Below are positions 1 to 62,973 of a stretch of 62,973 bases of DNA, piece after piece. Made by a program: the position numbers and the translations under genes. Numbering within the stretch: position 1 is the stretch's first letter; each line of letters begins with the position of its first letter. Below the pieces are notes generated by a model that was not told the DNA's origin, did not search any database, and worked only from the letters and a program-made list of their open reading frames with translations. Source of the DNA: Candidatus Micrarchaeota archaeon (lineage in GTDB: Archaea > Micrarchaeota > Micrarchaeia > Micrarchaeales > CABMGC01); assembly GCA_021804105.1 (NCBI GenBank), contig JAJZKP010000003.1, forward strand, positions 1-62,973. Reading direction: 5' to 3'.

Positions 1-42
1 AAGAGATATATTAGTGTACTTTCAATATCGTGAATATTCAAA

Positions 43-117
43 GCTCCTATCGTCTAGTCCGGTCAAGGACGCAGGCCTCTCACGCCTGCGACTCGGGTTC
101 AAATCCCGATGGGAGCA
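43..117 (+). tRNA. tRNA-Glu (CTC)
   Basis: Cloverleaf: acceptor GCTCCTA/TGGGAGC, anticodon arm CAGGC-CT-CTC-AC-GCCTG, T-loop GGTTCAAATCC; CCA not encoded. Confidence 0.96.
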
Positions 118-314
118 CTCAAAATTCATGGTTATATGTAAGTCGATGAGGTGTTCGCCTGTTTTTATTGTCGAGGCTAAGTCTTGTCGTCTGAACTTCT
201 TACCATTAAAGATCCCCTACAAAACTACAACGTAATCTAAAGATATGGAGACTTCTTGACCATTCTTGGTAAGTTTCTAAATGTATCCGTACACGTAGAC
301 AAAGTCTTATAAAT

Positions 315-848
315 ATGACTGGTGATTCATATATCATGGCAAACGCTTGGTCTGCAATACGTGCGTTGCGTCTTGTATTGGAACAGAGAAAGTACCTGGT
401 TACATTTCTCATTATCGGCGTGCTGTTCTTTATCGGATATGGATATTTGCTTTTACCTTCTTCGATAAATCTTGCAGGGCCCAAGATAGCAATTGGGTTG
501 AATGCTTATTCCCTCATAGTAGCGGCATCAATGGGCATACTCTTTGCATTGTCAGTGGTAATGAGTGCCTTTGCTTTTAAGAGGAATGGCGCATCAACAG
601 GCAAGTTGGGGATTGGTGCGGTAGTTGCAGCGATAATACCTGGCAGTCTGTGCTGTACCACACTTATACCCAGCATGTTGGCAGTATTGGGCGCATCTAC
701 GTCTACAATAATAAACACTACGGGTGCATTGCAAGGCCCATTTGCTGCATATGAAACGCCTTTAATAGTGATTTCAATTGGTTTTCTCTTGCTAAGCGTC
801 ATCCTTACATCAAGAAGCATAGCTAAATGTTGTGTGGTGAAGAAATGA
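315..848 (+). CDS. MerT/MerF-like mercuric ion transport membrane protein
   Basis: 4 hydrophobic helices, intramembrane Cys pair (SLCCTT), C-terminal KCC; first gene of an operon ending in merA. Confidence 0.65.
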   Translation: MTGDSYIMANAWSAIRALRLVLEQRKYLVTFLIIGVLFFIGYGYLLLPSSINLAGPKIAIGLNAYSLIVAASMGILFALSVVMSAFAFKRNGASTGKLGIGAVVAAIIPGSLCCTTLIPSMLAVLGASTSTIINTTGALQGPFAAYETPLIVISIGFLLLSVILTSRSIAKCCVVKK

Positions 849-1402
849 GGAAGATTATTTTAATGGCGGCAGTGATAGCAGTGGTAGTAGTAGCTGTTGC
901 CATCGTACTCTTTGTGCATGACTCAAAAGGCACAGGCGTAAAATTGCAGAACGTAACTTCCGGCGAACTTGCGCCGAATTATGAATTCCTTATAGCCAAT
1001 GGCTCCGTTGCCAACTTGACATCATATAGAGGCCATGTCACGTTGCTATGGTTTGTAGCCACTTGGTGCTCCAGCTGCGCGCAGGGCAATGAGGAGCTAA
1101 ATCAGAACTATCAGTTTTTCAGGCAGCATGGAATAAAGGTTGTTGAGCTGGAGCTCTATAAGGACCTGGGATATGGTGGTCCCGATATAGCAAGCTTTGT
1201 GTATTCGTATGCGCCAACGGCATATGCCAACAATACGATAATACCTGCACTGGCAGGATATAATATGACTGAATCATACGACCCGAAAGGCTATCTTGAT
1301 ATATATTATCTTGTTTCAAGCAATGGCAAGGTACTTTATGTAAACAGCTCCCTTGCATCAACCCTGGGCCAACTTGAGCATGCCATAAATGTTTCTGAAT
1401 AG
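845..1402 (+). CDS. Membrane-anchored TlpA/redoxin-family thioredoxin-fold protein
   Basis: N-terminal anchor, APNYEF...FVATWCSSC motif; ATG at 845 overlaps the upstream stop (ATGA). Confidence 0.8.
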   Translation: MRKIILMAAVIAVVVVAVAIVLFVHDSKGTGVKLQNVTSGELAPNYEFLIANGSVANLTSYRGHVTLLWFVATWCSSCAQGNEELNQNYQFFRQHGIKVVELELYKDLGYGGPDIASFVYSYAPTAYANNTIIPALAGYNMTESYDPKGYLDIYYLVSSNGKVLYVNSSLASTLGQLEHAINVSE

Positions 1403-1409
1403 TGGTATT

Positions 1410-1742
1410 ATGGATAAACTAGGGGTAAAGACGTTCTTCTTTGCTATAGGCAACTACAGCAGGTTCAGCATACTTACTGCCTTAACAGAAAGAGACATGA
1501 ACGTAAGCGAGATTGTCAAGGCAACAGGCATAGAGCAGAGTAATGTATCGCACCACATGGACTGCCTTTTGAATTGCGGTTTTGTAAACGTAAGGAAAGA
1601 TGGCAAGGCACGCATATACAGCATTAACGCAGAGGCAAGGCCGATAATAAGCGGAATATTGAAACACATACAGAGATACAGTCATGAAATAATGACCTGC
1701 GACTTGGCAAATAAGGAGTACATTTCTAAGGTGATTGAATAG
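1410..1742 (+). CDS. ArsR/SmtB family metal-responsive repressor (probable mer regulator)
   Basis: wHTH NVSEIVKATGIEQSNVSHHMDCLLNCGFV...RKDGKARIYS, with Cys residues. Confidence 0.9.
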   Translation: MDKLGVKTFFFAIGNYSRFSILTALTERDMNVSEIVKATGIEQSNVSHHMDCLLNCGFVNVRKDGKARIYSINAEARPIISGILKHIQRYSHEIMTCDLANKEYISKVIE

Positions 1743-3154
1743 GAGGGTTCGAATACGCAATATTAGGTCAGGGATCTGCAGCATTCGCTGCTGCAATAAA
1801 AGCAGACAGTTTAGGGATTAAGACTATAATGATCGGAAAGGGCGCCACTAAAGGCGCTGTTTTAGGAGGCACATGCATCAATGTAGGCTGCGTGCCAAGC
1901 AAGAGGCTCATAGCTGTAAGCTCCTTCATGGAAGAGTTGGGACAGAAGAGGTTCGGTGGCCTAAGCTATAGTATAGGGAAGCCCGATTACGCCAGGATAA
2001 TGGATGAAAAAACGCGCTTGGTAGATGAACTGAGAAAAGAGAAATACAAAGATGTCTTGGAGAGCCTGGAAAATGTTACTTATATCAATGAGACTGCATC
2101 GTTCGTTGATAAGAATACCGTAAAGGCAGGTAGGAATGAGGTAAATGCAAAGAGCATAATGATAGCCACAGGAGCTCGCGCGGCTGTTCCGCAGATAAAA
2201 GGAATAGAAAAGTCAACATATCTTACTAACGAAGAGGCGTTGTCACTTAGGAAGCTGCCCGAGTCAATCATAGTGATAGGGGGGCGGGCAATTGGCCTGG
2301 AATTCGCCCAGATGTTTGCGAATCTTGGGGTAAAAGTGACGCTGTTGCAAAGAAGTGATAGGATAATACCAAACTGGGAACCTGAAGTTAGCAGCCATCT
2401 TACCTCTTATCTGAAGGCAAGCGGTGTGAAGCTGGTTACAGGAGCTGCGCTGGTTAGCATTGTGGCAAGCAAAAGGAATAAGGCAATAGAGGCTATGGTA
2501 AACGGCAGGCAAACCGTTTTTGAGGCTGAAGAAGTACTGTTCGCTACTGGTCGACATGCAAACACAGAAAGCTTGAACCTGGATGTTGCTGGAGTGCAGC
2601 TGAATGCCAAGGGATTCATAAAAGTCGATAAACAACTTAAAACCACGGCAGATGGCATATATGCTGCGGGGGATGTAACTGGAGAGCCTATGCTCGAGAC
2701 TCTGGCGGCCAAGGAAGGCAATATAGCCACCGCAAATCTATTCCAACATGCCGGGAAAGAGGTAAACATTAACGAGGTGCCCAGTGCAATATTCACTTAT
2801 CCCGAAGCTGCCATGGTGGGCCTGACCGAGGAGCAGGTTGTAAATAATGGAATAAGATGCGCGTGCAGTCCCCTTGAAATGAAGCTGGTGCCAAAGGCAA
2901 GAATAATAGGGGACCAAAGAGGCTTAGTAAAGATAGTAATTGATAACAAAACCAAGAAGATACTAGGCGTGCATATGCTCGCGCCGCATGCGGCAGATAT
3001 GATACATGAGGGGGTGCTTGCAGTCAAGTTTGGGCTTACTGTAGATGACATAATAGATACGGTCCATGTCTTCCCTACGCTTAGCGAAGGGTTCAAACTG
3101 GCGGCGCAGGCTTTCTATGAGGATGTTTCTAAGCTGAGCTGTTGCACTGCATAG
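1739..3154 (+). CDS. merA: Mercuric reductase MerA (no NmerA domain); start extended to ATA at 1739
   Basis: GGTCINVGCVPSK redox motif and C-terminal SCCTA Cys pair; FAD-binding ILGQGSAAFAAA lies in frame upstream of the first ATG (1829). Confidence 0.92.
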   Translation: MGGFEYAILGQGSAAFAAAIKADSLGIKTIMIGKGATKGAVLGGTCINVGCVPSKRLIAVSSFMEELGQKRFGGLSYSIGKPDYARIMDEKTRLVDELRKEKYKDVLESLENVTYINETASFVDKNTVKAGRNEVNAKSIMIATGARAAVPQIKGIEKSTYLTNEEALSLRKLPESIIVIGGRAIGLEFAQMFANLGVKVTLLQRSDRIIPNWEPEVSSHLTSYLKASGVKLVTGAALVSIVASKRNKAIEAMVNGRQTVFEAEEVLFATGRHANTESLNLDVAGVQLNAKGFIKVDKQLKTTADGIYAAGDVTGEPMLETLAAKEGNIATANLFQHAGKEVNINEVPSAIFTYPEAAMVGLTEEQVVNNGIRCACSPLEMKLVPKARIIGDQRGLVKIVIDNKTKKILGVHMLAPHAADMIHEGVLAVKFGLTVDDIIDTVHVFPTLSEGFKLAAQAFYEDVSKLSCCTA

Positions 3155-3340
3155 AACATATGATGAGAGAGCAGATAGCAACGCGTATGAAGGCTTCATG
3201 CAATAATTAGGCAATATGGATGGTTTATGCTTTGCATGATCGCACTATTACGCAAGAATTTCCTGAGGGCAAATCAGTCGCTCATGCAACCATGCATATG
3301 GCCCCATATACGCATGCCGATGCGCTAACTAATGGTTTCA

Positions 3341-3982
3341 TCAGTTAGTTGATGCTGTAGATATACCAGGATCAGCACGCCTTAACGCACCGTAATCGTG
3401 GTTTAGCGTTCTCTCGATCTGACCTATTACGCTCACTTTCTCATCATCTTCAAGTCTGAGTATTACTTTAAGCGCAGTAAGGTCTTCGCGTATTATTCCC
3501 GCGAGCTCTTTCTTTCCACCAACGGACCTCAGGTCAAGTTCCTTAAGCCTTTCCAAGCCGTCCTTGTAGCGGAAATTCTCTCCGTTCTCGCCCTTTGCCT
3601 TGCCTGGGCCAAAAGGAAACTTTATCCCGTATCTGGATTTTACCGAGGTCACAAGCTTTTCTACGGCGCCGCTTGCTATAGTTTCTGTATCAGTTATCCT
3701 TTCCAAGCCCCGTTTTATCGCAAGGTCAAAGAGCGCCCGTTCCCTAAACCCTCTCGCTCCGGCTCTTGCCATGGCTACTAGGTGCGCGGTTGTCTTGCCT
3801 GTTGTGCCGGCATTCCTACGCGCAAGCATATTGAAATTGCCTGACCACGCCATGCTTGATGCAAGGGTAGGGCTGTACAGTATGTGGCGTGCAAGGCTCT
3901 CGGCCGTATCCCTGGGAATCTCGCTAGACGGTCTTAGCCTGGCTTCTGGCCTAACACGCGTAGGCATGCGATAAACCTCCAC
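3341..3982 (-). CDS. Hypothetical protein
   Basis: 213-aa ORF filling the gap; no motif recognised. Confidence 0.6.
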   Translation of the reverse strand: MEVYRMPTRVRPEARLRPSSEIPRDTAESLARHILYSPTLASSMAWSGNFNMLARRNAGTTGKTTAHLVAMARAGARGFRERALFDLAIKRGLERITDTETIASGAVEKLVTSVKSRYGIKFPFGPGKAKGENGENFRYKDGLERLKELDLRSVGGKKELAGIIREDLTALKVILRLEDDEKVSVIGQIERTLNHDYGALRRADPGISTASTN

Positions 3983-4086
3983 AATAAGATAAACAAGCGG
4001 CTGGCCTACTTATAAGGATTTACTACAGAATTGGTAAAGACATATGAAATCTTTATATTGGTACCCGGCATAGAGTAATCATTTCT

Positions 4087-4158
4087 GCCCCAGTAGCTCA
4101 GTGGTAGAGCGCCAGTTTTGTAAACTGGATGTCGAGGGTTCGATTCCCTTCTGGGGCT
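4087..4158 (+). tRNA. tRNA-Thr (TGT)
   Basis: Acceptor GCCCCAG/CTGGGGC, anticodon arm CCAGT-TT-TGT-AA-ACTGG, T-loop GGTTCGATTCC. Confidence 0.96.
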
Positions 4159-4208
4159 TCCGGCATTTCATCCGGGCTCAGCGGTTTTAAATAGCTTGAC
4201 AAGGCAAT

Positions 4209-4709
4209 GTGTTTATGGCCAATATGAAGCTTAAGAGATATGGGCTGGAAGCCGTAGCCAAGATTCTGATATTTGTGGGATTCCTCTTCGTCCTCTTTTC
4301 CTGGGCTGCCAGCGCCTATTATTTAGGGCCAATAGGCAAGTTTGCTCTGTTTCTGGTACCACTCATATTCACATGCGTGCTGGCCGTGCTTCTTTTGGTG
4401 ATCAGATACAGATACACACTATTTGAGGGATATCCGTATCTTATGAGCCTTCCGTCGTTGTTTTACCATATAAAAGAGAGGAAGGGATCTGACAACAGGG
4501 GTATTGCGTTTAGCATGATATTCACAGTGCATGCACTGGTGATTGCCTTTTTGGGGATTATGAGCCTTGTCCTGGTGGTCAGCATAGGGTCTAGCATTAG
4601 GAGCGGCATGGCGTCGGTGATCTTATACCCGTATTTGCTTATAATTGCAATTCTCATCGTCTCGGTATTGCTGCAGTACCGCAGGATCTACATCAGGTTT
4701 GTTAAGTAG
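4209..4709 (+). CDS. Hypothetical 4-TM membrane protein
   Basis: Four hydrophobic segments. Confidence 0.7.
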   Translation: MFMANMKLKRYGLEAVAKILIFVGFLFVLFSWAASAYYLGPIGKFALFLVPLIFTCVLAVLLLVIRYRYTLFEGYPYLMSLPSLFYHIKERKGSDNRGIAFSMIFTVHALVIAFLGIMSLVLVVSIGSSIRSGMASVILYPYLLIIAILIVSVLLQYRRIYIRFVK

Positions 4710-4847
4710 GCCATAGCAAAGATTTGTTGTGCGAGAAACAGGAGCATTGCATAAATTATTTAATGTCAATAGCAATAGAGTATCTGTTGGGTAGATAATA
4801 TTTCGATAGGAGACGACATAAAAGACTTTTTTGTCAAGCAGTTCGTC

Positions 4848-5915
4848 ATGCCTAACATGTTCCTTTCGGATATTCCAGGCTACCTGATTGGCAGATATCA
4901 CGACTTTCAAGGGGAGGCAGTCTATGTAAGAAATACCTTCCTTTCAGAGTCATTTTTTCTCAAGCTTGAGGAGAAGGTATCGCGCACCATGGGCAGCGAC
5001 GGGCTTGCAAAGTTATACGGAGCAGGAAAGAGGTATGGCTATAGGTTCTGCTCCCTTGTAAGGCTGCCGAGATCTGAAGTCAAGTTCTCGGTAAGATTGC
5101 TCTACGAGTTCATTGAGGCAATATATGCAGATAGCATAGATACCAATGTCGATATGGAGCAGAAGGTGCTCACAATAACTACAAAGAACCTCGCCGTAAC
5201 GCGCGTGAATGGGGGCGGCTTTCCGATTGTTGGGGGAAGCGCAGGAGTATGGGCCTACTTGCTAGGGGATTTTGACACGATTGAGTGCGGCGTTACCCAC
5301 ATTGCTGATGACAGGTATGTGTTGGTATGCGGGCCCCCAGAAAGGCTAAGGGAGAGTGGGATCAATTTCTACGAATCCCGCGGAGCGCCAGACATGGGAG
5401 ATATGACGCTATATAGGCAACTGAACCAACCGCCAGACATAATATCCCCAACAGCATGCAACCTGGAGAGGCTGTTAAGGGAGAGTATCCTGTCAAATGG
5501 GCATGGCTCGCTTCAGTTTGAGTTTCCTCATGAGCGTATGCTGTCTACCGAGATATCGCTGCCATATGAGCTTGAATCTCTTTTGGGAAGCCAGATCCTG
5601 TATGAGTCGGCCAGGGAGTCCTTTGAGCTGATAGGCAAGGACGTGCCTAAGCAACAAGACAGATATTCATTCCTGGCGGACATGCTTACTGCATTCGGAT
5701 ACGGTATCGTCACTGTTGGGAGAGGCGTTAATTCTGAGGAGTTCAGGTTTGCCGGTGCTCCTTGGTATAGCTCTGCGAAGGATTCCGACTTTCCGATATT
5801 AAGGGGCGCCATTGAAGGCTTTATAGCAGGGCAAACCGAGAGTCAAGTCAAGGCAGTCTATGTGAAGTCGGAATTGCGCGACAATCTGACTGTGCATATA
5901 GATGCAATCGTATGA
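4848..5915 (+). CDS. Hypothetical protein with two V4R-like halves
   Basis: LYGAGKRYG...GGSAGVW and LYESARESF...AFGYG...ILRGAIEGF patterns resemble V4R/HNOB-like domains. Confidence 0.5.
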   Translation: MPNMFLSDIPGYLIGRYHDFQGEAVYVRNTFLSESFFLKLEEKVSRTMGSDGLAKLYGAGKRYGYRFCSLVRLPRSEVKFSVRLLYEFIEAIYADSIDTNVDMEQKVLTITTKNLAVTRVNGGGFPIVGGSAGVWAYLLGDFDTIECGVTHIADDRYVLVCGPPERLRESGINFYESRGAPDMGDMTLYRQLNQPPDIISPTACNLERLLRESILSNGHGSLQFEFPHERMLSTEISLPYELESLLGSQILYESARESFELIGKDVPKQQDRYSFLADMLTAFGYGIVTVGRGVNSEEFRFAGAPWYSSAKDSDFPILRGAIEGFIAGQTESQVKAVYVKSELRDNLTVHIDAIV

Positions 5916-6006
5916 CAAACTTTTTGGGATTTAGCATTAAGGCATGTGTCACTTAAGGCGGCGTTGGGCTGTTTTGCTTGAATGGGCTTGCAAGAGCCTT
6001 GGCAGG

Positions 6007-6930
6007 TCAGAAGAGCTTAATAAGGAAGAATCCCAGGACAAAACTAACAATGGCAGTAGATATCCATGATGCAATTATTGTAATGGCTGGCCTTCTCCTC
6101 AACAGCCTTGTTTTATAGCTAAGGCCGGCGCCGTACAAGCTTGCTGTGAAAGTCTGCGTGTTCGATGCTGGTATGCTGAACATAGTTGCGATTTGCACTA
6201 TGGCCACAGACATAGCCTGGGATACCAGAGCGTTGAGGTACCTTAGGGGCAGTATCTCATTGCCCATTCTCTTAAGCTCGCCGGAACTAAGGAGGACGCT
6301 GCCGGAAATTATTGCAACTATGGCTATAAGCGCGCTATACAGCGGACTTATTATTCCTGAGGTGGATGCAAATACAAACCCTATAGTGTTTGCTCCAAGA
6401 ACGAAAGCACTTAAGAATGACGCAATCACAAGGAGAAGTTTCATCCTGCGCACGGCGACCCAGACACGCGCCTTTGGCAGCGCCTTGAATGCCAGTTTCA
6501 TTATGGCAATGGTGGCTACTCCGGCAAACAGGGCGGATATGATCCAGAACACAAGAACATCGGTAACAAAGGCGCCGTTTATTGCAGAACCAACGCCATA
6601 GCCAAGTCCGAGGATAACGGCAGTAAACGTAACGGATAGCGAATGCGGCACCCTGAGGAGATGCGCTATGACGAATACCACAAGAGTGACTGCAAGGGAG
6701 AGTGCAACCATGTAAGCCGAGTGGATGGGCATGAGGGCGAGCAGGCCGGTCTTGAGCAGCTGTCCTTCAAGGAGATAGCCTGCAGCATATCCCAGGATAG
6801 CCATGGCTATTCCAGTTTTCTTGCTCACTATGCCGCTCGATATTATTGGGCCGCAGCATACGGGCAGGTTGTTGCCAGAGACAATGGCGACAAGGAGAAA
6901 GGAGAGGATGTATATCAAAAGCAGTATCAA
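6007..6930 (-). CDS. PiT family inorganic phosphate transporter
   Basis: SGNN and LGANT signature repeats, multi-TM, adjacent to DUF47. Confidence 0.85.
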   Translation of the reverse strand: MILLLIYILSFLLVAIVSGNNLPVCCGPIISSGIVSKKTGIAMAILGYAAGYLLEGQLLKTGLLALMPIHSAYMVALSLAVTLVVFVIAHLLRVPHSLSVTFTAVILGLGYGVGSAINGAFVTDVLVFWIISALFAGVATIAIMKLAFKALPKARVWVAVRRMKLLLVIASFLSAFVLGANTIGFVFASTSGIISPLYSALIAIVAIISGSVLLSSGELKRMGNEILPLRYLNALVSQAMSVAIVQIATMFSIPASNTQTFTASLYGAGLSYKTRLLRRRPAITIIASWISTAIVSFVLGFFLIKLF

Positions 6931-6937
6931 TGAACCA

Positions 6938-7576
6938 CTAGGTCAGTATTGAGCGCATCATGCTCTCTATCATATCGGACGTATCTTCGCAGCCATCGAG
7001 GACTTCGTCCGCAAGGAAAGCTACGCTTTGTATGTAGTGGAATGATTTAAAATCTATGCCTTTCGTCTTTGCGGCGTAGTCTAGCATCGAGTCTTTTATG
7101 TCGTCTCCTTTCTGCTCCACCTGCTCTATCCGCTCCCTGAGCTTTCTGGCCTGCTCAAGTGTTTGCACCTTATGCATCTCATAGAGCAGCACCAAGGCGT
7201 TGTTTATTAGGTTGGAGAGCATTAGAAGATTTGACTTGACGTATTCGTCGGCCTTCTTGTTCGAGCCTTTGTACCTGACAGCTACCCTTGCAAGGTTGAA
7301 TAGCGCATCGACTATATCGTCCTCGCGGTTGACGAATCGCAACATGTCGTCGACAAGATTTGGGGCTATGGCACCTGATGTAACAGAATTTGCAATCTCG
7401 AATACCTCTTTGTCCGCATTACTCTCTATTGTCTTGACTCCGCTCAGGTCGTTAGATCCGTTTGCTATTCTGGCGAGCATCTTATTCTCAGCAACTGCCT
7501 GGTCTATTATTTTCTTTCCCCTTTCCACCACGTGCCTTTCGGTGCTTCCGTCGAATATCCTGGTCAGGAGATCCAT
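6938..7576 (-). CDS. DUF47/PhoU-like phosphate transport regulator
   Basis: IESNAD...EDDIVD and EQKGDDIK...DGCEDTSD repeats; operonic with PiT; start set at MDLLTR. Confidence 0.85.
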   Translation of the reverse strand: MDLLTRIFDGSTERHVVERGKKIIDQAVAENKMLARIANGSNDLSGVKTIESNADKEVFEIANSVTSGAIAPNLVDDMLRFVNREDDIVDALFNLARVAVRYKGSNKKADEYVKSNLLMLSNLINNALVLLYEMHKVQTLEQARKLRERIEQVEQKGDDIKDSMLDYAAKTKGIDFKSFHYIQSVAFLADEVLDGCEDTSDMIESMMRSILT

Positions 7577-7719
7577 ATCATCGCCGGTTCTTGCCAGGCA
7601 TTTAATCCTGGCAAGTGAGAGTCTCTGCCAACGCATATAAAAGGTTGCTGCAACCGCTGCAGAGAAGGTTTTTAACTTTTTTGAGAGGTTAGCTCCTGCA
7701 GACCTAGGGGGTCGGATTT

Positions 7720-8232
7720 ATGGCAGCTGCACAAAGACAGCGGAAGTTACCAGTGCTTGGACCTGATCTATTTAAGGAGCAGCTCAGAGACACGTGTACA
7801 ATGGAAGAAGTCAGCAAAGTCGTGTTGGGCATACTCGAGGATGTCAGGGAGGCTGGGGCGGAAAGGATAGGTTATGTATCCGGCATGATATCTTCAGATG
7901 GACCAGGTTTTGTAGAGAGGAATATAAAAAGGCTGGCGGGATATGCAGAGGTGATAAGAGGCAGAGAACATTTCCCAGTATTCTCCCCCACGGACGTTCT
8001 TTTCAATGAATTGTATGTTAGGTTGAAGCATGAAACAGAGCCAAGATGGTATTGGTTCTGGGAGACCATCCTCTCGGGAGGTCAGGTAACTGATGTGTTC
8101 TTCACGCCAAGGTGGGAGAGCTCGCTGGGGGCTCGGGATGAGGAGAGGGTGGCAAGAAAGATAGGATTGAATAGGCACTACTTGGAAAATGACCCGTTAC
8201 TACTTAGCATTAAGGATGCTGTTCGTAGATGA
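7720..8232 (+). CDS. DUF4406-like / nucleoside deoxyribosyltransferase-fold protein
   Basis: IGYVSGMIS, VFSP, WESSLGARDEERVA motifs. Confidence 0.55.
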   Translation: MAAAQRQRKLPVLGPDLFKEQLRDTCTMEEVSKVVLGILEDVREAGAERIGYVSGMISSDGPGFVERNIKRLAGYAEVIRGREHFPVFSPTDVLFNELYVRLKHETEPRWYWFWETILSGGQVTDVFFTPRWESSLGARDEERVARKIGLNRHYLENDPLLLSIKDAVRR

Positions 8233-9192
8233 TCAGACATGCGATGATGCTTTAGACTTATAGTATGCGAGTACCGAGTCGGACATTATCGGATCCGGGT
8301 CTGCGCCTAACGCCCTAGCGATTCTGCACATAGAATCGCTGTTGAGCTGGAGATCCATGCTGTATAGGTAATATAATGCAATTATGTAGATAACAGGGTT
8401 CTTGAATTGTAATGGTTCAAATTCTTTGAGAAGCCCCGCCTGCGGCTCGATGCCCATCGACTTTATGAGCAATGATATATTATCGACGGTCATCTCCCTG
8501 CCTGCAAAGGCGAGGCTGCCGATAGCAGTAAGGTATGGTAATGCCTCAGGCCCGATTGCAAAGTGAGCCGAACTTGCTTCTATTATGGAGTTGAGTTCGC
8601 GGATGGCAAGCTCAGACATGTCATTGGAAAGGTCAATCATGCCCAGATACAGCTTCTTGAAGAACTTCTCATCGGCACCGCCTTGGTTCATCTTGGTGCT
8701 GATGAAATTATACGATCCCTGCAGGTACTCTCTGGAATATTCGATCACGTATCCGGCTATCCTGTGATCCGGTGGCACGCCCATGCTCCTCACTATCTCC
8801 ACCACTAGGTCTATAGTAGGTTCCCTGCCATTGGCTTTTGCGAAATATACGGCATTTACATATATTAGATCGTTCTTGTAGTTGAGCTTGCTAATGGCAT
8901 CAAGATAATCCACATTAGGCTCTTTTCCCACAGCCCGTATCAAGTCCGATATTCCCTCTGCGGTTATGTCCCTCCCGGAGAATGCGAGAGCTCCAGCAGC
9001 AGCTATGTAACCTATTATGCCCTGGTCCATATGTGACATCACTACTGGGGCATAGGTGGCACGCAGGAGCTCCATGGTGATTATGTTGGCACATGTACCC
9101 ATGCCATTCCTTATGGCTTTGGCAGCTATCTGCTCGATCTCTTCAGATGTGATTGCAGAGTCAGGCTTTTCCGAGTAATTCATTCCATTCAC
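8233..9192 (-). CDS. Protein with four tandem ribosomal stalk aP1/L12p N-terminal-like domains
   Basis: Four gapless matches to the pattern Y-x2-A-x3-L-x3-G-(K/R)-(E/D)-I-x4-(L/I)-x2-(V/L)-(L/I)-x3-G-x-(E/D)-P; GGTGAT SD before the GTG start. Confidence 0.7.
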   Translation of the reverse strand: MNGMNYSEKPDSAITSEEIEQIAAKAIRNGMGTCANIITMELLRATYAPVVMSHMDQGIIGYIAAAGALAFSGRDITAEGISDLIRAVGKEPNVDYLDAISKLNYKNDLIYVNAVYFAKANGREPTIDLVVEIVRSMGVPPDHRIAGYVIEYSREYLQGSYNFISTKMNQGGADEKFFKKLYLGMIDLSNDMSELAIRELNSIIEASSAHFAIGPEALPYLTAIGSLAFAGREMTVDNISLLIKSMGIEPQAGLLKEFEPLQFKNPVIYIIALYYLYSMDLQLNSDSMCRIARALGADPDPIMSDSVLAYYKSKASSHV

Positions 9193-9434
9193 GTGGCATC
9201 ACCGCTGCTAAAGCATATGGTGCAGGATTCTCTTGAAAGGTCGGGTTGCATGTCTATCCCTGCCTGGCGTTTAGACCCTGAATAGAGCCAGAAGTTATAC
9301 GACCTTGCAGGACCCATGTTGTTTATGCCGTCATTTATGTTTATATGCCTTTTTCCGCGTCCCGCGGTTCGTTCTAGCTCAATACATAAATGATATAGGA
9401 CTTCCGCTTATGCTTTTAAATCTGCGCAAGTCAG

Positions 9435-9989
9435 ATGTTATTAATGGTGAAAAAACCGAATTCTAAGAAGAAATTGTCTAGGTACTGGTCGGTAGCTGGC
9501 TATGCAATCCTGCCGGGGCTAGTCACTGCAGTAGTAGTTATGCTGCTTTACTGGCTTCTTTACGTCATAAATTCCAATTTCTTATATAGCGAGACTTCTT
9601 CAGTGCTTCTCTTTGCATCATTCGGCTCTAGCGCTTTCTTGATGTTCATGGCCCCGTACTCAAAGACCGCAAGGCCAAGCAAATTCGTCAAAAGCTACCT
9701 CCTTGCAACTGCAATGGGATCCGTAGGGTATGCTTTTATCGGGGCGGTATCGATATTTCTCGTGACAGGCATAATGATGTTCCTGCTCTCTGTGCTCCTT
9801 TTCATAACGCGCAGCGAACATCCGCCAGCCATAGGCATAATGCTTGCTTTCGTGTTCTATCGTGTTGACGTATACGGGATTCTAGTGGTGGTTTCCGGTG
9901 TTGCCTTCCTTTTGGCCATAAGGATGCTGCTATCAAAATATCTCTACCGTGCAGACTTTATGCTAGACAGAATGGCAGACATATTGTAG
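9435..9989 (+). CDS. HPP family membrane protein
   Basis: ASFGSSAFL...P and EHPPA motifs. Confidence 0.85.
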   Translation: MLLMVKKPNSKKKLSRYWSVAGYAILPGLVTAVVVMLLYWLLYVINSNFLYSETSSVLLFASFGSSAFLMFMAPYSKTARPSKFVKSYLLATAMGSVGYAFIGAVSIFLVTGIMMFLLSVLLFITRSEHPPAIGIMLAFVFYRVDVYGILVVVSGVAFLLAIRMLLSKYLYRADFMLDRMADIL

Positions 9990-10118
9990 CGGCATTCTTA
10001 TACGGCATCGCTTAGGCAGGATTATGGGCCTGCAAACGGTACTTATGCGAATGTTCGGTATATAGCTACTCTGGCTCGCAATTTGCAAAGGTTTAAGTAA
10101 ATTCATTCCAATCCTTAC

Positions 10119-11432
10119 TTGTTGCTTTATACTGTAGGTCTTGTTGTGTTTCTGTCACTGCTGCAGGTAATTTCAAGCTCCGCGATACTGGTAGTCATAG
10201 CCCTCATAATAATAATAGGCTATATAGCATCTGCAATATTCAGGCGTACCAGGGTGCCTGAACTCCTGATCCTGATGCTTATAGGCATCTTTCTTGTACA
10301 GATAGCAGATATTATACCGGTGAATTACCTTGGGGTGCTAAGGTCTCTCGCTCCCCTATTCAGCAGCCTCGCGCTTATAGTAATAATGTTCAATGGCAGC
10401 AAGGAGCTTAATGTGAGCGATCCTGCACTTAGGAACTGGAAAGGGATAGCGCTTGGATTCTTGGATGTCTTCATTTCCATAGTTGTCGTTGCCTCCTTTG
10501 TGCATTATGTACCATGGCTGCAATGGCCGTGGATATACGGCATAATACTTGGTACCATACTAGGGGAAACAACAAATATAGTGGTAATACCGTTCATCAG
10601 AAAGGTCAAATTGAGCAAGGAGATGTTTGGGGCCATGTTTACCGAGACTGCGCTGAACTCGCTTGTTGCCATAGTAGTGTTCTCCTTGCTGCTCCTGTTT
10701 GTAACACACCAGGTTGTTACTCCGATATCGTTCGCTTCTTACGTACTCGATTACCTCAGCTTTGCCATAGTAATGGGCCTTATCGCGAGCATAGCGTGGC
10801 TTTTCGTATCGAATGTGCTTACGATAGCCAGGGAGTATGTTGCTACGCTTGCAGTTGCCATACTCCTCTATGGCTTCGTTACCATATTCAATGGCGCTGC
10901 GATAATATCGGTCTTGATTTTCGGCGTGGTGATAGGAAATGAAGCCCTGTTCAGGGAGATGTATGATAAGTTGGTCATAAAGAAACAGAATAATAATGAG
11001 AACGAACAGGAAAAGGCTGACAGCAAGGATGATGCAAAGAAGTTAAAGAACAGCAACCCAGTTGGACTTATGGAAGTTCAGAAGGAACTTGAGTTCCTGA
11101 TAAGCACTTTCTTCTTCGTCTTTATGGGCATGATAACGATATTGTCGGAGCAGTTCCTCATTTATGGCCTGGCGATAGCGGCTCTTCTCATAATCTCGAG
11201 ATATGTGGAGGTGCGTACAGTGCTCTTCAAGAATTCGCCCGAGGACAGGCGACTGGCTTTTTCGCTTCTGCCAAGAGGCCTGACTGTTGCTACATTGGCA
11301 ACCATAGTATACGGGATGGGGGGCACTTACTTCATGCAGACCTTCTACATTTCCTTCATGGTCATAGTTGTGACGGCAATAGTCTCAAGCCTTATGCTAA
11401 ACAGAGTACAGGTAGAAGTAAAGCCGCAATAG
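10119..11432 (+). CDS. Cation:proton antiporter (CPA1/NhaP-like)
   Basis: Multi-TM; TETALNS, FFFVFMG, LLPRGL motifs. Confidence 0.85.
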   Translation: MLLYTVGLVVFLSLLQVISSSAILVVIALIIIIGYIASAIFRRTRVPELLILMLIGIFLVQIADIIPVNYLGVLRSLAPLFSSLALIVIMFNGSKELNVSDPALRNWKGIALGFLDVFISIVVVASFVHYVPWLQWPWIYGIILGTILGETTNIVVIPFIRKVKLSKEMFGAMFTETALNSLVAIVVFSLLLLFVTHQVVTPISFASYVLDYLSFAIVMGLIASIAWLFVSNVLTIAREYVATLAVAILLYGFVTIFNGAAIISVLIFGVVIGNEALFREMYDKLVIKKQNNNENEQEKADSKDDAKKLKNSNPVGLMEVQKELEFLISTFFFVFMGMITILSEQFLIYGLAIAALLIISRYVEVRTVLFKNSPEDRRLAFSLLPRGLTVATLATIVYGMGGTYFMQTFYISFMVIVVTAIVSSLMLNRVQVEVKPQ

Positions 11433-11449
11433 TGCCTGCGCTCAGACTG

Positions 11450-11893
11450 TTACTTGATCTTCCGGTTTCTAATGTTGCGCAGCAACAGAGCGTTCATTAT
11501 CTTGTCGTAGTGCGAGAATAGGAATATTGCGGCAAATACGATTACCGAGAGCACTACTATTGCGGTTAGAACATAATCGAGCAGGTATATCGCGTCGACA
11601 GTGTAGACCACCCTTCCGTAATTTATTGATATAAGCGTGATTATTGATATGCATATGTCTACGAAAAGCGAGGCGAAGGCTATCTTCTCTAACGCGCGTT
11701 TAAGCCGGGCCGTTCTCTCGACTCGATGCATGTTTGTATCCTTTCCCAATTCCGTGGGGGAGTTCTCTACAGCATATGTGTTCACGCCGTTTTCATTTCC
11801 AACGCCGGGCCCGCTCCCGCTCTCCTTCGTGTAGGCTCCCGTCGACTTTTCGGGCTGCGTAGCGCCTGATTCTTCTAAGTGAGGCTTGTCCAT
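11450..11893 (-). CDS. Hypothetical 2-TM membrane protein
   Basis: Polar N-terminus followed by two hydrophobic helices. Confidence 0.6.
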   Translation of the reverse strand: MDKPHLEESGATQPEKSTGAYTKESGSGPGVGNENGVNTYAVENSPTELGKDTNMHRVERTARLKRALEKIAFASLFVDICISIITLISINYGRVVYTVDAIYLLDYVLTAIVVLSVIVFAAIFLFSHYDKIMNALLLRNIRNRKIK

Positions 11894-12035
11894 AGAATAG
11901 CATATCTCATTTCTATAACTTATTTATTGTTTTGCCCTGTATCGGTGAGCATCCGTCAAAGCACATAGTTATTTATTCGATCATGCCTAGATTAAGAGCA
12001 ATAAGTTAGAGGGATATGCAAGAGGGGGAGTGTGA

Positions 12036-14222
12036 GTGAAGTACATCATAGTATCGAACAGATTGCCACTCTCTTTTATTAAGGGAGATGATGGGAAAGT
12101 AGCTGCAAGGGAAGGGGCCGGAGGGCTTGTAACCGGGGTTCGTTCTTATCTTAATGCAAAGGGCATTGAGGATTACGTATGGATAGGCTGGCCCGGGAGT
12201 ACGGTAAAGAAAGATGACGAGGACCAGGTAAGGCGACTTGCGAAGGAGAATAAGAGCATACCTGTGTTCCTGGACGAAGAGACATATAACAGGTTCTATA
12301 ATGGGTTCTGCAACAGGACATTGTATCCGCTCTTTCATTATTTCCCACAGTTTGTAGACTACGATGACAAGAATTGGGAGACTTATAAGAAGGTGAATGA
12401 GATGTTCAGGGATGCCGTGATGGAAGTGGCAGAGCCTGGAGACATAATATGGGTGCACGATTACCATCTGATGCTCCTGCCTGCAATTCTCAAGTCAAGC
12501 GGGCCAGAATCAAGGATTGGATTCTTCCTGCACATACCTTTCCCTGCTTATGAGATCTTCAGGCTGTTGCCCAGCAGGTGGAGCAGGGACCTGCTTACGG
12601 GAACTCTTGGGGCTGACCTTATAGGATTCCATACATACGATTACATGCAGGACTTCCTTACGTGTGTATCAAGGCTTCTTGGATATGAGAGCAACCTCGG
12701 GTATATAGAGGGGCCTGATGCAGCGCTGAAACGGGTTGATACGTTTCCTATGGGCATAGACTATGGCAAATTCCAGAAGGTGGCAATATCCGAATCGGTA
12801 ATGAGGGAGCGGAAGAAACTGGAAGAAACGTTAGGGGGCAATCGCATTATATTCTCGATTGACAGGTTGGATTATACGAAAGGCATACTGAACAGGCTCA
12901 AAGGATACGAGCTATTCCTTGAGCGGAATCCTGGAATGCGCGGTAAGGCAAGGCTTGTCCTTGTAGTGGTCCCGTCAAGGGAAAACATCCCGGAATATGG
13001 AGACCTCAAGATAGCCATAGACGAGAAAGTAGGCAATATCAACGGGAAATTCGGCATGATTAACTGGACCCCGATAATCTACCAGTACAAGTTCATAGAC
13101 TTTGAGATGCTAGTAGCGCTGTTTGGCATGGCAGATGTAGCGCTGATAACTCCCCTAAGGGATGGGATGAACCTGGTTGCAAAGGAATATGTGGCAAGCA
13201 AAATAAGATCATCAGGAGTTCTTGTTCTGAGCGATATGGTAGGTGCTGCAAAAGAGCTGGGAGATGCGGTGATAATAAATCCTAATCACCCCAGTGAGAT
13301 CTGCAGCGCAATAGAGACTGCACTGAACATGCCTAAGGAAGAGCAGGAACAGAGAATCGCAGCAATGCAGGACAGGGTAAGATCTTATGATATAATGAGA
13401 TGGGGTAATGATTTTATCAAGGAATTGGATGACCTTAAAGAGATGCAGGATGTCTTCAATGCCAAGCTGCTTGGAAAGAGCGAAGGAAAGCTCCTTGAGG
13501 ACTACAGGAAGTCCAAACGGGCGCTCATACTCCTTGATTACGACGGAACGCTTGTCCAGTTCACTGATGAACCGAAAAAGGCCGCCCCTCCAAAGCAGGT
13601 AACAACACTGATTAAGGCGCTTTCTTTAGATCCCAAGAACCGCGTGGTGGTCATAAGCGGTCGGGATAAAGGCACGCTTGATAAGTGGTTTGAGGGATTG
13701 AACGTAGACCTAGTGGCAGAACACGGAGTACTGGTCCGTGAGCATGGATCTGAATGGCGTTTCCTTAGGCCGCTTACTGTCGAATGGAAATCGATGATAA
13801 TACCAATAATGAATGATTATGCCAACAGACTTCCAGGATCGCGTGTGGAGGAGAAGGATTTCTCAGTTGTGTGGCATTATCGGAAAGCCGAATCGGAATT
13901 CGCATCGCTGAGGGTAGCAGAGCTATTCGATAGCTTAAGCAAGCTCACGGCGAACGCCGACGTGCAGGTATACAAGGGCAACAAGATAATAGAGGTGAAG
14001 AATTCCGGAGTGAACAAAGGTACTGCAGCTTCATTTTTCATAGGAAAAGAGAATCCGGATTTCATACTCGCACTGGGAGACGATTACACTGACGAGGACA
14101 CCTTCAGGCTTCTCCCTAAAGACGCTTACTCGATAAGAGTTGGGATTACTCAGTCATATGCACGGTTCAATCTGCATAGCACTAAGGAAGCTTTGCAGCT
14201 TCTTGGCAAGCTAATTGAATGA
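12036..14222 (+). CDS. Bifunctional trehalose-6-phosphate synthase/phosphatase (GT20 + HAD)
   Basis: IVSNRLP, WVHDYHL, FFLHIPFP, DRLDYTKG, RDGMNLVAKEY; C-terminal LDYDGTL and GDDYTDED. Confidence 0.96.
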   Translation: MKYIIVSNRLPLSFIKGDDGKVAAREGAGGLVTGVRSYLNAKGIEDYVWIGWPGSTVKKDDEDQVRRLAKENKSIPVFLDEETYNRFYNGFCNRTLYPLFHYFPQFVDYDDKNWETYKKVNEMFRDAVMEVAEPGDIIWVHDYHLMLLPAILKSSGPESRIGFFLHIPFPAYEIFRLLPSRWSRDLLTGTLGADLIGFHTYDYMQDFLTCVSRLLGYESNLGYIEGPDAALKRVDTFPMGIDYGKFQKVAISESVMRERKKLEETLGGNRIIFSIDRLDYTKGILNRLKGYELFLERNPGMRGKARLVLVVVPSRENIPEYGDLKIAIDEKVGNINGKFGMINWTPIIYQYKFIDFEMLVALFGMADVALITPLRDGMNLVAKEYVASKIRSSGVLVLSDMVGAAKELGDAVIINPNHPSEICSAIETALNMPKEEQEQRIAAMQDRVRSYDIMRWGNDFIKELDDLKEMQDVFNAKLLGKSEGKLLEDYRKSKRALILLDYDGTLVQFTDEPKKAAPPKQVTTLIKALSLDPKNRVVVISGRDKGTLDKWFEGLNVDLVAEHGVLVREHGSEWRFLRPLTVEWKSMIIPIMNDYANRLPGSRVEEKDFSVVWHYRKAESEFASLRVAELFDSLSKLTANADVQVYKGNKIIEVKNSGVNKGTAASFFIGKENPDFILALGDDYTDEDTFRLLPKDAYSIRVGITQSYARFNLHSTKEALQLLGKLIE

Positions 14223-14275
14223 CAATGCTTGCCGGTTGACCATCAGTTCCAGTAGGATAAAGATACCGCTGCAAT

Positions 14276-15709
14276 TTAGACAGGGTTAGGCTTGAACCTC
14301 TCCTTTACCTCGGCCATTTCCCCGTTTATCAGCTTCTTCCATTCGGAGAATTCGCTTATACGCGGGTATTTTGAATATAGCTCGTTCATTCTTTTCATTT
14401 TCTGCACGGTAAAGAGCAGGTTCTTGAATGCGTTTATGTTGCCTATTCCGCTAAGCACCTTGTTGAATGTGCCTGCGATGCCTATCTTTGGTATCCTGCC
14501 ATAGCTTATATCCTCGGCTTCCTTCTTGGTCAGGAAATGGCTCATGCCGTAGTTGATCAGGTCGTTATTGAGTGATTGCAAGTATATCCTGAATGCCTCT
14601 AGCGCGGCAGTCTTGTTTCCGTACAGGTTGTTGTACTTAACGTTGTACTCCCATATCCTCTCCAAGCTCGTATCTTTTGCAGCGACAGCGTCTCCGGCAA
14701 CCTCCCCAGCCAGCACACCTGCAACCATTGCGGGGCCTATGCCGCCTGCGCTTATAGGGTTCGGCATTGCCATGCTGTCTCCTGCGCCCATATATCCTGG
14801 GAAGACCAGGCTATCGAACTGCCTCTTCACGGTAACGGACCAGTAGCCCTTGCCGTTTCCGTCTGCGGGATCGATTTCATAGCTCTTTATCTCAGGATTC
14901 CATTTTATATAACCGTCAATCAGTGAATGCAGTGTGTCTTTCTTTGCAAGCTTCTCATTCCTTATTTCAAGGCTCTTCTTCTCCACGCCAACTCCTACGT
15001 TTATCCTGCCGCCCGTCTTTGGGAACACCCACCCATAGCCTCCGGGCGCAAGTACCTGGTTGAGGTGTATCAGTGCATTCTTTGGGTCATAGTAATTGAT
15101 GTCGTTGCCATTGTGCTCGAATTTCATTATGTACCTTCCCGTAGATTCTATGTCATCAGTGCTTACCGTATTCTCGATGTACTCATTGGGGGGCAGCTTC
15201 CTCCGTAGCGTGCTTGCTATCCCAAGGGTGTCTATGACAAGTCTCGAGCTTATCTTTACCTGCTCGCCCTTCTCGTTCCTGCCATAAATTCCCACCACCT
15301 TATTGTTTTCTATTATCGGGCCTTCAACCTCGTAATGGGTCCTGTATTCGGCGCCAGCCCTGACCGCCATTTCTGCGAAGAATTTAGCAGCTTTTGGCCG
15401 GTCTAGGCTGAATCCCTCACCTTCAAACGGGAACTTGTTTTGCATGTCAGGGCTTAGCACCTGCACGCCGTCTACCCGCAGGTCAAGCACCGGGCTGCTG
15501 AGCTTTATGTTCAGCTCTTTCTCTATGAAGTCGATATGGCTCTTTGCAACGGCATCTCCACAGACCCAGCCCCAGTTAGTCTTCTTTCCTACCTGTGTGC
15601 TGTCATTCCTGTCGAGCATGAGCACCTTGGCGCCCTTCTGTGCCGCAGCGGTTGCTGCAAGGGCTCCGGCCATGCCTGCGCCTGCGACTATAATATCAAA
15701 TTCCTCCAA
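14276..15709 (-). CDS. Digeranylgeranylglycerophospholipid reductase (geranylgeranyl reductase family)
   Basis: GAGMAG, CGDAV, PGGYGWVFP, GD...NPISAGGI. Confidence 0.9.
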   Translation of the reverse strand: MEEFDIIVAGAGMAGALAATAAAQKGAKVLMLDRNDSTQVGKKTNWGWVCGDAVAKSHIDFIEKELNIKLSSPVLDLRVDGVQVLSPDMQNKFPFEGEGFSLDRPKAAKFFAEMAVRAGAEYRTHYEVEGPIIENNKVVGIYGRNEKGEQVKISSRLVIDTLGIASTLRRKLPPNEYIENTVSTDDIESTGRYIMKFEHNGNDINYYDPKNALIHLNQVLAPGGYGWVFPKTGGRINVGVGVEKKSLEIRNEKLAKKDTLHSLIDGYIKWNPEIKSYEIDPADGNGKGYWSVTVKRQFDSLVFPGYMGAGDSMAMPNPISAGGIGPAMVAGVLAGEVAGDAVAAKDTSLERIWEYNVKYNNLYGNKTAALEAFRIYLQSLNNDLINYGMSHFLTKKEAEDISYGRIPKIGIAGTFNKVLSGIGNINAFKNLLFTVQKMKRMNELYSKYPRISEFSEWKKLINGEMAEVKERFKPNPV

Positions 15710-15736
15710 GAGTTCACCTGATGCTTATTCCCCAGA

Positions 15737-15904
15737 TTATTTTATTACCACTATAGGTATGACACCTTCACTGAACTCCACTTCAGCCAAAGCCAGTGGG
15801 TCTGAGATGCCTTCCGGGATCTTTATCAGTGGCGGAGCGCCATATGCCAGCTGTAAAGCTCGGGCGCCTATTATTCTGGCTTTCTCATATCTTGTATATT
15901 CCAT
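15737..15904 (-). CDS. rpoK: DNA-directed RNA polymerase subunit K (Rpo6)
   Basis: [22 protein letters not shown] signature. Confidence 0.96.
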
Positions 15905-16044
15905 CAAAACACGAAGCGAGACTATCCTTAAGCGATAGGTCAATACACTTATGCGAGCATAAGATTTTAAGCCTTTCGCGAATCCTTTTTTGGGCTCCGG
16001 CCAAGTAACTATGCTATATAAGGCATGAGTGCTATAGTATTAGC

Positions 16045-16914
16045 ATGTCAATAACAGGCATATTCGGAGAGAGCTTTGACACCATATGGAAATACCCCAA
16101 GGCAATACTCCCATACCTTGTTATGGAGCTGGTAATCTCTCTGCTCGTAATAATTGCTGTTTTCGAGCTTGCCGGTACGGCAGTGGCCACAGGGATAATC
16201 TCAGCGGGCTTCTGGGCCCTCATAATAGGCATTATAGTAATGTCATTCGTCATAGGCATGTTCATAACGCCCCTGTTTTATGGCGTATATACAAACATAG
16301 AAGTGCAGAAACTTAAGAGGAAGAGACTCTCTCTGCGCTCAGCATACGACGCTACAAAGACAAGATATGGCACACTTTTCTGGGCCGGACTCGCCAACCT
16401 TGCGATATATCTGGCAATTATTATAGTATTCGCAGGCCTGCTGTTAGGATATATAGGGGCAAACGGTACGGTGCTGGCTGCGCTTGGCTCAGTGCATACG
16501 GGAGCCGTGCACACTTCAGTACTGAGACCTCTGGTCGCGTTAGCCGGCTTCTTATTGCTCTGGGCAGTACTGCTTGTTCTCTGTACTGGCATTGCTGCCA
16601 TATTCCTTTTCCAGTATGTGCCGATTGTAATATTGGAGAAGCGTGGCGCGTTGGACTCCATAAAGAGAAGTTTCGAGGTAGGCAGGAAGAACTTCTGGAG
16701 CATACTGGGAGTGCTTGTGATATACATGATAATTGTACTGCTTGTCTACTTCGTTGTGGGGATAATAAGCACGCCTTTCGACCTTGCAAGCAGGGCTGCA
16801 GGGAGCCTGGTCCAGATATTGATCTCGTCGATAGTCGGGAGCTTTGTCTACCCGTGGTATATTATGATCATGACCTCATTCTACAATAGCTATGTCAGGA
16901 AGATAGCCCAGTAG
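16045..16914 (+). CDS. Hypothetical multi-TM membrane protein
   Basis: About 6 TM helices; PIVILEKRGALDSIKRSF motif typical of DUF7847/GDPD membrane-domain-like proteins. Confidence 0.7.
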   Translation: MSITGIFGESFDTIWKYPKAILPYLVMELVISLLVIIAVFELAGTAVATGIISAGFWALIIGIIVMSFVIGMFITPLFYGVYTNIEVQKLKRKRLSLRSAYDATKTRYGTLFWAGLANLAIYLAIIIVFAGLLLGYIGANGTVLAALGSVHTGAVHTSVLRPLVALAGFLLLWAVLLVLCTGIAAIFLFQYVPIVILEKRGALDSIKRSFEVGRKNFWSILGVLVIYMIIVLLVYFVVGIISTPFDLASRAAGSLVQILISSIVGSFVYPWYIMIMTSFYNSYVRKIAQ

Positions 16915-18361
16915 GCCTTGATGCGCCTGCGCGGGACAGCTCGCGCACTATTGCGGGCTCCTCTTTTGCAAGGTCGCATCTCTCGCCCGGATCCTCGGTT
17001 GTATTGTAGAGCTCGTCCTTTCTGCCGTTCCTGTAGTGTATGAGCTTGTAATCGCCTTTGTAGATTGCAGTGGCAAATGTATTCTGCCTGAGCTTGGCCC
17101 TATAGATAGCGTCTGCACAGCTTGACCTTGACCTTAGGAGTTTAAGCAGATACGTGTCCCACACCTCGGTTATGCCTGTGTGATCTGAGAATACATACTG
17201 ATCCCTTCTCACCGAACCGTCGACCACTTCAGTCTTGCCGAATCCTATATCGAGTATGGTGTCGTGCAGCGCAGTTATGCTCACAGGTTCATGTATCCTC
17301 TCGCGGGTGTTGACCTGCCTGCCGTTCTCGAATTTCGCTGCTATGAGCGGCACCCTTACTATCTCATTGTATGGAAACATGTTATGGTACATCTGGCCGT
17401 GCTCAAGGAAGCCCTGGCCATGATCCCCGGCGAGTATCATTACAGCGTTGTCTAACAGCCCGTTCGTCTTCAGGTTCGCCAGCAGGTTTCCCAGCTGCCT
17501 GTCCAGGTATTCCATGCGCTTGTCCCTTGCCAGTCTTATCAGGCCAATGCTATCGTGAGGATCGAGGATGCCAGAGAGGTAGAGCCACTTGTCCTGCTCC
17601 ACGTAGTCATTAGAAACCATATTCGTAGGGTATCCCTCGTGTGCCTCCATATAGTTTATGAAGAGGAAATTGCCGCCGCTGGGTAGGCCCTTTGAGTAGT
17701 TGTGCACGAGCCTATTGGTGGGGCTTGCACCTTGGTCCAGGCTGTAGTACATCGATTCCTGTGCATATTCCCTGTTCAGCTTGTCCCTAAGGCGCAGGTA
17801 GAGCCTATCCAGGCTATTGCGGGGTATGAATCTGCTTACTAGATATGACAACTCGAGGATCCTGTTCCGGAAAAGATCGTTTCCGACCAGCCTGAGAGGC
17901 GCCTTTATCTTCATCTTCTTCATCTTCTGCGAGGCTATAGCCACGCTATCTGTATAAGAGAGATACGAGAACCCCTCAGCTATTCCAGTATATCTAGTCA
18001 CAAGGGGGTTGTTTGAGAAGAGCGCGGTGGTGTACCCGAGATAGTTGAGCTTCTTTGCCAGTGTCATCTCACCTGGTTTTATGAGTCTGGACTTTACCAG
18101 AAATGGATCGATGTGCTCGTCCGGATTCTTCATTTTGTCCTTCATCAGTTCCCTGATATGTGCCACCCTCTTTCCGGTGAAGAGGGAAACGTGTGAAGAT
18201 GCCGTGTACGTACCTGGAGATACGGCGTTCTCGTAGATGGCAGAGCGCAGGCTTAGCCTGTCGATGTTAGGCAAGTCAAGGTTGCTGCCATATGCGCCAA
18301 AATAGTCAGCGCGTGCAGTGTCAAGCATGATAAAGATTATGTTGGGCCGAGAGGAAGGCAT
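16895..18361 (-). CDS. Sulfatase-like / alkaline phosphatase superfamily hydrolase or transferase
   Basis: PNIIFIMLDTARAD, YTASSHVSLFTG, NYMEAH, GDHG, ELYN...DPGE. Confidence 0.88.
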   Translation of the reverse strand: MPSSRPNIIFIMLDTARADYFGAYGSNLDLPNIDRLSLRSAIYENAVSPGTYTASSHVSLFTGKRVAHIRELMKDKMKNPDEHIDPFLVKSRLIKPGEMTLAKKLNYLGYTTALFSNNPLVTRYTGIAEGFSYLSYTDSVAIASQKMKKMKIKAPLRLVGNDLFRNRILELSYLVSRFIPRNSLDRLYLRLRDKLNREYAQESMYYSLDQGASPTNRLVHNYSKGLPSGGNFLFINYMEAHEGYPTNMVSNDYVEQDKWLYLSGILDPHDSIGLIRLARDKRMEYLDRQLGNLLANLKTNGLLDNAVMILAGDHGQGFLEHGQMYHNMFPYNEIVRVPLIAAKFENGRQVNTRERIHEPVSITALHDTILDIGFGKTEVVDGSVRRDQYVFSDHTGITEVWDTYLLKLLRSRSSCADAIYRAKLRQNTFATAIYKGDYKLIHYRNGRKDELYNTTEDPGERCDLAKEEPAIVRELSRAGASRPTGLSS

Positions 18362-18455
18362 GCTCTATCCCTTGCGCCGGAACTATTAATAGCTTTCCGG
18401 GCATTTCGCTTTTCCTCAAATGCAGGTTTTCTTATTTCGCTTTCTGCATTTAACT

Positions 18456-19163
18456 TCAGCGGACAGGAGAGTAGTCCTTGTGCGACTCTTTCAGCAGGTG
18501 GAACTTGAGGAAGTTGGTCACATAGAACCAGAAATACTTCTTCATGCCCCATTTCTTCACGCGCCTTATGCTTGTCTGCACTATAGCATCGTTGCTAAAG
18601 ACCATCTTGCCCTGACGCTTAAGCCTATTCGAGAGCTCCCAGTCCTCGTATGATATCATAGAGTCTTTGAATCCGTGCACCTTCTCAAATGCGCTCTTCC
18701 TGACGGCAAAGTTAGAGCCAACGAAAGCCGGCCTTCTTAGCAGCATGCTGAACTTTACGAAGTATACGGAAACAAGCCTGTAGCCGCGCATGTATTTCCA
18801 GCCTGCCTTCTCAAACGGGTATATGGGCCCGGTGGCGGCAACAACGCCACTGTCCTCCATTATGTCCTTGTATGTTCTAAGCAGGTTCTTCGAAGGGACG
18901 GTATCTGCGTCAAGGAATACGAGTATGTCGCCCTTTGCTATCCTTGCTCCTGCATTTCTCGCCCTGCCCGCGCCTTGTTTCTTTAGGAGTATTACGCGGG
19001 CGCTGGCTTTGGCCAGTCCACGCGTGCGGTCTGTACTACCGCCATCTACCACAATTGTCTCAAAATTCCTGAATGTCTGTTTCCTTAATCCGCCAAGTGC
19101 ATTACCTATGTACTTTTCTTCATTCAGTGCCGGTATGATTACGCTTATTTCTACATCCATCAT
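18456..19163 (-). CDS. Glycosyltransferase family 2
   Basis: SVIIPALNEE, VDGGSTD, FLDAD, YEDWEL. Confidence 0.92.
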   Translation of the reverse strand: MMDVEISVIIPALNEEKYIGNALGGLRKQTFRNFETIVVDGGSTDRTRGLAKASARVILLKKQGAGRARNAGARIAKGDILVFLDADTVPSKNLLRTYKDIMEDSGVVAATGPIYPFEKAGWKYMRGYRLVSVYFVKFSMLLRRPAFVGSNFAVRKSAFEKVHGFKDSMISYEDWELSNRLKRQGKMVFSNDAIVQTSIRRVKKWGMKKYFWFYVTNFLKFHLLKESHKDYSPVR

Positions 19164-19199
19164 ATGAATAGCCAGAGTGGACTATAAAAAATAGACGTC

Positions 19200-19910
19200 T
19201 CAGCGCACAAGCTCGTAATCCGACCGGACCTTATGCGTAAAGTGGTATAGCATTGCGTTGCTCACATGCCAGGAGAAGTATTTTAAGGCGCCCCATTTCT
19301 TCACGCGGCGCACGCTTGTATATGCCACTGCATCATCAACGAACATGACATTGCCTATGCGGCCAAGCCTATGCGCCAGGTCCCAATCGTAGTATGTAGG
19401 GAGTTTCTCATCCATGCCGCCCACCTTGGCATACGCCTTTCTGGTAGTCATGAAATTGGATCCTATGATTGACGGCTTTCCCATTGCCCTTAGAAGCTTG
19501 ACTATGTATACAGAGACTATCTTGAATCCGACCCGTGTGCCCCACGTAGTCCTTTCCAGCGGCCTTATTGGGCCTGTGGCTGCGACAATGTCGTTCTTTC
19601 TAAATGCTTCGTCATAAGCGAAGAGCATTCCTTTTGAGACAGAAGTATCTGCGTCTATGAACATAAGGAGATCGCCCCTGGCCATCTTAGCTGCAGTGTT
19701 GAATGCGTATGTGGGGCCCTTTTTTGTGCATTCGCATATCCTAACGCCCTTGTATGCATGCCTTGCAATATCAACGGTGTTATCTGTGCTCATGCTGTCC
19801 GCTATTATAACCTCCATATCACTGAATTTTTGGTCCTTGAGGCTTTGCAGCGTCCTCCCTATATAGCGACCCTCGTTTAATGTTGGTATAATTACGCTTA
19901 TCCTTGTCAT
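19200..19910 (-). CDS. Glycosyltransferase family 2 (tandem paralogue)
   Basis: SVIIPTLNE, DSMSTD, FIDAD; shares VAATGPI and TSVRRVKKWG with its neighbour. Confidence 0.92.
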   Translation of the reverse strand: MTRISVIIPTLNEGRYIGRTLQSLKDQKFSDMEVIIADSMSTDNTVDIARHAYKGVRICECTKKGPTYAFNTAAKMARGDLLMFIDADTSVSKGMLFAYDEAFRKNDIVAATGPIRPLERTTWGTRVGFKIVSVYIVKLLRAMGKPSIIGSNFMTTRKAYAKVGGMDEKLPTYYDWDLAHRLGRIGNVMFVDDAVAYTSVRRVKKWGALKYFSWHVSNAMLYHFTHKVRSDYELVR

Positions 19911-19963
19911 TATGCCATCTTCAGGAATTGGTATAGATACCCTCCCAATAAAGGTATAAAAGG

Positions 19964-21304
19964 ATGTCTCTCGAGATTTATGGCATGGAGGATAGCAGGA
20001 GCATCAGCCCCGCGGTAGCTATGGCGGTGGGACTGGGCGCAATAATAGGCGCCGGGATCTTCGTACTAAGCGGAACGGCACTAGCACTCGCGGGTTCCCT
20101 TGCCCTTCTCGCCTTCATACTTGTAGGAGTAGTAGCACTACTCGTCGCTTTCGAGATAGGGGAGTTAAGCTCCATTATGCCGCATGCAAAGGGAGCCGCG
20201 TACTCATACGTATTCAGCGCGTTCGGAAGCGAACTGGGCTTCATAACAGGCATACTGCTCTACTTCAGCTTCGCTACTGCCATACCCGTGGTTGCACTTG
20301 GATTCGGATCGTACTTTGCAAGCATGCTTGGCATATCAACCTCACTAGTCATACCGTTTGCAATGCTCCTGATATTCGTACTCGCAGTTGTCAACCTGCT
20401 AGGCATAAAGAAAGCTGCGAAGGTAGACTCAATGCTGGTAGTGATAAAGGTGGCAATACTCGGCATCTTTATCGTGTTTGCCTTAATCTATGCCATGGGC
20501 AGCGGTGCAGCGGCATACAGCCATTTCTCGATTGTGCCTTCCAAGGACAGTGTAGCTGCAATATTCGCTGCAAGTGTGGCGATCTTTTTCGCTTTCTCCG
20601 GGTTTCAGACCATAAGCACGTTCACTGCCAGGATTCGCGGTGGACCGCGGGCTGCCGCTAAGGCAGTAATAGGAGCAGTGGTGGTGAGCATTATCCTGTA
20701 TGTGCTGGTTGTGCTTGGGCTGATGTTCCTGGCTCCTGCTTCGTCGTATGGCATATCTGGGGACCCGCTCTCATTCGCGCTAAACGCATCCCATGCCCCG
20801 CGCTACCTGTTCTACGTAGTAGACATAGGCGCGCTAATAGCTACGGCCTCGGCTACGCTTGCGATGATGCTCAGCGCGTCGAGGGTGATGTATCAGATAG
20901 GAGAGGATAAACTCCTTCCTAGGATAGTAAGGAAATACAACCCTAGAATGGACGTTGCCTCGAATGCGGTTATAATCTCAGCAGTCATAGGAGTCGTGAC
21001 GCTCTTTGCAGGCAACATATACGTAATAGCTGCGATCTCCAACTTCGGGCTGCTCTTCTCTTACCTAATGACAAGCCTTGCGCTGATGCATTTCAGGAGG
21101 ATCAGGGCGCAGGCCGAGTTCCGCGCGCCATTCTACCCTTACCTCCCTATTATAGCCATAGTGGCGATAATAGCATTCATGTACGGCATGCCGCAGGAAT
21201 CGCTGGTTGTAGGAGTAGGATTGGTGCTCTCGCTTATCGTAGTGTACTATTTCCTCAGGGAGCTCCTGGGCAAGAAGGTAGTGAGAATAAGGCTCTTCAG
21301 GTGA
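19964..21304 (+). CDS. APC family amino acid permease
   Basis: GAIIGAGIF, GAAYSY, FFAFSGF, FRAPFYP. Confidence 0.92.
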   Translation: MSLEIYGMEDSRSISPAVAMAVGLGAIIGAGIFVLSGTALALAGSLALLAFILVGVVALLVAFEIGELSSIMPHAKGAAYSYVFSAFGSELGFITGILLYFSFATAIPVVALGFGSYFASMLGISTSLVIPFAMLLIFVLAVVNLLGIKKAAKVDSMLVVIKVAILGIFIVFALIYAMGSGAAAYSHFSIVPSKDSVAAIFAASVAIFFAFSGFQTISTFTARIRGGPRAAAKAVIGAVVVSIILYVLVVLGLMFLAPASSYGISGDPLSFALNASHAPRYLFYVVDIGALIATASATLAMMLSASRVMYQIGEDKLLPRIVRKYNPRMDVASNAVIISAVIGVVTLFAGNIYVIAAISNFGLLFSYLMTSLALMHFRRIRAQAEFRAPFYPYLPIIAIVAIIAFMYGMPQESLVVGVGLVLSLIVVYYFLRELLGKKVVRIRLFR

Positions 21305-21308
21305 CTGG

Positions 21309-21818
21309 ATGACTATCAAGAGGCGTAAAGGCAAGGTGGTTTACATTGTTGCTGGGCTGGTGGTAATTGTCTTCCTGGCTGCGGGGCTAACATATCTATT
21401 ATCGTCATCGCCCATGACACCTCTTCCGGTTCCCACGTCATTCACGGTAGGAAGTAGGACTTTTGCATTCAGCTCTTATGCGCTCAACATAACCGAGTCT
21501 GAGAAAGGGCTAATGAATGCAACAGTGACGAACAAGACATTTATGATCTTTATATTCCATAACTCGAGCATTTTCCCATTCTGGATGAAGAATACTTATG
21601 CTCCACTTGATATAATATGGATCGAGGGGAACAGCAGTTCTGGAAGAATAGTATACATAGTCAATGCCACTCCTTGCATATCGTATGATCCCGACCAGGC
21701 AAATTGCACGATATACACTCCAACTACTATTGCCGACTATGTAGTCGAGGCGCAGTCGGGCTTCGTGCAGAGAAACAATATCTCGCTCTACCAGCAGGTT
21801 AAGTTCAATTACAAATGA
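21309..21818 (+). CDS. DUF192 family exported protein
   Basis: N-terminal anchor; KGLM, FWMKNTYAPLDIIWI, YVVEAQSG. Confidence 0.85.
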   Translation: MTIKRRKGKVVYIVAGLVVIVFLAAGLTYLLSSSPMTPLPVPTSFTVGSRTFAFSSYALNITESEKGLMNATVTNKTFMIFIFHNSSIFPFWMKNTYAPLDIIWIEGNSSSGRIVYIVNATPCISYDPDQANCTIYTPTTIADYVVEAQSGFVQRNNISLYQQVKFNYK

Positions 21819-22559
21819 CTAGATAATGCGCAGGTTCAGCGCGCCTTTCAGCTTCTGGGCCAGGGCCTGCACTTCTGGATCCCGCATATTTGCATTGTAT
21901 TCCCTGCCGCGCAACAGTACCTTCAGCTGACCGGAAATTTCAGTTGCATGGTTTATATCCACAGGCTTGCTAAATGACTCAGGGTTTATTGTCCCGCTGT
22001 ACCCAACAATTATCCCCGACGTGCAAAGGTCCTGGAGCGCCTTCGTCATGGCCGGGGCAACATTGGGATGTATGAGGTATGAGCCTATCAGCGTGAACCC
22101 TGCTTCAGCAGCATAAGCAAGCCTGGCCCTGGCAAGGCTTTTGTATATGCCCATTCCTCGGTATTGGGGAGCTATTGCACCTTTCCAGAACGTTGCGCAT
22201 GTTTCGGTTGCAGTCTTCTTGTATCTGTCGCGGCCGTATCCAATAATTGCATCGGTATCCCGAAGCTCCACTATATGGGTCACGAATGACTCGCCATTGT
22301 ATTTGTGGCTGCACCCGTATCGTCTGTGCATATAGCGCTTTTCTTCAAATTCAGAAGCGGCGATTGGAGTTATCTTATCCGCAGGTACAGACTCAAACGA
22401 TTCCAGCTCTATTCGCCGCATACTGTTGAATTGCTCTAAAGTTAGGTCGCCGATTTCGCAGCAAACCCTGCGTATCTGGAAGCGGGGAAGATCAGCTCCA
22501 ATTGTGCCACTTGCCACTGCAGGCAACTGCCGCGGTAGGACCTGCGAATATATTGCCAT
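21819..22559 (-). CDS. GNAT-fold acetyltransferase-like protein
   Basis: IAPQYRGMGIYKSL acetyl-CoA-binding motif. Confidence 0.6.
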   Translation of the reverse strand: MAIYSQVLPRQLPAVASGTIGADLPRFQIRRVCCEIGDLTLEQFNSMRRIELESFESVPADKITPIAASEFEEKRYMHRRYGCSHKYNGESFVTHIVELRDTDAIIGYGRDRYKKTATETCATFWKGAIAPQYRGMGIYKSLARARLAYAAEAGFTLIGSYLIHPNVAPAMTKALQDLCTSGIIVGYSGTINPESFSKPVDINHATEISGQLKVLLRGREYNANMRDPEVQALAQKLKGALNLRII

Positions 22560-22607
22560 ATTTTCCGATTATCTGTATGTTTGGCCCTTAATAATATTTT
22601 CCTCGGG

Positions 22608-22922
22608 CTACAATGACTCCGAGACGATATCCCCGAATGACCTTACGAAATAGGTCACGGATTGCTTGACTGCGCGCCTGCCAAGTGGTGTTATCGAGTA
22701 TATTACAACCTTCCCCTTCTTCCTGCCGATCACAAGCCTTTTTATGTTCAGCTCCTTGAGTGCAGGATAGAGCGTTCCCGCCTTCGGTTTTTCCCCCCTG
22801 CGCTTCTCTATCTCCCTGGCTATCTGTTCGCCGTGCATGGATCTCTTTGAAAGCAGCCACAGTATCTGGAATGAGAGCATTCCACGCATATCGCAACCGC
22901 AGTACTCGCTCATACTGTGCAT
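22608..22922 (-). CDS. PadR family transcriptional regulator
   Basis: MHGEQI...GTLYPALKEL...YSITPLG. Confidence 0.88.
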   Translation of the reverse strand: MHSMSEYCGCDMRGMLSFQILWLLSKRSMHGEQIAREIEKRRGEKPKAGTLYPALKELNIKRLVIGRKKGKVVIYSITPLGRRAVKQSVTYFVRSFGDIVSESL

Positions 22923-23046
22923 ATTGGCAGTGTTATGTTTTATGTGTTATCTAGGCAGAGTGTCAGGCAGTACTGGCTGCTTCAGAGGGTAAGCTATATA
23001 TATCAGTTATAAGATATCGGTTATTAGATATCGAGTAGGTGATAGC

Positions 23047-23514
23047 ATGAAATATGATGATAGTAGAAAGGAAGAGGAGGATGGCTGGCACAGGAGCCCG
23101 TGGAATTTCGGGCGCCTTGGCAACGATTGGAGAATGAGGTTCGGGCAGAGGGGGTGGCTCAGGCCGTTGGTATTCAGGCTGCTCGAGGAAAAGCCCATGA
23201 ACGGTATAGAGATAATGAACCGCATGCAGGAAATCAGCCAGGGATGGTGGAGACCTTCTCCAGGGTCAATTTATCCCTTGTTGGATACGCTGGCAACCGA
23301 GGGGCTGGCAAGGAAGCGGCAGGACGGCAGGTATGAATTGACGCAGAAGTATAGGAAGGAGGGAGGTCCCTCAAGTCAGGTGGATCAGGTACTTGCAAGC
23401 ATGGAGAGCGAGGTTTCTTATCTCCAGGAATTGGCGCAGAGCAGCAGGGAGGAATTTGAAGAGCACAAAAAGAGGATAACAGGGATAGCACAGAGACTTT
23501 CTAAGTTAAAATGA
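23047..23514 (+). CDS. PadR family transcriptional regulator
   Basis: GWLRPLV, PMNGIEI, WRPSPGSIYPLL; GGTGAT SD. Confidence 0.9.
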   Translation: MKYDDSRKEEEDGWHRSPWNFGRLGNDWRMRFGQRGWLRPLVFRLLEEKPMNGIEIMNRMQEISQGWWRPSPGSIYPLLDTLATEGLARKRQDGRYELTQKYRKEGGPSSQVDQVLASMESEVSYLQELAQSSREEFEEHKKRITGIAQRLSKLK

Positions 23515-23524
23515 TGGTGCACAT

Positions 23525-24526
23525 ATGGCTGATGTAATAAGGGTAAGTGGATTGGGCAAGAGATACGGCTCATTTACTGCTGTTGATGGGATCTCATTTA
23601 ACGTCAAAGAGGGTGAGATCTTTGGGCTGCTGGGACCGAATGGCGCAGGAAAGACCACTACCATCAAGATGCTTACGACATTGCTTCCACAGACATTCGG
23701 GGAGGCAACAGTGTCAGGATTCGACATTAGGAAGAAGCAGACCGATATTAGGAGGATAATCGGGATAATATTCCAGGATCCCTCGCTTGACGACGAGCTT
23801 ACCGGAAGGGAGAACCTTGAATTCCATGCAATACTCTACAACATAGGCAAGGAGAAGCGTGACAGGAAGATAGGAGAGGTGCTCAAGCTTGTGGAATTGG
23901 AGGATAAGGCAGATGAATTTGTGAAGAACTACTCTGGAGGCATGAAGAGGAGGCTGGAGATAGGCAGGGGCCTCATAAACGATCCGAAGGTACTCTTCCT
24001 TGATGAGCCTACGGTGGGCCTGGACCCGCAGACACGAAGGCACATATGGGAATACATCAAGAGGTTAAACGAGACTCACAAGACTACGCTTATACTCACT
24101 ACCCATTATATAGAGGAGGCAGACTATCTCTGCAGCAGGGTAGCATTTGTAGATCATGGAAAGATTGTTGCGCTCGATACTCCTACTGCGCTGAAGAACA
24201 AGCTTGGAGGAGACGTAATATCAGTGCAACTCGGCAAAAAGAGTGGAGACAATTTCATTAAGGCGCTTGGGAAGCTGAAGTGGGTTAAGACGATGTCGCA
24301 TCACGATGACTTCGTTGACTTGACTGTTGAGGAAGGGGAAAGGAAGATACCTGAAGTAGTCATCCTAGCGAGGGAGCATAGTGCGGAGATTGCATCAGTG
24401 AGCCTTCACAAGCCCAGCCTTGAGGACGTATTCATACATTATACAGGCAAGACCATACGGGACGAGGCGGGGAGTGAGCTGGAGGGCATGCGTGCGCGCT
24501 TCAGGAGCAGGTCTATGAGGAGGTAG
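23525..24526 (+). CDS. ABC-2 exporter ATP-binding subunit (DrrA-like)
   Basis: GPNGAGKTT, YSGGMKRR, LDEPT, TTHY. Confidence 0.95.
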   Translation: MADVIRVSGLGKRYGSFTAVDGISFNVKEGEIFGLLGPNGAGKTTTIKMLTTLLPQTFGEATVSGFDIRKKQTDIRRIIGIIFQDPSLDDELTGRENLEFHAILYNIGKEKRDRKIGEVLKLVELEDKADEFVKNYSGGMKRRLEIGRGLINDPKVLFLDEPTVGLDPQTRRHIWEYIKRLNETHKTTLILTTHYIEEADYLCSRVAFVDHGKIVALDTPTALKNKLGGDVISVQLGKKSGDNFIKALGKLKWVKTMSHHDDFVDLTVEEGERKIPEVVILAREHSAEIASVSLHKPSLEDVFIHYTGKTIRDEAGSELEGMRARFRSRSMRR

Positions 24527-24528
24527 GC

Positions 24529-25284
24529 ATGGATACGAATGCAATATACGTACTCTGGCTCAGAGACATCAAGAGGTTCATAAGGGCAAGGTCAAGGATA
24601 GTTGGAGTTCTCATGATGCCGATAATATTCCTGCTCGGGCTAGGACTGGGACTTGGGAGCCTGGTAAACCTCGGCAACGGCGCCAGCTATTTTGAGTTCA
24701 TAGTCCCAGGAATAGTAGGCATGACACTGCTCTTTACGTCTATATTCACGGGCTCTGCAGTCCTGTGGGATAGGCAATTTGGATTCCTCAAGGAAATCCT
24801 CGTAACCCCAAATTCAAGGGCATCGATAGTTGTGGGCAGGATCCTAGGCGGCGGAACTACGGCTGTGCTGCAGAGCATACTCGTGGTAGTGATAGCCATA
24901 ATCGTAGGGTTCCACATGACCCTCTCAATAGCCACGCTGATGGTGCCTGTATTCATGGCGTTGATAGCGTGCACGTTCATAGGCCTCGGGCTTACCCTGG
25001 GCTCAATGATAAACGATTTCCAGGGCTTCCAGCTGGTGACAAGTTTCTTCACTATGCCGCTCTTCTTTCTTTCCGATAGCATCTTCCCAGCGTCTGCCCT
25101 GCCCGCAGCGGTAAGGTACATAATATACCTTAATCCGCTGACTTACGGTGTCGACGGATTGAGGAACGCGCTGATAGGCTCGGGAGCTTTCCCGATCTGG
25201 CTGGACTTTGTGGCCATGTTGATATCATCGATAGTGATGGTTGCAATAGCGGTATATGCATTCAACAGGACGGAGGTGGGTTGA
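24529..25284 (+). CDS. ABC-2 exporter permease (DrrB-like)
   Basis: DRQFGFLKEILVTP, NPLTYGVDGLR. Confidence 0.93.
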   Translation: MDTNAIYVLWLRDIKRFIRARSRIVGVLMMPIIFLLGLGLGLGSLVNLGNGASYFEFIVPGIVGMTLLFTSIFTGSAVLWDRQFGFLKEILVTPNSRASIVVGRILGGGTTAVLQSILVVVIAIIVGFHMTLSIATLMVPVFMALIACTFIGLGLTLGSMINDFQGFQLVTSFFTMPLFFLSDSIFPASALPAAVRYIIYLNPLTYGVDGLRNALIGSGAFPIWLDFVAMLISSIVMVAIAVYAFNRTEVG

Positions 25285-25803
25285 TCATCCCTTTCGATAC
25301 GTGCTATTGTAGTTCCTGTACAGCACAAACGCCTCTCCAAGGAGCAGACCGGCCGTGAATGCGAGCAATAGATCCGCACCGTACACTATCGGGGCGCTCT
25401 CGAACGCGCTCGCGGCCGCAAGTATTGAAGATATCGAAGTGGCTTCGCTGTATGCGGGATTGAGCAGGAAATCTATGCTTATCCGTATTACGAAAGCAAC
25501 CAGCCAGAGTATGGTTACCTCATTTGATCTCTTGTACATAACTTTTCCTGCCTTCTCAAACAGATTGGCCTTTTTTCCGAACAGCAGCCCGAGCGCTATG
25601 CCTGCTAAAGCAACTGCCGCAAGCACAGCGTCCTGCCAAGGCATCAGGCCCAGAACAAGGAATACGGTAAGGATCATATAGATCACAGGGCGCATGAACA
25701 GGCTTGTTACAGAGTATTTGGTGCCTTTCATGCCACGCCATGCCATCCTTGCAATGAAAAATAAGATTATTGCCACTACTATAAAGTCTTCTGATACGGG
25801 CAT
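25285..25803 (-). CDS. DUF1453/CcdC-like membrane protein
   Basis: Multi-TM; RGMKG...LFMRP and LWLVAFVIRI. Confidence 0.55.
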   Translation of the reverse strand: MPVSEDFIVVAIILFFIARMAWRGMKGTKYSVTSLFMRPVIYMILTVFLVLGLMPWQDAVLAAVALAGIALGLLFGKKANLFEKAGKVMYKRSNEVTILWLVAFVIRISIDFLLNPAYSEATSISSILAAASAFESAPIVYGADLLLAFTAGLLLGEAFVLYRNYNSTYRKG

Positions 25804-25897
25804 GCTGGAAGATTGAGGCTCCAAGTTAATATGCGTTATGACAGACTGCAGCAGGCCGTGATTCTTAAGCGTTACCATCTTAATAGCATATTATAGG

Positions 25898-26860
25898 GTG
25901 CTTAGGAGAATGCTCAGGACACTTAAGGAAGAGAGCAAGAAGGCAAGGATACAGCTACAATCGGCTATGGAGTACCTGATGACTTACGGATGGGCTATAT
26001 TAGTGATAGGGCTGATACTGGGCACATTGTATTTTCTGGGAGTGTTCAATACCGCTAATCTCGCACCTAGGGCTCCTCCAGGGGCGTGCACTATCTACAG
26101 GCCTGAAGGTCCTGGATCAACAACCAACCTAAACCTGGAGGGAACATGTGGCGATGTGTACCCGCAATTCATACTGCAATCACGTGGCGTTGGCGATTAC
26201 GTTGATGTGCACGGATCAGGTAGCCCGACCAGCATCCTTAACGTCCAGACCAATAACATAACGATAACGGCATGGGTAATGGTCCTAGGCTCGCCGTATC
26301 ATGACATAGTCGATAAGGAGGACCAGTACGGGATGAAGATAGATTACAATAATTATCCGCATTCATGCACGCCAAGCAACGCGCTGGGATTCTGCCTGGA
26401 GTGGGACACCACAGGCAGCTGGATAGGGCAGAGTTTCCCGATACCTGGAGCCAGCTTTGGCAAGTGGATGTTCCTTGCAGTTACGATGCAGGGAGATGAA
26501 AAGTTCTGGTACGCAAACGGGCAGATGATAGGCAACGCGATTGTGCCTGGCACAATCTCGTACGCAGACTCTAATTTTACCATAGGGGCGATCTCGACCG
26601 GATACAGCGGATATGGGGAGGCAGAGTGGTTCAATGGCTCGCTCTCAAACGTGCAAGTTTATGATGCCGCACTGACGCCACAGGAGATACAGGCACTTTA
26701 TGCGGAAGGTATAGGAGGGCCTCCGATAAACCTGCCAGAAACAATAGGCTGGTGGCCTCTCGACGGCAATGCAAATGACTACAGCGGCGATGGCAACACA
26801 GGATACATAGTAAACCAGACTTCTATAGACACGTGGGTGCCCAACTACCCTACTCCTTGA
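25898..26860 (+). CDS. LamG-domain surface protein with class III (pilin-type) signal peptide
   Basis: QSAMEYLMTYGWAILVI; LamG motifs FNGSLSNVQVYDAALT and GWWPLDGNANDYSG. Confidence 0.88.
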   Translation: MLRRMLRTLKEESKKARIQLQSAMEYLMTYGWAILVIGLILGTLYFLGVFNTANLAPRAPPGACTIYRPEGPGSTTNLNLEGTCGDVYPQFILQSRGVGDYVDVHGSGSPTSILNVQTNNITITAWVMVLGSPYHDIVDKEDQYGMKIDYNNYPHSCTPSNALGFCLEWDTTGSWIGQSFPIPGASFGKWMFLAVTMQGDEKFWYANGQMIGNAIVPGTISYADSNFTIGAISTGYSGYGEAEWFNGSLSNVQVYDAALTPQEIQALYAEGIGGPPINLPETIGWWPLDGNANDYSGDGNTGYIVNQTSIDTWVPNYPTP

Positions 26861-26866
26861 TCGTAT

Positions 26867-27598
26867 CTAACGTGCGGCCTGCACGCCTCTCCACCGCAGC
26901 TTGCCGCTGAGATCGTATGCTTTTGCCGTGCTTGCATTGAAAACGTTGCGCCTGAATAATGGCATTGCCCAGCCATCTCTCTCATTCACACTCACCCCAG
27001 TTATCAGGCCGTTGTAAGCAGGCATTACGATAAGTCGTATCTTCTTGTTGAACCTTGCGTATTCTTTTGGGGCGCCGTTGCCTACTCCTGCCACAAGCCA
27101 TCCTTTTGAGGCACGTCCCTCCGCATTCACTGCGATGTGCGAATGCCCTGCTATTATGTATTCCTTCTTCATCGCGGTCTCGGAAGGCATTGCATTGCCG
27201 TGCAGCAAAGCGATTCCGTCAATGATGAGCTCGTTTACCGGAAACAGGCTTATGCCTATGCGCCTCAAGATTTCGGAAAGATGCGCGTCGTGGTTCCCCC
27301 TGACTATTGAGATATCTATGTTTCTGAAATCATTGAAGAACGACGCAATGGCCTCGAATTCCTCCCGCGGTGGATAGCCTATGCTTTCCTTTATGTCACC
27401 AAGAAGCACCAGTTTCCTTGCCCTGTTCTTCTTGTATGTCTCAAGAAGATCCTGTGCCATGCGGTTTGTGGCGTTGGTAAAGTGGATTCCGGATCTTGCA
27501 AGCTTGAACTCGTTGCCTATGTGGAGATCGCTTGCCACAAGGATGCGGCCCTTCTTTATCATCAGCGCAGGGCTCCCCTTTATGAAAGAGATTTGCAT
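26867..27598 (-). CDS. Calcineurin-like metallophosphoesterase
   Basis: SDLHIG, LLGDIK, RGNHD, LLHG, GHSH; start reset to MQISF because the upstream extension overlaps the divergent protease. Confidence 0.9.
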   Translation of the reverse strand: MQISFIKGSPALMIKKGRILVASDLHIGNEFKLARSGIHFTNATNRMAQDLLETYKKNRARKLVLLGDIKESIGYPPREEFEAIASFFNDFRNIDISIVRGNHDAHLSEILRRIGISLFPVNELIIDGIALLHGNAMPSETAMKKEYIIAGHSHIAVNAEGRASKGWLVAGVGNGAPKEYARFNKKIRLIVMPAYNGLITGVSVNERDGWAMPLFRRNVFNASTAKAYDLSGKLRWRGVQAAR

Positions 27599-27656
27599 AA
27601 ATTGATGATGGCAAGATAAGCATATAAGTATCCGTATGGCATAGTTAGATGATATT

Positions 27657-28736
27657 ATGGCCTCAGCGGGATCGGTTGGTATAGGCAGGATATACGGCAT
27701 ACCAATTGAGCTCAACTGGATCTTCGTACTTATGATACTTTTCTTCTTCCTGCTCTCCCCGGCTTTTGGAATAATACTCATTCTGCTTTTCGTCTGCGTG
27801 CTGATACACGAGCTCGCACACTCAGTCACCGCAATAAGGAACAGGGTGAAGGTAAGCAGGATCGTGTTATTGCCTTTCGGAGGCGCATCCGTAATAGACA
27901 CGACAAAGATAAACTCACGCGTGGAATTCAACATCTCAATAGCGGGGCCGCTGATGAGCCTCTTCCTCGGAGGCGTATTTGGAATTATAGCAATAGTGCT
28001 ACCTCCGGGACCCATAGAACAAGTAGTGAATGAGCTCTTTATCCTTAATATATTCCTTGGAGCTTTCAACATAATACCTGCATTCCCAATGGATGGCGGG
28101 CGCATCTTCAGGAGCTGGCTGGAGAAGAAACGCAGCTTCTATGACGCCACCATGCTCACTGCAACGGTAAGCCGGGCGGTGCTCGCGATAATCATCTTAA
28201 CAACGATAGGGTTTGCGCTTTTCTATACCTCATACTCTCTGGGATACCGTGTGTACGTGGTGGCGATTACACTCATAATAGTGGTGTTCCTATATGGCGG
28301 GCTTCAGGCGGAGGTGGGTAGTGTCAGAATACGCAAGGAAACTGCAGGAATGAAGGTCGGTGCTGCAGCAAACAAACATTTCGTATATATGGAACCCGAT
28401 GCAACAATCGATGAACTTTATGAGAAGGTCAGGAGCTCAGGAGAGCACACGGTAATAACAAAGGTTGGCGATTCCTATGGCATAGTAAACCTGGCCAGGG
28501 CTAAGAAGGGCGTTGTTTACACTGTATCGCAGATATCTGTGCCCATAATCACCATAGACGCAAATGCTTCTGTTTCGGACGGGTTGTCAAGGCTCACGGC
28601 TGCAGACGTAGGCATAGCCGCAGTCAAGCGGGGCAGGACGCTTGTCGGAGTGCTCTCTTACCAGCAGCTGCAGACACTGATTTCCCTGCATATGCTCCAG
28701 AAGCGCAGGGAAACAGGCCCTGCTAGCCCGGGTTGA
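27657..28736 (+). CDS. Site-2 protease (M50) with degenerate CBS domains
   Basis: HELAH, AGP, FNIIPAFPMDGG. Confidence 0.92.
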   Translation: MASAGSVGIGRIYGIPIELNWIFVLMILFFFLLSPAFGIILILLFVCVLIHELAHSVTAIRNRVKVSRIVLLPFGGASVIDTTKINSRVEFNISIAGPLMSLFLGGVFGIIAIVLPPGPIEQVVNELFILNIFLGAFNIIPAFPMDGGRIFRSWLEKKRSFYDATMLTATVSRAVLAIIILTTIGFALFYTSYSLGYRVYVVAITLIIVVFLYGGLQAEVGSVRIRKETAGMKVGAAANKHFVYMEPDATIDELYEKVRSSGEHTVITKVGDSYGIVNLARAKKGVVYTVSQISVPIITIDANASVSDGLSRLTAADVGIAAVKRGRTLVGVLSYQQLQTLISLHMLQKRRETGPASPG

Positions 28737-29238
28737 GGACTGCATAGCAGGAGTCCACAGGATAGTTGAATGTGGATCCTATGAATTCTATTAGCGGAGT
28801 GGAGAGTACGTAGAGTATCAGCATTATTACGGCAGCTATGACAAGGCCTATTGCCCATCCTTGCATGGTGGACCTGTGCTGCCCTACGCTCGGGAGGAGG
28901 TGGCTTCCGGCCCATAGGATTCCACCCATGATGAATAGGAGAAGCGCGAGGATCCCTATGATGAATTGTATCTGGTATATGATCCTGCAAAGCTCTACAA
29001 CTATGGTGTTTACGCACACATAGCAGGAAGTAGCCCCTGCGCTTATGCAACCGCTGCTGCAGCTTGCCGCAAGCTCACACTGTTGGCCTAACGGGCATGT
29101 CCCCGATTGGCACACTCCGGACTGTGCAGTTACAGTCCCGCACGCCGTGTTAGGCGTTGCGGATATCGATGGTATGATAACTGGGGACAGCATCGCAGCG
29201 ATAAGGAGTGCGATATATGCGTATTTGCGCATCTGCAC
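28723..29238 (-). CDS. Secreted/membrane pilin-like protein with Cys-rich N-terminal module
   Basis: Signal peptide, Cys-rich segment, two TM helices resembling TrbC/VirB2-type pilins. Confidence 0.5.
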   Translation of the reverse strand: MQMRKYAYIALLIAAMLSPVIIPSISATPNTACGTVTAQSGVCQSGTCPLGQQCELAASCSSGCISAGATSCYVCVNTIVVELCRIIYQIQFIIGILALLLFIMGGILWAGSHLLPSVGQHRSTMQGWAIGLVIAAVIMLILYVLSTPLIEFIGSTFNYPVDSCYAVLNPG

Positions 29239-29242
29239 ACCG

Positions 29243-29575
29243 CTAGAAGATCTCGCCGACCACGGCAGTGACTCCGCCCTTGAGGCTATACGAGTCTATG
29301 CCGAATCGTGCTTTGAGGGCTTTTACGACTACACCAGACGTGTTTCCATGATAGCATGCGAATATGGATCCTTTAAGCGAGTCGATGTCTTCATTATTGC
29401 CCTCGATTAGGCTGCGTGGATGCACCTGTATGGCTTTGCTTGTGTCTAGTTCCAGGAGGTTCGCTATATAATCCAGCGGCTCGCTTCCCAGCCAGATTAA
29501 TTTGACACCATGACCTTTGAGCATCTCAGTGGCTTCCTCGAAGTCCACCTCCTTGACCCCGTTTCTCTCCTGCAT
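29243..29575 (-). CDS. Rhodanese-like domain protein
   Basis: FACYHGNTS and YSLKGGV. Confidence 0.75.
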   Translation of the reverse strand: MQERNGVKEVDFEEATEMLKGHGVKLIWLGSEPLDYIANLLELDTSKAIQVHPRSLIEGNNEDIDSLKGSIFACYHGNTSGVVVKALKARFGIDSYSLKGGVTAVVGEIF

Positions 29576-29713
29576 GATAAGTAAACATGCATTGAGGTAT
29601 AAAAGCGTTTTGCGCATCAGCATGTTGGTGCATCTAGCGGAAACGTATGATGCTTGACTCAAAGGCAATATTAGCATAACAGATATAACCTTGCTGACTT
29701 GATTAGGTAGCAT

Positions 29714-30835
29714 ATGGATTACAGGCTCAGGTGCTCCAGATGCGCATCGTATTCCAGGGACAACACCCGCTTCAGATGCAGGTCGTGCGGATCAGTGCTA
29801 GAGGTAGAGTATAATTACAAGTCACTTGCACTGCCTGGCAATTTCAGGAGCATGCGCATCAGCAATGAGAAGTACACACCGTTCTTTCCTGTTGAATCCC
29901 TGCGTGCAGGGCTTGGCGAGGGTGGGACCCAACTCCTGCAGAAGCATATGCGCGTCACTAAGGGAATAAAGCTTTACCTGAAGATGGAGACCAAGAATCC
30001 TACGAGATCTTTCAAGGACCGTGGCTCCTCGGTGGAAATAACCAAAGCGCTTGATTTCGGATTCGATAGGGTTGTATGCGCCTCTACGGGCAACATGGGC
30101 ATGTCGATAGCCCATTATGCGAAGGCAATGGGGGTCAATGCCACCATATTCATAAGTGCCAACGCAAACAAGGCAAAAGTTGCGAAGATAAGGAAGTACG
30201 GTGCGCGGGTTGTGCACGTGGACAAGGACTTCAATGAAGCACTTAGGAAAGCAGAAGCTTTTGCGCTGACTGAATCAGCATTCGTATGCGGTGACTACCA
30301 TTTCAGGAAGGAGGGGCAAAAGACCGTTATTTACGAGATACTTGAACAGATGAGATATGATGTGCCTGATTTCGTCTTTGTTCCTGTGGGCAATGCCACA
30401 TTGCTCTCTGCGATACACAAGGGGCTTGTGGAATTCAGGATGCTGGGATGGATAGACAGGCTGCCAAGGATTATTGCGGTGCAGGCGGAAGGCTGCGACC
30501 CGCTGGTCAGGGCTTATGGCAGGAAGAGCAGGATAAGTTATATGGTTCCCAACACAGTAGCTGATGCGATAGCTGTTGGATACCCCACGTTCGGTCCACA
30601 GGGGCTCACGGCACTGAGGGATACAAGAGGCGATGCTATACGCGTGCCGGACCGGAAGATAATAGAAGCCGCGAGGCTGCTGAGAAAGGAGGGTATCTTC
30701 GCCGAGACTGGGGGTGCGACTGGCTTTGCAGGGTTGTTAGAGATGCGCGGTTGGAAAGGGAGGCCGCTTGAAGGAAAGAAGGTAGTGGTTGTGGTTACAG
30801 GCAATAATGAGCCAAGGGGTAGGATATGGTCCTAG
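29714..30835 (+). CDS. thrC: Threonine synthase (PLP-dependent)
   Basis: N-terminal Zn ribbon, LGEGGT, NPTRSFKDRG, ASTGN, EGQKT, VPVGNA. Confidence 0.85.
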   Translation: MDYRLRCSRCASYSRDNTRFRCRSCGSVLEVEYNYKSLALPGNFRSMRISNEKYTPFFPVESLRAGLGEGGTQLLQKHMRVTKGIKLYLKMETKNPTRSFKDRGSSVEITKALDFGFDRVVCASTGNMGMSIAHYAKAMGVNATIFISANANKAKVAKIRKYGARVVHVDKDFNEALRKAEAFALTESAFVCGDYHFRKEGQKTVIYEILEQMRYDVPDFVFVPVGNATLLSAIHKGLVEFRMLGWIDRLPRIIAVQAEGCDPLVRAYGRKSRISYMVPNTVADAIAVGYPTFGPQGLTALRDTRGDAIRVPDRKIIEAARLLRKEGIFAETGGATGFAGLLEMRGWKGRPLEGKKVVVVVTGNNEPRGRIWS

Positions 30836-31626
30836 TCTCGGAAAAGAAGACCATGAAGCTCCATGAACTTGAGCTGGTCATCAGAAGATGTCCCGTCTGC
30901 CTGAAAGACACAGAGCAGGACTCTTTCTATGTGCAGAATCCGGATTTCTGTGTTGAAGCCATGACGCCGACTACGCCGCAATTCAAGGTTGAGGTGACTC
31001 CGAAGGAGGAGCATGCCATGAACTGGTATATAGTGGCCAAGTGCAGGGAATGCGGTTACTTGTACAAGGTTACAGGCATACCGCAATACAAGCTCAAGGA
31101 GCTTAAGCAGCCAAAGGCTGTCGATGTAGAGCTGGCGCTCTTCTGTTGTGATATATGCTACAACGATGAAGCTAGATATGAGAATGCGGATGTTTTCATA
31201 AGGCTCAGCGAGGGCAAGAATGTCTACCTGTGCGAAAAGCATGCTGCAGAGGCGGAAAAGGAAAGGGCAAGGGATGGCTCGTACTCCTCACTACTCAGGA
31301 AGTTCGGTGTCTGGAGGATAAATGACGCGATGCCTAAAGCCGTCCAGCTCGCAGACGGAAGAGTGGTGGCCCTTGTAGGGGATCGCGGATACATGGAGCA
31401 GATACTCAAGGAACTTTCTAGCGGGGAAGCCGAACTGCAGGGTCTTGTAGGCGTATTGAAGGAGAAGGGCTCGATACACAAGACACCTAAGCTCATAGAA
31501 TTACAGGTAAGGTCGCTCCAGGCCCTGGGCCTGGTAATGGAAAGGCACAAGGGCAGCGTGTTCAGAAAGAGATATGTGTCCTTGACTTATATCGGAAAGC
31601 TGGTGGCTGAAAGGATGGGTCAGTAG
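30826..31626 (+). CDS. Hypothetical protein with two Zn-binding modules and C-terminal wHTH
   Basis: CPVC...CREC, CDIC...CEKH, LQALGLV...LTYIG. Confidence 0.6.
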   Translation: MVLVSEKKTMKLHELELVIRRCPVCLKDTEQDSFYVQNPDFCVEAMTPTTPQFKVEVTPKEEHAMNWYIVAKCRECGYLYKVTGIPQYKLKELKQPKAVDVELALFCCDICYNDEARYENADVFIRLSEGKNVYLCEKHAAEAEKERARDGSYSSLLRKFGVWRINDAMPKAVQLADGRVVALVGDRGYMEQILKELSSGEAELQGLVGVLKEKGSIHKTPKLIELQVRSLQALGLVMERHKGSVFRKRYVSLTYIGKLVAERMGQ

Positions 31627-32219
31627 ATCCGTTCCCCCCAAATAAACATATCGTCCTTAAGCTTCTTTGCCCTGTCCTTCTGCACGGAGAGTACCAGCAC
31701 GCCAGTATTATAGGTAGGTACATCGGAAAGCTCTTCAATTGGTACTTTGAGGTATATCGATGCAATGGCCCTGGTAACCCCGCCGTGCGTTACCATAAGG
31801 ACTGTCTTTCCCTTGTACTTTGCGTGTATCTTCCGAAGGAACAACCGCATGCGGCTTTTTACCTCCGTGAGGCTCTCCCCGTCCGTAGGCTTATACTCTT
31901 CGAAGGGAAGCCCGCTCTTCTCCGCGGCTTCCTTAAACAGAGCGTATGGCTTTCCCTCGAATATGCCTCCCTTCCGCTCCCGTATCTCCTTTGCGTAATA
32001 GACTGGGGAATCGTGGAAGCGTATTATCTCCTTTGCGGTCTGCTTCGCCCGCTTGAGGTCGCTGGAGAATATGACGTCTATATTCTCGCCTTTAAGTTTA
32101 AGCCCGAGCGACCTTGCCTGGATCCTGCCGTTCTTGTTTAGGTTTGTATCCAATGATCCCTGGAGCACGCCCTTCGCGTTTGCCTCGGTTTCACCATGCC
32201 TTACTATTATAAGTTTCAA
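31620..32219 (-). CDS. Histidine phosphatase family protein
   Basis: VRHGET, SSDLKRA, GES, VTHGG. Confidence 0.93.
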   Translation of the reverse strand: MKLIIVRHGETEANAKGVLQGSLDTNLNKNGRIQARSLGLKLKGENIDVIFSSDLKRAKQTAKEIIRFHDSPVYYAKEIRERKGGIFEGKPYALFKEAAEKSGLPFEEYKPTDGESLTEVKSRMRLFLRKIHAKYKGKTVLMVTHGGVTRAIASIYLKVPIEELSDVPTYNTGVLVLSVQKDRAKKLKDDMFIWGERIY

Positions 32220-32222
32220 TTA

Positions 32223-33029
32223 TTACACCGCATCGCGCAGTTTCCGTACCACTTTCGCCTCGTCTGCGCCTATTCTGCTTTTTATATTTGAGACAACGGC
32301 TTTTATCCCTTTTTCTATCTCGTCTGCAGACTGCAGGAGCATGGAGATGGTCCTGGCGTTCTGGCTAAGCCTGTCGTAGTATCTCGCAAACTCCTTCCTT
32401 TTCATGAGGCTCTTGCTTGCAAGGTCAAGCCTCCTTATAGCCTTGATCTCGTCAAGGAGGGTTCCGAATAACATGCTTACAGATTTATTGAAACGCTTTT
32501 GCCAGTCAGCCACGTCCTCTATCGCTGCTTTTATTGCATCCCTCTGCTGCGGAATCGAGACCCGCTTGCTGAATTCATCGAACTCCTTCTCTCTTATTTC
32601 GATGTACTTATTGAACAGCATCTCGGACATGTACTTGGTAGTGTCAGGGCCCAGCTTGTTAGCGCCCTTGGAGAATGCCGTGTCATAGTCCAGCTTCTTT
32701 GCCCTGTCCTTTAACACACCGTAAGCTTCATTTATCTCTTCGGACTTCTCCTTGGCTGCACTTTCTTCGCTGATATCAGGATGATATTTCTTGATCATCT
32801 TTACATATGCCTCGCGTATCGCCTTCTGGTCATCGGTGTATTTTATGCCAAGTGCCCCATAGTAATCCCCCATGGCCTTCTTGCCTATGTCTATTCCGAA
32901 CTTCTTTGCATCTGACCTGAATCTGCTCTCGATGCTTTTTATGTCGTTGGTAAGGCGATCGACTTTGCCCTCTATTCTTCCCTCATTGATTTCCTTCAAC
33001 CGTTCCGCCACGCCGTCCAGAAATCCCAT
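32223..33029 (-). CDS. DnaJ-domain protein
   Basis: DYYGALG...KYHPD...EINEAYGVL. Confidence 0.88.
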   Translation of the reverse strand: MGFLDGVAERLKEINEGRIEGKVDRLTNDIKSIESRFRSDAKKFGIDIGKKAMGDYYGALGIKYTDDQKAIREAYVKMIKKYHPDISEESAAKEKSEEINEAYGVLKDRAKKLDYDTAFSKGANKLGPDTTKYMSEMLFNKYIEIREKEFDEFSKRVSIPQQRDAIKAAIEDVADWQKRFNKSVSMLFGTLLDEIKAIRRLDLASKSLMKRKEFARYYDRLSQNARTISMLLQSADEIEKGIKAVVSNIKSRIGADEAKVVRKLRDAV

Positions 33030-33045
33030 GGTATCATTTGAGCAG

Positions 33046-34431
33046 TTATAGGGTTATTTTCTTTAGTATCTCGGAGCAGGCGCTTTCCGATAGCCTCTTG
33101 GGGATCCTGTTTACAAAGAGTTTTGCGCCATTAAGCCTTATGTCCTTGTGTTTTCCCACTTTTCCGTTCTTTATTGCATCACGCAGGAACGCATCGATGT
33201 CCTTGTACTTGTTCTTCTCGATTACATATATAGAGGAATCCTTGAGCACCACACCGATATTGTCCTTGTGCTGCTTCAGGAAATTCTCCGAGGCCTCGCG
33301 CATGAACACTTCCGGGCCCCTGATCAGGCGCGTTCTGGAGCTGGCCGTAGGGGCAATCAGAAGGATGTTGCCATAGCTTCCGGATATCCATGGTATGGCC
33401 ATGTGGATGCGGTAATCGTAGCGCGAAGCCATCTCAACCATCATATTTGCAACCTTCCTGAGCTGCGGCCATACTATATCTTCTGTCTTATCAGGCACCC
33501 TGGTGGATATCAGATAAAACGCGAATCCAGACTCCTTGATGAATCTGCTGGCGAGGCTTGCTGCAGATAGTGATGAGAACCCATAGCCGTAGAAGCACTT
33601 GATGCTTGGGTCTTTAACGAAGGCTCTTGACACAAGAATGAACCTTGACAACGATTCCAATGACACTCCTGCAGCTACATTCCTGTTCGGGTCAACCGGG
33701 TCGATCACAACAAAGTTGGAATTGAACCGTTTTGCTATAGCATTATCGCTTAGCCTTACTTTTGCCTTTGGGTCCAGTATAATCGGGAGGGTGAATCGTG
33801 ATGCATTGTCAAGCAGCTTGAATAGCGACCCGTAGTGGTATACCAGTATCTCACACAGGTATCCAGGGAATCCACCTACCTTTACTTCGGCCCCGTATAT
33901 GTGATGCACCTTCAGCAGCTGCTTCAGCACCCTTGCATCATCGCGCTGCTTCTCAGATAAATTAGCGTTTATGAAATCAGCATGCAGTGGTGTCCTATCC
34001 ACAGTGGTACCCATTTCCTCTATGCTATCTATCTTAAGTGCCGGCACCAGATCTATCCTTACAGCAAGTTCGTCTAGGTAAAGGCGCACGTATGGATGTT
34101 CTGCGTATTTTATCTCGTAGCGGTCCCTTTTACCGTTTGCCAGGGCCTTTCCATATGCAAGACCCTTACGTACCAGCTCGCCGGGGTCGGTCTTCTTCTG
34201 GAACAATACAAATATATCAACATCCGAATCGCCCTTCAGGTTTGTTTCACGTGCTATGGACCCTACGACCTTGAGCTCGACTCCTTTGTCAACTATGTTC
34301 TTCAGCCTGTGCATGACTGTGTTTATGCTGGCCGTGGTTGCATTCATCTCGACCTTGCTGGGCTTAACCTCTGATAATACCTTCCCAAATACACGCTCGG
34401 CGCGTTTTATCTTGCTGAGATCCATTCCCAA
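33046..34431 (-). CDS. cca: Archaeal class I CCA-adding tRNA nucleotidyltransferase
   Basis: GSIARETNLKGDSDVDIF, YAEHPY, VDRTPLH, GFPGYLCE, DPVDPNRNVAA. Confidence 0.96.
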   Translation of the reverse strand: MGMDLSKIKRAERVFGKVLSEVKPSKVEMNATTASINTVMHRLKNIVDKGVELKVVGSIARETNLKGDSDVDIFVLFQKKTDPGELVRKGLAYGKALANGKRDRYEIKYAEHPYVRLYLDELAVRIDLVPALKIDSIEEMGTTVDRTPLHADFINANLSEKQRDDARVLKQLLKVHHIYGAEVKVGGFPGYLCEILVYHYGSLFKLLDNASRFTLPIILDPKAKVRLSDNAIAKRFNSNFVVIDPVDPNRNVAAGVSLESLSRFILVSRAFVKDPSIKCFYGYGFSSLSAASLASRFIKESGFAFYLISTRVPDKTEDIVWPQLRKVANMMVEMASRYDYRIHMAIPWISGSYGNILLIAPTASSRTRLIRGPEVFMREASENFLKQHKDNIGVVLKDSSIYVIEKNKYKDIDAFLRDAIKNGKVGKHKDIRLNGAKLFVNRIPKRLSESACSEILKKITL

Positions 34432-34773
34432 TCAGCTCTTTGCCTGTACCTGCTTCTCTTGCTTGCCAGATTGCTTATTCATCTGTATGCCAAGATATGC
34501 AAGCTTGTATCCTATAGATGCAAAAAGAAAGAGCACAATTACTTCTATTGCCGCATATGTGCCGGTTGTTGCGGTGCTCTGGAGGTTGCTCGAGAGGATG
34601 CTAACTGATCCGTTTATGGTATTTCCGCCGCTCGGGCTTATCAGAGCGATGTCGTTCAGGTTACTGCTTGCACTTACATATATCCCATATCCTAAAAGCA
34701 GGGAAAACAGGATTATTATAACTCCTAGGCCTATCAGGGCATATCCAATGTATGTTGTTGCTGCCATGCGCAC
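34432..34773 (-). CDS. Hypothetical 2-TM membrane protein
   Basis: Two hydrophobic helices; abuts cca. Confidence 0.65.
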   Translation of the reverse strand: MRMAATTYIGYALIGLGVIIILFSLLLGYGIYVSASSNLNDIALISPSGGNTINGSVSILSSNLQSTATTGTYAAIEVIVLFLFASIGYKLAYLGIQMNKQSGKQEKQVQAKS

Positions 34774-34834
34774 GCGCCGCTATTACTTCCCAATGCAAAG
34801 CTTATAACGCTTGTGAGGTAAAGTCTATCTAAAC

Positions 34835-34906
34835 GGGCTCGTGGCTCAGTAGTAGAGCGTTCCGTTCGCAACGGAAAGGTCGCGGGTGCGATCCCCGCCG
34901 AGTCCA
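34835..34906 (+). tRNA. tRNA-Ala (CGC)
   Basis: Acceptor GGGCTCG/CGAGTCC with G3:U70, anticodon arm TTCCG-TT-CGC-AA-CGGAA. Confidence 0.93.
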
Positions 34907-34978
34907 ATTACATTTCCTTCGTGGACGGGTGCAATGGACCCCTGAAAGTTATTAAACATCGAATTGCATTATTATAGC

Positions 34979-35389
34979 ATGAGGAAATCAATAACGCAAG
35001 AAGACTCTTTTGGCTGTGGTGTAGCTTGCGTTGCTTGGATAACCAATAAGAGCTACAAGCGGGCTAAAAAGGAATATTTCAAAGATGCGAATAGTGCCAG
35101 TATTTTTGGTTACTTATGTAGGGATTTAGTAGCAGCATTAGCCAAAGCAAAAAAGCAATATAGTTACAAGTATGTAAAGGGAAGACTAAGGTTTCGTGAC
35201 GGCTATATCATCTTCATAAAAAGATCCAAGCGATATCCAGCAGGGCATTATTTTGTTAAGACAGGAAAGGGCTGGATGGATCCTTGGATAAACTTCGACT
35301 ATAGAAATGCAGAAGTTAATAGGGCGAATTCAGGTTTTCGTAAAAGATTACCAGGTAAACCAATCTACGTAATATCACCGCGTGTATAA
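34979..35389 (+). CDS. Peptidase C39-like cysteine protease domain protein
   Basis: QEDSFGCGVAC...GHYFV...WMDP catalytic pattern. Confidence 0.7.
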   Translation: MRKSITQEDSFGCGVACVAWITNKSYKRAKKEYFKDANSASIFGYLCRDLVAALAKAKKQYSYKYVKGRLRFRDGYIIFIKRSKRYPAGHYFVKTGKGWMDPWINFDYRNAEVNRANSGFRKRLPGKPIYVISPRV

Positions 35390-35391
35390 GA

Positions 35392-35411
35392 TAGATATAT
35401 TTATATATCTA
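35392..35411. promoter_or_regulatory. Palindrome overlapping TATA box of the toxin-antitoxin pair
   Basis: TAGATATAT-TT-ATATATCTA perfect inverted repeat. Confidence 0.45.
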
Positions 35412-35423
35412 ATTAGTATATAG

Positions 35424-35699
35424 ATGACTATGAAACAAATGCAAACACAGATAATGCACTCACCGACATTGGATACGGTATTAATGGTAGAACATACGCT
35501 GCAGGATGCGAAGGAAGTTATCAAGATAGCCGAGCTTAAGCGCAGATTGCCACGCAAGGTAATGCACCAAACATTGATGAAGATACTTGATTATCTTCAG
35601 GAGAGCGGCAAGATACTAATCACAACAAAGGGAGTTGTCTGGACTTACACACCTATAGATATGATGGAAAGACTGAAGAAGAGAGGATTGGAACTATGA
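35424..35699 (+). CDS. Small wHTH protein, probable antitoxin
   Basis: HSPTLDTVLMVE...ILDYLQESGKI; stop overlaps the ATG of the RelE-like gene. Confidence 0.65.
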   Translation: MTMKQMQTQIMHSPTLDTVLMVEHTLQDAKEVIKIAELKRRLPRKVMHQTLMKILDYLQESGKILITTKGVVWTYTPIDMMERLKKRGLEL

Positions 35700-36060
35700 A
35701 ACCTTCAAAGACAATAAGGTAATTCTTCAGAATCAGGCCAGAGAAGAGTATGAAACCCTATCCAGAGTTGTTGAAGAACAGAAGAAGAAACGCAAGACAA
35801 ACTCGGAAGAGATGCAACTTCTCAAATCCATAGACAAGAAAGTTGCATTGTTGAAATATAACCCTGCATATGGACAGAGCATATCCAAAGACCTAATTCC
35901 AAAAACACTGGATGTGGATAACCTTTTCAGAGTCGAATTAACGCATTATTGGAGAATGCTTTACACAATTAGAACAAACGAAGTGGAAATAGTAAGCTTT
36001 GTGCTTTACATTATAGACCATCCTTCTTACAACAAGCTCTTCGGGTATAAAGGCAGGTAG
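35696..36060 (+). pseudogene. RelE/ParE-like toxin with 1-nt frameshift near its start
   Basis: ATG at 35696 is out of frame with the open frame ...KVILQ...NPAYG...NLFRVELTHYWRMLYTI...IIDHPSYNKLFGY. Confidence 0.65.
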
Positions 36061-36136
36061 GCTATATGCAAACGTAGGCACCTGCAAAATACATAGAGCA
36101 TCCAATTACCTAATGTAAAGGCGCAACCATCACTTG

Positions 36137-36196
36137 AAGACTGCCTATCGCCGAGTCTATTTTTGCTTTACGAGGAAGCAGGGTATGAATCCTGTA
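36137..36196 (+). repeat. Cassette junction 1 (tRNA-Ala 3'-end copy plus conserved flank)
   Basis: AAGACTGC-CTAT-CGCCGAGTCTA...TTTACGAGGAAGCAG; 36151-36196 matches 38321-38366 at 38/46 nt. Confidence 0.8.
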
Positions 36197-36210
36197 GCTC
36201 AACTGGTGTC

Positions 36211-36260
36211 TACCCCTACAGTTTGATGAAAATATTAATATTTATAAATGTGTAGGGGTA
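36211..36260. promoter_or_regulatory. 10-bp inverted repeat bracketing the Fic promoter
   Basis: TACCCCTACA-N30-TGTAGGGGTA enclosing TTTATAAA. Confidence 0.6.
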
Positions 36261-36269
36261 AGTATTATT

Positions 36270-37157
36270 ATGGTACGTATAAGAGAAAGAAAGTACGGGA
36301 ATAAAAAGTACTATTATCTCGAACATTCGTTCAGGCTTAATGGCACTGTTATTAAGAAAGAAAAATATCTGGGAAGTAGTATACCTAAAGGCATAGACAG
36401 AATAAAGCGCGATTTTCTTACACGAGTTTATACTCAAAAATGGTATTTGTCGTTGAATAAGATAAAGGCAGCTTATAAAAAGGACATTGATTCTGCAACC
36501 CCTTCTGAAAAAGACAAAGAAATTGAGGGGTTTATGATTAAGTTTACTTATGATACTCAAAAAATAGAGGGGTCAACTCTAACCTTAAAGGAAACTGCCA
36601 ATTTACTACAGCATGGAGTAACGCCTTCAAATAAGCCTTCCAGAGATGTTAAGGAAGCTGAGGCCCATTCAAATATTTTTTATAACATGCTGAAATATAA
36701 AAAAGACTTAACTCTGCAACTAATCTTGGAATGGCATCATTCCCTTTTTGAGAATACAAAAAAAGACATAGCTGGAAAGATACGGACGAGGCAAGTATGG
36801 ATATATGGTAGTAAATTTGTGCCACCGAGTCCAATAGAAGTCATGACATTACTTGATGATTTTTTTAGCTGGTACAATAAAAACAAAATGAAAATGCATC
36901 CTGTTGAGTTAGCTGCGCTTGCGCATTTAAAATTCGTTACAGTACATCCGTTCATAGATGGAAATGGAAGGTTATCACGACTTGTTATGAACTTTATTTT
37001 AAACAAGCTTGGCTATCCGATGCTCAATATATCTTACAAAAATAGAGTAGGCTATTACAATGCTTTAGAAAGGGCACAAGTGAAGAAAATTGATTCGATA
37101 TTTGTACTTTGGTTCTTTAGGAGATATATAAAGGAACACCAAAGATACCTAAAATAG
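36270..37157 (+). CDS. Fic family protein
   Basis: HPFIDGNGRLSR catalytic motif; TQKIEGS inhibitory-helix-like motif. Confidence 0.95.
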   Translation: MVRIRERKYGNKKYYYLEHSFRLNGTVIKKEKYLGSSIPKGIDRIKRDFLTRVYTQKWYLSLNKIKAAYKKDIDSATPSEKDKEIEGFMIKFTYDTQKIEGSTLTLKETANLLQHGVTPSNKPSRDVKEAEAHSNIFYNMLKYKKDLTLQLILEWHHSLFENTKKDIAGKIRTRQVWIYGSKFVPPSPIEVMTLLDDFFSWYNKNKMKMHPVELAALAHLKFVTVHPFIDGNGRLSRLVMNFILNKLGYPMLNISYKNRVGYYNALERAQVKKIDSIFVLWFFRRYIKEHQRYLK

Positions 37158-37166
37158 GATGATTTC

Positions 37167-37425
37167 ATGAAGCACACAGACGAAGTTACAAGAGAAACAT
37201 ATAACAGAATGGTGGGTAGTTGGGCGTCTCGGTTTTTTGATACATCATTAATGAAAAGAGAGAACGCAGTTTGAAAAACTCTGTAAAAATGGATCTTCAA
37301 TACTCGGCGCTGGATGTGGAGCTGGTAGAGATACAGTATGTTTTATTAGCGATGGTTATAACGTAATACGTATAGATTATTAAAAATCTATGTTAAAGGA
37401 GGCTAAGAAAAGAAATAGCTGCATA
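37167..37425 (+). pseudogene. Degraded class I SAM-dependent methyltransferase fragment
   Basis: MKHTDEVTRETYN, then frameshift to SILGAGCGAGRD...VIRIDY*KSMLKEAKKR with an in-frame stop; truncated. Confidence 0.75.
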
Positions 37426-37453
37426 ATAAAAGCACTTAGAAAGGGCCGCACGA

Positions 37454-37476
37454 AAGACTGCGGGACGCCGGGCCCA
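37454..37476 (+). repeat. Cassette junction 2 (divergent tRNA-Ala 3'-end copy)
   Basis: AAGACTGC-GGGA-CGCCGGGCCCA: same 8-mer and spacing as junction 1. Confidence 0.6.
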
Positions 37477-37570
37477 TAAAGTCTATCATACCCCGAGTAT
37501 GACTTACCAATAATAGTTAACGAAGTGTTTGTTGGTGAAGACCCTGTAGCAAGGTTTTAATATGTTTATT

Positions 37571-37587
37571 CACATAATAATTATGTG
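37571..37587. promoter_or_regulatory. Probable antitoxin operator
   Basis: CACATAAT-A-ATTATGTG perfect palindrome just before the ATG at 37593. Confidence 0.6.
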
Positions 37588-37592
37588 GTTAT

Positions 37593-37835
37593 ATGCCCAA
37601 CATAACGTTAGTCATAAGTGAAGAGCTTAGAAGAGATATGGAAAAACACCCATCGATTAAATGGTCGAGCGCCGTAAGAAACATAATAGAGCAGAAGCTT
37701 GCCGATTTCAAAGAGTTGGAAAAACTAGCGGAAAAGAGCAAGTTTACCATGAAGGACTGGAAGCTTATAGAAAAGAAGGTATCGAAGAGCATGGCAAAGC
37801 ATGCAAAGGCGCTTCTCGATGAGAGTAACAGTTGA
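37593..37835 (+). CDS. Ribbon-helix-helix antitoxin (VapB-like)
   Basis: MPNITLVISEELRRDM...IKWSSAVR; overlaps the PIN gene. Confidence 0.8.
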   Translation: MPNITLVISEELRRDMEKHPSIKWSSAVRNIIEQKLADFKELEKLAEKSKFTMKDWKLIEKKVSKSMAKHAKALLDESNS

Positions 37836-38229
37836 TGCGAATATCCTGTTTGCCTGCCTGATAAAGGATTCGACTACCAGGCGCCTAGTTCTCAACCCTA
37901 CACTTACACTTTTTGCCCCAGGATTTCTCAAGGATGAACTGGCAGCCCATATCATAGAAATCAAGGAAAAGTCAGGGATGAATGACGAGGAGCTATTACG
38001 CATGATTCAGAAAGTATTTGCTCAGGTAACATTTGTGCCAGACAAAGACCTTAAACCCTTCTTACATGCTGCTGCTAGCCTAATTGCAGACCAAAAAGAT
38101 TGGCTCTATCTTGCATGCGCATTGAATGAGGATACTGTAATATGGAGCAATGATAATGATTTTGGTCCGCAGAAGAGAATTAGAGTTCTTAAGACAAAAG
38201 AGCTTATGTCGATTGTTGGCTCGCTGTAA
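37819..38229 (+). CDS. PIN-domain toxin (VapC-like)
   Basis: VDANILF, DQKDWLYLACAL, IWSNDNDF. Confidence 0.9.
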   Translation: MRVTVDANILFACLIKDSTTRRLVLNPTLTLFAPGFLKDELAAHIIEIKEKSGMNDEELLRMIQKVFAQVTFVPDKDLKPFLHAAASLIADQKDWLYLACALNEDTVIWSNDNDFGPQKRIRVLKTKELMSIVGSL

Positions 38230-38306
38230 ATAATTAGACATACTGCACAAACGATAGTAAACAATATCGAACACTACTATCTAACATTCTTTGTAAATAA
38301 TACTCG

Positions 38307-38366
38307 TTTGCTGTCGTCCTCCGAGTCCATTTTACGTTTACGAGGAAGCAGTGCATAAATCCCGTA
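38307..38366 (+). repeat. Cassette junction 3 (tRNA-Ala 3'-end copy plus conserved flank)
   Basis: CCGAGTCCA is identical to the last 9 nt of tRNA-Ala, followed by TTTACGAGGAAGCAG...AATCCCGTA. Confidence 0.8.
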
Positions 38367-38423
38367 AAGAACAATTATATACCAATACATCCCGACTAAA
38401 GTTTCCACAAAGCAGATAACAGG

Positions 38424-39629
38424 TTAGATTCGAGGCGAATGTTGCGGGGTTTTTGCTCTGCGGGGGTGCTGCTTATGCATCATGCCGTCTTCACCACCCA
38501 TCAGCGTTGGCAACACCACGGATAGAATTACTGTTCCGAGTATTACTATCGAATAAAGATCCGTATTTATGTCGCCTTGAAGCAAGGCTATGTTGGCTAT
38601 TATAATTCCAACGGCGCCTCTGCTGCCCAGTAGACCCACTGCCGTAATTGGCTTCAGCCTTCTAAGCAGTTTACGTCCTGCAACATAGCTTAGGATCCCT
38701 CCCACAGATCCGCTAACGATTATTAGAGCTAGCATGAGCCACAAATAATGTGATGGAATGACCACTTCCAGTCCGGCGATGCTGAAGAACAGAGGTATAA
38801 AAAAACTATTTGTTATCCTGCTGAACGTCCTCTTGAGTACGCCATATACCCTTTTGCCAACAATGGCTTCATGTATAAGGAGCCCTGCAAAGAATGCGCC
38901 AAGCACATACGTTATCCCGGCTACTTGAAGGACTGCTGAGCCGATAAGGCCAAGCAGTATTATTCCTGCAAATATCAGTTCTTCGCCATCCTTAGTCTTA
39001 TACTCATTTGCCAAAGTCTTCCTAATAGATGAAGCATGAAGCCGTATTATCTTGTCTATTGAGAGAAGTGCAAGCAAGAACACAACAATCGAAATGACTA
39101 CGATATAGATAGGTACAGAACTGATTCCTATAGAAGCCAATATTACAAATGCGATCACGTCGGTCAATACAACGCTTGAGACTATCCTGGCTCCGTCTTC
39201 GGTATCTAAGAGACCATAGCGCATCACTAGGACGGATATTATTGATATAGATGGTACGCCTATTGCTGTTGCTGTAACTATTGCCTGGGTGAGATTAAGA
39301 TGAAAGACAAAGACGGATAATAGTATCATTATTGATACAGGTACTATGAAGCTTGATGCTGATAAGATTATCGAACTCCTTATGTGCTTTGTAAGAAGGC
39401 CCGTAGTTGCCTCTATTCCAACCAGAAGCATTATGAAAAATAGTGATACCTCTGATATCCCGGACAGCCCGATATTGTAGTTCAGCAAATTCAATACTGT
39501 TGGTCCAAGCAGGATTCCGGAAATTATGTTTCCCACCACCTTTGGTATGCCAAGCCTATCAGCCATGGCGCCCAGTATCAATGCGACTGAAAGGAGCGCA
39601 AGGAGAGCCATTATTATTTCCATGTACAT
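38424..39629 (-). CDS. Cation:proton antiporter (CPA2/Kef-like)
   Basis: GILLGPTVL, VLTDV, LGAFFAGL, FFIPLFF, SRGAV. Confidence 0.88.
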   Translation of the reverse strand: MYMEIIMALLALLSVALILGAMADRLGIPKVVGNIISGILLGPTVLNLLNYNIGLSGISEVSLFFIMLLVGIEATTGLLTKHIRSSIILSASSFIVPVSIMILLSVFVFHLNLTQAIVTATAIGVPSISIISVLVMRYGLLDTEDGARIVSSVVLTDVIAFVILASIGISSVPIYIVVISIVVFLLALLSIDKIIRLHASSIRKTLANEYKTKDGEELIFAGIILLGLIGSAVLQVAGITYVLGAFFAGLLIHEAIVGKRVYGVLKRTFSRITNSFFIPLFFSIAGLEVVIPSHYLWLMLALIIVSGSVGGILSYVAGRKLLRRLKPITAVGLLGSRGAVGIIIANIALLQGDINTDLYSIVILGTVILSVVLPTLMGGEDGMMHKQHPRRAKTPQHSPRI

Positions 39630-39828
39630 TCCAACTGCTTTGAGGCAACAGGCATCTAATGCCACTGCATGTGCTAAAGAGTCCCTACTCAATTTCTTAA
39701 TACCTTGCCTGGCAGGCCTTAGCCCTTAGTAGAAATGCATGTTCCAGAACTCTACCCTAAGATATCCTAAAGGTTTAAATATGTGTATCATTATATATAT
39801 CATTAGTGATATAATGAGAGATATAGAC

Positions 39829-40068
39829 ATGGAGAGTCGCGGATGCGGAAACTGTGGCGGATGCGGATGCGGAAACTGCGGCGGATGCGGAGGAGGAGGA
39901 GGCAGGAGGATGGGCAATCATGCCGGTTCAAGGAACATGGACCTAACGGATGACGAGATGTCTGCGAGGCTAAGGTCTTATAAAGAGGACCTTGCCGAAG
40001 AGATAAAGTTCATAGATAAAAGAATTGCAGATCTTGAGTCTGGGGATGCAAGCAAAAGCGGTAAATGA
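39829..40068 (+). CDS. DUF5320-like small protein with Gly/Cys-rich N-terminus and coiled coil
   Basis: GCGNCGGCGCGNCGGCGGGGG followed by LRSYKEDLAEEIKFIDKRIADLE. Confidence 0.7.
   Translation: MESRGCGNCGGCGCGNCGGCGGGGGRRMGNHAGSRNMDLTDDEMSARLRSYKEDLAEEIKFIDKRIADLESGDASKSGK
39841..39888 (+). repeat. 24-bp in-frame tandem duplication
   Basis: GGATGCGGAAACTG(T/C)GGCGGATGC x2, 23/24 identical. Confidence 0.9.
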
Positions 40069-40072
40069 TGCA

Positions 40073-40444
40073 ATGCAGATAAATTCCGGATACTGCAAAT
40101 GTGGTCCGTTTAGGGTTAGTGTGATTCCCCACGGGCTCCTCAAGCCGTATATTCTTAAATTAATATCGAAGAGGCCGATGTATGGCTTTGAGATAATGGA
40201 ACAGATATTTGAGAATACCGGCGGCATGTGGCGACCTGGGCCTGCAGCCACATACACTACGCTTGAGTGGTTGGAGCACAATGGGTACATAAGGGAGTTT
40301 GACACTGGACAGCGATCAGAGAAGCAGAGGAAACAGTACGCAATAACTGAAAAGGGCTCGGGAGCACTTGTAGACTATGCCGAAGCCTCAAGAATGATAT
40401 CGAATCGCATGAAAAAGTTCGGGTTGCTGTATGGTGGTCTTTAA
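40073..40444 (+). CDS. PadR family transcriptional regulator
   Basis: PHGLLKPYIL, MYGFEI, WRPGP, RKQYAITEKG. Confidence 0.9.
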   Translation: MQINSGYCKCGPFRVSVIPHGLLKPYILKLISKRPMYGFEIMEQIFENTGGMWRPGPAATYTTLEWLEHNGYIREFDTGQRSEKQRKQYAITEKGSGALVDYAEASRMISNRMKKFGLLYGGL

Positions 40445-40480
40445 TAGCTGCTGCAGATAAATATTGATGGGTGAATAGAA

Positions 40481-40657
40481 ATGGCAAAAAAATTCGCATG
40501 CAAGGATATAGGTATGTCGTGTGGTTTTGAGGCACGAGCCAGCTCTGAACAGGAGTTGATGGGGAAGATAGCGGCACACGCCAAGAAGGCGCACAATATG
40601 TCCGAGATTGACCAAGCAACGATAGCAAAGGTAAAAGCAGCAATAAAAGAAGCTTAA
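40481..40657 (+). CDS. DUF1059 family small metal-binding protein (58 aa, absent from ORF track)
   Basis: MAKKFACKDIGMSCGFEARASSEQELMGKIAAHAKKAHNM; GGTGA SD. Confidence 0.88.
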   Translation: MAKKFACKDIGMSCGFEARASSEQELMGKIAAHAKKAHNMSEIDQATIAKVKAAIKEA

Positions 40658-40881
40658 GTCGGCAAGGAGCATAGTGGGCAATCGCGGTAGAGTCTGGGCT
40701 TTGATTAATGGCCTCCTAGATCTTTACTGATATACGGGAAGCTTGTATAATAACGCTATCGCGTTGGGATAGCTTAGCGTTACTATACATATATTATTGC
40801 AATTTAACATACTAGAGAAGCCAGACTTTAGGAGACTGCATATTTCGCAAATATATATAGACGCATTGGGGAAATCAAAAC

Positions 40882-41427
40882 ATGAGGGAAAATGGAAAGG
40901 GAACTCTCTCGTTTGTAGTTCAGAAGCATAAAGCAACTACATTGCATTATGACCTAAGACTGCAGATAGGCGATGTTATGCCATCCTGGGCAATACCAAA
41001 AGGGCCTACGCTTGACAATACAGTAAAACGACTCGCGATACACACGACTAATCATTTGATTGAGTATGGAAAGTTTGAGGGAGTGATACCTGAAGGGGAG
41101 TATGGGGCAGGTACAGTGATGATATGGGATGAAGGCATGTACAGTCCCGAATTGGAAGTAAGCAAGGGTGTACTGCATGAGGTGACAGGCACGAAGGAAG
41201 CGCAACGGGTGGCCGGAAATGAGTACAGGGAGGGCAATCTTAAGTTTATACTGTATGGGAAAAAGCTGCAGGGTTCATTCGCACTTATACGCACTGCCGG
41301 GGTTGCTGGCAATAAAGATTCATGGCTACTGATAAAGCACTTAGACAAGTTCTGCAAGAAGGGCTATGACGCCAACAAATACGACTCTTCGGCATCCAGC
41401 GGGCTTTCATTCTCCCAGATAAGATAG
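40882..41427 (+). CDS. Stand-alone LigD 3'-phosphoesterase (PE) domain protein
   Basis: FVVQKHKATTLHYDLRL, SWAIPKGP, RLA, YGAGTVMIWDEG, WLLIK. Confidence 0.9.
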   Translation: MRENGKGTLSFVVQKHKATTLHYDLRLQIGDVMPSWAIPKGPTLDNTVKRLAIHTTNHLIEYGKFEGVIPEGEYGAGTVMIWDEGMYSPELEVSKGVLHEVTGTKEAQRVAGNEYREGNLKFILYGKKLQGSFALIRTAGVAGNKDSWLLIKHLDKFCKKGYDANKYDSSASSGLSFSQIR

Positions 41428-41508
41428 CTATCTGCGCAGGTGCCTTGCAGGATGTTTACGTTCTTGCGTTTTTGGGGGTTATTGCGGAGGCTGTTGTGAA
41501 TATGAATC

Positions 41509-42969
41509 TTAAGTGGGATCTTTGGCGTGCTGCTGCGTTTGCATGGCATGTGATGCCCGGTTTTCCTTTCCCCTTGTCAGGGATATGATCCCGGCAATGA
41601 GTAGTATTGCAATCATGGCAACAAACGAGATACGCATCCCGGCAATGAATGCGCTGGAAATGCTCCCAGAAAGCTTAACGGACGTGCCTACAAATATCTG
41701 GAATGCCTCACTCCTGGGTATTGAGGATGCGGCAACTACGAAGACGACTATGAAGCTGCCCATCATTCCCAGCGTAGAGAATAGCCTCGACAGTCCTGAA
41801 GCTATGCCAAACCTGCGTTGGTCTGCATTGGCCATAATGGCGCTGCTGTTCGCAGGCCAGAACATGGCCCCGCCTATCCCTGTTATCAGCGACCCCAGTA
41901 TAACAACGTAGACGGAAGACGATTGGTTTAGGAAGAAATATGCAATGACTCCGATTACCTGTAGGGATATACCCATAGTTGCCATTATCCTGGCACCGTA
42001 CTTGTCGGATATCCTGCCCATGTATGGTGCGAGTATGCCGCTTACCACATAGCCGGGAACCAGAAGTAGGGACGCATAGAACGGCGTGAACCCACGGACT
42101 CCCTGAAGATACATTATTAGCATGAAGACCACTCCGAGGAATCCGAGGCCTTGCAGGAGCGCAGCAAGGATTGAGTTCTTGAAGACCTTGTTCTCGAACA
42201 TGTCGAATGGTATCGTAGGGCTCTCTGCCCTCTTCTCTATGAAGTAGAAAGCGGCAAGAAGCAGTATTCCAATAACAACAGTGCTGGTGTTGAGCGCGCT
42301 CGCACCTGTGGAAGCATAGCCAATACCCCCATATAGGATAAGGGAGATCGCTGCTGCCAGGGCGATCATGCCTGAGATGTCAAGCTTGGCTGCGAATTTC
42401 TGCTTGTCTGAGATATACTTGACGCCCAGCACAAGAGCAATTATACCTATAGGCACGTTGATGAAGAATATGTACTGCCACCCAATGAACGTGGTTATGA
42501 TTCCGCCCAGAACTATCCCGAGTATTGCACCGACATTGTAGGCCATTGCTGTAAATCCGAAGGCCCTGCCGATCCTGTGTTTTTCGAACGTATCCGCAAT
42601 TATTGCACCACTAGTAGCAGCTATCATTGCGCCTCCTAGCCCCTGGACAGCCCTGAATATTATTAGAAGCACATCCGTAGGGGCTATGCCGCATAGGAAT
42701 GATGCGATGGTGAATATAACAAGCCCGATTATGAAGACCCTTGCCCTGCCGTATATGTCCCCCACCTTTCCGAATTGGGTGGTTGCAACTGCGCTGACAA
42801 GCATGTATACCAGTATTACCCAGATTATGGTGGCAAGATTTGAGTGCAGCGATGATACTATTGCAGGGAAAGCCAGCAGCACTATTGTGGAGTCTATGGC
42901 TGCCATCAGCACTGCTACAAGTATCACTATCAGCACTATATCCTCATGGATGGGCTTTTTGTCAGGCAT
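41509..42969 (-). CDS. MFS transporter (DHA2/EmrB-like, 14 TM)
   Basis: DSTIV, GKVGDIYGR, RAVQGLGG, WQYIFFINVPIG. Confidence 0.92.
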   Translation of the reverse strand: MPDKKPIHEDIVLIVILVAVLMAAIDSTIVLLAFPAIVSSLHSNLATIIWVILVYMLVSAVATTQFGKVGDIYGRARVFIIGLVIFTIASFLCGIAPTDVLLIIFRAVQGLGGAMIAATSGAIIADTFEKHRIGRAFGFTAMAYNVGAILGIVLGGIITTFIGWQYIFFINVPIGIIALVLGVKYISDKQKFAAKLDISGMIALAAAISLILYGGIGYASTGASALNTSTVVIGILLLAAFYFIEKRAESPTIPFDMFENKVFKNSILAALLQGLGFLGVVFMLIMYLQGVRGFTPFYASLLLVPGYVVSGILAPYMGRISDKYGARIMATMGISLQVIGVIAYFFLNQSSSVYVVILGSLITGIGGAMFWPANSSAIMANADQRRFGIASGLSRLFSTLGMMGSFIVVFVVAASSIPRSEAFQIFVGTSVKLSGSISSAFIAGMRISFVAMIAILLIAGIISLTRGKENRASHAMQTQQHAKDPT

Positions 42970-43091
42970 CGTATCTGCGTGAAGGGTTTGAGACGCGCGT
43001 ACCCGCAGGTAAACCTCGGATATGGCAATGTGATAGGAGTATTGCACGGAAGGCTTTTAAAGTCCTGCCATGTTGGGCTTAATTGAAGAGC

Positions 43092-43658
43092 CTATCTTGC
43101 AAGCACCATGCCGAAATGGTCTGCTCCGGGTTTGAACCGGTCTTTTATCTTGAACCCAGAAAACCATTCCAGGTATTCTGATTCGGACATGCGCAGGCTT
43201 TCTGGCGGGCCACGATGCCCGTTGCCGTCTAGCCCTTCACCCTTCTTCCAGTCAACCACGATTATCTTCCCTTCAGGTTTCAGTATCCTTTTTATTTCTC
43301 CTGCAGCTTTTTCCCGGTCCATGTCGTGGAATGAATTGGCCATGAATACTATGTCTACAGATGCATTGGGCAGCGAGATTCTTGATGTATCTTCTTCGAG
43401 GAACCTCACCGTTTTGCTGCGTATCCTTTTGCGCGCCACGGATATCATCGCCTTGCTGCTGTCTATGCAGTAAAGTACTGATGCGAACTTTTTCAGCTTC
43501 GAGGCATAGAATCCCGGGCCGCAGCCGAGATCCACTATTACCTGCTTTTTTGGGCCTATCGTGCGATCAAGGAATGATGCGTCCTCAGACTGCTCCCTGC
43601 CTTCGTGGAGCAGCCTTTTCGCTGCGGCTTCATCCCATATATGGCTGTGCACTCCCAT
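43092..43658 (-). CDS. Class I SAM-dependent methyltransferase
   Basis: VDLGCGPG, EIKRILKPEG, VVDW. Confidence 0.9.
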   Translation of the reverse strand: MGVHSHIWDEAAAKRLLHEGREQSEDASFLDRTIGPKKQVIVDLGCGPGFYASKLKKFASVLYCIDSSKAMISVARKRIRSKTVRFLEEDTSRISLPNASVDIVFMANSFHDMDREKAAGEIKRILKPEGKIIVVDWKKGEGLDGNGHRGPPESLRMSESEYLEWFSGFKIKDRFKPGADHFGMVLAR

Positions 43659-43693
43659 CTACCTCATTCATTGTAAACGTTGTTTCCTGCCAT

Positions 43694-44122
43694 TCATAGT
43701 TCGAACCTGCGCTTGAAATGCTCCTTGAACATGCACCTGTCCATGACGAAAAGGAGGTTGTTCTCCCGTGCTATCCGCATGGCTTCCTCGCTCACTATGC
43801 CTTCCTGTAGCCAGAGAGCCTTCGCGTGTATCGCCACTGCCTGCTCTGCTATCCCTGCTGCTTCCTCTGATGGCCTGAACACGTCCACCACGTCTACCGG
43901 GTCTGTGATCTCGGTAAGCTTCTTGTAAGCCTTCTCCCCTAGTATCGTATCCGCAAATGGATTTACGGGTATTATCCTGTAACCCACCTTCTGCAGGTAC
44001 TTTGGTATGTCATGGCTCTCCTTGCCTTCTTCCCTAGAGCATCCAACAACAGCTATGGTATGGCATGTCCTCAGTATCTTCTCTATGGTGCTGTCTATGC
44101 TCTCTGTTGTTTCCATCCGCAT
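43694..44122 (-). CDS. CoA-binding protein (YccU-like)
   Basis: IAVVGCS, PVNP, VDVFRPS, LWLQEGI, DRCM. Confidence 0.92.
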   Translation of the reverse strand: MRMETTESIDSTIEKILRTCHTIAVVGCSREEGKESHDIPKYLQKVGYRIIPVNPFADTILGEKAYKKLTEITDPVDVVDVFRPSEEAAGIAEQAVAIHAKALWLQEGIVSEEAMRIARENNLLFVMDRCMFKEHFKRRFEL

Positions 44123-44292
44123 GAATTAGTACTTATGCATTAAACTGTTTTGCGCATAAAAGGCTTGGAACGCATAAAAAGGCGCGTACTCGCTTTATTT
44201 TAAAATATATTTCTCCACATTCATCTTATATCTGAAGGATATGGGTTTTCTGTGGGTATATTTATAACCTGTTTGTATATTGTTTTGGTGTC

Positions 44293-47071
<2,779 letters not shown>

Positions 47072-47302
47072 TTAGGAATCACCGGCTCCGCAGGCGCACA
47101 TCCCGTGTTCGTCTATCCTGCAGCCGCATATTGGGCAGGTGTGTTTGTACACAACCTCATGGGCCTCCTTGTTGTAGAGCTCCTTGTGCGCATCCTTGGT
47201 CCTGTATCCGCGCTTTATCCTGCCCTTGAGGTCCTTCCTTGTCTTGGCTATGTGCTCTGCAGATTCGTTTGCCTTTGCTCTCATTTCGCTCAACTGAAAC
47301 AA
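47072..47302 (-). CDS. Small protein with C-terminal Zn-finger-like motif
   Basis: CPICGCRIDEHGMCACG; start uncertain. Confidence 0.55.
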   Translation of the reverse strand: MFQLSEMRAKANESAEHIAKTRKDLKGRIKRGYRTKDAHKELYNKEAHEVVYKHTCPICGCRIDEHGMCACGAGDS

Positions 47303-47493
47303 TAAATATTCATCAATGTCCTATTAATGTTTTTCGCACCATACGGTATATGTGGCTGAAGATTCATACGCTAGAGTCGATGCCATGATTCTGATGTTGG
47401 AGATTCTTGTCCTGGAGGGGAGCGCGAATCGGGGGCTGTCGGTTCGTAAGTAACGTTTTTAAATGTTTCTATTGCAGTAAATCTGGGAAATGC

Positions 47494-47724
47494 ATGGTTA
47501 AAGGGGTATACGCGATTATCGCAATTTTACTGTTGATACCTCTGGTAGTACTTCTTGATATTCCAAGCTACAACAGCGTGAACCCCACTCTTTTCGGGAT
47601 CTCATTCTTCTACTGGTATCAGATGCTCTGGATGCCGCTGGGCGCAATACTGTTTTACATAGCGGCAATACTGTGGAATAGGGAAGAGAAGGCAGGTAGG
47701 ACCGTTTCAAGACGCAGGAGATGA
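47494..47724 (+). CDS. DUF3311 small membrane subunit of solute:sodium symporter
   Basis: PSYNSVNPTLFGISFFYWYQMLW. Confidence 0.88.
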   Translation: MVKGVYAIIAILLLIPLVVLLDIPSYNSVNPTLFGISFFYWYQMLWMPLGAILFYIAAILWNREEKAGRTVSRRRR

Positions 47725-47727
47725 ACT

Positions 47728-49278
47728 ATGATAAACGATTTGTCCGTTGGAGTTTTCGTATTCCTCTTCGCGGTATTCGTGGCTCTTGGTTTTTATGGCA
47801 GCAGGTGGAGGAAAGGGGATCTGAGAAAGCTCAAGGAATGGGGGATGGCGGGAAGCAGGATAGGCACATTCCTCGGCTGGTTCCTCCTTGGCGCGGACAT
47901 ATACACCGCATACACCTTCATAGCCGTACCTTCTTCCCTCTTCGCTAAAGGGTCCATATACTTCTTCGCAGCCCCATACGTAATAATAACATATGCGTTC
48001 GCGATGTGGGCGATGCCGAAGTTCTGGAAGATCGCCAATGACCACGGCTACCTTACCGTGTCTGACTTCGTGAGGTCTATATTCAACAGCAGGCTGCTCG
48101 CAATATCGGTTGCAATAGTTGGCATAGTGGCAGAGCTGCCTTACATAGCATTGCAGATAGTGGGAATGCAGGCGGTACTCATCGCACTGCTTGCGAGCAA
48201 CGGAGTCGTTACGGGCATAATAGAGATCTCGCTCATAGTTTCATTCATAATACTAGCCGCATTCACATGGACAAGCGGGCTCAGGGGCGCAACGCTAGGC
48301 TCTCTGCTCAAGGATGCGCTTATATTGATAAGCATAGCAGTGGTGGTGCTTGCCGTGCTTGCCGCAGGCGGTTTCCATTCCGCTTTGCTTAGCGCACCGA
48401 AGAACATAAGTTATTTCACCTTGCCATCGTCGCTGTATAACGCATATTGGAGCCTTTTCGTACTTAGCGCGCTTGCGCTTTATCTCTATCCGCACGTGAT
48501 AAACGGCACATTGGCCCAGACGGATCCTGCGAGGGTCAGGAAGACCGCGTCGCTGCTCCCGCTCTACAGCATAGGCCTGGGGTTCCTGGCCATGTTCGGG
48601 TTCATGATTTACGGAGTGCCTGCAGCACTGCATTACGTCAACGGATTCCCTGCATCGATACAGGGCACGCAGGTTGTTCCGGGATTGATACTGACACTGC
48701 TTCCTTCATGGCTTTCGGGAGCCGCGCTCCTGGGCATATTCATAGGTGGGCTTGTGCCTGCTGCCATAATGGCCATAGCAGCAGCGAACCTCTTTACTAG
48801 GAACATAGCAAAGGAATTCTATCCAAAGATGACCCCGCACGGTGAGACGCGGACTGCGCAGGTCTTTGCAGTAGTCTTCAAATTCCTCGCGCTCGGCTTC
48901 GTATTCATAATACCGGCAACGTTCGCGATACAGCTTCAGCTTTTCGGAGGCATACTAATACTGCAGATACTTCCGCCGTTCGTGTTCGGAATGATAACCA
49001 AGAAGCTGAACAAGTGGGCGCTATGGCTCGGTCTTGTAGTGGGAGTTGCTTCGGGTCTTTACATGATGGAAGCGGCAAACCATTTCGCGCAGTGGACAAC
49101 TACACTAATGGCAACGGGATTCGGACCTGTCTTCATAGGCCTCTTCGCGCTTCTCATAAACATAGCAATAGTGCTAGTCGGCACCGCCGTGGCTAACTAC
49201 CTTGGATTAAGCAATGGAGAGGAAGGCCACACTGCAGCAAGGCAAGCGCGCGGCAGGGTTGCTCGCACATCAAGGTAG
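47728..49278 (+). CDS. Solute:sodium symporter (MctP-like monocarboxylate permease)
   Basis: WFLLGADIYTAYTFIAVP, ELPYIALQ, VPAAIMAIAAANLFTRN. Confidence 0.92.
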   Translation: MINDLSVGVFVFLFAVFVALGFYGSRWRKGDLRKLKEWGMAGSRIGTFLGWFLLGADIYTAYTFIAVPSSLFAKGSIYFFAAPYVIITYAFAMWAMPKFWKIANDHGYLTVSDFVRSIFNSRLLAISVAIVGIVAELPYIALQIVGMQAVLIALLASNGVVTGIIEISLIVSFIILAAFTWTSGLRGATLGSLLKDALILISIAVVVLAVLAAGGFHSALLSAPKNISYFTLPSSLYNAYWSLFVLSALALYLYPHVINGTLAQTDPARVRKTASLLPLYSIGLGFLAMFGFMIYGVPAALHYVNGFPASIQGTQVVPGLILTLLPSWLSGAALLGIFIGGLVPAAIMAIAAANLFTRNIAKEFYPKMTPHGETRTAQVFAVVFKFLALGFVFIIPATFAIQLQLFGGILILQILPPFVFGMITKKLNKWALWLGLVVGVASGLYMMEAANHFAQWTTTLMATGFGPVFIGLFALLINIAIVLVGTAVANYLGLSNGEEGHTAARQARGRVARTSR

Positions 49279-49641
49279 TTAAAGCCTGCAGTTGGTGCTA
49301 TTTTCGAGCCTGTACCGCAGTTATTCTTGATTGGAGAGCATGAGATCGCGCTTCTGGGAGCTTGCCCCGCAACAGCTCTTGATGCAGAAGTGAGACATAG
49401 CACGCTTTTTGCGTATTGTTAACAAAGTGAGCGGGGAATCATTTACCTTGCAGTTGCAGCTATCGCCTTCTGATGCCTTTTTTCCTCCTCCGTTTAAGGT
49501 AATACTTTCTGAAGCGTTTCGACGATCTTATTGCAGCATGCGCATCCTGTACCGATATCCATCTCAGAAGCTTGTCCCAGTGCCTGAGGCCCTTATCAAT
49601 TCTCGTCTCCCCTGACTGAAATGTCCGTGGCACAAGGCAAG

Positions 49642-49929
49642 TTACTTGCCCTTAGAGATATCAAGAGCTTCTTGGAGTATCTTTGCATGCTCTATTACTT
49701 TCATGCCTTTCTCCGTTGTCTTGTAGGCTATTACGCGCCTGCCAGTCCTGGATCTGGTTATTACTTCTTCTATGGTCTTTGCCGCTATGAGCTCCTTAAG
49801 CCTTTTTGAGACTGTCGCAGAGCTTAAGCGCCTGCCTCTTATCTGAATCTTAATGAAATCGTTAAAGGACTTTGGTTCGCGGCCGCTGGCCGCTTGTAGG
49901 ATCTCAACAGTTCCTCTTACTAATACCAT
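49642..49929 (-). CDS. HxlR-like winged-helix regulator
   Basis: LSSATVSKRLKEL...YKTTEKG. Confidence 0.82.
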   Translation of the reverse strand: MVLVRGTVEILQAASGREPKSFNDFIKIQIRGRRLSSATVSKRLKELIAAKTIEEVITRSRTGRRVIAYKTTEKGMKVIEHAKILQEALDISKGK

Positions 49930-49994
49930 CTTATCGCCCTAGCATCTTATTGCTATCTCATTACGCCTTCTTATTTATAACCTTTCACATATTT

Positions 49995-50013
49995 TACTTT
50001 AGATTCTAAAGTA
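49995..50013. promoter_or_regulatory. Probable operator between divergent regulator and VOC gene
   Basis: TACTTTAGA-T-TCTAAAGTA perfect palindrome. Confidence 0.65.
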
Positions 50014-50074
50014 TTATATTACATAGCAAAGCTTTATATATCTAAGTAAATAAGTATATACTAACTGTAAGAGG

Positions 50075-50551
50075 ATGAATAGCATGAAACACACAACACA
50101 CGAAATATCTCACTTTGAAATTCCCGCAAGAGATCCTGAAAGGCTGAGGAACTTCTACGCCAATGTATTCGGATGGAAGTTCAAGAACGCAGCAGCACAG
50201 AAAATGCAGTACTGGAACATAACTACCGGAACAAGACACCTTCCAGGTGTTAATGGCGGATTATATAAGAAAGGCAGCAAAAGGCAGACTCCTATCAACT
50301 ACGTCAGCACGCCAGACATTAACGAGTCAATGGCAGAGGTGGAGAGGCAAGGTGGCCATATAACAGTGGGCAAGAAGGAGGTAACAGGCCATGGATTTAC
50401 TGCCATAGGAACAGACCCGGAGGGCAATCCAATAGGATTGTTCGAATCGACAAACAGGGGAATGTTCAGGTCTAGAGGAACTCAGAGCCAGAGCGGAGCC
50501 AACAGGGTACCATCAAAGCACAGGAATGACATGAGAGCCGACAGCAAGTAG
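50075..50551 (+). CDS. VOC/glyoxalase family protein
   Basis: HFEIPARDPER..FY..VFGW, NGGL, DPEGNPIGL. Confidence 0.9.
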   Translation: MNSMKHTTHEISHFEIPARDPERLRNFYANVFGWKFKNAAAQKMQYWNITTGTRHLPGVNGGLYKKGSKRQTPINYVSTPDINESMAEVERQGGHITVGKKEVTGHGFTAIGTDPEGNPIGLFESTNRGMFRSRGTQSQSGANRVPSKHRNDMRADSK

Positions 50552-50699
50552 TCATGAAATGAAGAAAAGGCACTATGCGGGTTTGGGAAAGGCAAAAGTG
50601 GGGGTATTATTACTCCAATCATTCAGGCATCCAAACCTGCATTACGCCATGAATGAAGATATTCAGAAGTAAAATACATTGCATACAAAATGTGGTTAA

Positions 50700-50996
50700 A
50701 TGAGCGCAAATGCAGGACACGGCGTTGGATTACTCTTGGCTGTAGTGGTTATTGTGCTCATATTGACATTTGTGCTCCCACTTGCGGGAGGGCTGCTTTA
50801 TTCATTAATAGTGAATACTATAGTAGGATTCATCGTAATATTCATTGTAAACGCTATTTTTGGCCTTGGAATAAAGTACGACTTGCTGGTGTTAATATTT
50901 ATAGCAATATTCGGTTTGCTTGCGGTTGGCATACTTATAATACTCAATTTACTCGGTGTAAGTTCCGGAAATAAGCCACGCAGGAGCCAAAGATGA
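50700..50996 (+). CDS. BofA-like small membrane protein
   Basis: NTIVG...N...G...IAIFGLLAV pattern. Confidence 0.55.
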   Translation: MSANAGHGVGLLLAVVVIVLILTFVLPLAGGLLYSLIVNTIVGFIVIFIVNAIFGLGIKYDLLVLIFIAIFGLLAVGILIILNLLGVSSGNKPRRSQR

Positions 50997-51005
50997 TGGG
51001 ATAAT

Positions 51006-51275
51006 ATGTTTGGTATTATATTCGGAGGAATAGTGTTGGAAATAGTTGTAGTAGCAGCAATTCTCTTGATACTGCTTGTCATGCTTAAGTTTGGGAACAT
51101 TGTCGTCACTCTCATACTGAACAGCATTCTTGGCCTGGTTGTGATATGGCTTGCGAACAGTTTCTTCATGCTGGGCATAATGTACGACTGGATTACATGG
51201 ATCGCTGTGGCAATCCTAGGGCTGCCTGGGGTCGCAGCTATAATACTCTTGAAACTGCTCGGGATATCAATCTGA
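51006..51275 (+). CDS. BofA-like small membrane protein
   Basis: LNSILGLVVIWLAN...AILGLPGV pattern. Confidence 0.65.
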   Translation: MFGIIFGGIVLEIVVVAAILLILLVMLKFGNIVVTLILNSILGLVVIWLANSFFMLGIMYDWITWIAVAILGLPGVAAIILLKLLGISI

Positions 51276-51287
51276 TATGCGTAATAG

Positions 51288-51902
51288 GTGAAAACAATGA
51301 GTCAACAAAGAAGAGAGAAATTTTATACAGTATCGGCACGAGTGGTATTTTCCACAATAGTCGTGGTATTGATACTCGGTCTGCTATTGGGCCTGTCTGC
51401 TGTCATCAACCGTGGTCCCGTACTACCCTTGCTGGGAGTTTTGGGTACAGCTACAACGGCATACACAACACCGACAACTGTAGCTATATACACGCCTACG
51501 ACAACCGCTATGCCAATAATAGTAAGCATTGGATGTTCTGCTAATTCTGGCTTCAAGTGCCAGGGTTCTACATTCAACTACACTACTGGAAACCTGACTG
51601 TTGCACTTAGCCAGGACACAGGGTACAACTGGACAGCAGTAACTGTTAGGTTTGTCACATTTGGTACGGTATACTCCCACGGCGTACCAGAACTCCAGTG
51701 GTCTCCGCCACAGGCAGTAAATGTAACCGGAGGATTGAAGTCGAACGTTACCAAGTACGTGAACATACCTATAACTTCAGGTCCCGTAGCAGTTGGCACA
51801 AACATAACTGGCTCTATCTGGGCGAAATACCAGCTTCAGGTCGGAGAGCAGGTTTCGTATGCAAACATGTCTTCGGCAGTAATAGTGGTCAGGAGTGGTT
51901 GA
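51288..51902 (+). CDS. Membrane-anchored exported protein with Thr-rich linker
   Basis: TM helix, Thr-rich stretch, CSANSGFKC, several N-x-S/T sequons. Confidence 0.7.
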   Translation: MKTMSQQRREKFYTVSARVVFSTIVVVLILGLLLGLSAVINRGPVLPLLGVLGTATTAYTTPTTVAIYTPTTTAMPIIVSIGCSANSGFKCQGSTFNYTTGNLTVALSQDTGYNWTAVTVRFVTFGTVYSHGVPELQWSPPQAVNVTGGLKSNVTKYVNIPITSGPVAVGTNITGSIWAKYQLQVGEQVSYANMSSAVIVVRSG

Positions 51903-51940
51903 TCACGGAGTTGGCTTTGTTATGATAAGAGGTGAACAAT

Positions 51941-52075
51941 ATGGCGAAAAGAAGCAGAGGAGGAAGGATGGAAGCAGCTAAGAAACGCGCTGCGCGATAC
52001 GGGAAGGGCAGAAAGAACAGGCATCCACGCATGGTAAAGAATAGACCTGCCGGAAAGAAGATAATGAGGACATAA
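51941..52075 (+). CDS. Small highly basic protein (44 aa, absent from ORF track)
   Basis: MAKRSRGGRMEAAKKRAARYGKGRKNRHPRMVKNRPAGKKIMRT; GAGGTGA SD. Confidence 0.6.
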   Translation: MAKRSRGGRMEAAKKRAARYGKGRKNRHPRMVKNRPAGKKIMRT

Positions 52076-52134
52076 ATGTCTAAGTGGCTTTGGTTGTGGC
52101 AATGTGATATTGCCGCAACCTCCACATAAGCTCT

Positions 52135-52764
52135 ATGCTATGGCTAGATCCTGGAAATAAAATAAGTGATATGATGTTCAGCATAAGGTTGCGAATAAGG
52201 GAGGAGATGAAGACCGTAATTAGCCCTAGCGAGACCATAACGCTTATCATAAGGCAGAGCCTTTGGCATTCGATTTCCCCGAGTGCGCTGGTCTTGACAG
52301 ATAGGAGAGTAGTGATCATACACCATTCTTTCTGGGGATTTTACACAAAAATCAACCTGATAAGCCCTACTGAAATAAACGTAGTCCAGCATATTAACAT
52401 CAAAAGCGTAGCGCTTGGAAGGGGTCGCCTATTCGGAACAGCTAGACTCAGGCTAATCGGATTCGTTGAGCCTACGCCACAAGTAGATTACGAGTGGGAT
52501 ATGAGCGGGATGTGGATAAAAGACGCGCTGAGAATCATAACTGAGATAGGTAGGTTGATAGAGGAGCGCAGTGTTGCGCAAGACGCATTGATTTCCCCTA
52601 CCAACGCAATGGAGGGATGGGACGAGGACGCAAATACTAAACGATCTGATATTGCATTAAATGAACCACACAAACCTACTACTATGCAAAATACCATAAG
52701 TCATCAGAGAGAAGAAGAAAGAACAGGCTCCGGAAAACATCAATACAAGCTTGGGGAGACCTAA
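52135..52764 (+). CDS. Bacterial-type PH (bPH) domain-like protein
   Basis: IRQS...PSALVLTDRRVVI...GRLFGT. Confidence 0.6.
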   Translation: MLWLDPGNKISDMMFSIRLRIREEMKTVISPSETITLIIRQSLWHSISPSALVLTDRRVVIIHHSFWGFYTKINLISPTEINVVQHINIKSVALGRGRLFGTARLRLIGFVEPTPQVDYEWDMSGMWIKDALRIITEIGRLIEERSVAQDALISPTNAMEGWDEDANTKRSDIALNEPHKPTTMQNTISHQREEERTGSGKHQYKLGET

Positions 52765-52907
52765 CTTAAATGTCCCGTTGGAGCCTCTCCGATAGTGTTT
52801 CTTGGAAGTGCAGTATCATAAACCCTCTTTTCGTTGGCTTACAGCTATCGGTATAGATCTTAGTGAAGACTCCCAACAACTAAGGAAATTGTTGGAGGAA
52901 CCACAAC

Positions 52908-53021
52908 CTACAGAAAAGGAAGGGCTAGGCACTTTACATTATCAATCTGAACTAAATCCTTCTTCACGTTTCCCGATATCCACCACTCGTTGAGCAGTTT
53001 TAATGCTTCTCCTATTTCATC
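52908..53021 (-). pseudogene. Possible internally deleted AAA+ ATPase (DUF4143-type) remnant
   Basis: DEIGEALKLLNEWWISGNVKKDL resembles the N-terminus and NVKCLALPFL* the C-terminus of this family; no start codon. Confidence 0.4.
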
Positions 53022-53028
53022 TTAGTAT

Positions 53029-53189
53029 CCCTCGGACAGAGGGGAAGTCACGCTCAGGGAGAGAATGCAAGATCTCAAAGTGAGGCAGTTCCCGAAGAAC
53101 TGAGAACCGATAAAACACATCCTTTGCGGGATGCAGTGATTGCATGAATGCAAGGGAGCCCACCCAGTTTACGGGTGGGAGGATGTTAA
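53029..53189 (+). ncRNA. Orphan IS200/IS605 TnpB omegaRNA scaffold and right end
   Basis: Serial hairpins; terminal GGAGC-CCCACCC-type stem followed by AGGATGTTAA; reads as the TnpB-tail-like peptide LGQRGSHAQGE...EELRTDKTHPLRDAVIA*. Confidence 0.7.
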
Positions 53190-53234
53190 ATAATCTTTAC
53201 GCCAAAGACTCTTTGTTGGCAGAGGGCGATATAC

Positions 53235-54305
53235 ATGAAGGCTATTACTGTAATCCCGGGAAAGCCAGGGGCGTCACTCTCGGATATGCCTGACGTGCAG
53301 GCTGTTGGACTTGTCCGAGTCAGGACCTTGCATACAGGCATATGCGGCACAGACAGAGAGATAGTCGCTGGCAGGCTGAGCATAGCCAGACCCGGGAATG
53401 GCAACACCCTTATACTCGGACACGAAGCAGTAGGCATGGTCGAGGATGCTCCAGCATCGTCAGGATTCTCAAGAGGCAATGTAGTAGTGCCGATGGTCCG
53501 CAGGCCTGGCGGCTGCGTGAACTGCAGGAACGGCAGGCAGGATTACTGCATCGATGGCGATTTCGTCGAAGCAGGGATACGTGGCAAGGACGGTTTCATG
53601 CGGGATTATTTCTACGAGAAGCCTGAATTCCTGGTGAAGGTTGGCAACCCTGCAAATGCACGTACCTGCGTGCTGGCTGAGCCCACAAAGAATATAATGA
53701 AGATACTAGAAGCTGTAACGCTATCAGCGAAAAGGGCAATGTGGGATATTTCAGGCGGAGTAAAGGGCAAAGGAACCTGGATCTTCGGCACAGGTGCGGA
53801 AGGGCTCTTGTCGGCTGCAGTACTAGCAGATGCCGGAGCTTCAGTTACAATAGTGAATAGGAGAGACCTGACCCAGGCGGAGAAAGGCATAGCCGGCAGG
53901 ATAGGCGCAAGGTTCTTCAATTCCTCTAGCGGCGAGTGGGATGCTGCCCTTGAGGCGAACAAGATGGATATGGTCATAGACGCTGTCGGCGTGCCGGACA
54001 TATTCACAGAAGTAATACCAAGGCTTGAGAGGAACGGCATAATCGTGCTCTTCGGCACTGGCGGACAGGGGGAAGTAGCTCTGTTTGACGGTGGGAAGAT
54101 AATAAAACTGGTAGACAAGAACGCCACGGTAATAGGATGCGAGGATGGCGCGAGGAGCCATTATGAGAGCGCGGTGGCATTCATAGAGAAAAACCGCGAG
54201 AGATACGGGCTTGACAGTATAATAACGGGCCACAGCAGCAACCAGGATCTGGAAGTGCTCGGGAAGAAGGACGCTGGAGAGATAAAGAGCATTATTGACT
54301 GGTGA
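53235..54305 (+). CDS. Zn-dependent glucose 1-dehydrogenase (archaeal MDR type)
   Basis: GICGTDREI, LGHEA, VPMVRRPGGCVNC..GRQDYC, EAGIRGKDGFM. Confidence 0.88.
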   Translation: MKAITVIPGKPGASLSDMPDVQAVGLVRVRTLHTGICGTDREIVAGRLSIARPGNGNTLILGHEAVGMVEDAPASSGFSRGNVVVPMVRRPGGCVNCRNGRQDYCIDGDFVEAGIRGKDGFMRDYFYEKPEFLVKVGNPANARTCVLAEPTKNIMKILEAVTLSAKRAMWDISGGVKGKGTWIFGTGAEGLLSAAVLADAGASVTIVNRRDLTQAEKGIAGRIGARFFNSSSGEWDAALEANKMDMVIDAVGVPDIFTEVIPRLERNGIIVLFGTGGQGEVALFDGGKIIKLVDKNATVIGCEDGARSHYESAVAFIEKNRERYGLDSIITGHSSNQDLEVLGKKDAGEIKSIIDW

Positions 54306-54373
54306 CTGGTATGGACGCAAGTATAGGACATACTATATTTTATATCTGACATGTTATATAATAATTGATTTAC

Positions 54374-54985
54374 ATGGAAGAAACGTTGAAAGTAAAGATA
54401 ATATTGGGAAGCATCAGACAGGGAAGGTTTGGCGAAAGGCCTGCAAGATGGCTTGTCGAGGGACTGAAAGAGTGGAAGGAGATTGATGCGGAGCTGCTTG
54501 ACCTGAAGGACTATCCGATGCCATTCTTCGACTCACCGGTATCGCCGGCTATGCTGGGCAGGAAATATCCGAATGAGGTGGTGCAGAAGTGGGCCGACAA
54601 GCTCGACGAGGCTGACGCGTTCATACTGATCTCCCCGGAGTACAACCACAGCTTTTCCGCAGTGCTTAAGAATGCAATTGACTGGACCAACCCGGAGTGG
54701 CTCAGGAAGCCTGTAGGCTTCGTGAGCTATGGCAGCACAGGCGGGGCGAGGGCAGTGGAGCATTTGAGAGGAGTTGCAATAGAGCTAAAGTCAGTTCCGA
54801 TAAATAGGTCAATACACATAAGCTGGGATTTCATAATGAAGGCCATGAAGAATCCAGGGGTGCAGAATGCCGAGCTCTTCGCTCCGCTGAGGGACGGGTC
54901 GCAAGGGCAGGATAACCTTGCAGTATTCGTGAATGACCTGCTCTGGATGGCCAAGGCGCTGAAAGTGGCGCGTACAGGCAAATAG
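54374..54985 (+). CDS. NADPH-dependent FMN reductase
   Basis: ILGSIRQGR, SPEYNHS, LKNAID, VSYG..GGARA. Confidence 0.92.
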   Translation: MEETLKVKIILGSIRQGRFGERPARWLVEGLKEWKEIDAELLDLKDYPMPFFDSPVSPAMLGRKYPNEVVQKWADKLDEADAFILISPEYNHSFSAVLKNAIDWTNPEWLRKPVGFVSYGSTGGARAVEHLRGVAIELKSVPINRSIHISWDFIMKAMKNPGVQNAELFAPLRDGSQGQDNLAVFVNDLLWMAKALKVARTGK

Positions 54986-55053
54986 AGCCTGTGAAGATCC
55001 AGGATTGTTGACACGCTTATAAACATTACAGGAGAAATAGGGTCAGTGATAAG

Positions 55054-55662
55054 ATGAAACCTGCGGCAATGGTTGGGGCAGTAATAGTAGTTGTAATAAT
55101 AGGGATAGCAGCATACGCACTATCTCGCTCTAGTAGCAGCGTTCAGTCAACAATACCTGCGACATCAGCAGTTAGCACTGCTGGATACTCGACTGCTCCA
55201 GTGACTACATCAGCGAACCACACATCTACGGCAAACTCCACCAGCGTAGCAACTACGGTCAATGCCACCCATCAGTCGAGCAAGCACGCGTATAACTTCT
55301 CCGCAGGTTACAATGCAACATATGGATACTACCTTGCAAACGCCTCCGGATACACGGTTTACCTGTTCACGGCAGACAAGCAGAACGGGACCACAAGCGC
55401 ATGCACAGGAACATGCACAACCTTCTGGCCTCCGGTACTGGTCTCTGCCAACTACACGCTTGCCGTTCCATCAGAAGCGAACATAACGAGATTCTCTACA
55501 ATAACCCTGGGAGATGGCAGCAAGCAGCTTACATATGATGGCTGGCCCCTTTACTATTATGCGGGGGACAAGAGCTCAGGGGCAATAACTGGCGAGGGAA
55601 TAAGCGCATTTGGCGGAACATGGTATCTGGTTACTCTGCCAAAGGCGAAGGTTCCCGCGTAA
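55054..55662 (+). CDS. Exported Lipoprotein_15/COG4315-type repeat protein with Ser/Thr linker
   Basis: GYTVYLFTAD, CTGTCTTFWPP, QLTYDGWPLYYYAGD. Confidence 0.85.
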   Translation: MKPAAMVGAVIVVVIIGIAAYALSRSSSSVQSTIPATSAVSTAGYSTAPVTTSANHTSTANSTSVATTVNATHQSSKHAYNFSAGYNATYGYYLANASGYTVYLFTADKQNGTTSACTGTCTTFWPPVLVSANYTLAVPSEANITRFSTITLGDGSKQLTYDGWPLYYYAGDKSSGAITGEGISAFGGTWYLVTLPKAKVPA

Positions 55663-55677
55663 ACACAGGGTAAGCCA

Positions 55678-56058
55678 TTGAACAGAGCCAATGCAAGGCA
55701 CTTGCTGACTAGGATAAGCCTGTCTTTCGTATTCATAGGCATAGGGATATGGGAGATAGTGCAGCCCTCTTACTGGGGCATGTACGTGCCTCCATTCGTC
55801 TCGTCAATCATAGCCACGAACACATTCGTAGTAATCCACGGAATCGCGCTGGTGGTAATAGGCACGGCCGTGCTTCTTGGAATTTATTTAAGGGTAGCTT
55901 CGGCACTTGCGGTACTGGTAATGCTCACCATCGTAGTGTCGCTGACCTTCTACTTCGGTTTCAACGACATAGTGATTAGGGACATAGCCATACTGCTGAT
56001 CGCAGCGGCTCTCTTCTTTGACGATACAGATTATCTTAGGATAAGGATTGACAGGTGA
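55678..56058 (+). CDS. DoxX family membrane protein
   Basis: RISLSFVFIGIG, LLGIYLRVAS, IRDIAIL. Confidence 0.75.
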   Translation: MNRANARHLLTRISLSFVFIGIGIWEIVQPSYWGMYVPPFVSSIIATNTFVVIHGIALVVIGTAVLLGIYLRVASALAVLVMLTIVVSLTFYFGFNDIVIRDIAILLIAAALFFDDTDYLRIRIDR

Positions 56059-56060
56059 CC

Positions 56061-56828
56061 CTACTCTTTCTGAACAGAGAGGTCCTGGTCGCGGTCTAGG
56101 GTCTTCGTCAGGACTTCCGCAGCCATGGTAACCGGATTGATTATGCTGTTTACCTCCAAATCGGCAAGATGCGACTCCGCCTCGGCATTATGCGCTATGA
56201 CGGATAATTTCACGTCCTTGGCGATCTTCCTCACGACAAGCACCACATACACCGTCTTGGAGCTGTCACGCAGGTCTATGACTATATCAGTAGCCTTGTT
56301 AAGGTTGTACTTCTCCAGTTCCGTCCTTGAAGTGTAGTCTTCCACAAATGCAAGGTAGCCTTTCTTCCTCAGTGCATCTGCTGTTGGCTTGTCCCCGGTT
56401 ATTATCACGAAGTTCCTCTTCTGTGACTTCAACTTATGTGCTATGATCTCGTTTGCAGAATCGTATCCGATAAGCACTATATGATTCTTCATTTTCTTTC
56501 TGTCGGAGCTGTTTATGCCGGAGTACAGCTTCTCCACCCTTGCGCTCAAGAATTCACCAGAGAGTACCGTTATGGCACTCAGGAATATACTTAACCCGGA
56601 GATTATTAAAATTATTACGAAATCCCGCGCTATGCCGGTAATCGGCGTTATGTCCCCATAGCCCACGGTTGAGATGGTGACTACTGTGAAGTAAAGCGCC
56701 TGGTTCAGCGATGTAATCTTTACATTGAAGTTGTTTGCCTGGCCTAGAAAATATGTTCCGAGGGTGCCATATGCAAGCACCGCTGCTATAGCAAGCACAT
56801 AGAATACTACCCGTTGGTCTATCTCCAT
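56061..56828 (-). CDS. Potassium channel with RCK domain
   Basis: TVGYGD selectivity filter; NHIVLIGY RCK start. Confidence 0.93.
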   Translation of the reverse strand: MEIDQRVVFYVLAIAAVLAYGTLGTYFLGQANNFNVKITSLNQALYFTVVTISTVGYGDITPITGIARDFVIILIISGLSIFLSAITVLSGEFLSARVEKLYSGINSSDRKKMKNHIVLIGYDSANEIIAHKLKSQKRNFVIITGDKPTADALRKKGYLAFVEDYTSRTELEKYNLNKATDIVIDLRDSSKTVYVVLVVRKIAKDVKLSVIAHNAEAESHLADLEVNSIINPVTMAAEVLTKTLDRDQDLSVQKE

Positions 56829-56853
56829 GCACTATCCATTTGTATGGCAAGGT

Positions 56854-56972
56854 TTATGACTTCAGCGTAAGTTTGAAGAAAGCCTTGGCCCGTTTCCAAG
56901 AGTCTTTAGCCGCAGCCTTGTTGTAGAGGTGTTTGTTGGTGTTGTTGAAGAACGCATGCGCAGCGCCATTAT
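56854..56972 (-). pseudogene. C-terminal stump of a dienelactone hydrolase family gene
   Basis: NGAAHAFFNNTNKHLYNKAAAKDSWKRAKAFFKLTLKS*. Confidence 0.7.
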
Positions 56973-57276
56973 GGCCAATGCGCAGCAGGGGCAGTACGGC
57001 AGCGTGTCAGGGCTCAGCAGGCTCATGCAGAACATAGGTACGCTCTCAAGCTACGTGATAATACTCACTGTTGCATCGCTCTCGGTGTCCAGGCAGATGG
57101 CATTCGAGATCTTCCTGGGCACGTCCAGGCTTATAGGTGGCATCTCAGCGGAATTTATCAAAGGCATAGACGCTGCGCTAGTGCTTTCCATAATAGTGCT
57201 TTTTATAGCCGCTGTACTCTCATATTCAAGAGGCAGGGAGAATCGCAGCGCAGGGCACAGCGAGCCAGCCAAATGA
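56962..57276 (+). pseudogene. C-terminal stump of a DHA2 MFS transporter
   Basis: SAIMANA...SGLSRL...AFEIFLGTS...ISAEFIKG...RGRENR parallels the C-terminus of the MFS at 41509-42969. Confidence 0.8.
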
Positions 57277-57287
57277 GGGCGAAGTAA

Positions 57288-57845
57288 ATGCGGAGATGCG
57301 AATGGTCGGGCCAGGATCCTATCTATATAAGGTATCACGATACTGAGTGGGGAGTCCCTGTGCATGATGACAGGAAGATATTCGAGTTCATGGTGCTTGA
57401 AGGAGCGCAGGCGGGCCTGAGCTGGTTCACCATACTCAAGAGACGCAAAGGCTATAGAAGGGCGTTCGCGGGCTTTGCGCCGGAAAAGGTGGCGGAATTC
57501 GGGGAGAAGAAGGTAAAGGAGCTGCTCGGCGACCCTGGGATAATAAGGAACAGGCTGAAGGTATTGTCTGCAATAAACAATGCAAGAAGGTTCCTTGAGG
57601 TGCAGCATGAGTTCGGGAGCTTTGACTCGTATGTGTGGGGATTCGTGGGAGGCAAGCCAAAGAGAAACAGATGGACGGACCTGAAGCAGCTGCCTTCAAG
57701 GACCCGGGAATCTGACGCGATGAGCAAGGACCTCATAAAACGCGGGTTCACTTTTGTCGGGAGCACCATATGCTACGCACACATGCAGGCGACAGGAATG
57801 GTCAATGACCACATGTATTACTGCTTCAGGTACAGGCAGCTCTGA
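57288..57845 (+). CDS. tag: DNA-3-methyladenine glycosylase I
   Basis: RCEW, YHDTEWG, LEGAQAGLSW, IIRNRLK, MQATGMVNDH...C. Confidence 0.95.
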   Translation: MRRCEWSGQDPIYIRYHDTEWGVPVHDDRKIFEFMVLEGAQAGLSWFTILKRRKGYRRAFAGFAPEKVAEFGEKKVKELLGDPGIIRNRLKVLSAINNARRFLEVQHEFGSFDSYVWGFVGGKPKRNRWTDLKQLPSRTRESDAMSKDLIKRGFTFVGSTICYAHMQATGMVNDHMYYCFRYRQL

Positions 57846-57892
57846 CTGGAACTTATATTAACCTGTCATATGTAATCTCTCTGGTTGCAAGC

Positions 57893-59050
57893 ATGCAGCA
57901 ATCACTTCTTGTATATTCGCTGGCAATAGCTTTCGCAATAGTGGTGGCGATCACCGTTGTGTTATATACAACCTCAATACCACACAGCACAACCTCCACA
58001 AGCACGATGCCGGTGAGCACTCTGGGAGTAGTTAACGTTACCGGGACATCGTCCATAACTACCACTGTGGCAAGCGTCTCGTCTGTTGTCACTACAGCAT
58101 CGCAGTCAACAGCAACTACCACGTTGCCAAGGAGCAATGGAACCATGGAGGAATGGCAGGCAGCATCCTCTTACCCACTGCCCATCTATAACGAGACCTG
58201 TGTGGCGTGGTCAGCATACATATATTGCATTGGTGGAATGACCTCGCCCCAGTTCATGACTAACAAGGTATACTTCGCCCCCGTCTCATCCAGTGGGATA
58301 GGTACATGGAAGGAGACAACACCGTACATTTACAATATAAGCGACCCGTCATGCGCCATGAACGGCAATACAGTCTACTGCACAGGAGGGATGGGATACC
58401 TCCAAGCGGTAGGCAATGCCACATACCTGCCCTACGTATATTATGCAAACCTTACCCCTGAGGGAATCACCGCTTGGAAATTCGCAGTGCCATACCCGGA
58501 TCCTGTGGCTGGTACATCGTGCGTAATGCTCAGCGGCAAGCTCTATTGCGTGGGAGGATTCAATTCAACGGCAAGGTCGTCAGAAGTAAACTATGCTTCT
58601 GTAGGCAATGGCACATATCAATTCTGGCTTAATACGGTGAACTATCCTGTGCAGACGTCATTTACCAGCTGCGTCGGTGAGAATAACACCGCATACTGCA
58701 CGGCCGGGACAGGTAGCCAGAACGACTATTACGCCTCGATAGCACAATCGTATGGCGGGCTTGGCAACTGGACTTACTCAGGGACTTATCCTGTGCATGC
58801 TTTTGATCCGAGCTGTTCCTTGTCCAATGGCGTGGACTATTGTGTTGGAGGATATTCAGGGAGCTATGCCCCCATAAGCAATATGTACTATTCGAAGCTC
58901 TCTCCAACAGGGTTCTCAGGCTGGAAACAAGGACCAGCGTATCCCTCGCCGGGGCTTTACCAAGGTAGCTGTGCGGCATCAGGGGCGTACATATACTGCA
59001 TAGGAGGCCGCAACCAGTTCGGTGGCACTTATTTCGCGCAGCTGGCATAA
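57893..59050 (+). CDS. Membrane-anchored Kelch-like beta-propeller surface protein
   Basis: TM anchor, Thr/Ser linker, six W..YP...SC...YC.GG repeats. Confidence 0.82.
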   Translation: MQQSLLVYSLAIAFAIVVAITVVLYTTSIPHSTTSTSTMPVSTLGVVNVTGTSSITTTVASVSSVVTTASQSTATTTLPRSNGTMEEWQAASSYPLPIYNETCVAWSAYIYCIGGMTSPQFMTNKVYFAPVSSSGIGTWKETTPYIYNISDPSCAMNGNTVYCTGGMGYLQAVGNATYLPYVYYANLTPEGITAWKFAVPYPDPVAGTSCVMLSGKLYCVGGFNSTARSSEVNYASVGNGTYQFWLNTVNYPVQTSFTSCVGENNTAYCTAGTGSQNDYYASIAQSYGGLGNWTYSGTYPVHAFDPSCSLSNGVDYCVGGYSGSYAPISNMYYSKLSPTGFSGWKQGPAYPSPGLYQGSCAASGAYIYCIGGRNQFGGTYFAQLA

Positions 59051-59058
59051 GATATTGG

Positions 59059-60132
59059 TCAGTTTTGCACATGGGCTTGCTCTTCCCTTGCATCTCCGAT
59101 GTCTGCGAGCCATTTTATGGTGTTGAACTCCTTCTTGACATCTATGCTCCTGAGAGGAAGGTCTCCGAGAAGCATGCCGGTAACTTCGCCGTACATGGCC
59201 CTTACCCTGTGCCTCTTGAAGTGCTCCTTGTAATACTGGATCTGGCGCTTGTAAGCGACATCGTAATTGTCGAAGACGCCCATAAGGAAGTAATCATAGC
59301 TGCCGACCAGCTGCGAGACTATGGGGAACCTGCATATGACTGGCTCGGGATCGTCGCTCTGCAGCACTTCCCTTCGCATTCTCGCCCCGTCAATCTCGAA
59401 GTTCTCTGCGAGCGTGTACTTGCCGAACATTGACATTATGGAAATATCTCGCCGTGGCTGCATGACCAGGGTGAATCTCCTTATGTATCCTAGCTCTACC
59501 AACTTCTTGAAATTGTAGGCAACGGTGTTGAAGTGCATGTCCAGCTTCTCGGATATCTGCTTGAATGACATCCTCGCATTGGTATTGAGGAGCTTTAGCA
59601 TCTCCTTGTATTTCTGCGGTATCGAGATCCTGTCTATGAGTGCATTCCTGGATGGAAAGAAACCGAGCTGCCTGTGCGCTACGTCGGAAGCCTGCCAGAG
59701 CACCCCGTACTTGGAGAGCGCTATCTGCATGGTCTTGTCCCAGTGCACATATTCCTGGCTGCTAGTTGCATTTGCATATATTACCATGTCGTACTTGCCG
59801 CGCACTGTCATGGCCACCTGGGGTATGTAAGATTTCTCAAGGAGCTTTTGGACCTCGCCGTAATCCGGCTTGTTCACGAACTTGAGCATTATTATGTGCG
59901 GCGAGTTGAGGCCCAGCATGCCCTCATTGAGCTCTATCGTGTACCTTATGCCAAGCTCTTCCTCTGCTTTCTTTATCCTCTCCTTTATGGTCCTTCTTGA
60001 AACGCCGATCTTCTTTGACAATTCCAGTATGGAAACCCTTGAGTCCTCGGAGAGGGCACGGAGGATCCGTCGCGTAAGTGGGCTCTGCCTCTCGTTAAAC
60101 TCGCTCCGGAAGGCGTGCGGGTTGTGCTCCAT
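59059..60132 (-). CDS. Tandem-duplicated Lrp/AsnC family regulator
   Basis: Two HTH+RAM units (DSRVSILELSKKIG...GKYD; NARMSFKQISEKL...GSYD). Confidence 0.85.
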   Translation of the reverse strand: MEHNPHAFRSEFNERQSPLTRRILRALSEDSRVSILELSKKIGVSRRTIKERIKKAEEELGIRYTIELNEGMLGLNSPHIIMLKFVNKPDYGEVQKLLEKSYIPQVAMTVRGKYDMVIYANATSSQEYVHWDKTMQIALSKYGVLWQASDVAHRQLGFFPSRNALIDRISIPQKYKEMLKLLNTNARMSFKQISEKLDMHFNTVAYNFKKLVELGYIRRFTLVMQPRRDISIMSMFGKYTLAENFEIDGARMRREVLQSDDPEPVICRFPIVSQLVGSYDYFLMGVFDNYDVAYKRQIQYYKEHFKRHRVRAMYGEVTGMLLGDLPLRSIDVKKEFNTIKWLADIGDAREEQAHVQN

Positions 60133-60183
60133 GCTCTCATATAAAACAAAAAGGCATTTAAAGTTTCCTAAATCTGCTACTTT

Positions 60184-60204
60184 ACATAATAACAAACATT
60201 ATGT
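60184..60204. promoter_or_regulatory. Inverted repeat between divergent Lrp and EamA genes
   Basis: ACATAAT-AACAAAC-ATTATGT. Confidence 0.45.
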
Positions 60205-60257
60205 CTTAAATTGCCAATTTATATAAAGTATATAAGACTTAAGAACGGACTAATCTT

Positions 60258-61529
60258 GTGAAATGGATGGACTTAAGGACAAAGGCCTATGCATCTCTTG
60301 CATTTGCAGTAGTGTCGGGGTCGTTCCTGGCCATATTGCTTGACCTCGCGAAGGGCGTGAACATCTATGAATTCTTCTTCTTCATGTACCTCCTCTCTGT
60401 GCCGATGGGCCTCGCATTGCTTGCTTATAAGGGCAAGCTGGGCAAGCTCGTTGAAGTGGCGAAGGACGGGAAGCGACTCGCTTACATGGCACTAACCGGC
60501 CTGCTCATATACATGCCGATCGAGTTCGGCGTCTCGTATGCCGAGCACTTCGTCACTGCATCGCTGGCAACTGCAATATTCAGGACAAGCCCGCTCATGG
60601 TGCTGCTCTTCACTCCGATAATGCTGCGGGAGAGGCTCACGAAGATACAGGTGCTCGCCCTCTCGCTCGGCGTGGTGGGCCTCTACATAGGCATAACCGG
60701 GGGCAACATATCCGGGCTGATAAGCAACGCTGCATTGACACCGGTGCTGCTGCTTGTTATGCTCACCCTTGGCTACTCTATATCGGTGCTCTCCATAAGG
60801 AAGTTCATGTTCGACACTGACGTATTGCTCGCGGTGTCAGCAATAGTCATGCTGGTATTCTTCGCTGCTGCGTTTCTGCTTGCCGGAGCCCCACTTGCAC
60901 CAATCAGCCTGCCCAGCTTGGCGGTGCTCGCATACCTGGGCCTGTTCTTCAACATATTCAGCTTCTACATCTCATTCCAGTCATTGAAGATGGTGAAGGT
61001 TTCAGAGTATACGAATGCCCACCTTCTCTCGCCTTTCCTTACCTTTGTCTGGGCTTTCGCCATACTGGCGGAGCCAATCACCCCGTATTACCTGGTGATA
61101 GCTGGGTTTGCAACCGCAGGCATGATAATGCAGAGGTGGGACATGAAGATAGGCTCGTTTGCGACACGGAAGAACAGCACTCTCCGGCACACAGTAATAT
61201 TCGACGTTACCGGGGCGTTTGCCAACACAGGCGAGGCTGCGATAAGCAGCACCATAGGCAGCGGCGGGAGGGTGCTTGCGGTAAAGCTCCACAACGACCA
61301 TAAGGCAAGGGTTGATGATTTTGTCAGGAACGGCAGCCATGTTGGCGTGTATACAGATGAACATCCAAACATAGCGCGGGAATCAAAGTTTGTTAAGGAG
61401 ATACTTGGCGCTGGAGAGGGAGAGTTCGTGGTTATGAAGGCCGGCAATGTGGACGAAGATGAAGGCTTCTTCGAGAGACTGCACGCAGAGCTGGGATCAG
61501 GAGGGCAACAGATCCGGAAGGAGCAGTAG
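60258..61529 (+). CDS. DMT/EamA transporter with extra C-terminal soluble domain
   Basis: 10 TM with LRERLT and LAEPIT repeats, plus about 130 aa soluble tail. Confidence 0.85.
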   Translation: MKWMDLRTKAYASLAFAVVSGSFLAILLDLAKGVNIYEFFFFMYLLSVPMGLALLAYKGKLGKLVEVAKDGKRLAYMALTGLLIYMPIEFGVSYAEHFVTASLATAIFRTSPLMVLLFTPIMLRERLTKIQVLALSLGVVGLYIGITGGNISGLISNAALTPVLLLVMLTLGYSISVLSIRKFMFDTDVLLAVSAIVMLVFFAAAFLLAGAPLAPISLPSLAVLAYLGLFFNIFSFYISFQSLKMVKVSEYTNAHLLSPFLTFVWAFAILAEPITPYYLVIAGFATAGMIMQRWDMKIGSFATRKNSTLRHTVIFDVTGAFANTGEAAISSTIGSGGRVLAVKLHNDHKARVDDFVRNGSHVGVYTDEHPNIARESKFVKEILGAGEGEFVVMKAGNVDEDEGFFERLHAELGSGGQQIRKEQ

Positions 61530-61533
61530 TGCT

Positions 61534-62583
61534 TCACTGCAGTTCTGTCTTCCCTTCGGCAGGCTTCTCGTTGCCTTGACGCGACATTTTTGCCATGTAG
61601 TTGTCAAGCTTTATCGCGCGCTGGTAGAGGTATGCGAACCTCCTGCTCGCATGGCCATAGCTTATAGTGGTTATGTGCTCGCTCTTCTTGTTTATTATGT
61701 TGAAAGGAGGCACCTTGTACGCTATCTTGTCATCAAGCATTATGCGCTCGTGCTGGTCAATGGCGTCCTTCTCGTCCATGAGCTTTATCTCAAACCCGGT
61801 GCCGTTCACAGCGAGCTCGCTCTTGAAGTCCGATATGGAGCTGCCTATGTCAGCATCAAGCATATCTTTAGATGTAAGTATGGTTATCCTGGTGAAATTC
61901 CCCTGGCTCTGCTCTATCAGCCTGTGGAGGTTGGTCAGCGCGGTGGAATTGAAATGCTTATCCACTATCCTGAGGTGGCCGGCAAGCCTCGAGAAGATAC
62001 TCTCGCGCAGGTTGATCAGGTTAGAGAACGGCGTGCTTGGGTCTATCACCATCGTATGCGGCATCCTGGCGGACCGGGCAGATCCCCGCCTGCGGTTAAG
62101 GTATTCCAGGAATCCGTCGCATGCGAAGCATATCGCTATTCCGGCATAGGTCACATACATGTAGAAGTTTTCTACCGCGATGTAGGGAGTTGACACCACC
62201 AGGTACAGCAGCAATACGTATACGGCTACCATAGCCGCGTGGTATGGTACGTATCGCGACTGTGCTGAGGTTCCTCTCTCGTTCCTCTTTATGAACATAA
62301 GGAATGCGCCGGCCATCAGCGCCATTGCCACTATGAAAAGCACATAAGCTTCCAGTATGTAATTGTGTATCGCCAGCAGCTGCTGTGCTGCTGGGGCAAC
62401 GCTTGAGGCTATGGTGGCATTATGGTCATAAACGCTCTGCACTATGGCTCCGGCGCCTATGCCGTACAGGATGGAGAGTTCCTCCACCATGTATACAGAA
62501 CCAAGAACCAGCATGAGCGAGGCAAGGTTTAGGAATATGAGCGTGAACCTGTCTTTTGAGCCAGATTCGCCGGTCTTCTCCAT
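61534..62583 (-). CDS. 4-TM protein with C-terminal PLD-like domain
   Basis: LRIVDKHF, ITILTS, HERIMLDD..AY motifs. Confidence 0.55.
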   Translation of the reverse strand: MEKTGESGSKDRFTLIFLNLASLMLVLGSVYMVEELSILYGIGAGAIVQSVYDHNATIASSVAPAAQQLLAIHNYILEAYVLFIVAMALMAGAFLMFIKRNERGTSAQSRYVPYHAAMVAVYVLLLYLVVSTPYIAVENFYMYVTYAGIAICFACDGFLEYLNRRRGSARSARMPHTMVIDPSTPFSNLINLRESIFSRLAGHLRIVDKHFNSTALTNLHRLIEQSQGNFTRITILTSKDMLDADIGSSISDFKSELAVNGTGFEIKLMDEKDAIDQHERIMLDDKIAYKVPPFNIINKKSEHITTISYGHASRRFAYLYQRAIKLDNYMAKMSRQGNEKPAEGKTELQ

Positions 62584-62833
62584 GCTCTATCCTTTGAGCA
62601 AGAAATTATAATAGCCTTTGCCGGGTCATAGCAATTAGGAACTTGAGAAACAGCCATAAAAGATAGTACATCTCGGTAACAAGACAATAAAATGATTCGT
62701 ATCACGAGAGAGTTTCGGAAGATTCATACGCATGGAATAACGCTAGCTCTTTTAGGTTAAAGTGCCAGGTTCCTGCCAATTCCTTGGCCAAGTCAAGGTT
62801 TAAATACCAGTGCTGATACAATTATAATATATC

Positions 62834-62901
62834 ACGAGCAGGTACAGTAGTTCCTATAAGTCAGACTAATTTAGTCGTCGTATAACTACTCCTTTGCTTG
62901 T
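62834..62901 (+). promoter_or_regulatory. Long stem-loop in the 5' leader of the helicase gene
   Basis: Nested pairings ACGAGCAGG/CCTTTGCTTGT, AGTAGTT/AACTACT, GACTA/TAGTC. Confidence 0.6.
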
Positions 62902-62916
62902 AGGAAGGTGTAAAGT

Positions 62917-62973
62917 TTGAAAGCATTCTCAGAAATGAATCTAGATCCAGCCATAGTCGAATCGCTCAGGCGC
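62917..62973 (+). CDS. Probable DEAD-box RNA helicase, N-terminus only (runs off window)
   Basis: TTG start after AAGGTG; KAFSEMNLDPAIVESLRR resembles the start of the Q motif. Confidence 0.5.
   Translation, partial: MKAFSEMNLDPAIVESLRR

Follow-up and report, generated by a model that had tools for sequence, protein, structure and literature searches.

A tRNA-Ala-anchored array of integrase-free units in a Micrarchaeota genome and its possible mobilisation in trans

The window, meaning the whole stretch of 62,973 nucleotides analysed here, comprises positions 1 to 62,973 (forward strand) of contig JAJZKP010000003.1 in the Candidatus Micrarchaeota archaeon assembly GCA_021804105.1, which is 805 kb in size and represents a genome that is 75% complete. 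Downstream of a tRNA-Ala(CGC) gene lies an array of three integrase-free units of 1253, 1317 and 853 bp, and every unit ends in 11 bp that repeat the tRNA 3' end, together with a conserved arm (Table 1). The identity of the downstream cores to the tRNA begins at tRNA nt 63. The units have a GC content of 0.35-0.40 compared with 0.48 for the genome, and this low-GC DNA is bounded by direct repeats of the tRNA 3' end (11-12 bp), as expected of a tRNA island. The three cores named in a first-pass annotation of this DNA agree letter for letter and are all intergenic; the likeness between the sequences downstream of J1 and J3 (46 nt at 83%, or 38/46) and the 8-mer shared by J1 and J2, 4 nt ahead of the core, were also confirmed. 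The tRNA was the sole match in an Rfam search. Logan contigs with zero mismatches span J2 (X2 and X4) and J3 (X1), and X5 spans J3 with one difference; J1 is bridged by none among the Logan pieces listed.

Table 1. Features of the tRNA-Ala(CGC) array, with positions in the window.
Feature	Position	Strand	Remarks
tRNA-Ala(CGC), integration target	34835..34906	+	att core formed by its last 11 bases (34896-34906)
Left arm B, unit 1	34907..34946	+	arm-profile match E 2e-14
C39-like peptidase gene (weak assignment)	34979..35389	+	weak Pfam match; C39-bearing Atlas clusters
Putative antitoxin, 91 aa	35424..35699	+	overlaps toxin start; role suggested by context
RelE/ParE-like toxin gene, frameshifted near 35718	35696..36060	+	remaining ORF 35812-36060
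Right arm R2	36092..36148	+	arm-profile match E 3e-8; stands in place of R1 (fusion)
Junction core J1	36149..36159	+	one change, tRNA nt 72
Left arm A, unit 2	36160..36193	+	core and arm 36/40 identical to left end of G104 autonomous element
Inverted repeat around TATA-like box, predicted Fic promoter/operator	36211..36260	+	84% mean identity, 9 genomes
Fic gene, 295 aa	36270..37157	+	PF02661
Broken SAM-methyltransferase fragment	37167..37410	+	absent from Fic cassette elsewhere
Diverged right arm R1	37417..37465	+	short stem-loop and inward-facing TATA-like box
Junction core J2	37466..37476	+	two changes, tRNA nt 68 and 70
Left arm E, unit 3	37477..37516	+	arm-profile match E 7e-10
VapB-type antitoxin	37593..37835	+	profile match E 7e-6
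VapC (PIN) toxin	37819..38229	+	PIN_2 match
Right arm R3	38270..38318	+	30 nt of arm and core 32/40 identical to right end of G104 autonomous element
Junction core J3	38319..38329	+	one change, tRNA nt 64
Orphan left arm A	38330..38366	+	profile match E 1e-7; read as remnant of a fourth, older unit

The Fic protein matches PF02661 (E 1e-22). As first annotated, unit 3 carries a VapBC pair, the VapC of which matches PIN_2 (E 8e-24), and the methyltransferase of unit 2 is dead, being a broken fragment with a profile match of E 2e-4; across 247 other genomes of the order, which formed the comparison set, this remnant gave one 25-bp DNA match only. The C39 peptidase has a weak Pfam match (E 0.083), yet stands at 0.98 to C39-bearing Atlas clusters. 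An antitoxin/RelE pair had been proposed for unit 1, and a RelE/ParE-like gene is indeed present (weak ParE-like match, E 0.014), but it is frameshifted rather than intact, its relatives being 120-121 aa in length; the 91-aa putative antitoxin matched no named family. The predicted promoter/operator ahead of Fic, also proposed earlier, is conserved. Co-orientation of the cargo holds for this array but not for every relative, as reverse-strand cargo was found at four of their loci (L040, L048, L049 and L062). PADLOC returned Fic-type matches, one weak VapB match and nothing else. The toxin-antitoxin module of the array is also found outside arrays, and distant Fic homologues (56-66% identity, for example in Methanoperedens) have neither arms nor tRNA-Ala nearby.

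The core alone is weak evidence for a junction, because 21 sites in the 805-kb assembly match it with one mismatch, one of them inside the Fic ORF (36823), and 160 sites match with two, as the J2 core does. Arm profiles were built from the junctions of relatives, with the window's own junctions excluded; inspection by eye had removed ten loci as false positives and one junction as false before both profile building and folding. Genome-wide, matches to these profiles were confined to the array (E 3e-7 to 2e-14), with A found twice and B, E, R2 and R3 once each; the R1 profile missed the diverged copy of its arm at J2. The arms of the array are not chance. A motif scan, suggested with the first annotation, likewise placed the A-junction motif at tRNA ends or array junctions and not scattered.

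Individual units recur in relatives. Unit 1 is present nearly whole in G111 (90%) and G101 (87%), both from another family; eight genomes have the Fic unit from its core as far as roughly the Fic stop codon (78-86%), and unit 3 is found core-to-core and across genera in G073 (93%) and G077 (92%). Overall, the recurring units share 78-93% nucleotide identity with those of other genera or families. The CCA enzyme, the one core gene used as a baseline, shows 59% identity between members of the genus, 47-50% between genera and 34% between families (5 genomes), and at fourfold-degenerate sites CCA genes are 19-34% identical (11 genomes) compared with 51-97% for the cassette genes (24 comparisons). 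The recurring units occupy differing array positions and differing tRNA-Ala genes (CGC, TGC and GGC, at different loci), and the neighbours of the Fic unit vary between genomes. When cassette content was compared across relatives, as had been recommended, gain, loss and reordering were seen cassette by cassette rather than a fixed order, which supports the proposed serial insertion at the tRNA-Ala 3' end. Five genomes, this one included, have the E-VapBC unit behind an R1 arm, which hints at block transfer.

In nine Fic cassettes that lack an integrase, arm A averages 79% identity and the operator 84%, whereas the adjoining spacer is 43% identical; the arm-to-promoter join and the spacer length are alike in eight of the nine. 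By this comparison, the left arm is under constraint in cassettes that have no integrase. Of the 34 units that end in a classified right arm, 31 have no integrase (these measure 141-2008 bp) and three have one, and arm pairs are matched in 14/17 cases (Fisher p 0.035, post hoc), although these tallies are enriched, as loci beyond G060 were chosen by similarity and the arm profiles derive from the same loci. No feature of any kind was found at 31 of 85 loci.

The same arms are found on autonomous elements of relatives. In G104 an 8.8-kb element runs from tRNA-Ala through arm A and a 394-aa integrase to R3 and a core, that of G033 (1.98 kb) has A and an R3-like arm with an integrase present, and that of G007 (4.6 kb, L052) has B and R1 with a 399-aa integrase, its left arm being of the same class as that of unit 1. 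Arms A, B, R1 and R3 belong to elements with a tyrosine integrase of about 400 aa at tRNA-Ala. Long integrases sit within 1 kb behind a tRNA in 41 of 42 cases examined. The helper candidates have a C-terminal zinc ribbon, score 86-112 bits on the XerA_Arch profile (cut-off 220) and have archaeal Xer proteins as their nearest solved structures; in a quick tree, in which 20 of 42 inner branches are open, the integrases that target tRNA-Ala fall into more than one clade. Neither an integrase gene nor a fragment of one was detected in the array, which bears out the earlier description of units with no recombinase. The helper was found neither in this incomplete genome nor in four carriers that are 92-94% complete (G009, G022, G064 and G073).

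The present copy of the array is not pristine. The unit 1 cassette is closed by R1 in G111 and G101 and by R2 here, and units 1 and 2 are both fusions of two cassettes each, so that the array was built by at least five or six insertions. The two chimeric units, the frameshifted RelE-like gene and the altered cores indicate an array in decay, and it is now probably mostly immobile.

The explanation that fits best, with a probability of roughly 0.55, is that the units are integrative mini-cassettes, themselves non-autonomous, and that a helper integrase moves them in trans. From the shared arms we infer that they descend from integrase-bearing elements by deletion. A cassette would be born a single time, through loss of the integrase from an autonomous element that keeps attL and attR. 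In a cell with a helper of the matching arm type (A/R3 or B/R1), the integrase would produce a circle in which the core lies between right arm and left arm, and this circle might reach another cell via some vehicle and enter a tRNA 3' end, with the crossover probably within the last 7 bases. Integration would restore the tRNA and shift older units outward, toxin-antitoxin and Fic cargo would favour retention, deletions could fuse neighbours and let one arm shell take over the cargo of another, and mutations in the core would immobilise old units. A trans-acting integrase had been suggested at the outset; a plausible helper does exist in relatives, and it may act in trans. The first-pass annotation had also allowed that the modules might be eroded ends of integrase-bearing elements, of which descent is supported by the shared arms but one-off erosion is not, as the units persist and spread.

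Neither circles nor empty sites were seen. The search for circular junctions yielded one X4 contig (depth 5.4) that links the 3' end of Fic, at 37105, to position 34895, which a swapped order would explain as well as a circle. A class C hairpin was considered as an empty site and rejected, as 7/17 class C sites run into an SSV-type left end. Scans of IMG/VR with the A-junction pattern, the helper integrase, Fic and the R1 pattern gave no match and no vehicle, and the 58 matches of a JGI metagenome scan are attributed to chance because inspection showed neither a tRNA arm nor a right arm ahead of any of them. In this enriched sample, integrase-free units outnumber autonomous elements about ten to one. 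The odds appear even that there is an order-wide, tRNA-anchored exchange of cassettes, in which integrase-free circles of 0.1-2 kb with matched arms would be mobilised in trans by rare, passing tyrosine-integrase elements, exchange cargo among their shells and cross families.

Cis-mobilisation, as in the CIME model, is the main rival, though rather unlikely by comparison. Here no cassette would ever move alone: the helper would integrate ahead of a cassette, both would leave and be transferred as one circle and the helper would depart later, a route that has been demonstrated in streptococci (PMC7563491, PMC5704250). It needs the right arm only, accounts for the missing helper and for cassettes in first position, and agrees with the recurrent R1-then-E-VapBC adjacency. 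However, it offers no reason for the left-arm constraint, the neighbours of the Fic unit vary between genomes, and none of the three delimited autonomous elements, a small sample, is followed by an A, B or E cassette. Moreover, in the available part of the source, CIMEs of S. salivarius are always the most distal unit of a tandem (PMC7563491), whereas here, in an enriched sample, the first unit is free of integrase at 18 of the 21 loci that begin with arm A, B or E.

It is doubtful that the units are dead wreckage, left as large integrase-bearing islands decayed independently and shared cargo by homologous exchange. This array is visibly decaying, and integrase-less archaeal elements are taken in a review as cases of integrase loss after integration (PMC8371274), but independent decay does not explain the identical arm-to-promoter joins and spacer lengths of the Fic cassettes, core-to-core units at 92-93% across genera, or the use of three different tRNA-Ala genes.

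The chance that the cassettes move via another enzyme, whether a split (SSV-like) integrase, a host Xer-type or a serine recombinase, appears slim. Split integrases do lie behind tRNA-Ala in 6/85 loci, and one such element closes with a 13-bp duplication (L043). The integrase search proposed earlier found two in this genome, both at other tRNAs, but neither a long helper nor IntI; the tRNA-Glu element has its att inside the integrase gene and a long tRNA duplication, which identifies it as SSV-type. Against this, the att duplications of split integrases are mostly 22-77 bp, their arms differ, arms A, B, R1 and R3 belong to the long-integrase elements, and serine recombinases had no matches in this incomplete genome. 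The R1 arm was itself considered as an N-terminal fragment from a split integrase, a candidate that was dropped after its reading frame was read by eye.

The attC site has a GTTRRRY core, an inverse core and a conserved hairpin. The label first given to the array implied a genuine integron-like system, in which an IntI-type enzyme acts on single-stranded hairpin sites. This is highly improbable despite the small, toxin-antitoxin-rich, reordered units and the modest hairpin of the R1 arm (mean z -1.7, n=12). GTTRRRY is absent from every junction, and folding gave no signal for arms A, B, E, R2 and R3 (mean z -0.7 to +0.3); the hairpin seen at J3 (z -1.9) is not kept in the remaining A arms (mean z -0.25, n=17). 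The helper candidates and the two PF00589 matches of this genome score 21-48 bits on the integron-integrase profile TIGR02249 (cut-off 265). Integron cassettes lack promoters, share one orientation and are read from a single promoter, whereas the cargo here bears its own promoters and, across relatives, lies in either orientation.

DPANN archaea have tiny genomes and their routes of gene gain are little known, and integrase-less archaeal islands are commonly read as dead. Here, near-identical units with intact ends move between families, and a candidate integrase can be named, along with defined arms of about 40 bp and an 11-bp core. If the helper does act in trans, it would provide site-specific delivery in a compact form, and acid-mine symbionts would have a route by which to pass on toxin-antitoxin, Fic and stress genes. 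If the exchange reading is true, the system would be analogous in function to integron arrays while relying on the chemistry of att sites, and would form the non-autonomous counterpart to integrative elements of archaea.

In a literature search that covered mainly open-access papers, none was listed that describes such cassettes in Micrarchaeota. Classical archaeal short-att elements (PMC5861418, PMC6563490, PMC8371274) are similar to the elements here in that the integrase adjoins the tRNA, the core is a short acceptor-end sequence and integration occurs in tandem; an SNJ2-type element has an att of 14 bp (PMC5861418) and Thaumarchaeota cryptic integrated elements have an intact tyrosine integrase (PMC6563490). 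Such elements have their own integrase, the smallest cited being 2.6 kb, whereas the units here have none, and a review confines the SNJ2 family to Halobacteria (PMC8371274). SSV-type split-integrase elements (PMC8371274) occupy this tRNA-Ala site in relatives and also have integrase-less derivatives, but differ in an att inside the integrase gene, longer duplications and other arms, and none was detected in the array. In Prochlorococcus tycheposons and tRNA islands, as here, serial tRNA integration pushes older elements outward and leaves partial tRNA copies between them, but tycheposons are larger with their own integrase, and the available part of the preprint does not describe integrase-less mobile units for them (bioRxiv 10.1101/2020.12.28.424599).

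Integrons and CALINs (bioRxiv 10.1101/2022.02.06.479319) are likewise described as arrays of small, toxin-antitoxin-rich, reorderable cassettes, often with no adjacent integrase, and cassette-wise gain, loss and reordering are common to both systems; here, however, there is no attC, attI or IntI and the anchor is a tRNA. The main text of that preprint has no mention of Micrarchaeota, DPANN or tRNA. Streptococcal CIMEs (1.2-13 kb, with microCIMEs of 130-220 bp) are described as decayed and as able to move only in cis, together with a conjugative element (PMC7563491, PMC5704250). They resemble the units here in having no integrase, in keeping attL and attR, in their cargo and in their tandem arrangement at a gene 3' end, with overlapping sizes, and in both cases ends are shared with autonomous elements at the same target. 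Unlike CIMEs, the units here are archaeal, cross genera and families, often stand first behind the tRNA, outnumber their putative helpers and have a left arm under constraint.

The array lies on contig C16 of an 805-kb assembly (75% complete), and the first-pass annotation's near-copies of the tRNA-Ala(CGC) 3' end bounding its units were confirmed. The units carry C39 peptidase and antitoxin/RelE-like genes (unit 1), Fic and a broken methyltransferase (unit 2) and VapBC (unit 3), have a GC content of 0.35-0.40 compared with 0.48 for the genome, and are closed by the cores of junctions J1, J2 and J3. The 11-bp core is common by itself (21 sites in the assembly at one mismatch or fewer), and the junctions are taken as real because the 30-50 bases flanking each core are conserved as arms; arm profiles built from relatives, with the window junctions left out, matched only this array in its own genome. 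Between 67 and 83% of the words of the array region were present in five runs from two mine-drainage studies, and contigs from sequencing runs span J2 and J3 without differences. One contig, from run X4, links the end of Fic to 34895, for which a swapped order and a circle are both possible.

Features of the array in the window, and autonomous tRNA-Ala elements of relatives
Feature	Position	Arms	Size	Remark
tRNA-Ala(CGC)	34835-34906			
Copy of last 11 tRNA bases (J1)	36149		unit: 1253 bp	closes unit 1
Copy of last 11 tRNA bases (J2)	37466		unit: 1317 bp	closes unit 2
Copy of last 11 tRNA bases (J3)	38319		unit: 853 bp	closes unit 3
Autonomous element, genome G104		A...R3	8.8 kb	fully delimited
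Autonomous element, genome G033		A...R3-like	1.98 kb	fully delimited
Autonomous element, genome G007		B...R1	4.6 kb	fully delimited

Unit matches were searched for in 60 relatives and then in 247 genomes of the order, and the strongest DNA matches begin or end at junctions. Unit 1 shares 90% identity with G111 and 87% with G101 over ~1.19 kb, both from another family; the Fic unit is matched from the core to approximately the Fic stop in eight genomes (78-86%), and unit 3 is matched core-to-core in G073 (93%) and G077 (92%), with a match across most of the unit in G239, G152 and G038 (other family) at 87-92%. The neighbouring CCA enzyme has a protein identity of just 34-59% to relatives, and at fourfold sites it is saturated at 19-34% (11 genomes) compared with 51-97% for cassette genes (24 comparisons), a wide gap for which this one core gene is the baseline. 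Across relatives, position and tRNA-Ala target vary. Unit 1 leads the array in G101 and G003 and comes second in G111; Fic takes first place in G022, G064 and G073 and second place in G009, and lies behind a long duplication in G016 and G189; VapBC stands first in G038 and second in G077; and the targets include tRNA genes with CGC, TGC and GGC anticodons. In G010, whose DNA is 96% identical over the 606 bp that end with the tRNA, a split (SSV-type) integrase occupies the site. Genes for AlkZ, RibD, GNAT, radical SAM, PfkB, OmdA and ArsR are among the other cargo of units of this kind. By these comparisons the units are cassettes.

Further copies of the unit 1 antitoxin lie outside armed cassettes in the same genome, at C33:9145-9462 (82% identical) and on C14, which suggests that this module also moves by other routes. 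A 2.5-kb contig (L309) with tRNA-Ala, arm A, Fic and arm R3 is filed under a bacterial bin and is probably a misbinned Micrarchaeota contig.

The junctions fall into left arms A, B and E and right arms R1, R2 and R3. Across 36 downstream cores (25 loci), the match to the host tRNA sets in sharply at nt 63, with 35 mismatches at nt 61, 23 at nt 62 and three at nt 63. Six cores differ at nt 66, and in two of these the tRNA demonstrably retains its own paired base, suggesting that crossover occurs within the last 7 bases of the tRNA. When the junction motif was scanned for, an A junction was found in 20/177 other genomes of the order and 0/223 elsewhere in the phylum; a reversed-control pattern gave no match. 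The motif lies at tRNA ends or at junctions of arrays: 17 of 24 A sites follow a tRNA T-arm and seven follow another arm or a degenerate T-arm (three of these seven with no tRNA within the fetched DNA); an integrase comes next at one site only. At 37417-37476 the 5' end of the R1 arm mirrors the two changes of the J2 core, which preserves an inverted repeat, and R1 arms contain a conserved TATA-like box, seemingly inward-facing.

The search for the trans-acting integrase that had been postulated was answered in part: the genome encodes a pair of tyrosine recombinases, each of the split type and located at a tRNA other than tRNA-Ala, and a long candidate helper was seen only in relatives. This second family (~400 aa, with a zinc ribbon at the C terminus and catalytic residues recognisable from sequence) was found in 54/201 genomes of the order and 69/251 of the phylum; 41 of the 42 examined sit behind a tRNA, and attR, where found, is 12-13 bp. 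J1 matches the left end of the G104 element at 36/40 positions and the right arm of J3 matches its right end at 32/40, so the cassettes would be shells of these autonomous elements. At L052:2374-4523 the G007 element encodes a reverse transcriptase divided between two ORFs, together with a 214-aa gene that has a 100-bp repeat close by; this gene region is 91% identical in a split-integrase element of G006 (L043). The arrangement resembles a diversity-generating retroelement carried by a very small integrative element.

A comparison of nine Fic cassettes lacking an integrase gave mean identities of 79% for the A arm, 84% for the promoter/operator and 43% for the spacer between them. Because the arm is conserved like the operator while the spacer has drifted at near-constant length, these cassettes appear to have one origin and to have persisted for long, with selection on the arm without an adjacent integrase gene; as a class, the cassettes would thus still be alive. 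A census of 85 tRNA-Ala loci from 65 genomes (at least 1.5 kb of flank each), enriched for matches and also used to train the arm profiles, contained a right arm at 27 loci, two or more at six and no feature at 31. Within this enriched sample, 31/34 delimited units and 18/21 first-position armed units lack an integrase, which bears out the earlier description of units without a recombinase, and the matched pairs A-R3 and B-R1 account for 14/17 classified units (p 0.035, post hoc). Very small inter-core units of 188 bp (L289, G100), 141 bp (L238, G101) and 41 bp (L084, G011) resemble microCIMEs, the smallest form of the integrase-less CIMEs.

In other genomes R1 closes unit 1, and R3 closes the Fic unit at ~1.09 kb (four genomes). 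In the window, R2 takes over as the arm of unit 1 after ~36091, and behind Fic come the broken methyltransferase and a diverged R1; the RelE-like gene lacks one base near 35718, J1 and J2 are altered within the predicted overlap, and an orphan A arm follows J3. The array in this genome is decaying.

Other elements were also observed. A pronounced hairpin (mean z -3.6, n=15) marks the class C sites, which lie directly behind tRNA-Ala or close arrays (L249:8870-8911, L038, L101), and run on into a split-integrase left end in 7/17 cases; the hairpin is nearly the same as the tRNA-Ala(TGC) intron of a relative (L095:1088-1201), so that mobile elements may be connected with the gain of tRNA introns. 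In the genome of the window, a 1768-bp element sits at tRNA-Glu on C14 (L021:553-2396); its att measures 64 bp, and its whole content is a split integrase (325 aa once the ends are joined) and a toxin-antitoxin pair akin to that of unit 1. On C23 of this genome (L022:1165-2759) a tRNA with an intron precedes a second split-type integrase, and after the integrase come two small genes that are HicA/HicB-like by eye; no attR was seen there. Parallel integrase-less units of 0.8-1.8 kb with 22-51 bp tRNA duplications (L030, L036, L067, L078, L079, L101) carry VapBC, Fic, AbiE, ATPase or NUDIX genes, which suggests satellites that belong to the split-integrase family. At 38424-43658 lie genes for a Na+/H+ exchanger and for DUF5320, PadR, DUF1059, MFS and methyltransferase proteins. 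Different subsets of them are found again behind tRNA-Ala(CGC) in G023, G009, G036 and G038, and next to a cassette array in G128; their conservation (up to 83%) often exceeds that of the CCA enzyme, and they would represent an older layer of the same hotspot.

We favour, at a probability of roughly 0.55, a putative mobilisation in which single cassettes would be excised and integrated by the helper integrase in trans, since the left arm is constrained, the arm pairs are matched and no helper-cassette tandem was present at the three delimited autonomous elements. The first and the third of these observations count against hitch-hiking in cis with subsequent loss of the helper, which fits the recurring R1-then-E adjacency and, in the available parts of the sources, is the route shown for CIMEs (PMC7563491, PMC5704250), and which we consider a tentative second choice. 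Pure wreckage fits more poorly than either and is unlikely, and movement by another enzyme is a slightly weaker candidate again. An integron is very improbable: the tRNA-anchored cassettes do recur and are reordered across relatives, as the integron-like reading anticipated, but integron tests, using the attC motif typical of integrons, were negative, and the resemblance is one of outcome and not of mechanism.

No description of these cassettes was found in the literature searched; small elements lacking an integrase may be listed in supplements. Comparison was based on the available parts of PMC8371274, PMC5861418, PMC6563490, PMC7563491, PMC5704250, PMC5812530, PMC12302457, PMC3718332 and two bioRxiv preprints. 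CIMEs, streptococcal units which keep attL and attR, follow a distal-position rule in the part of PMC7563491 available, and this is broken here, where 18/21 armed units in first position of the enriched sample are integrase-less. In working mode, as far as these sources extend, the cassettes are like CIME accretion and tandem tRNA islands.
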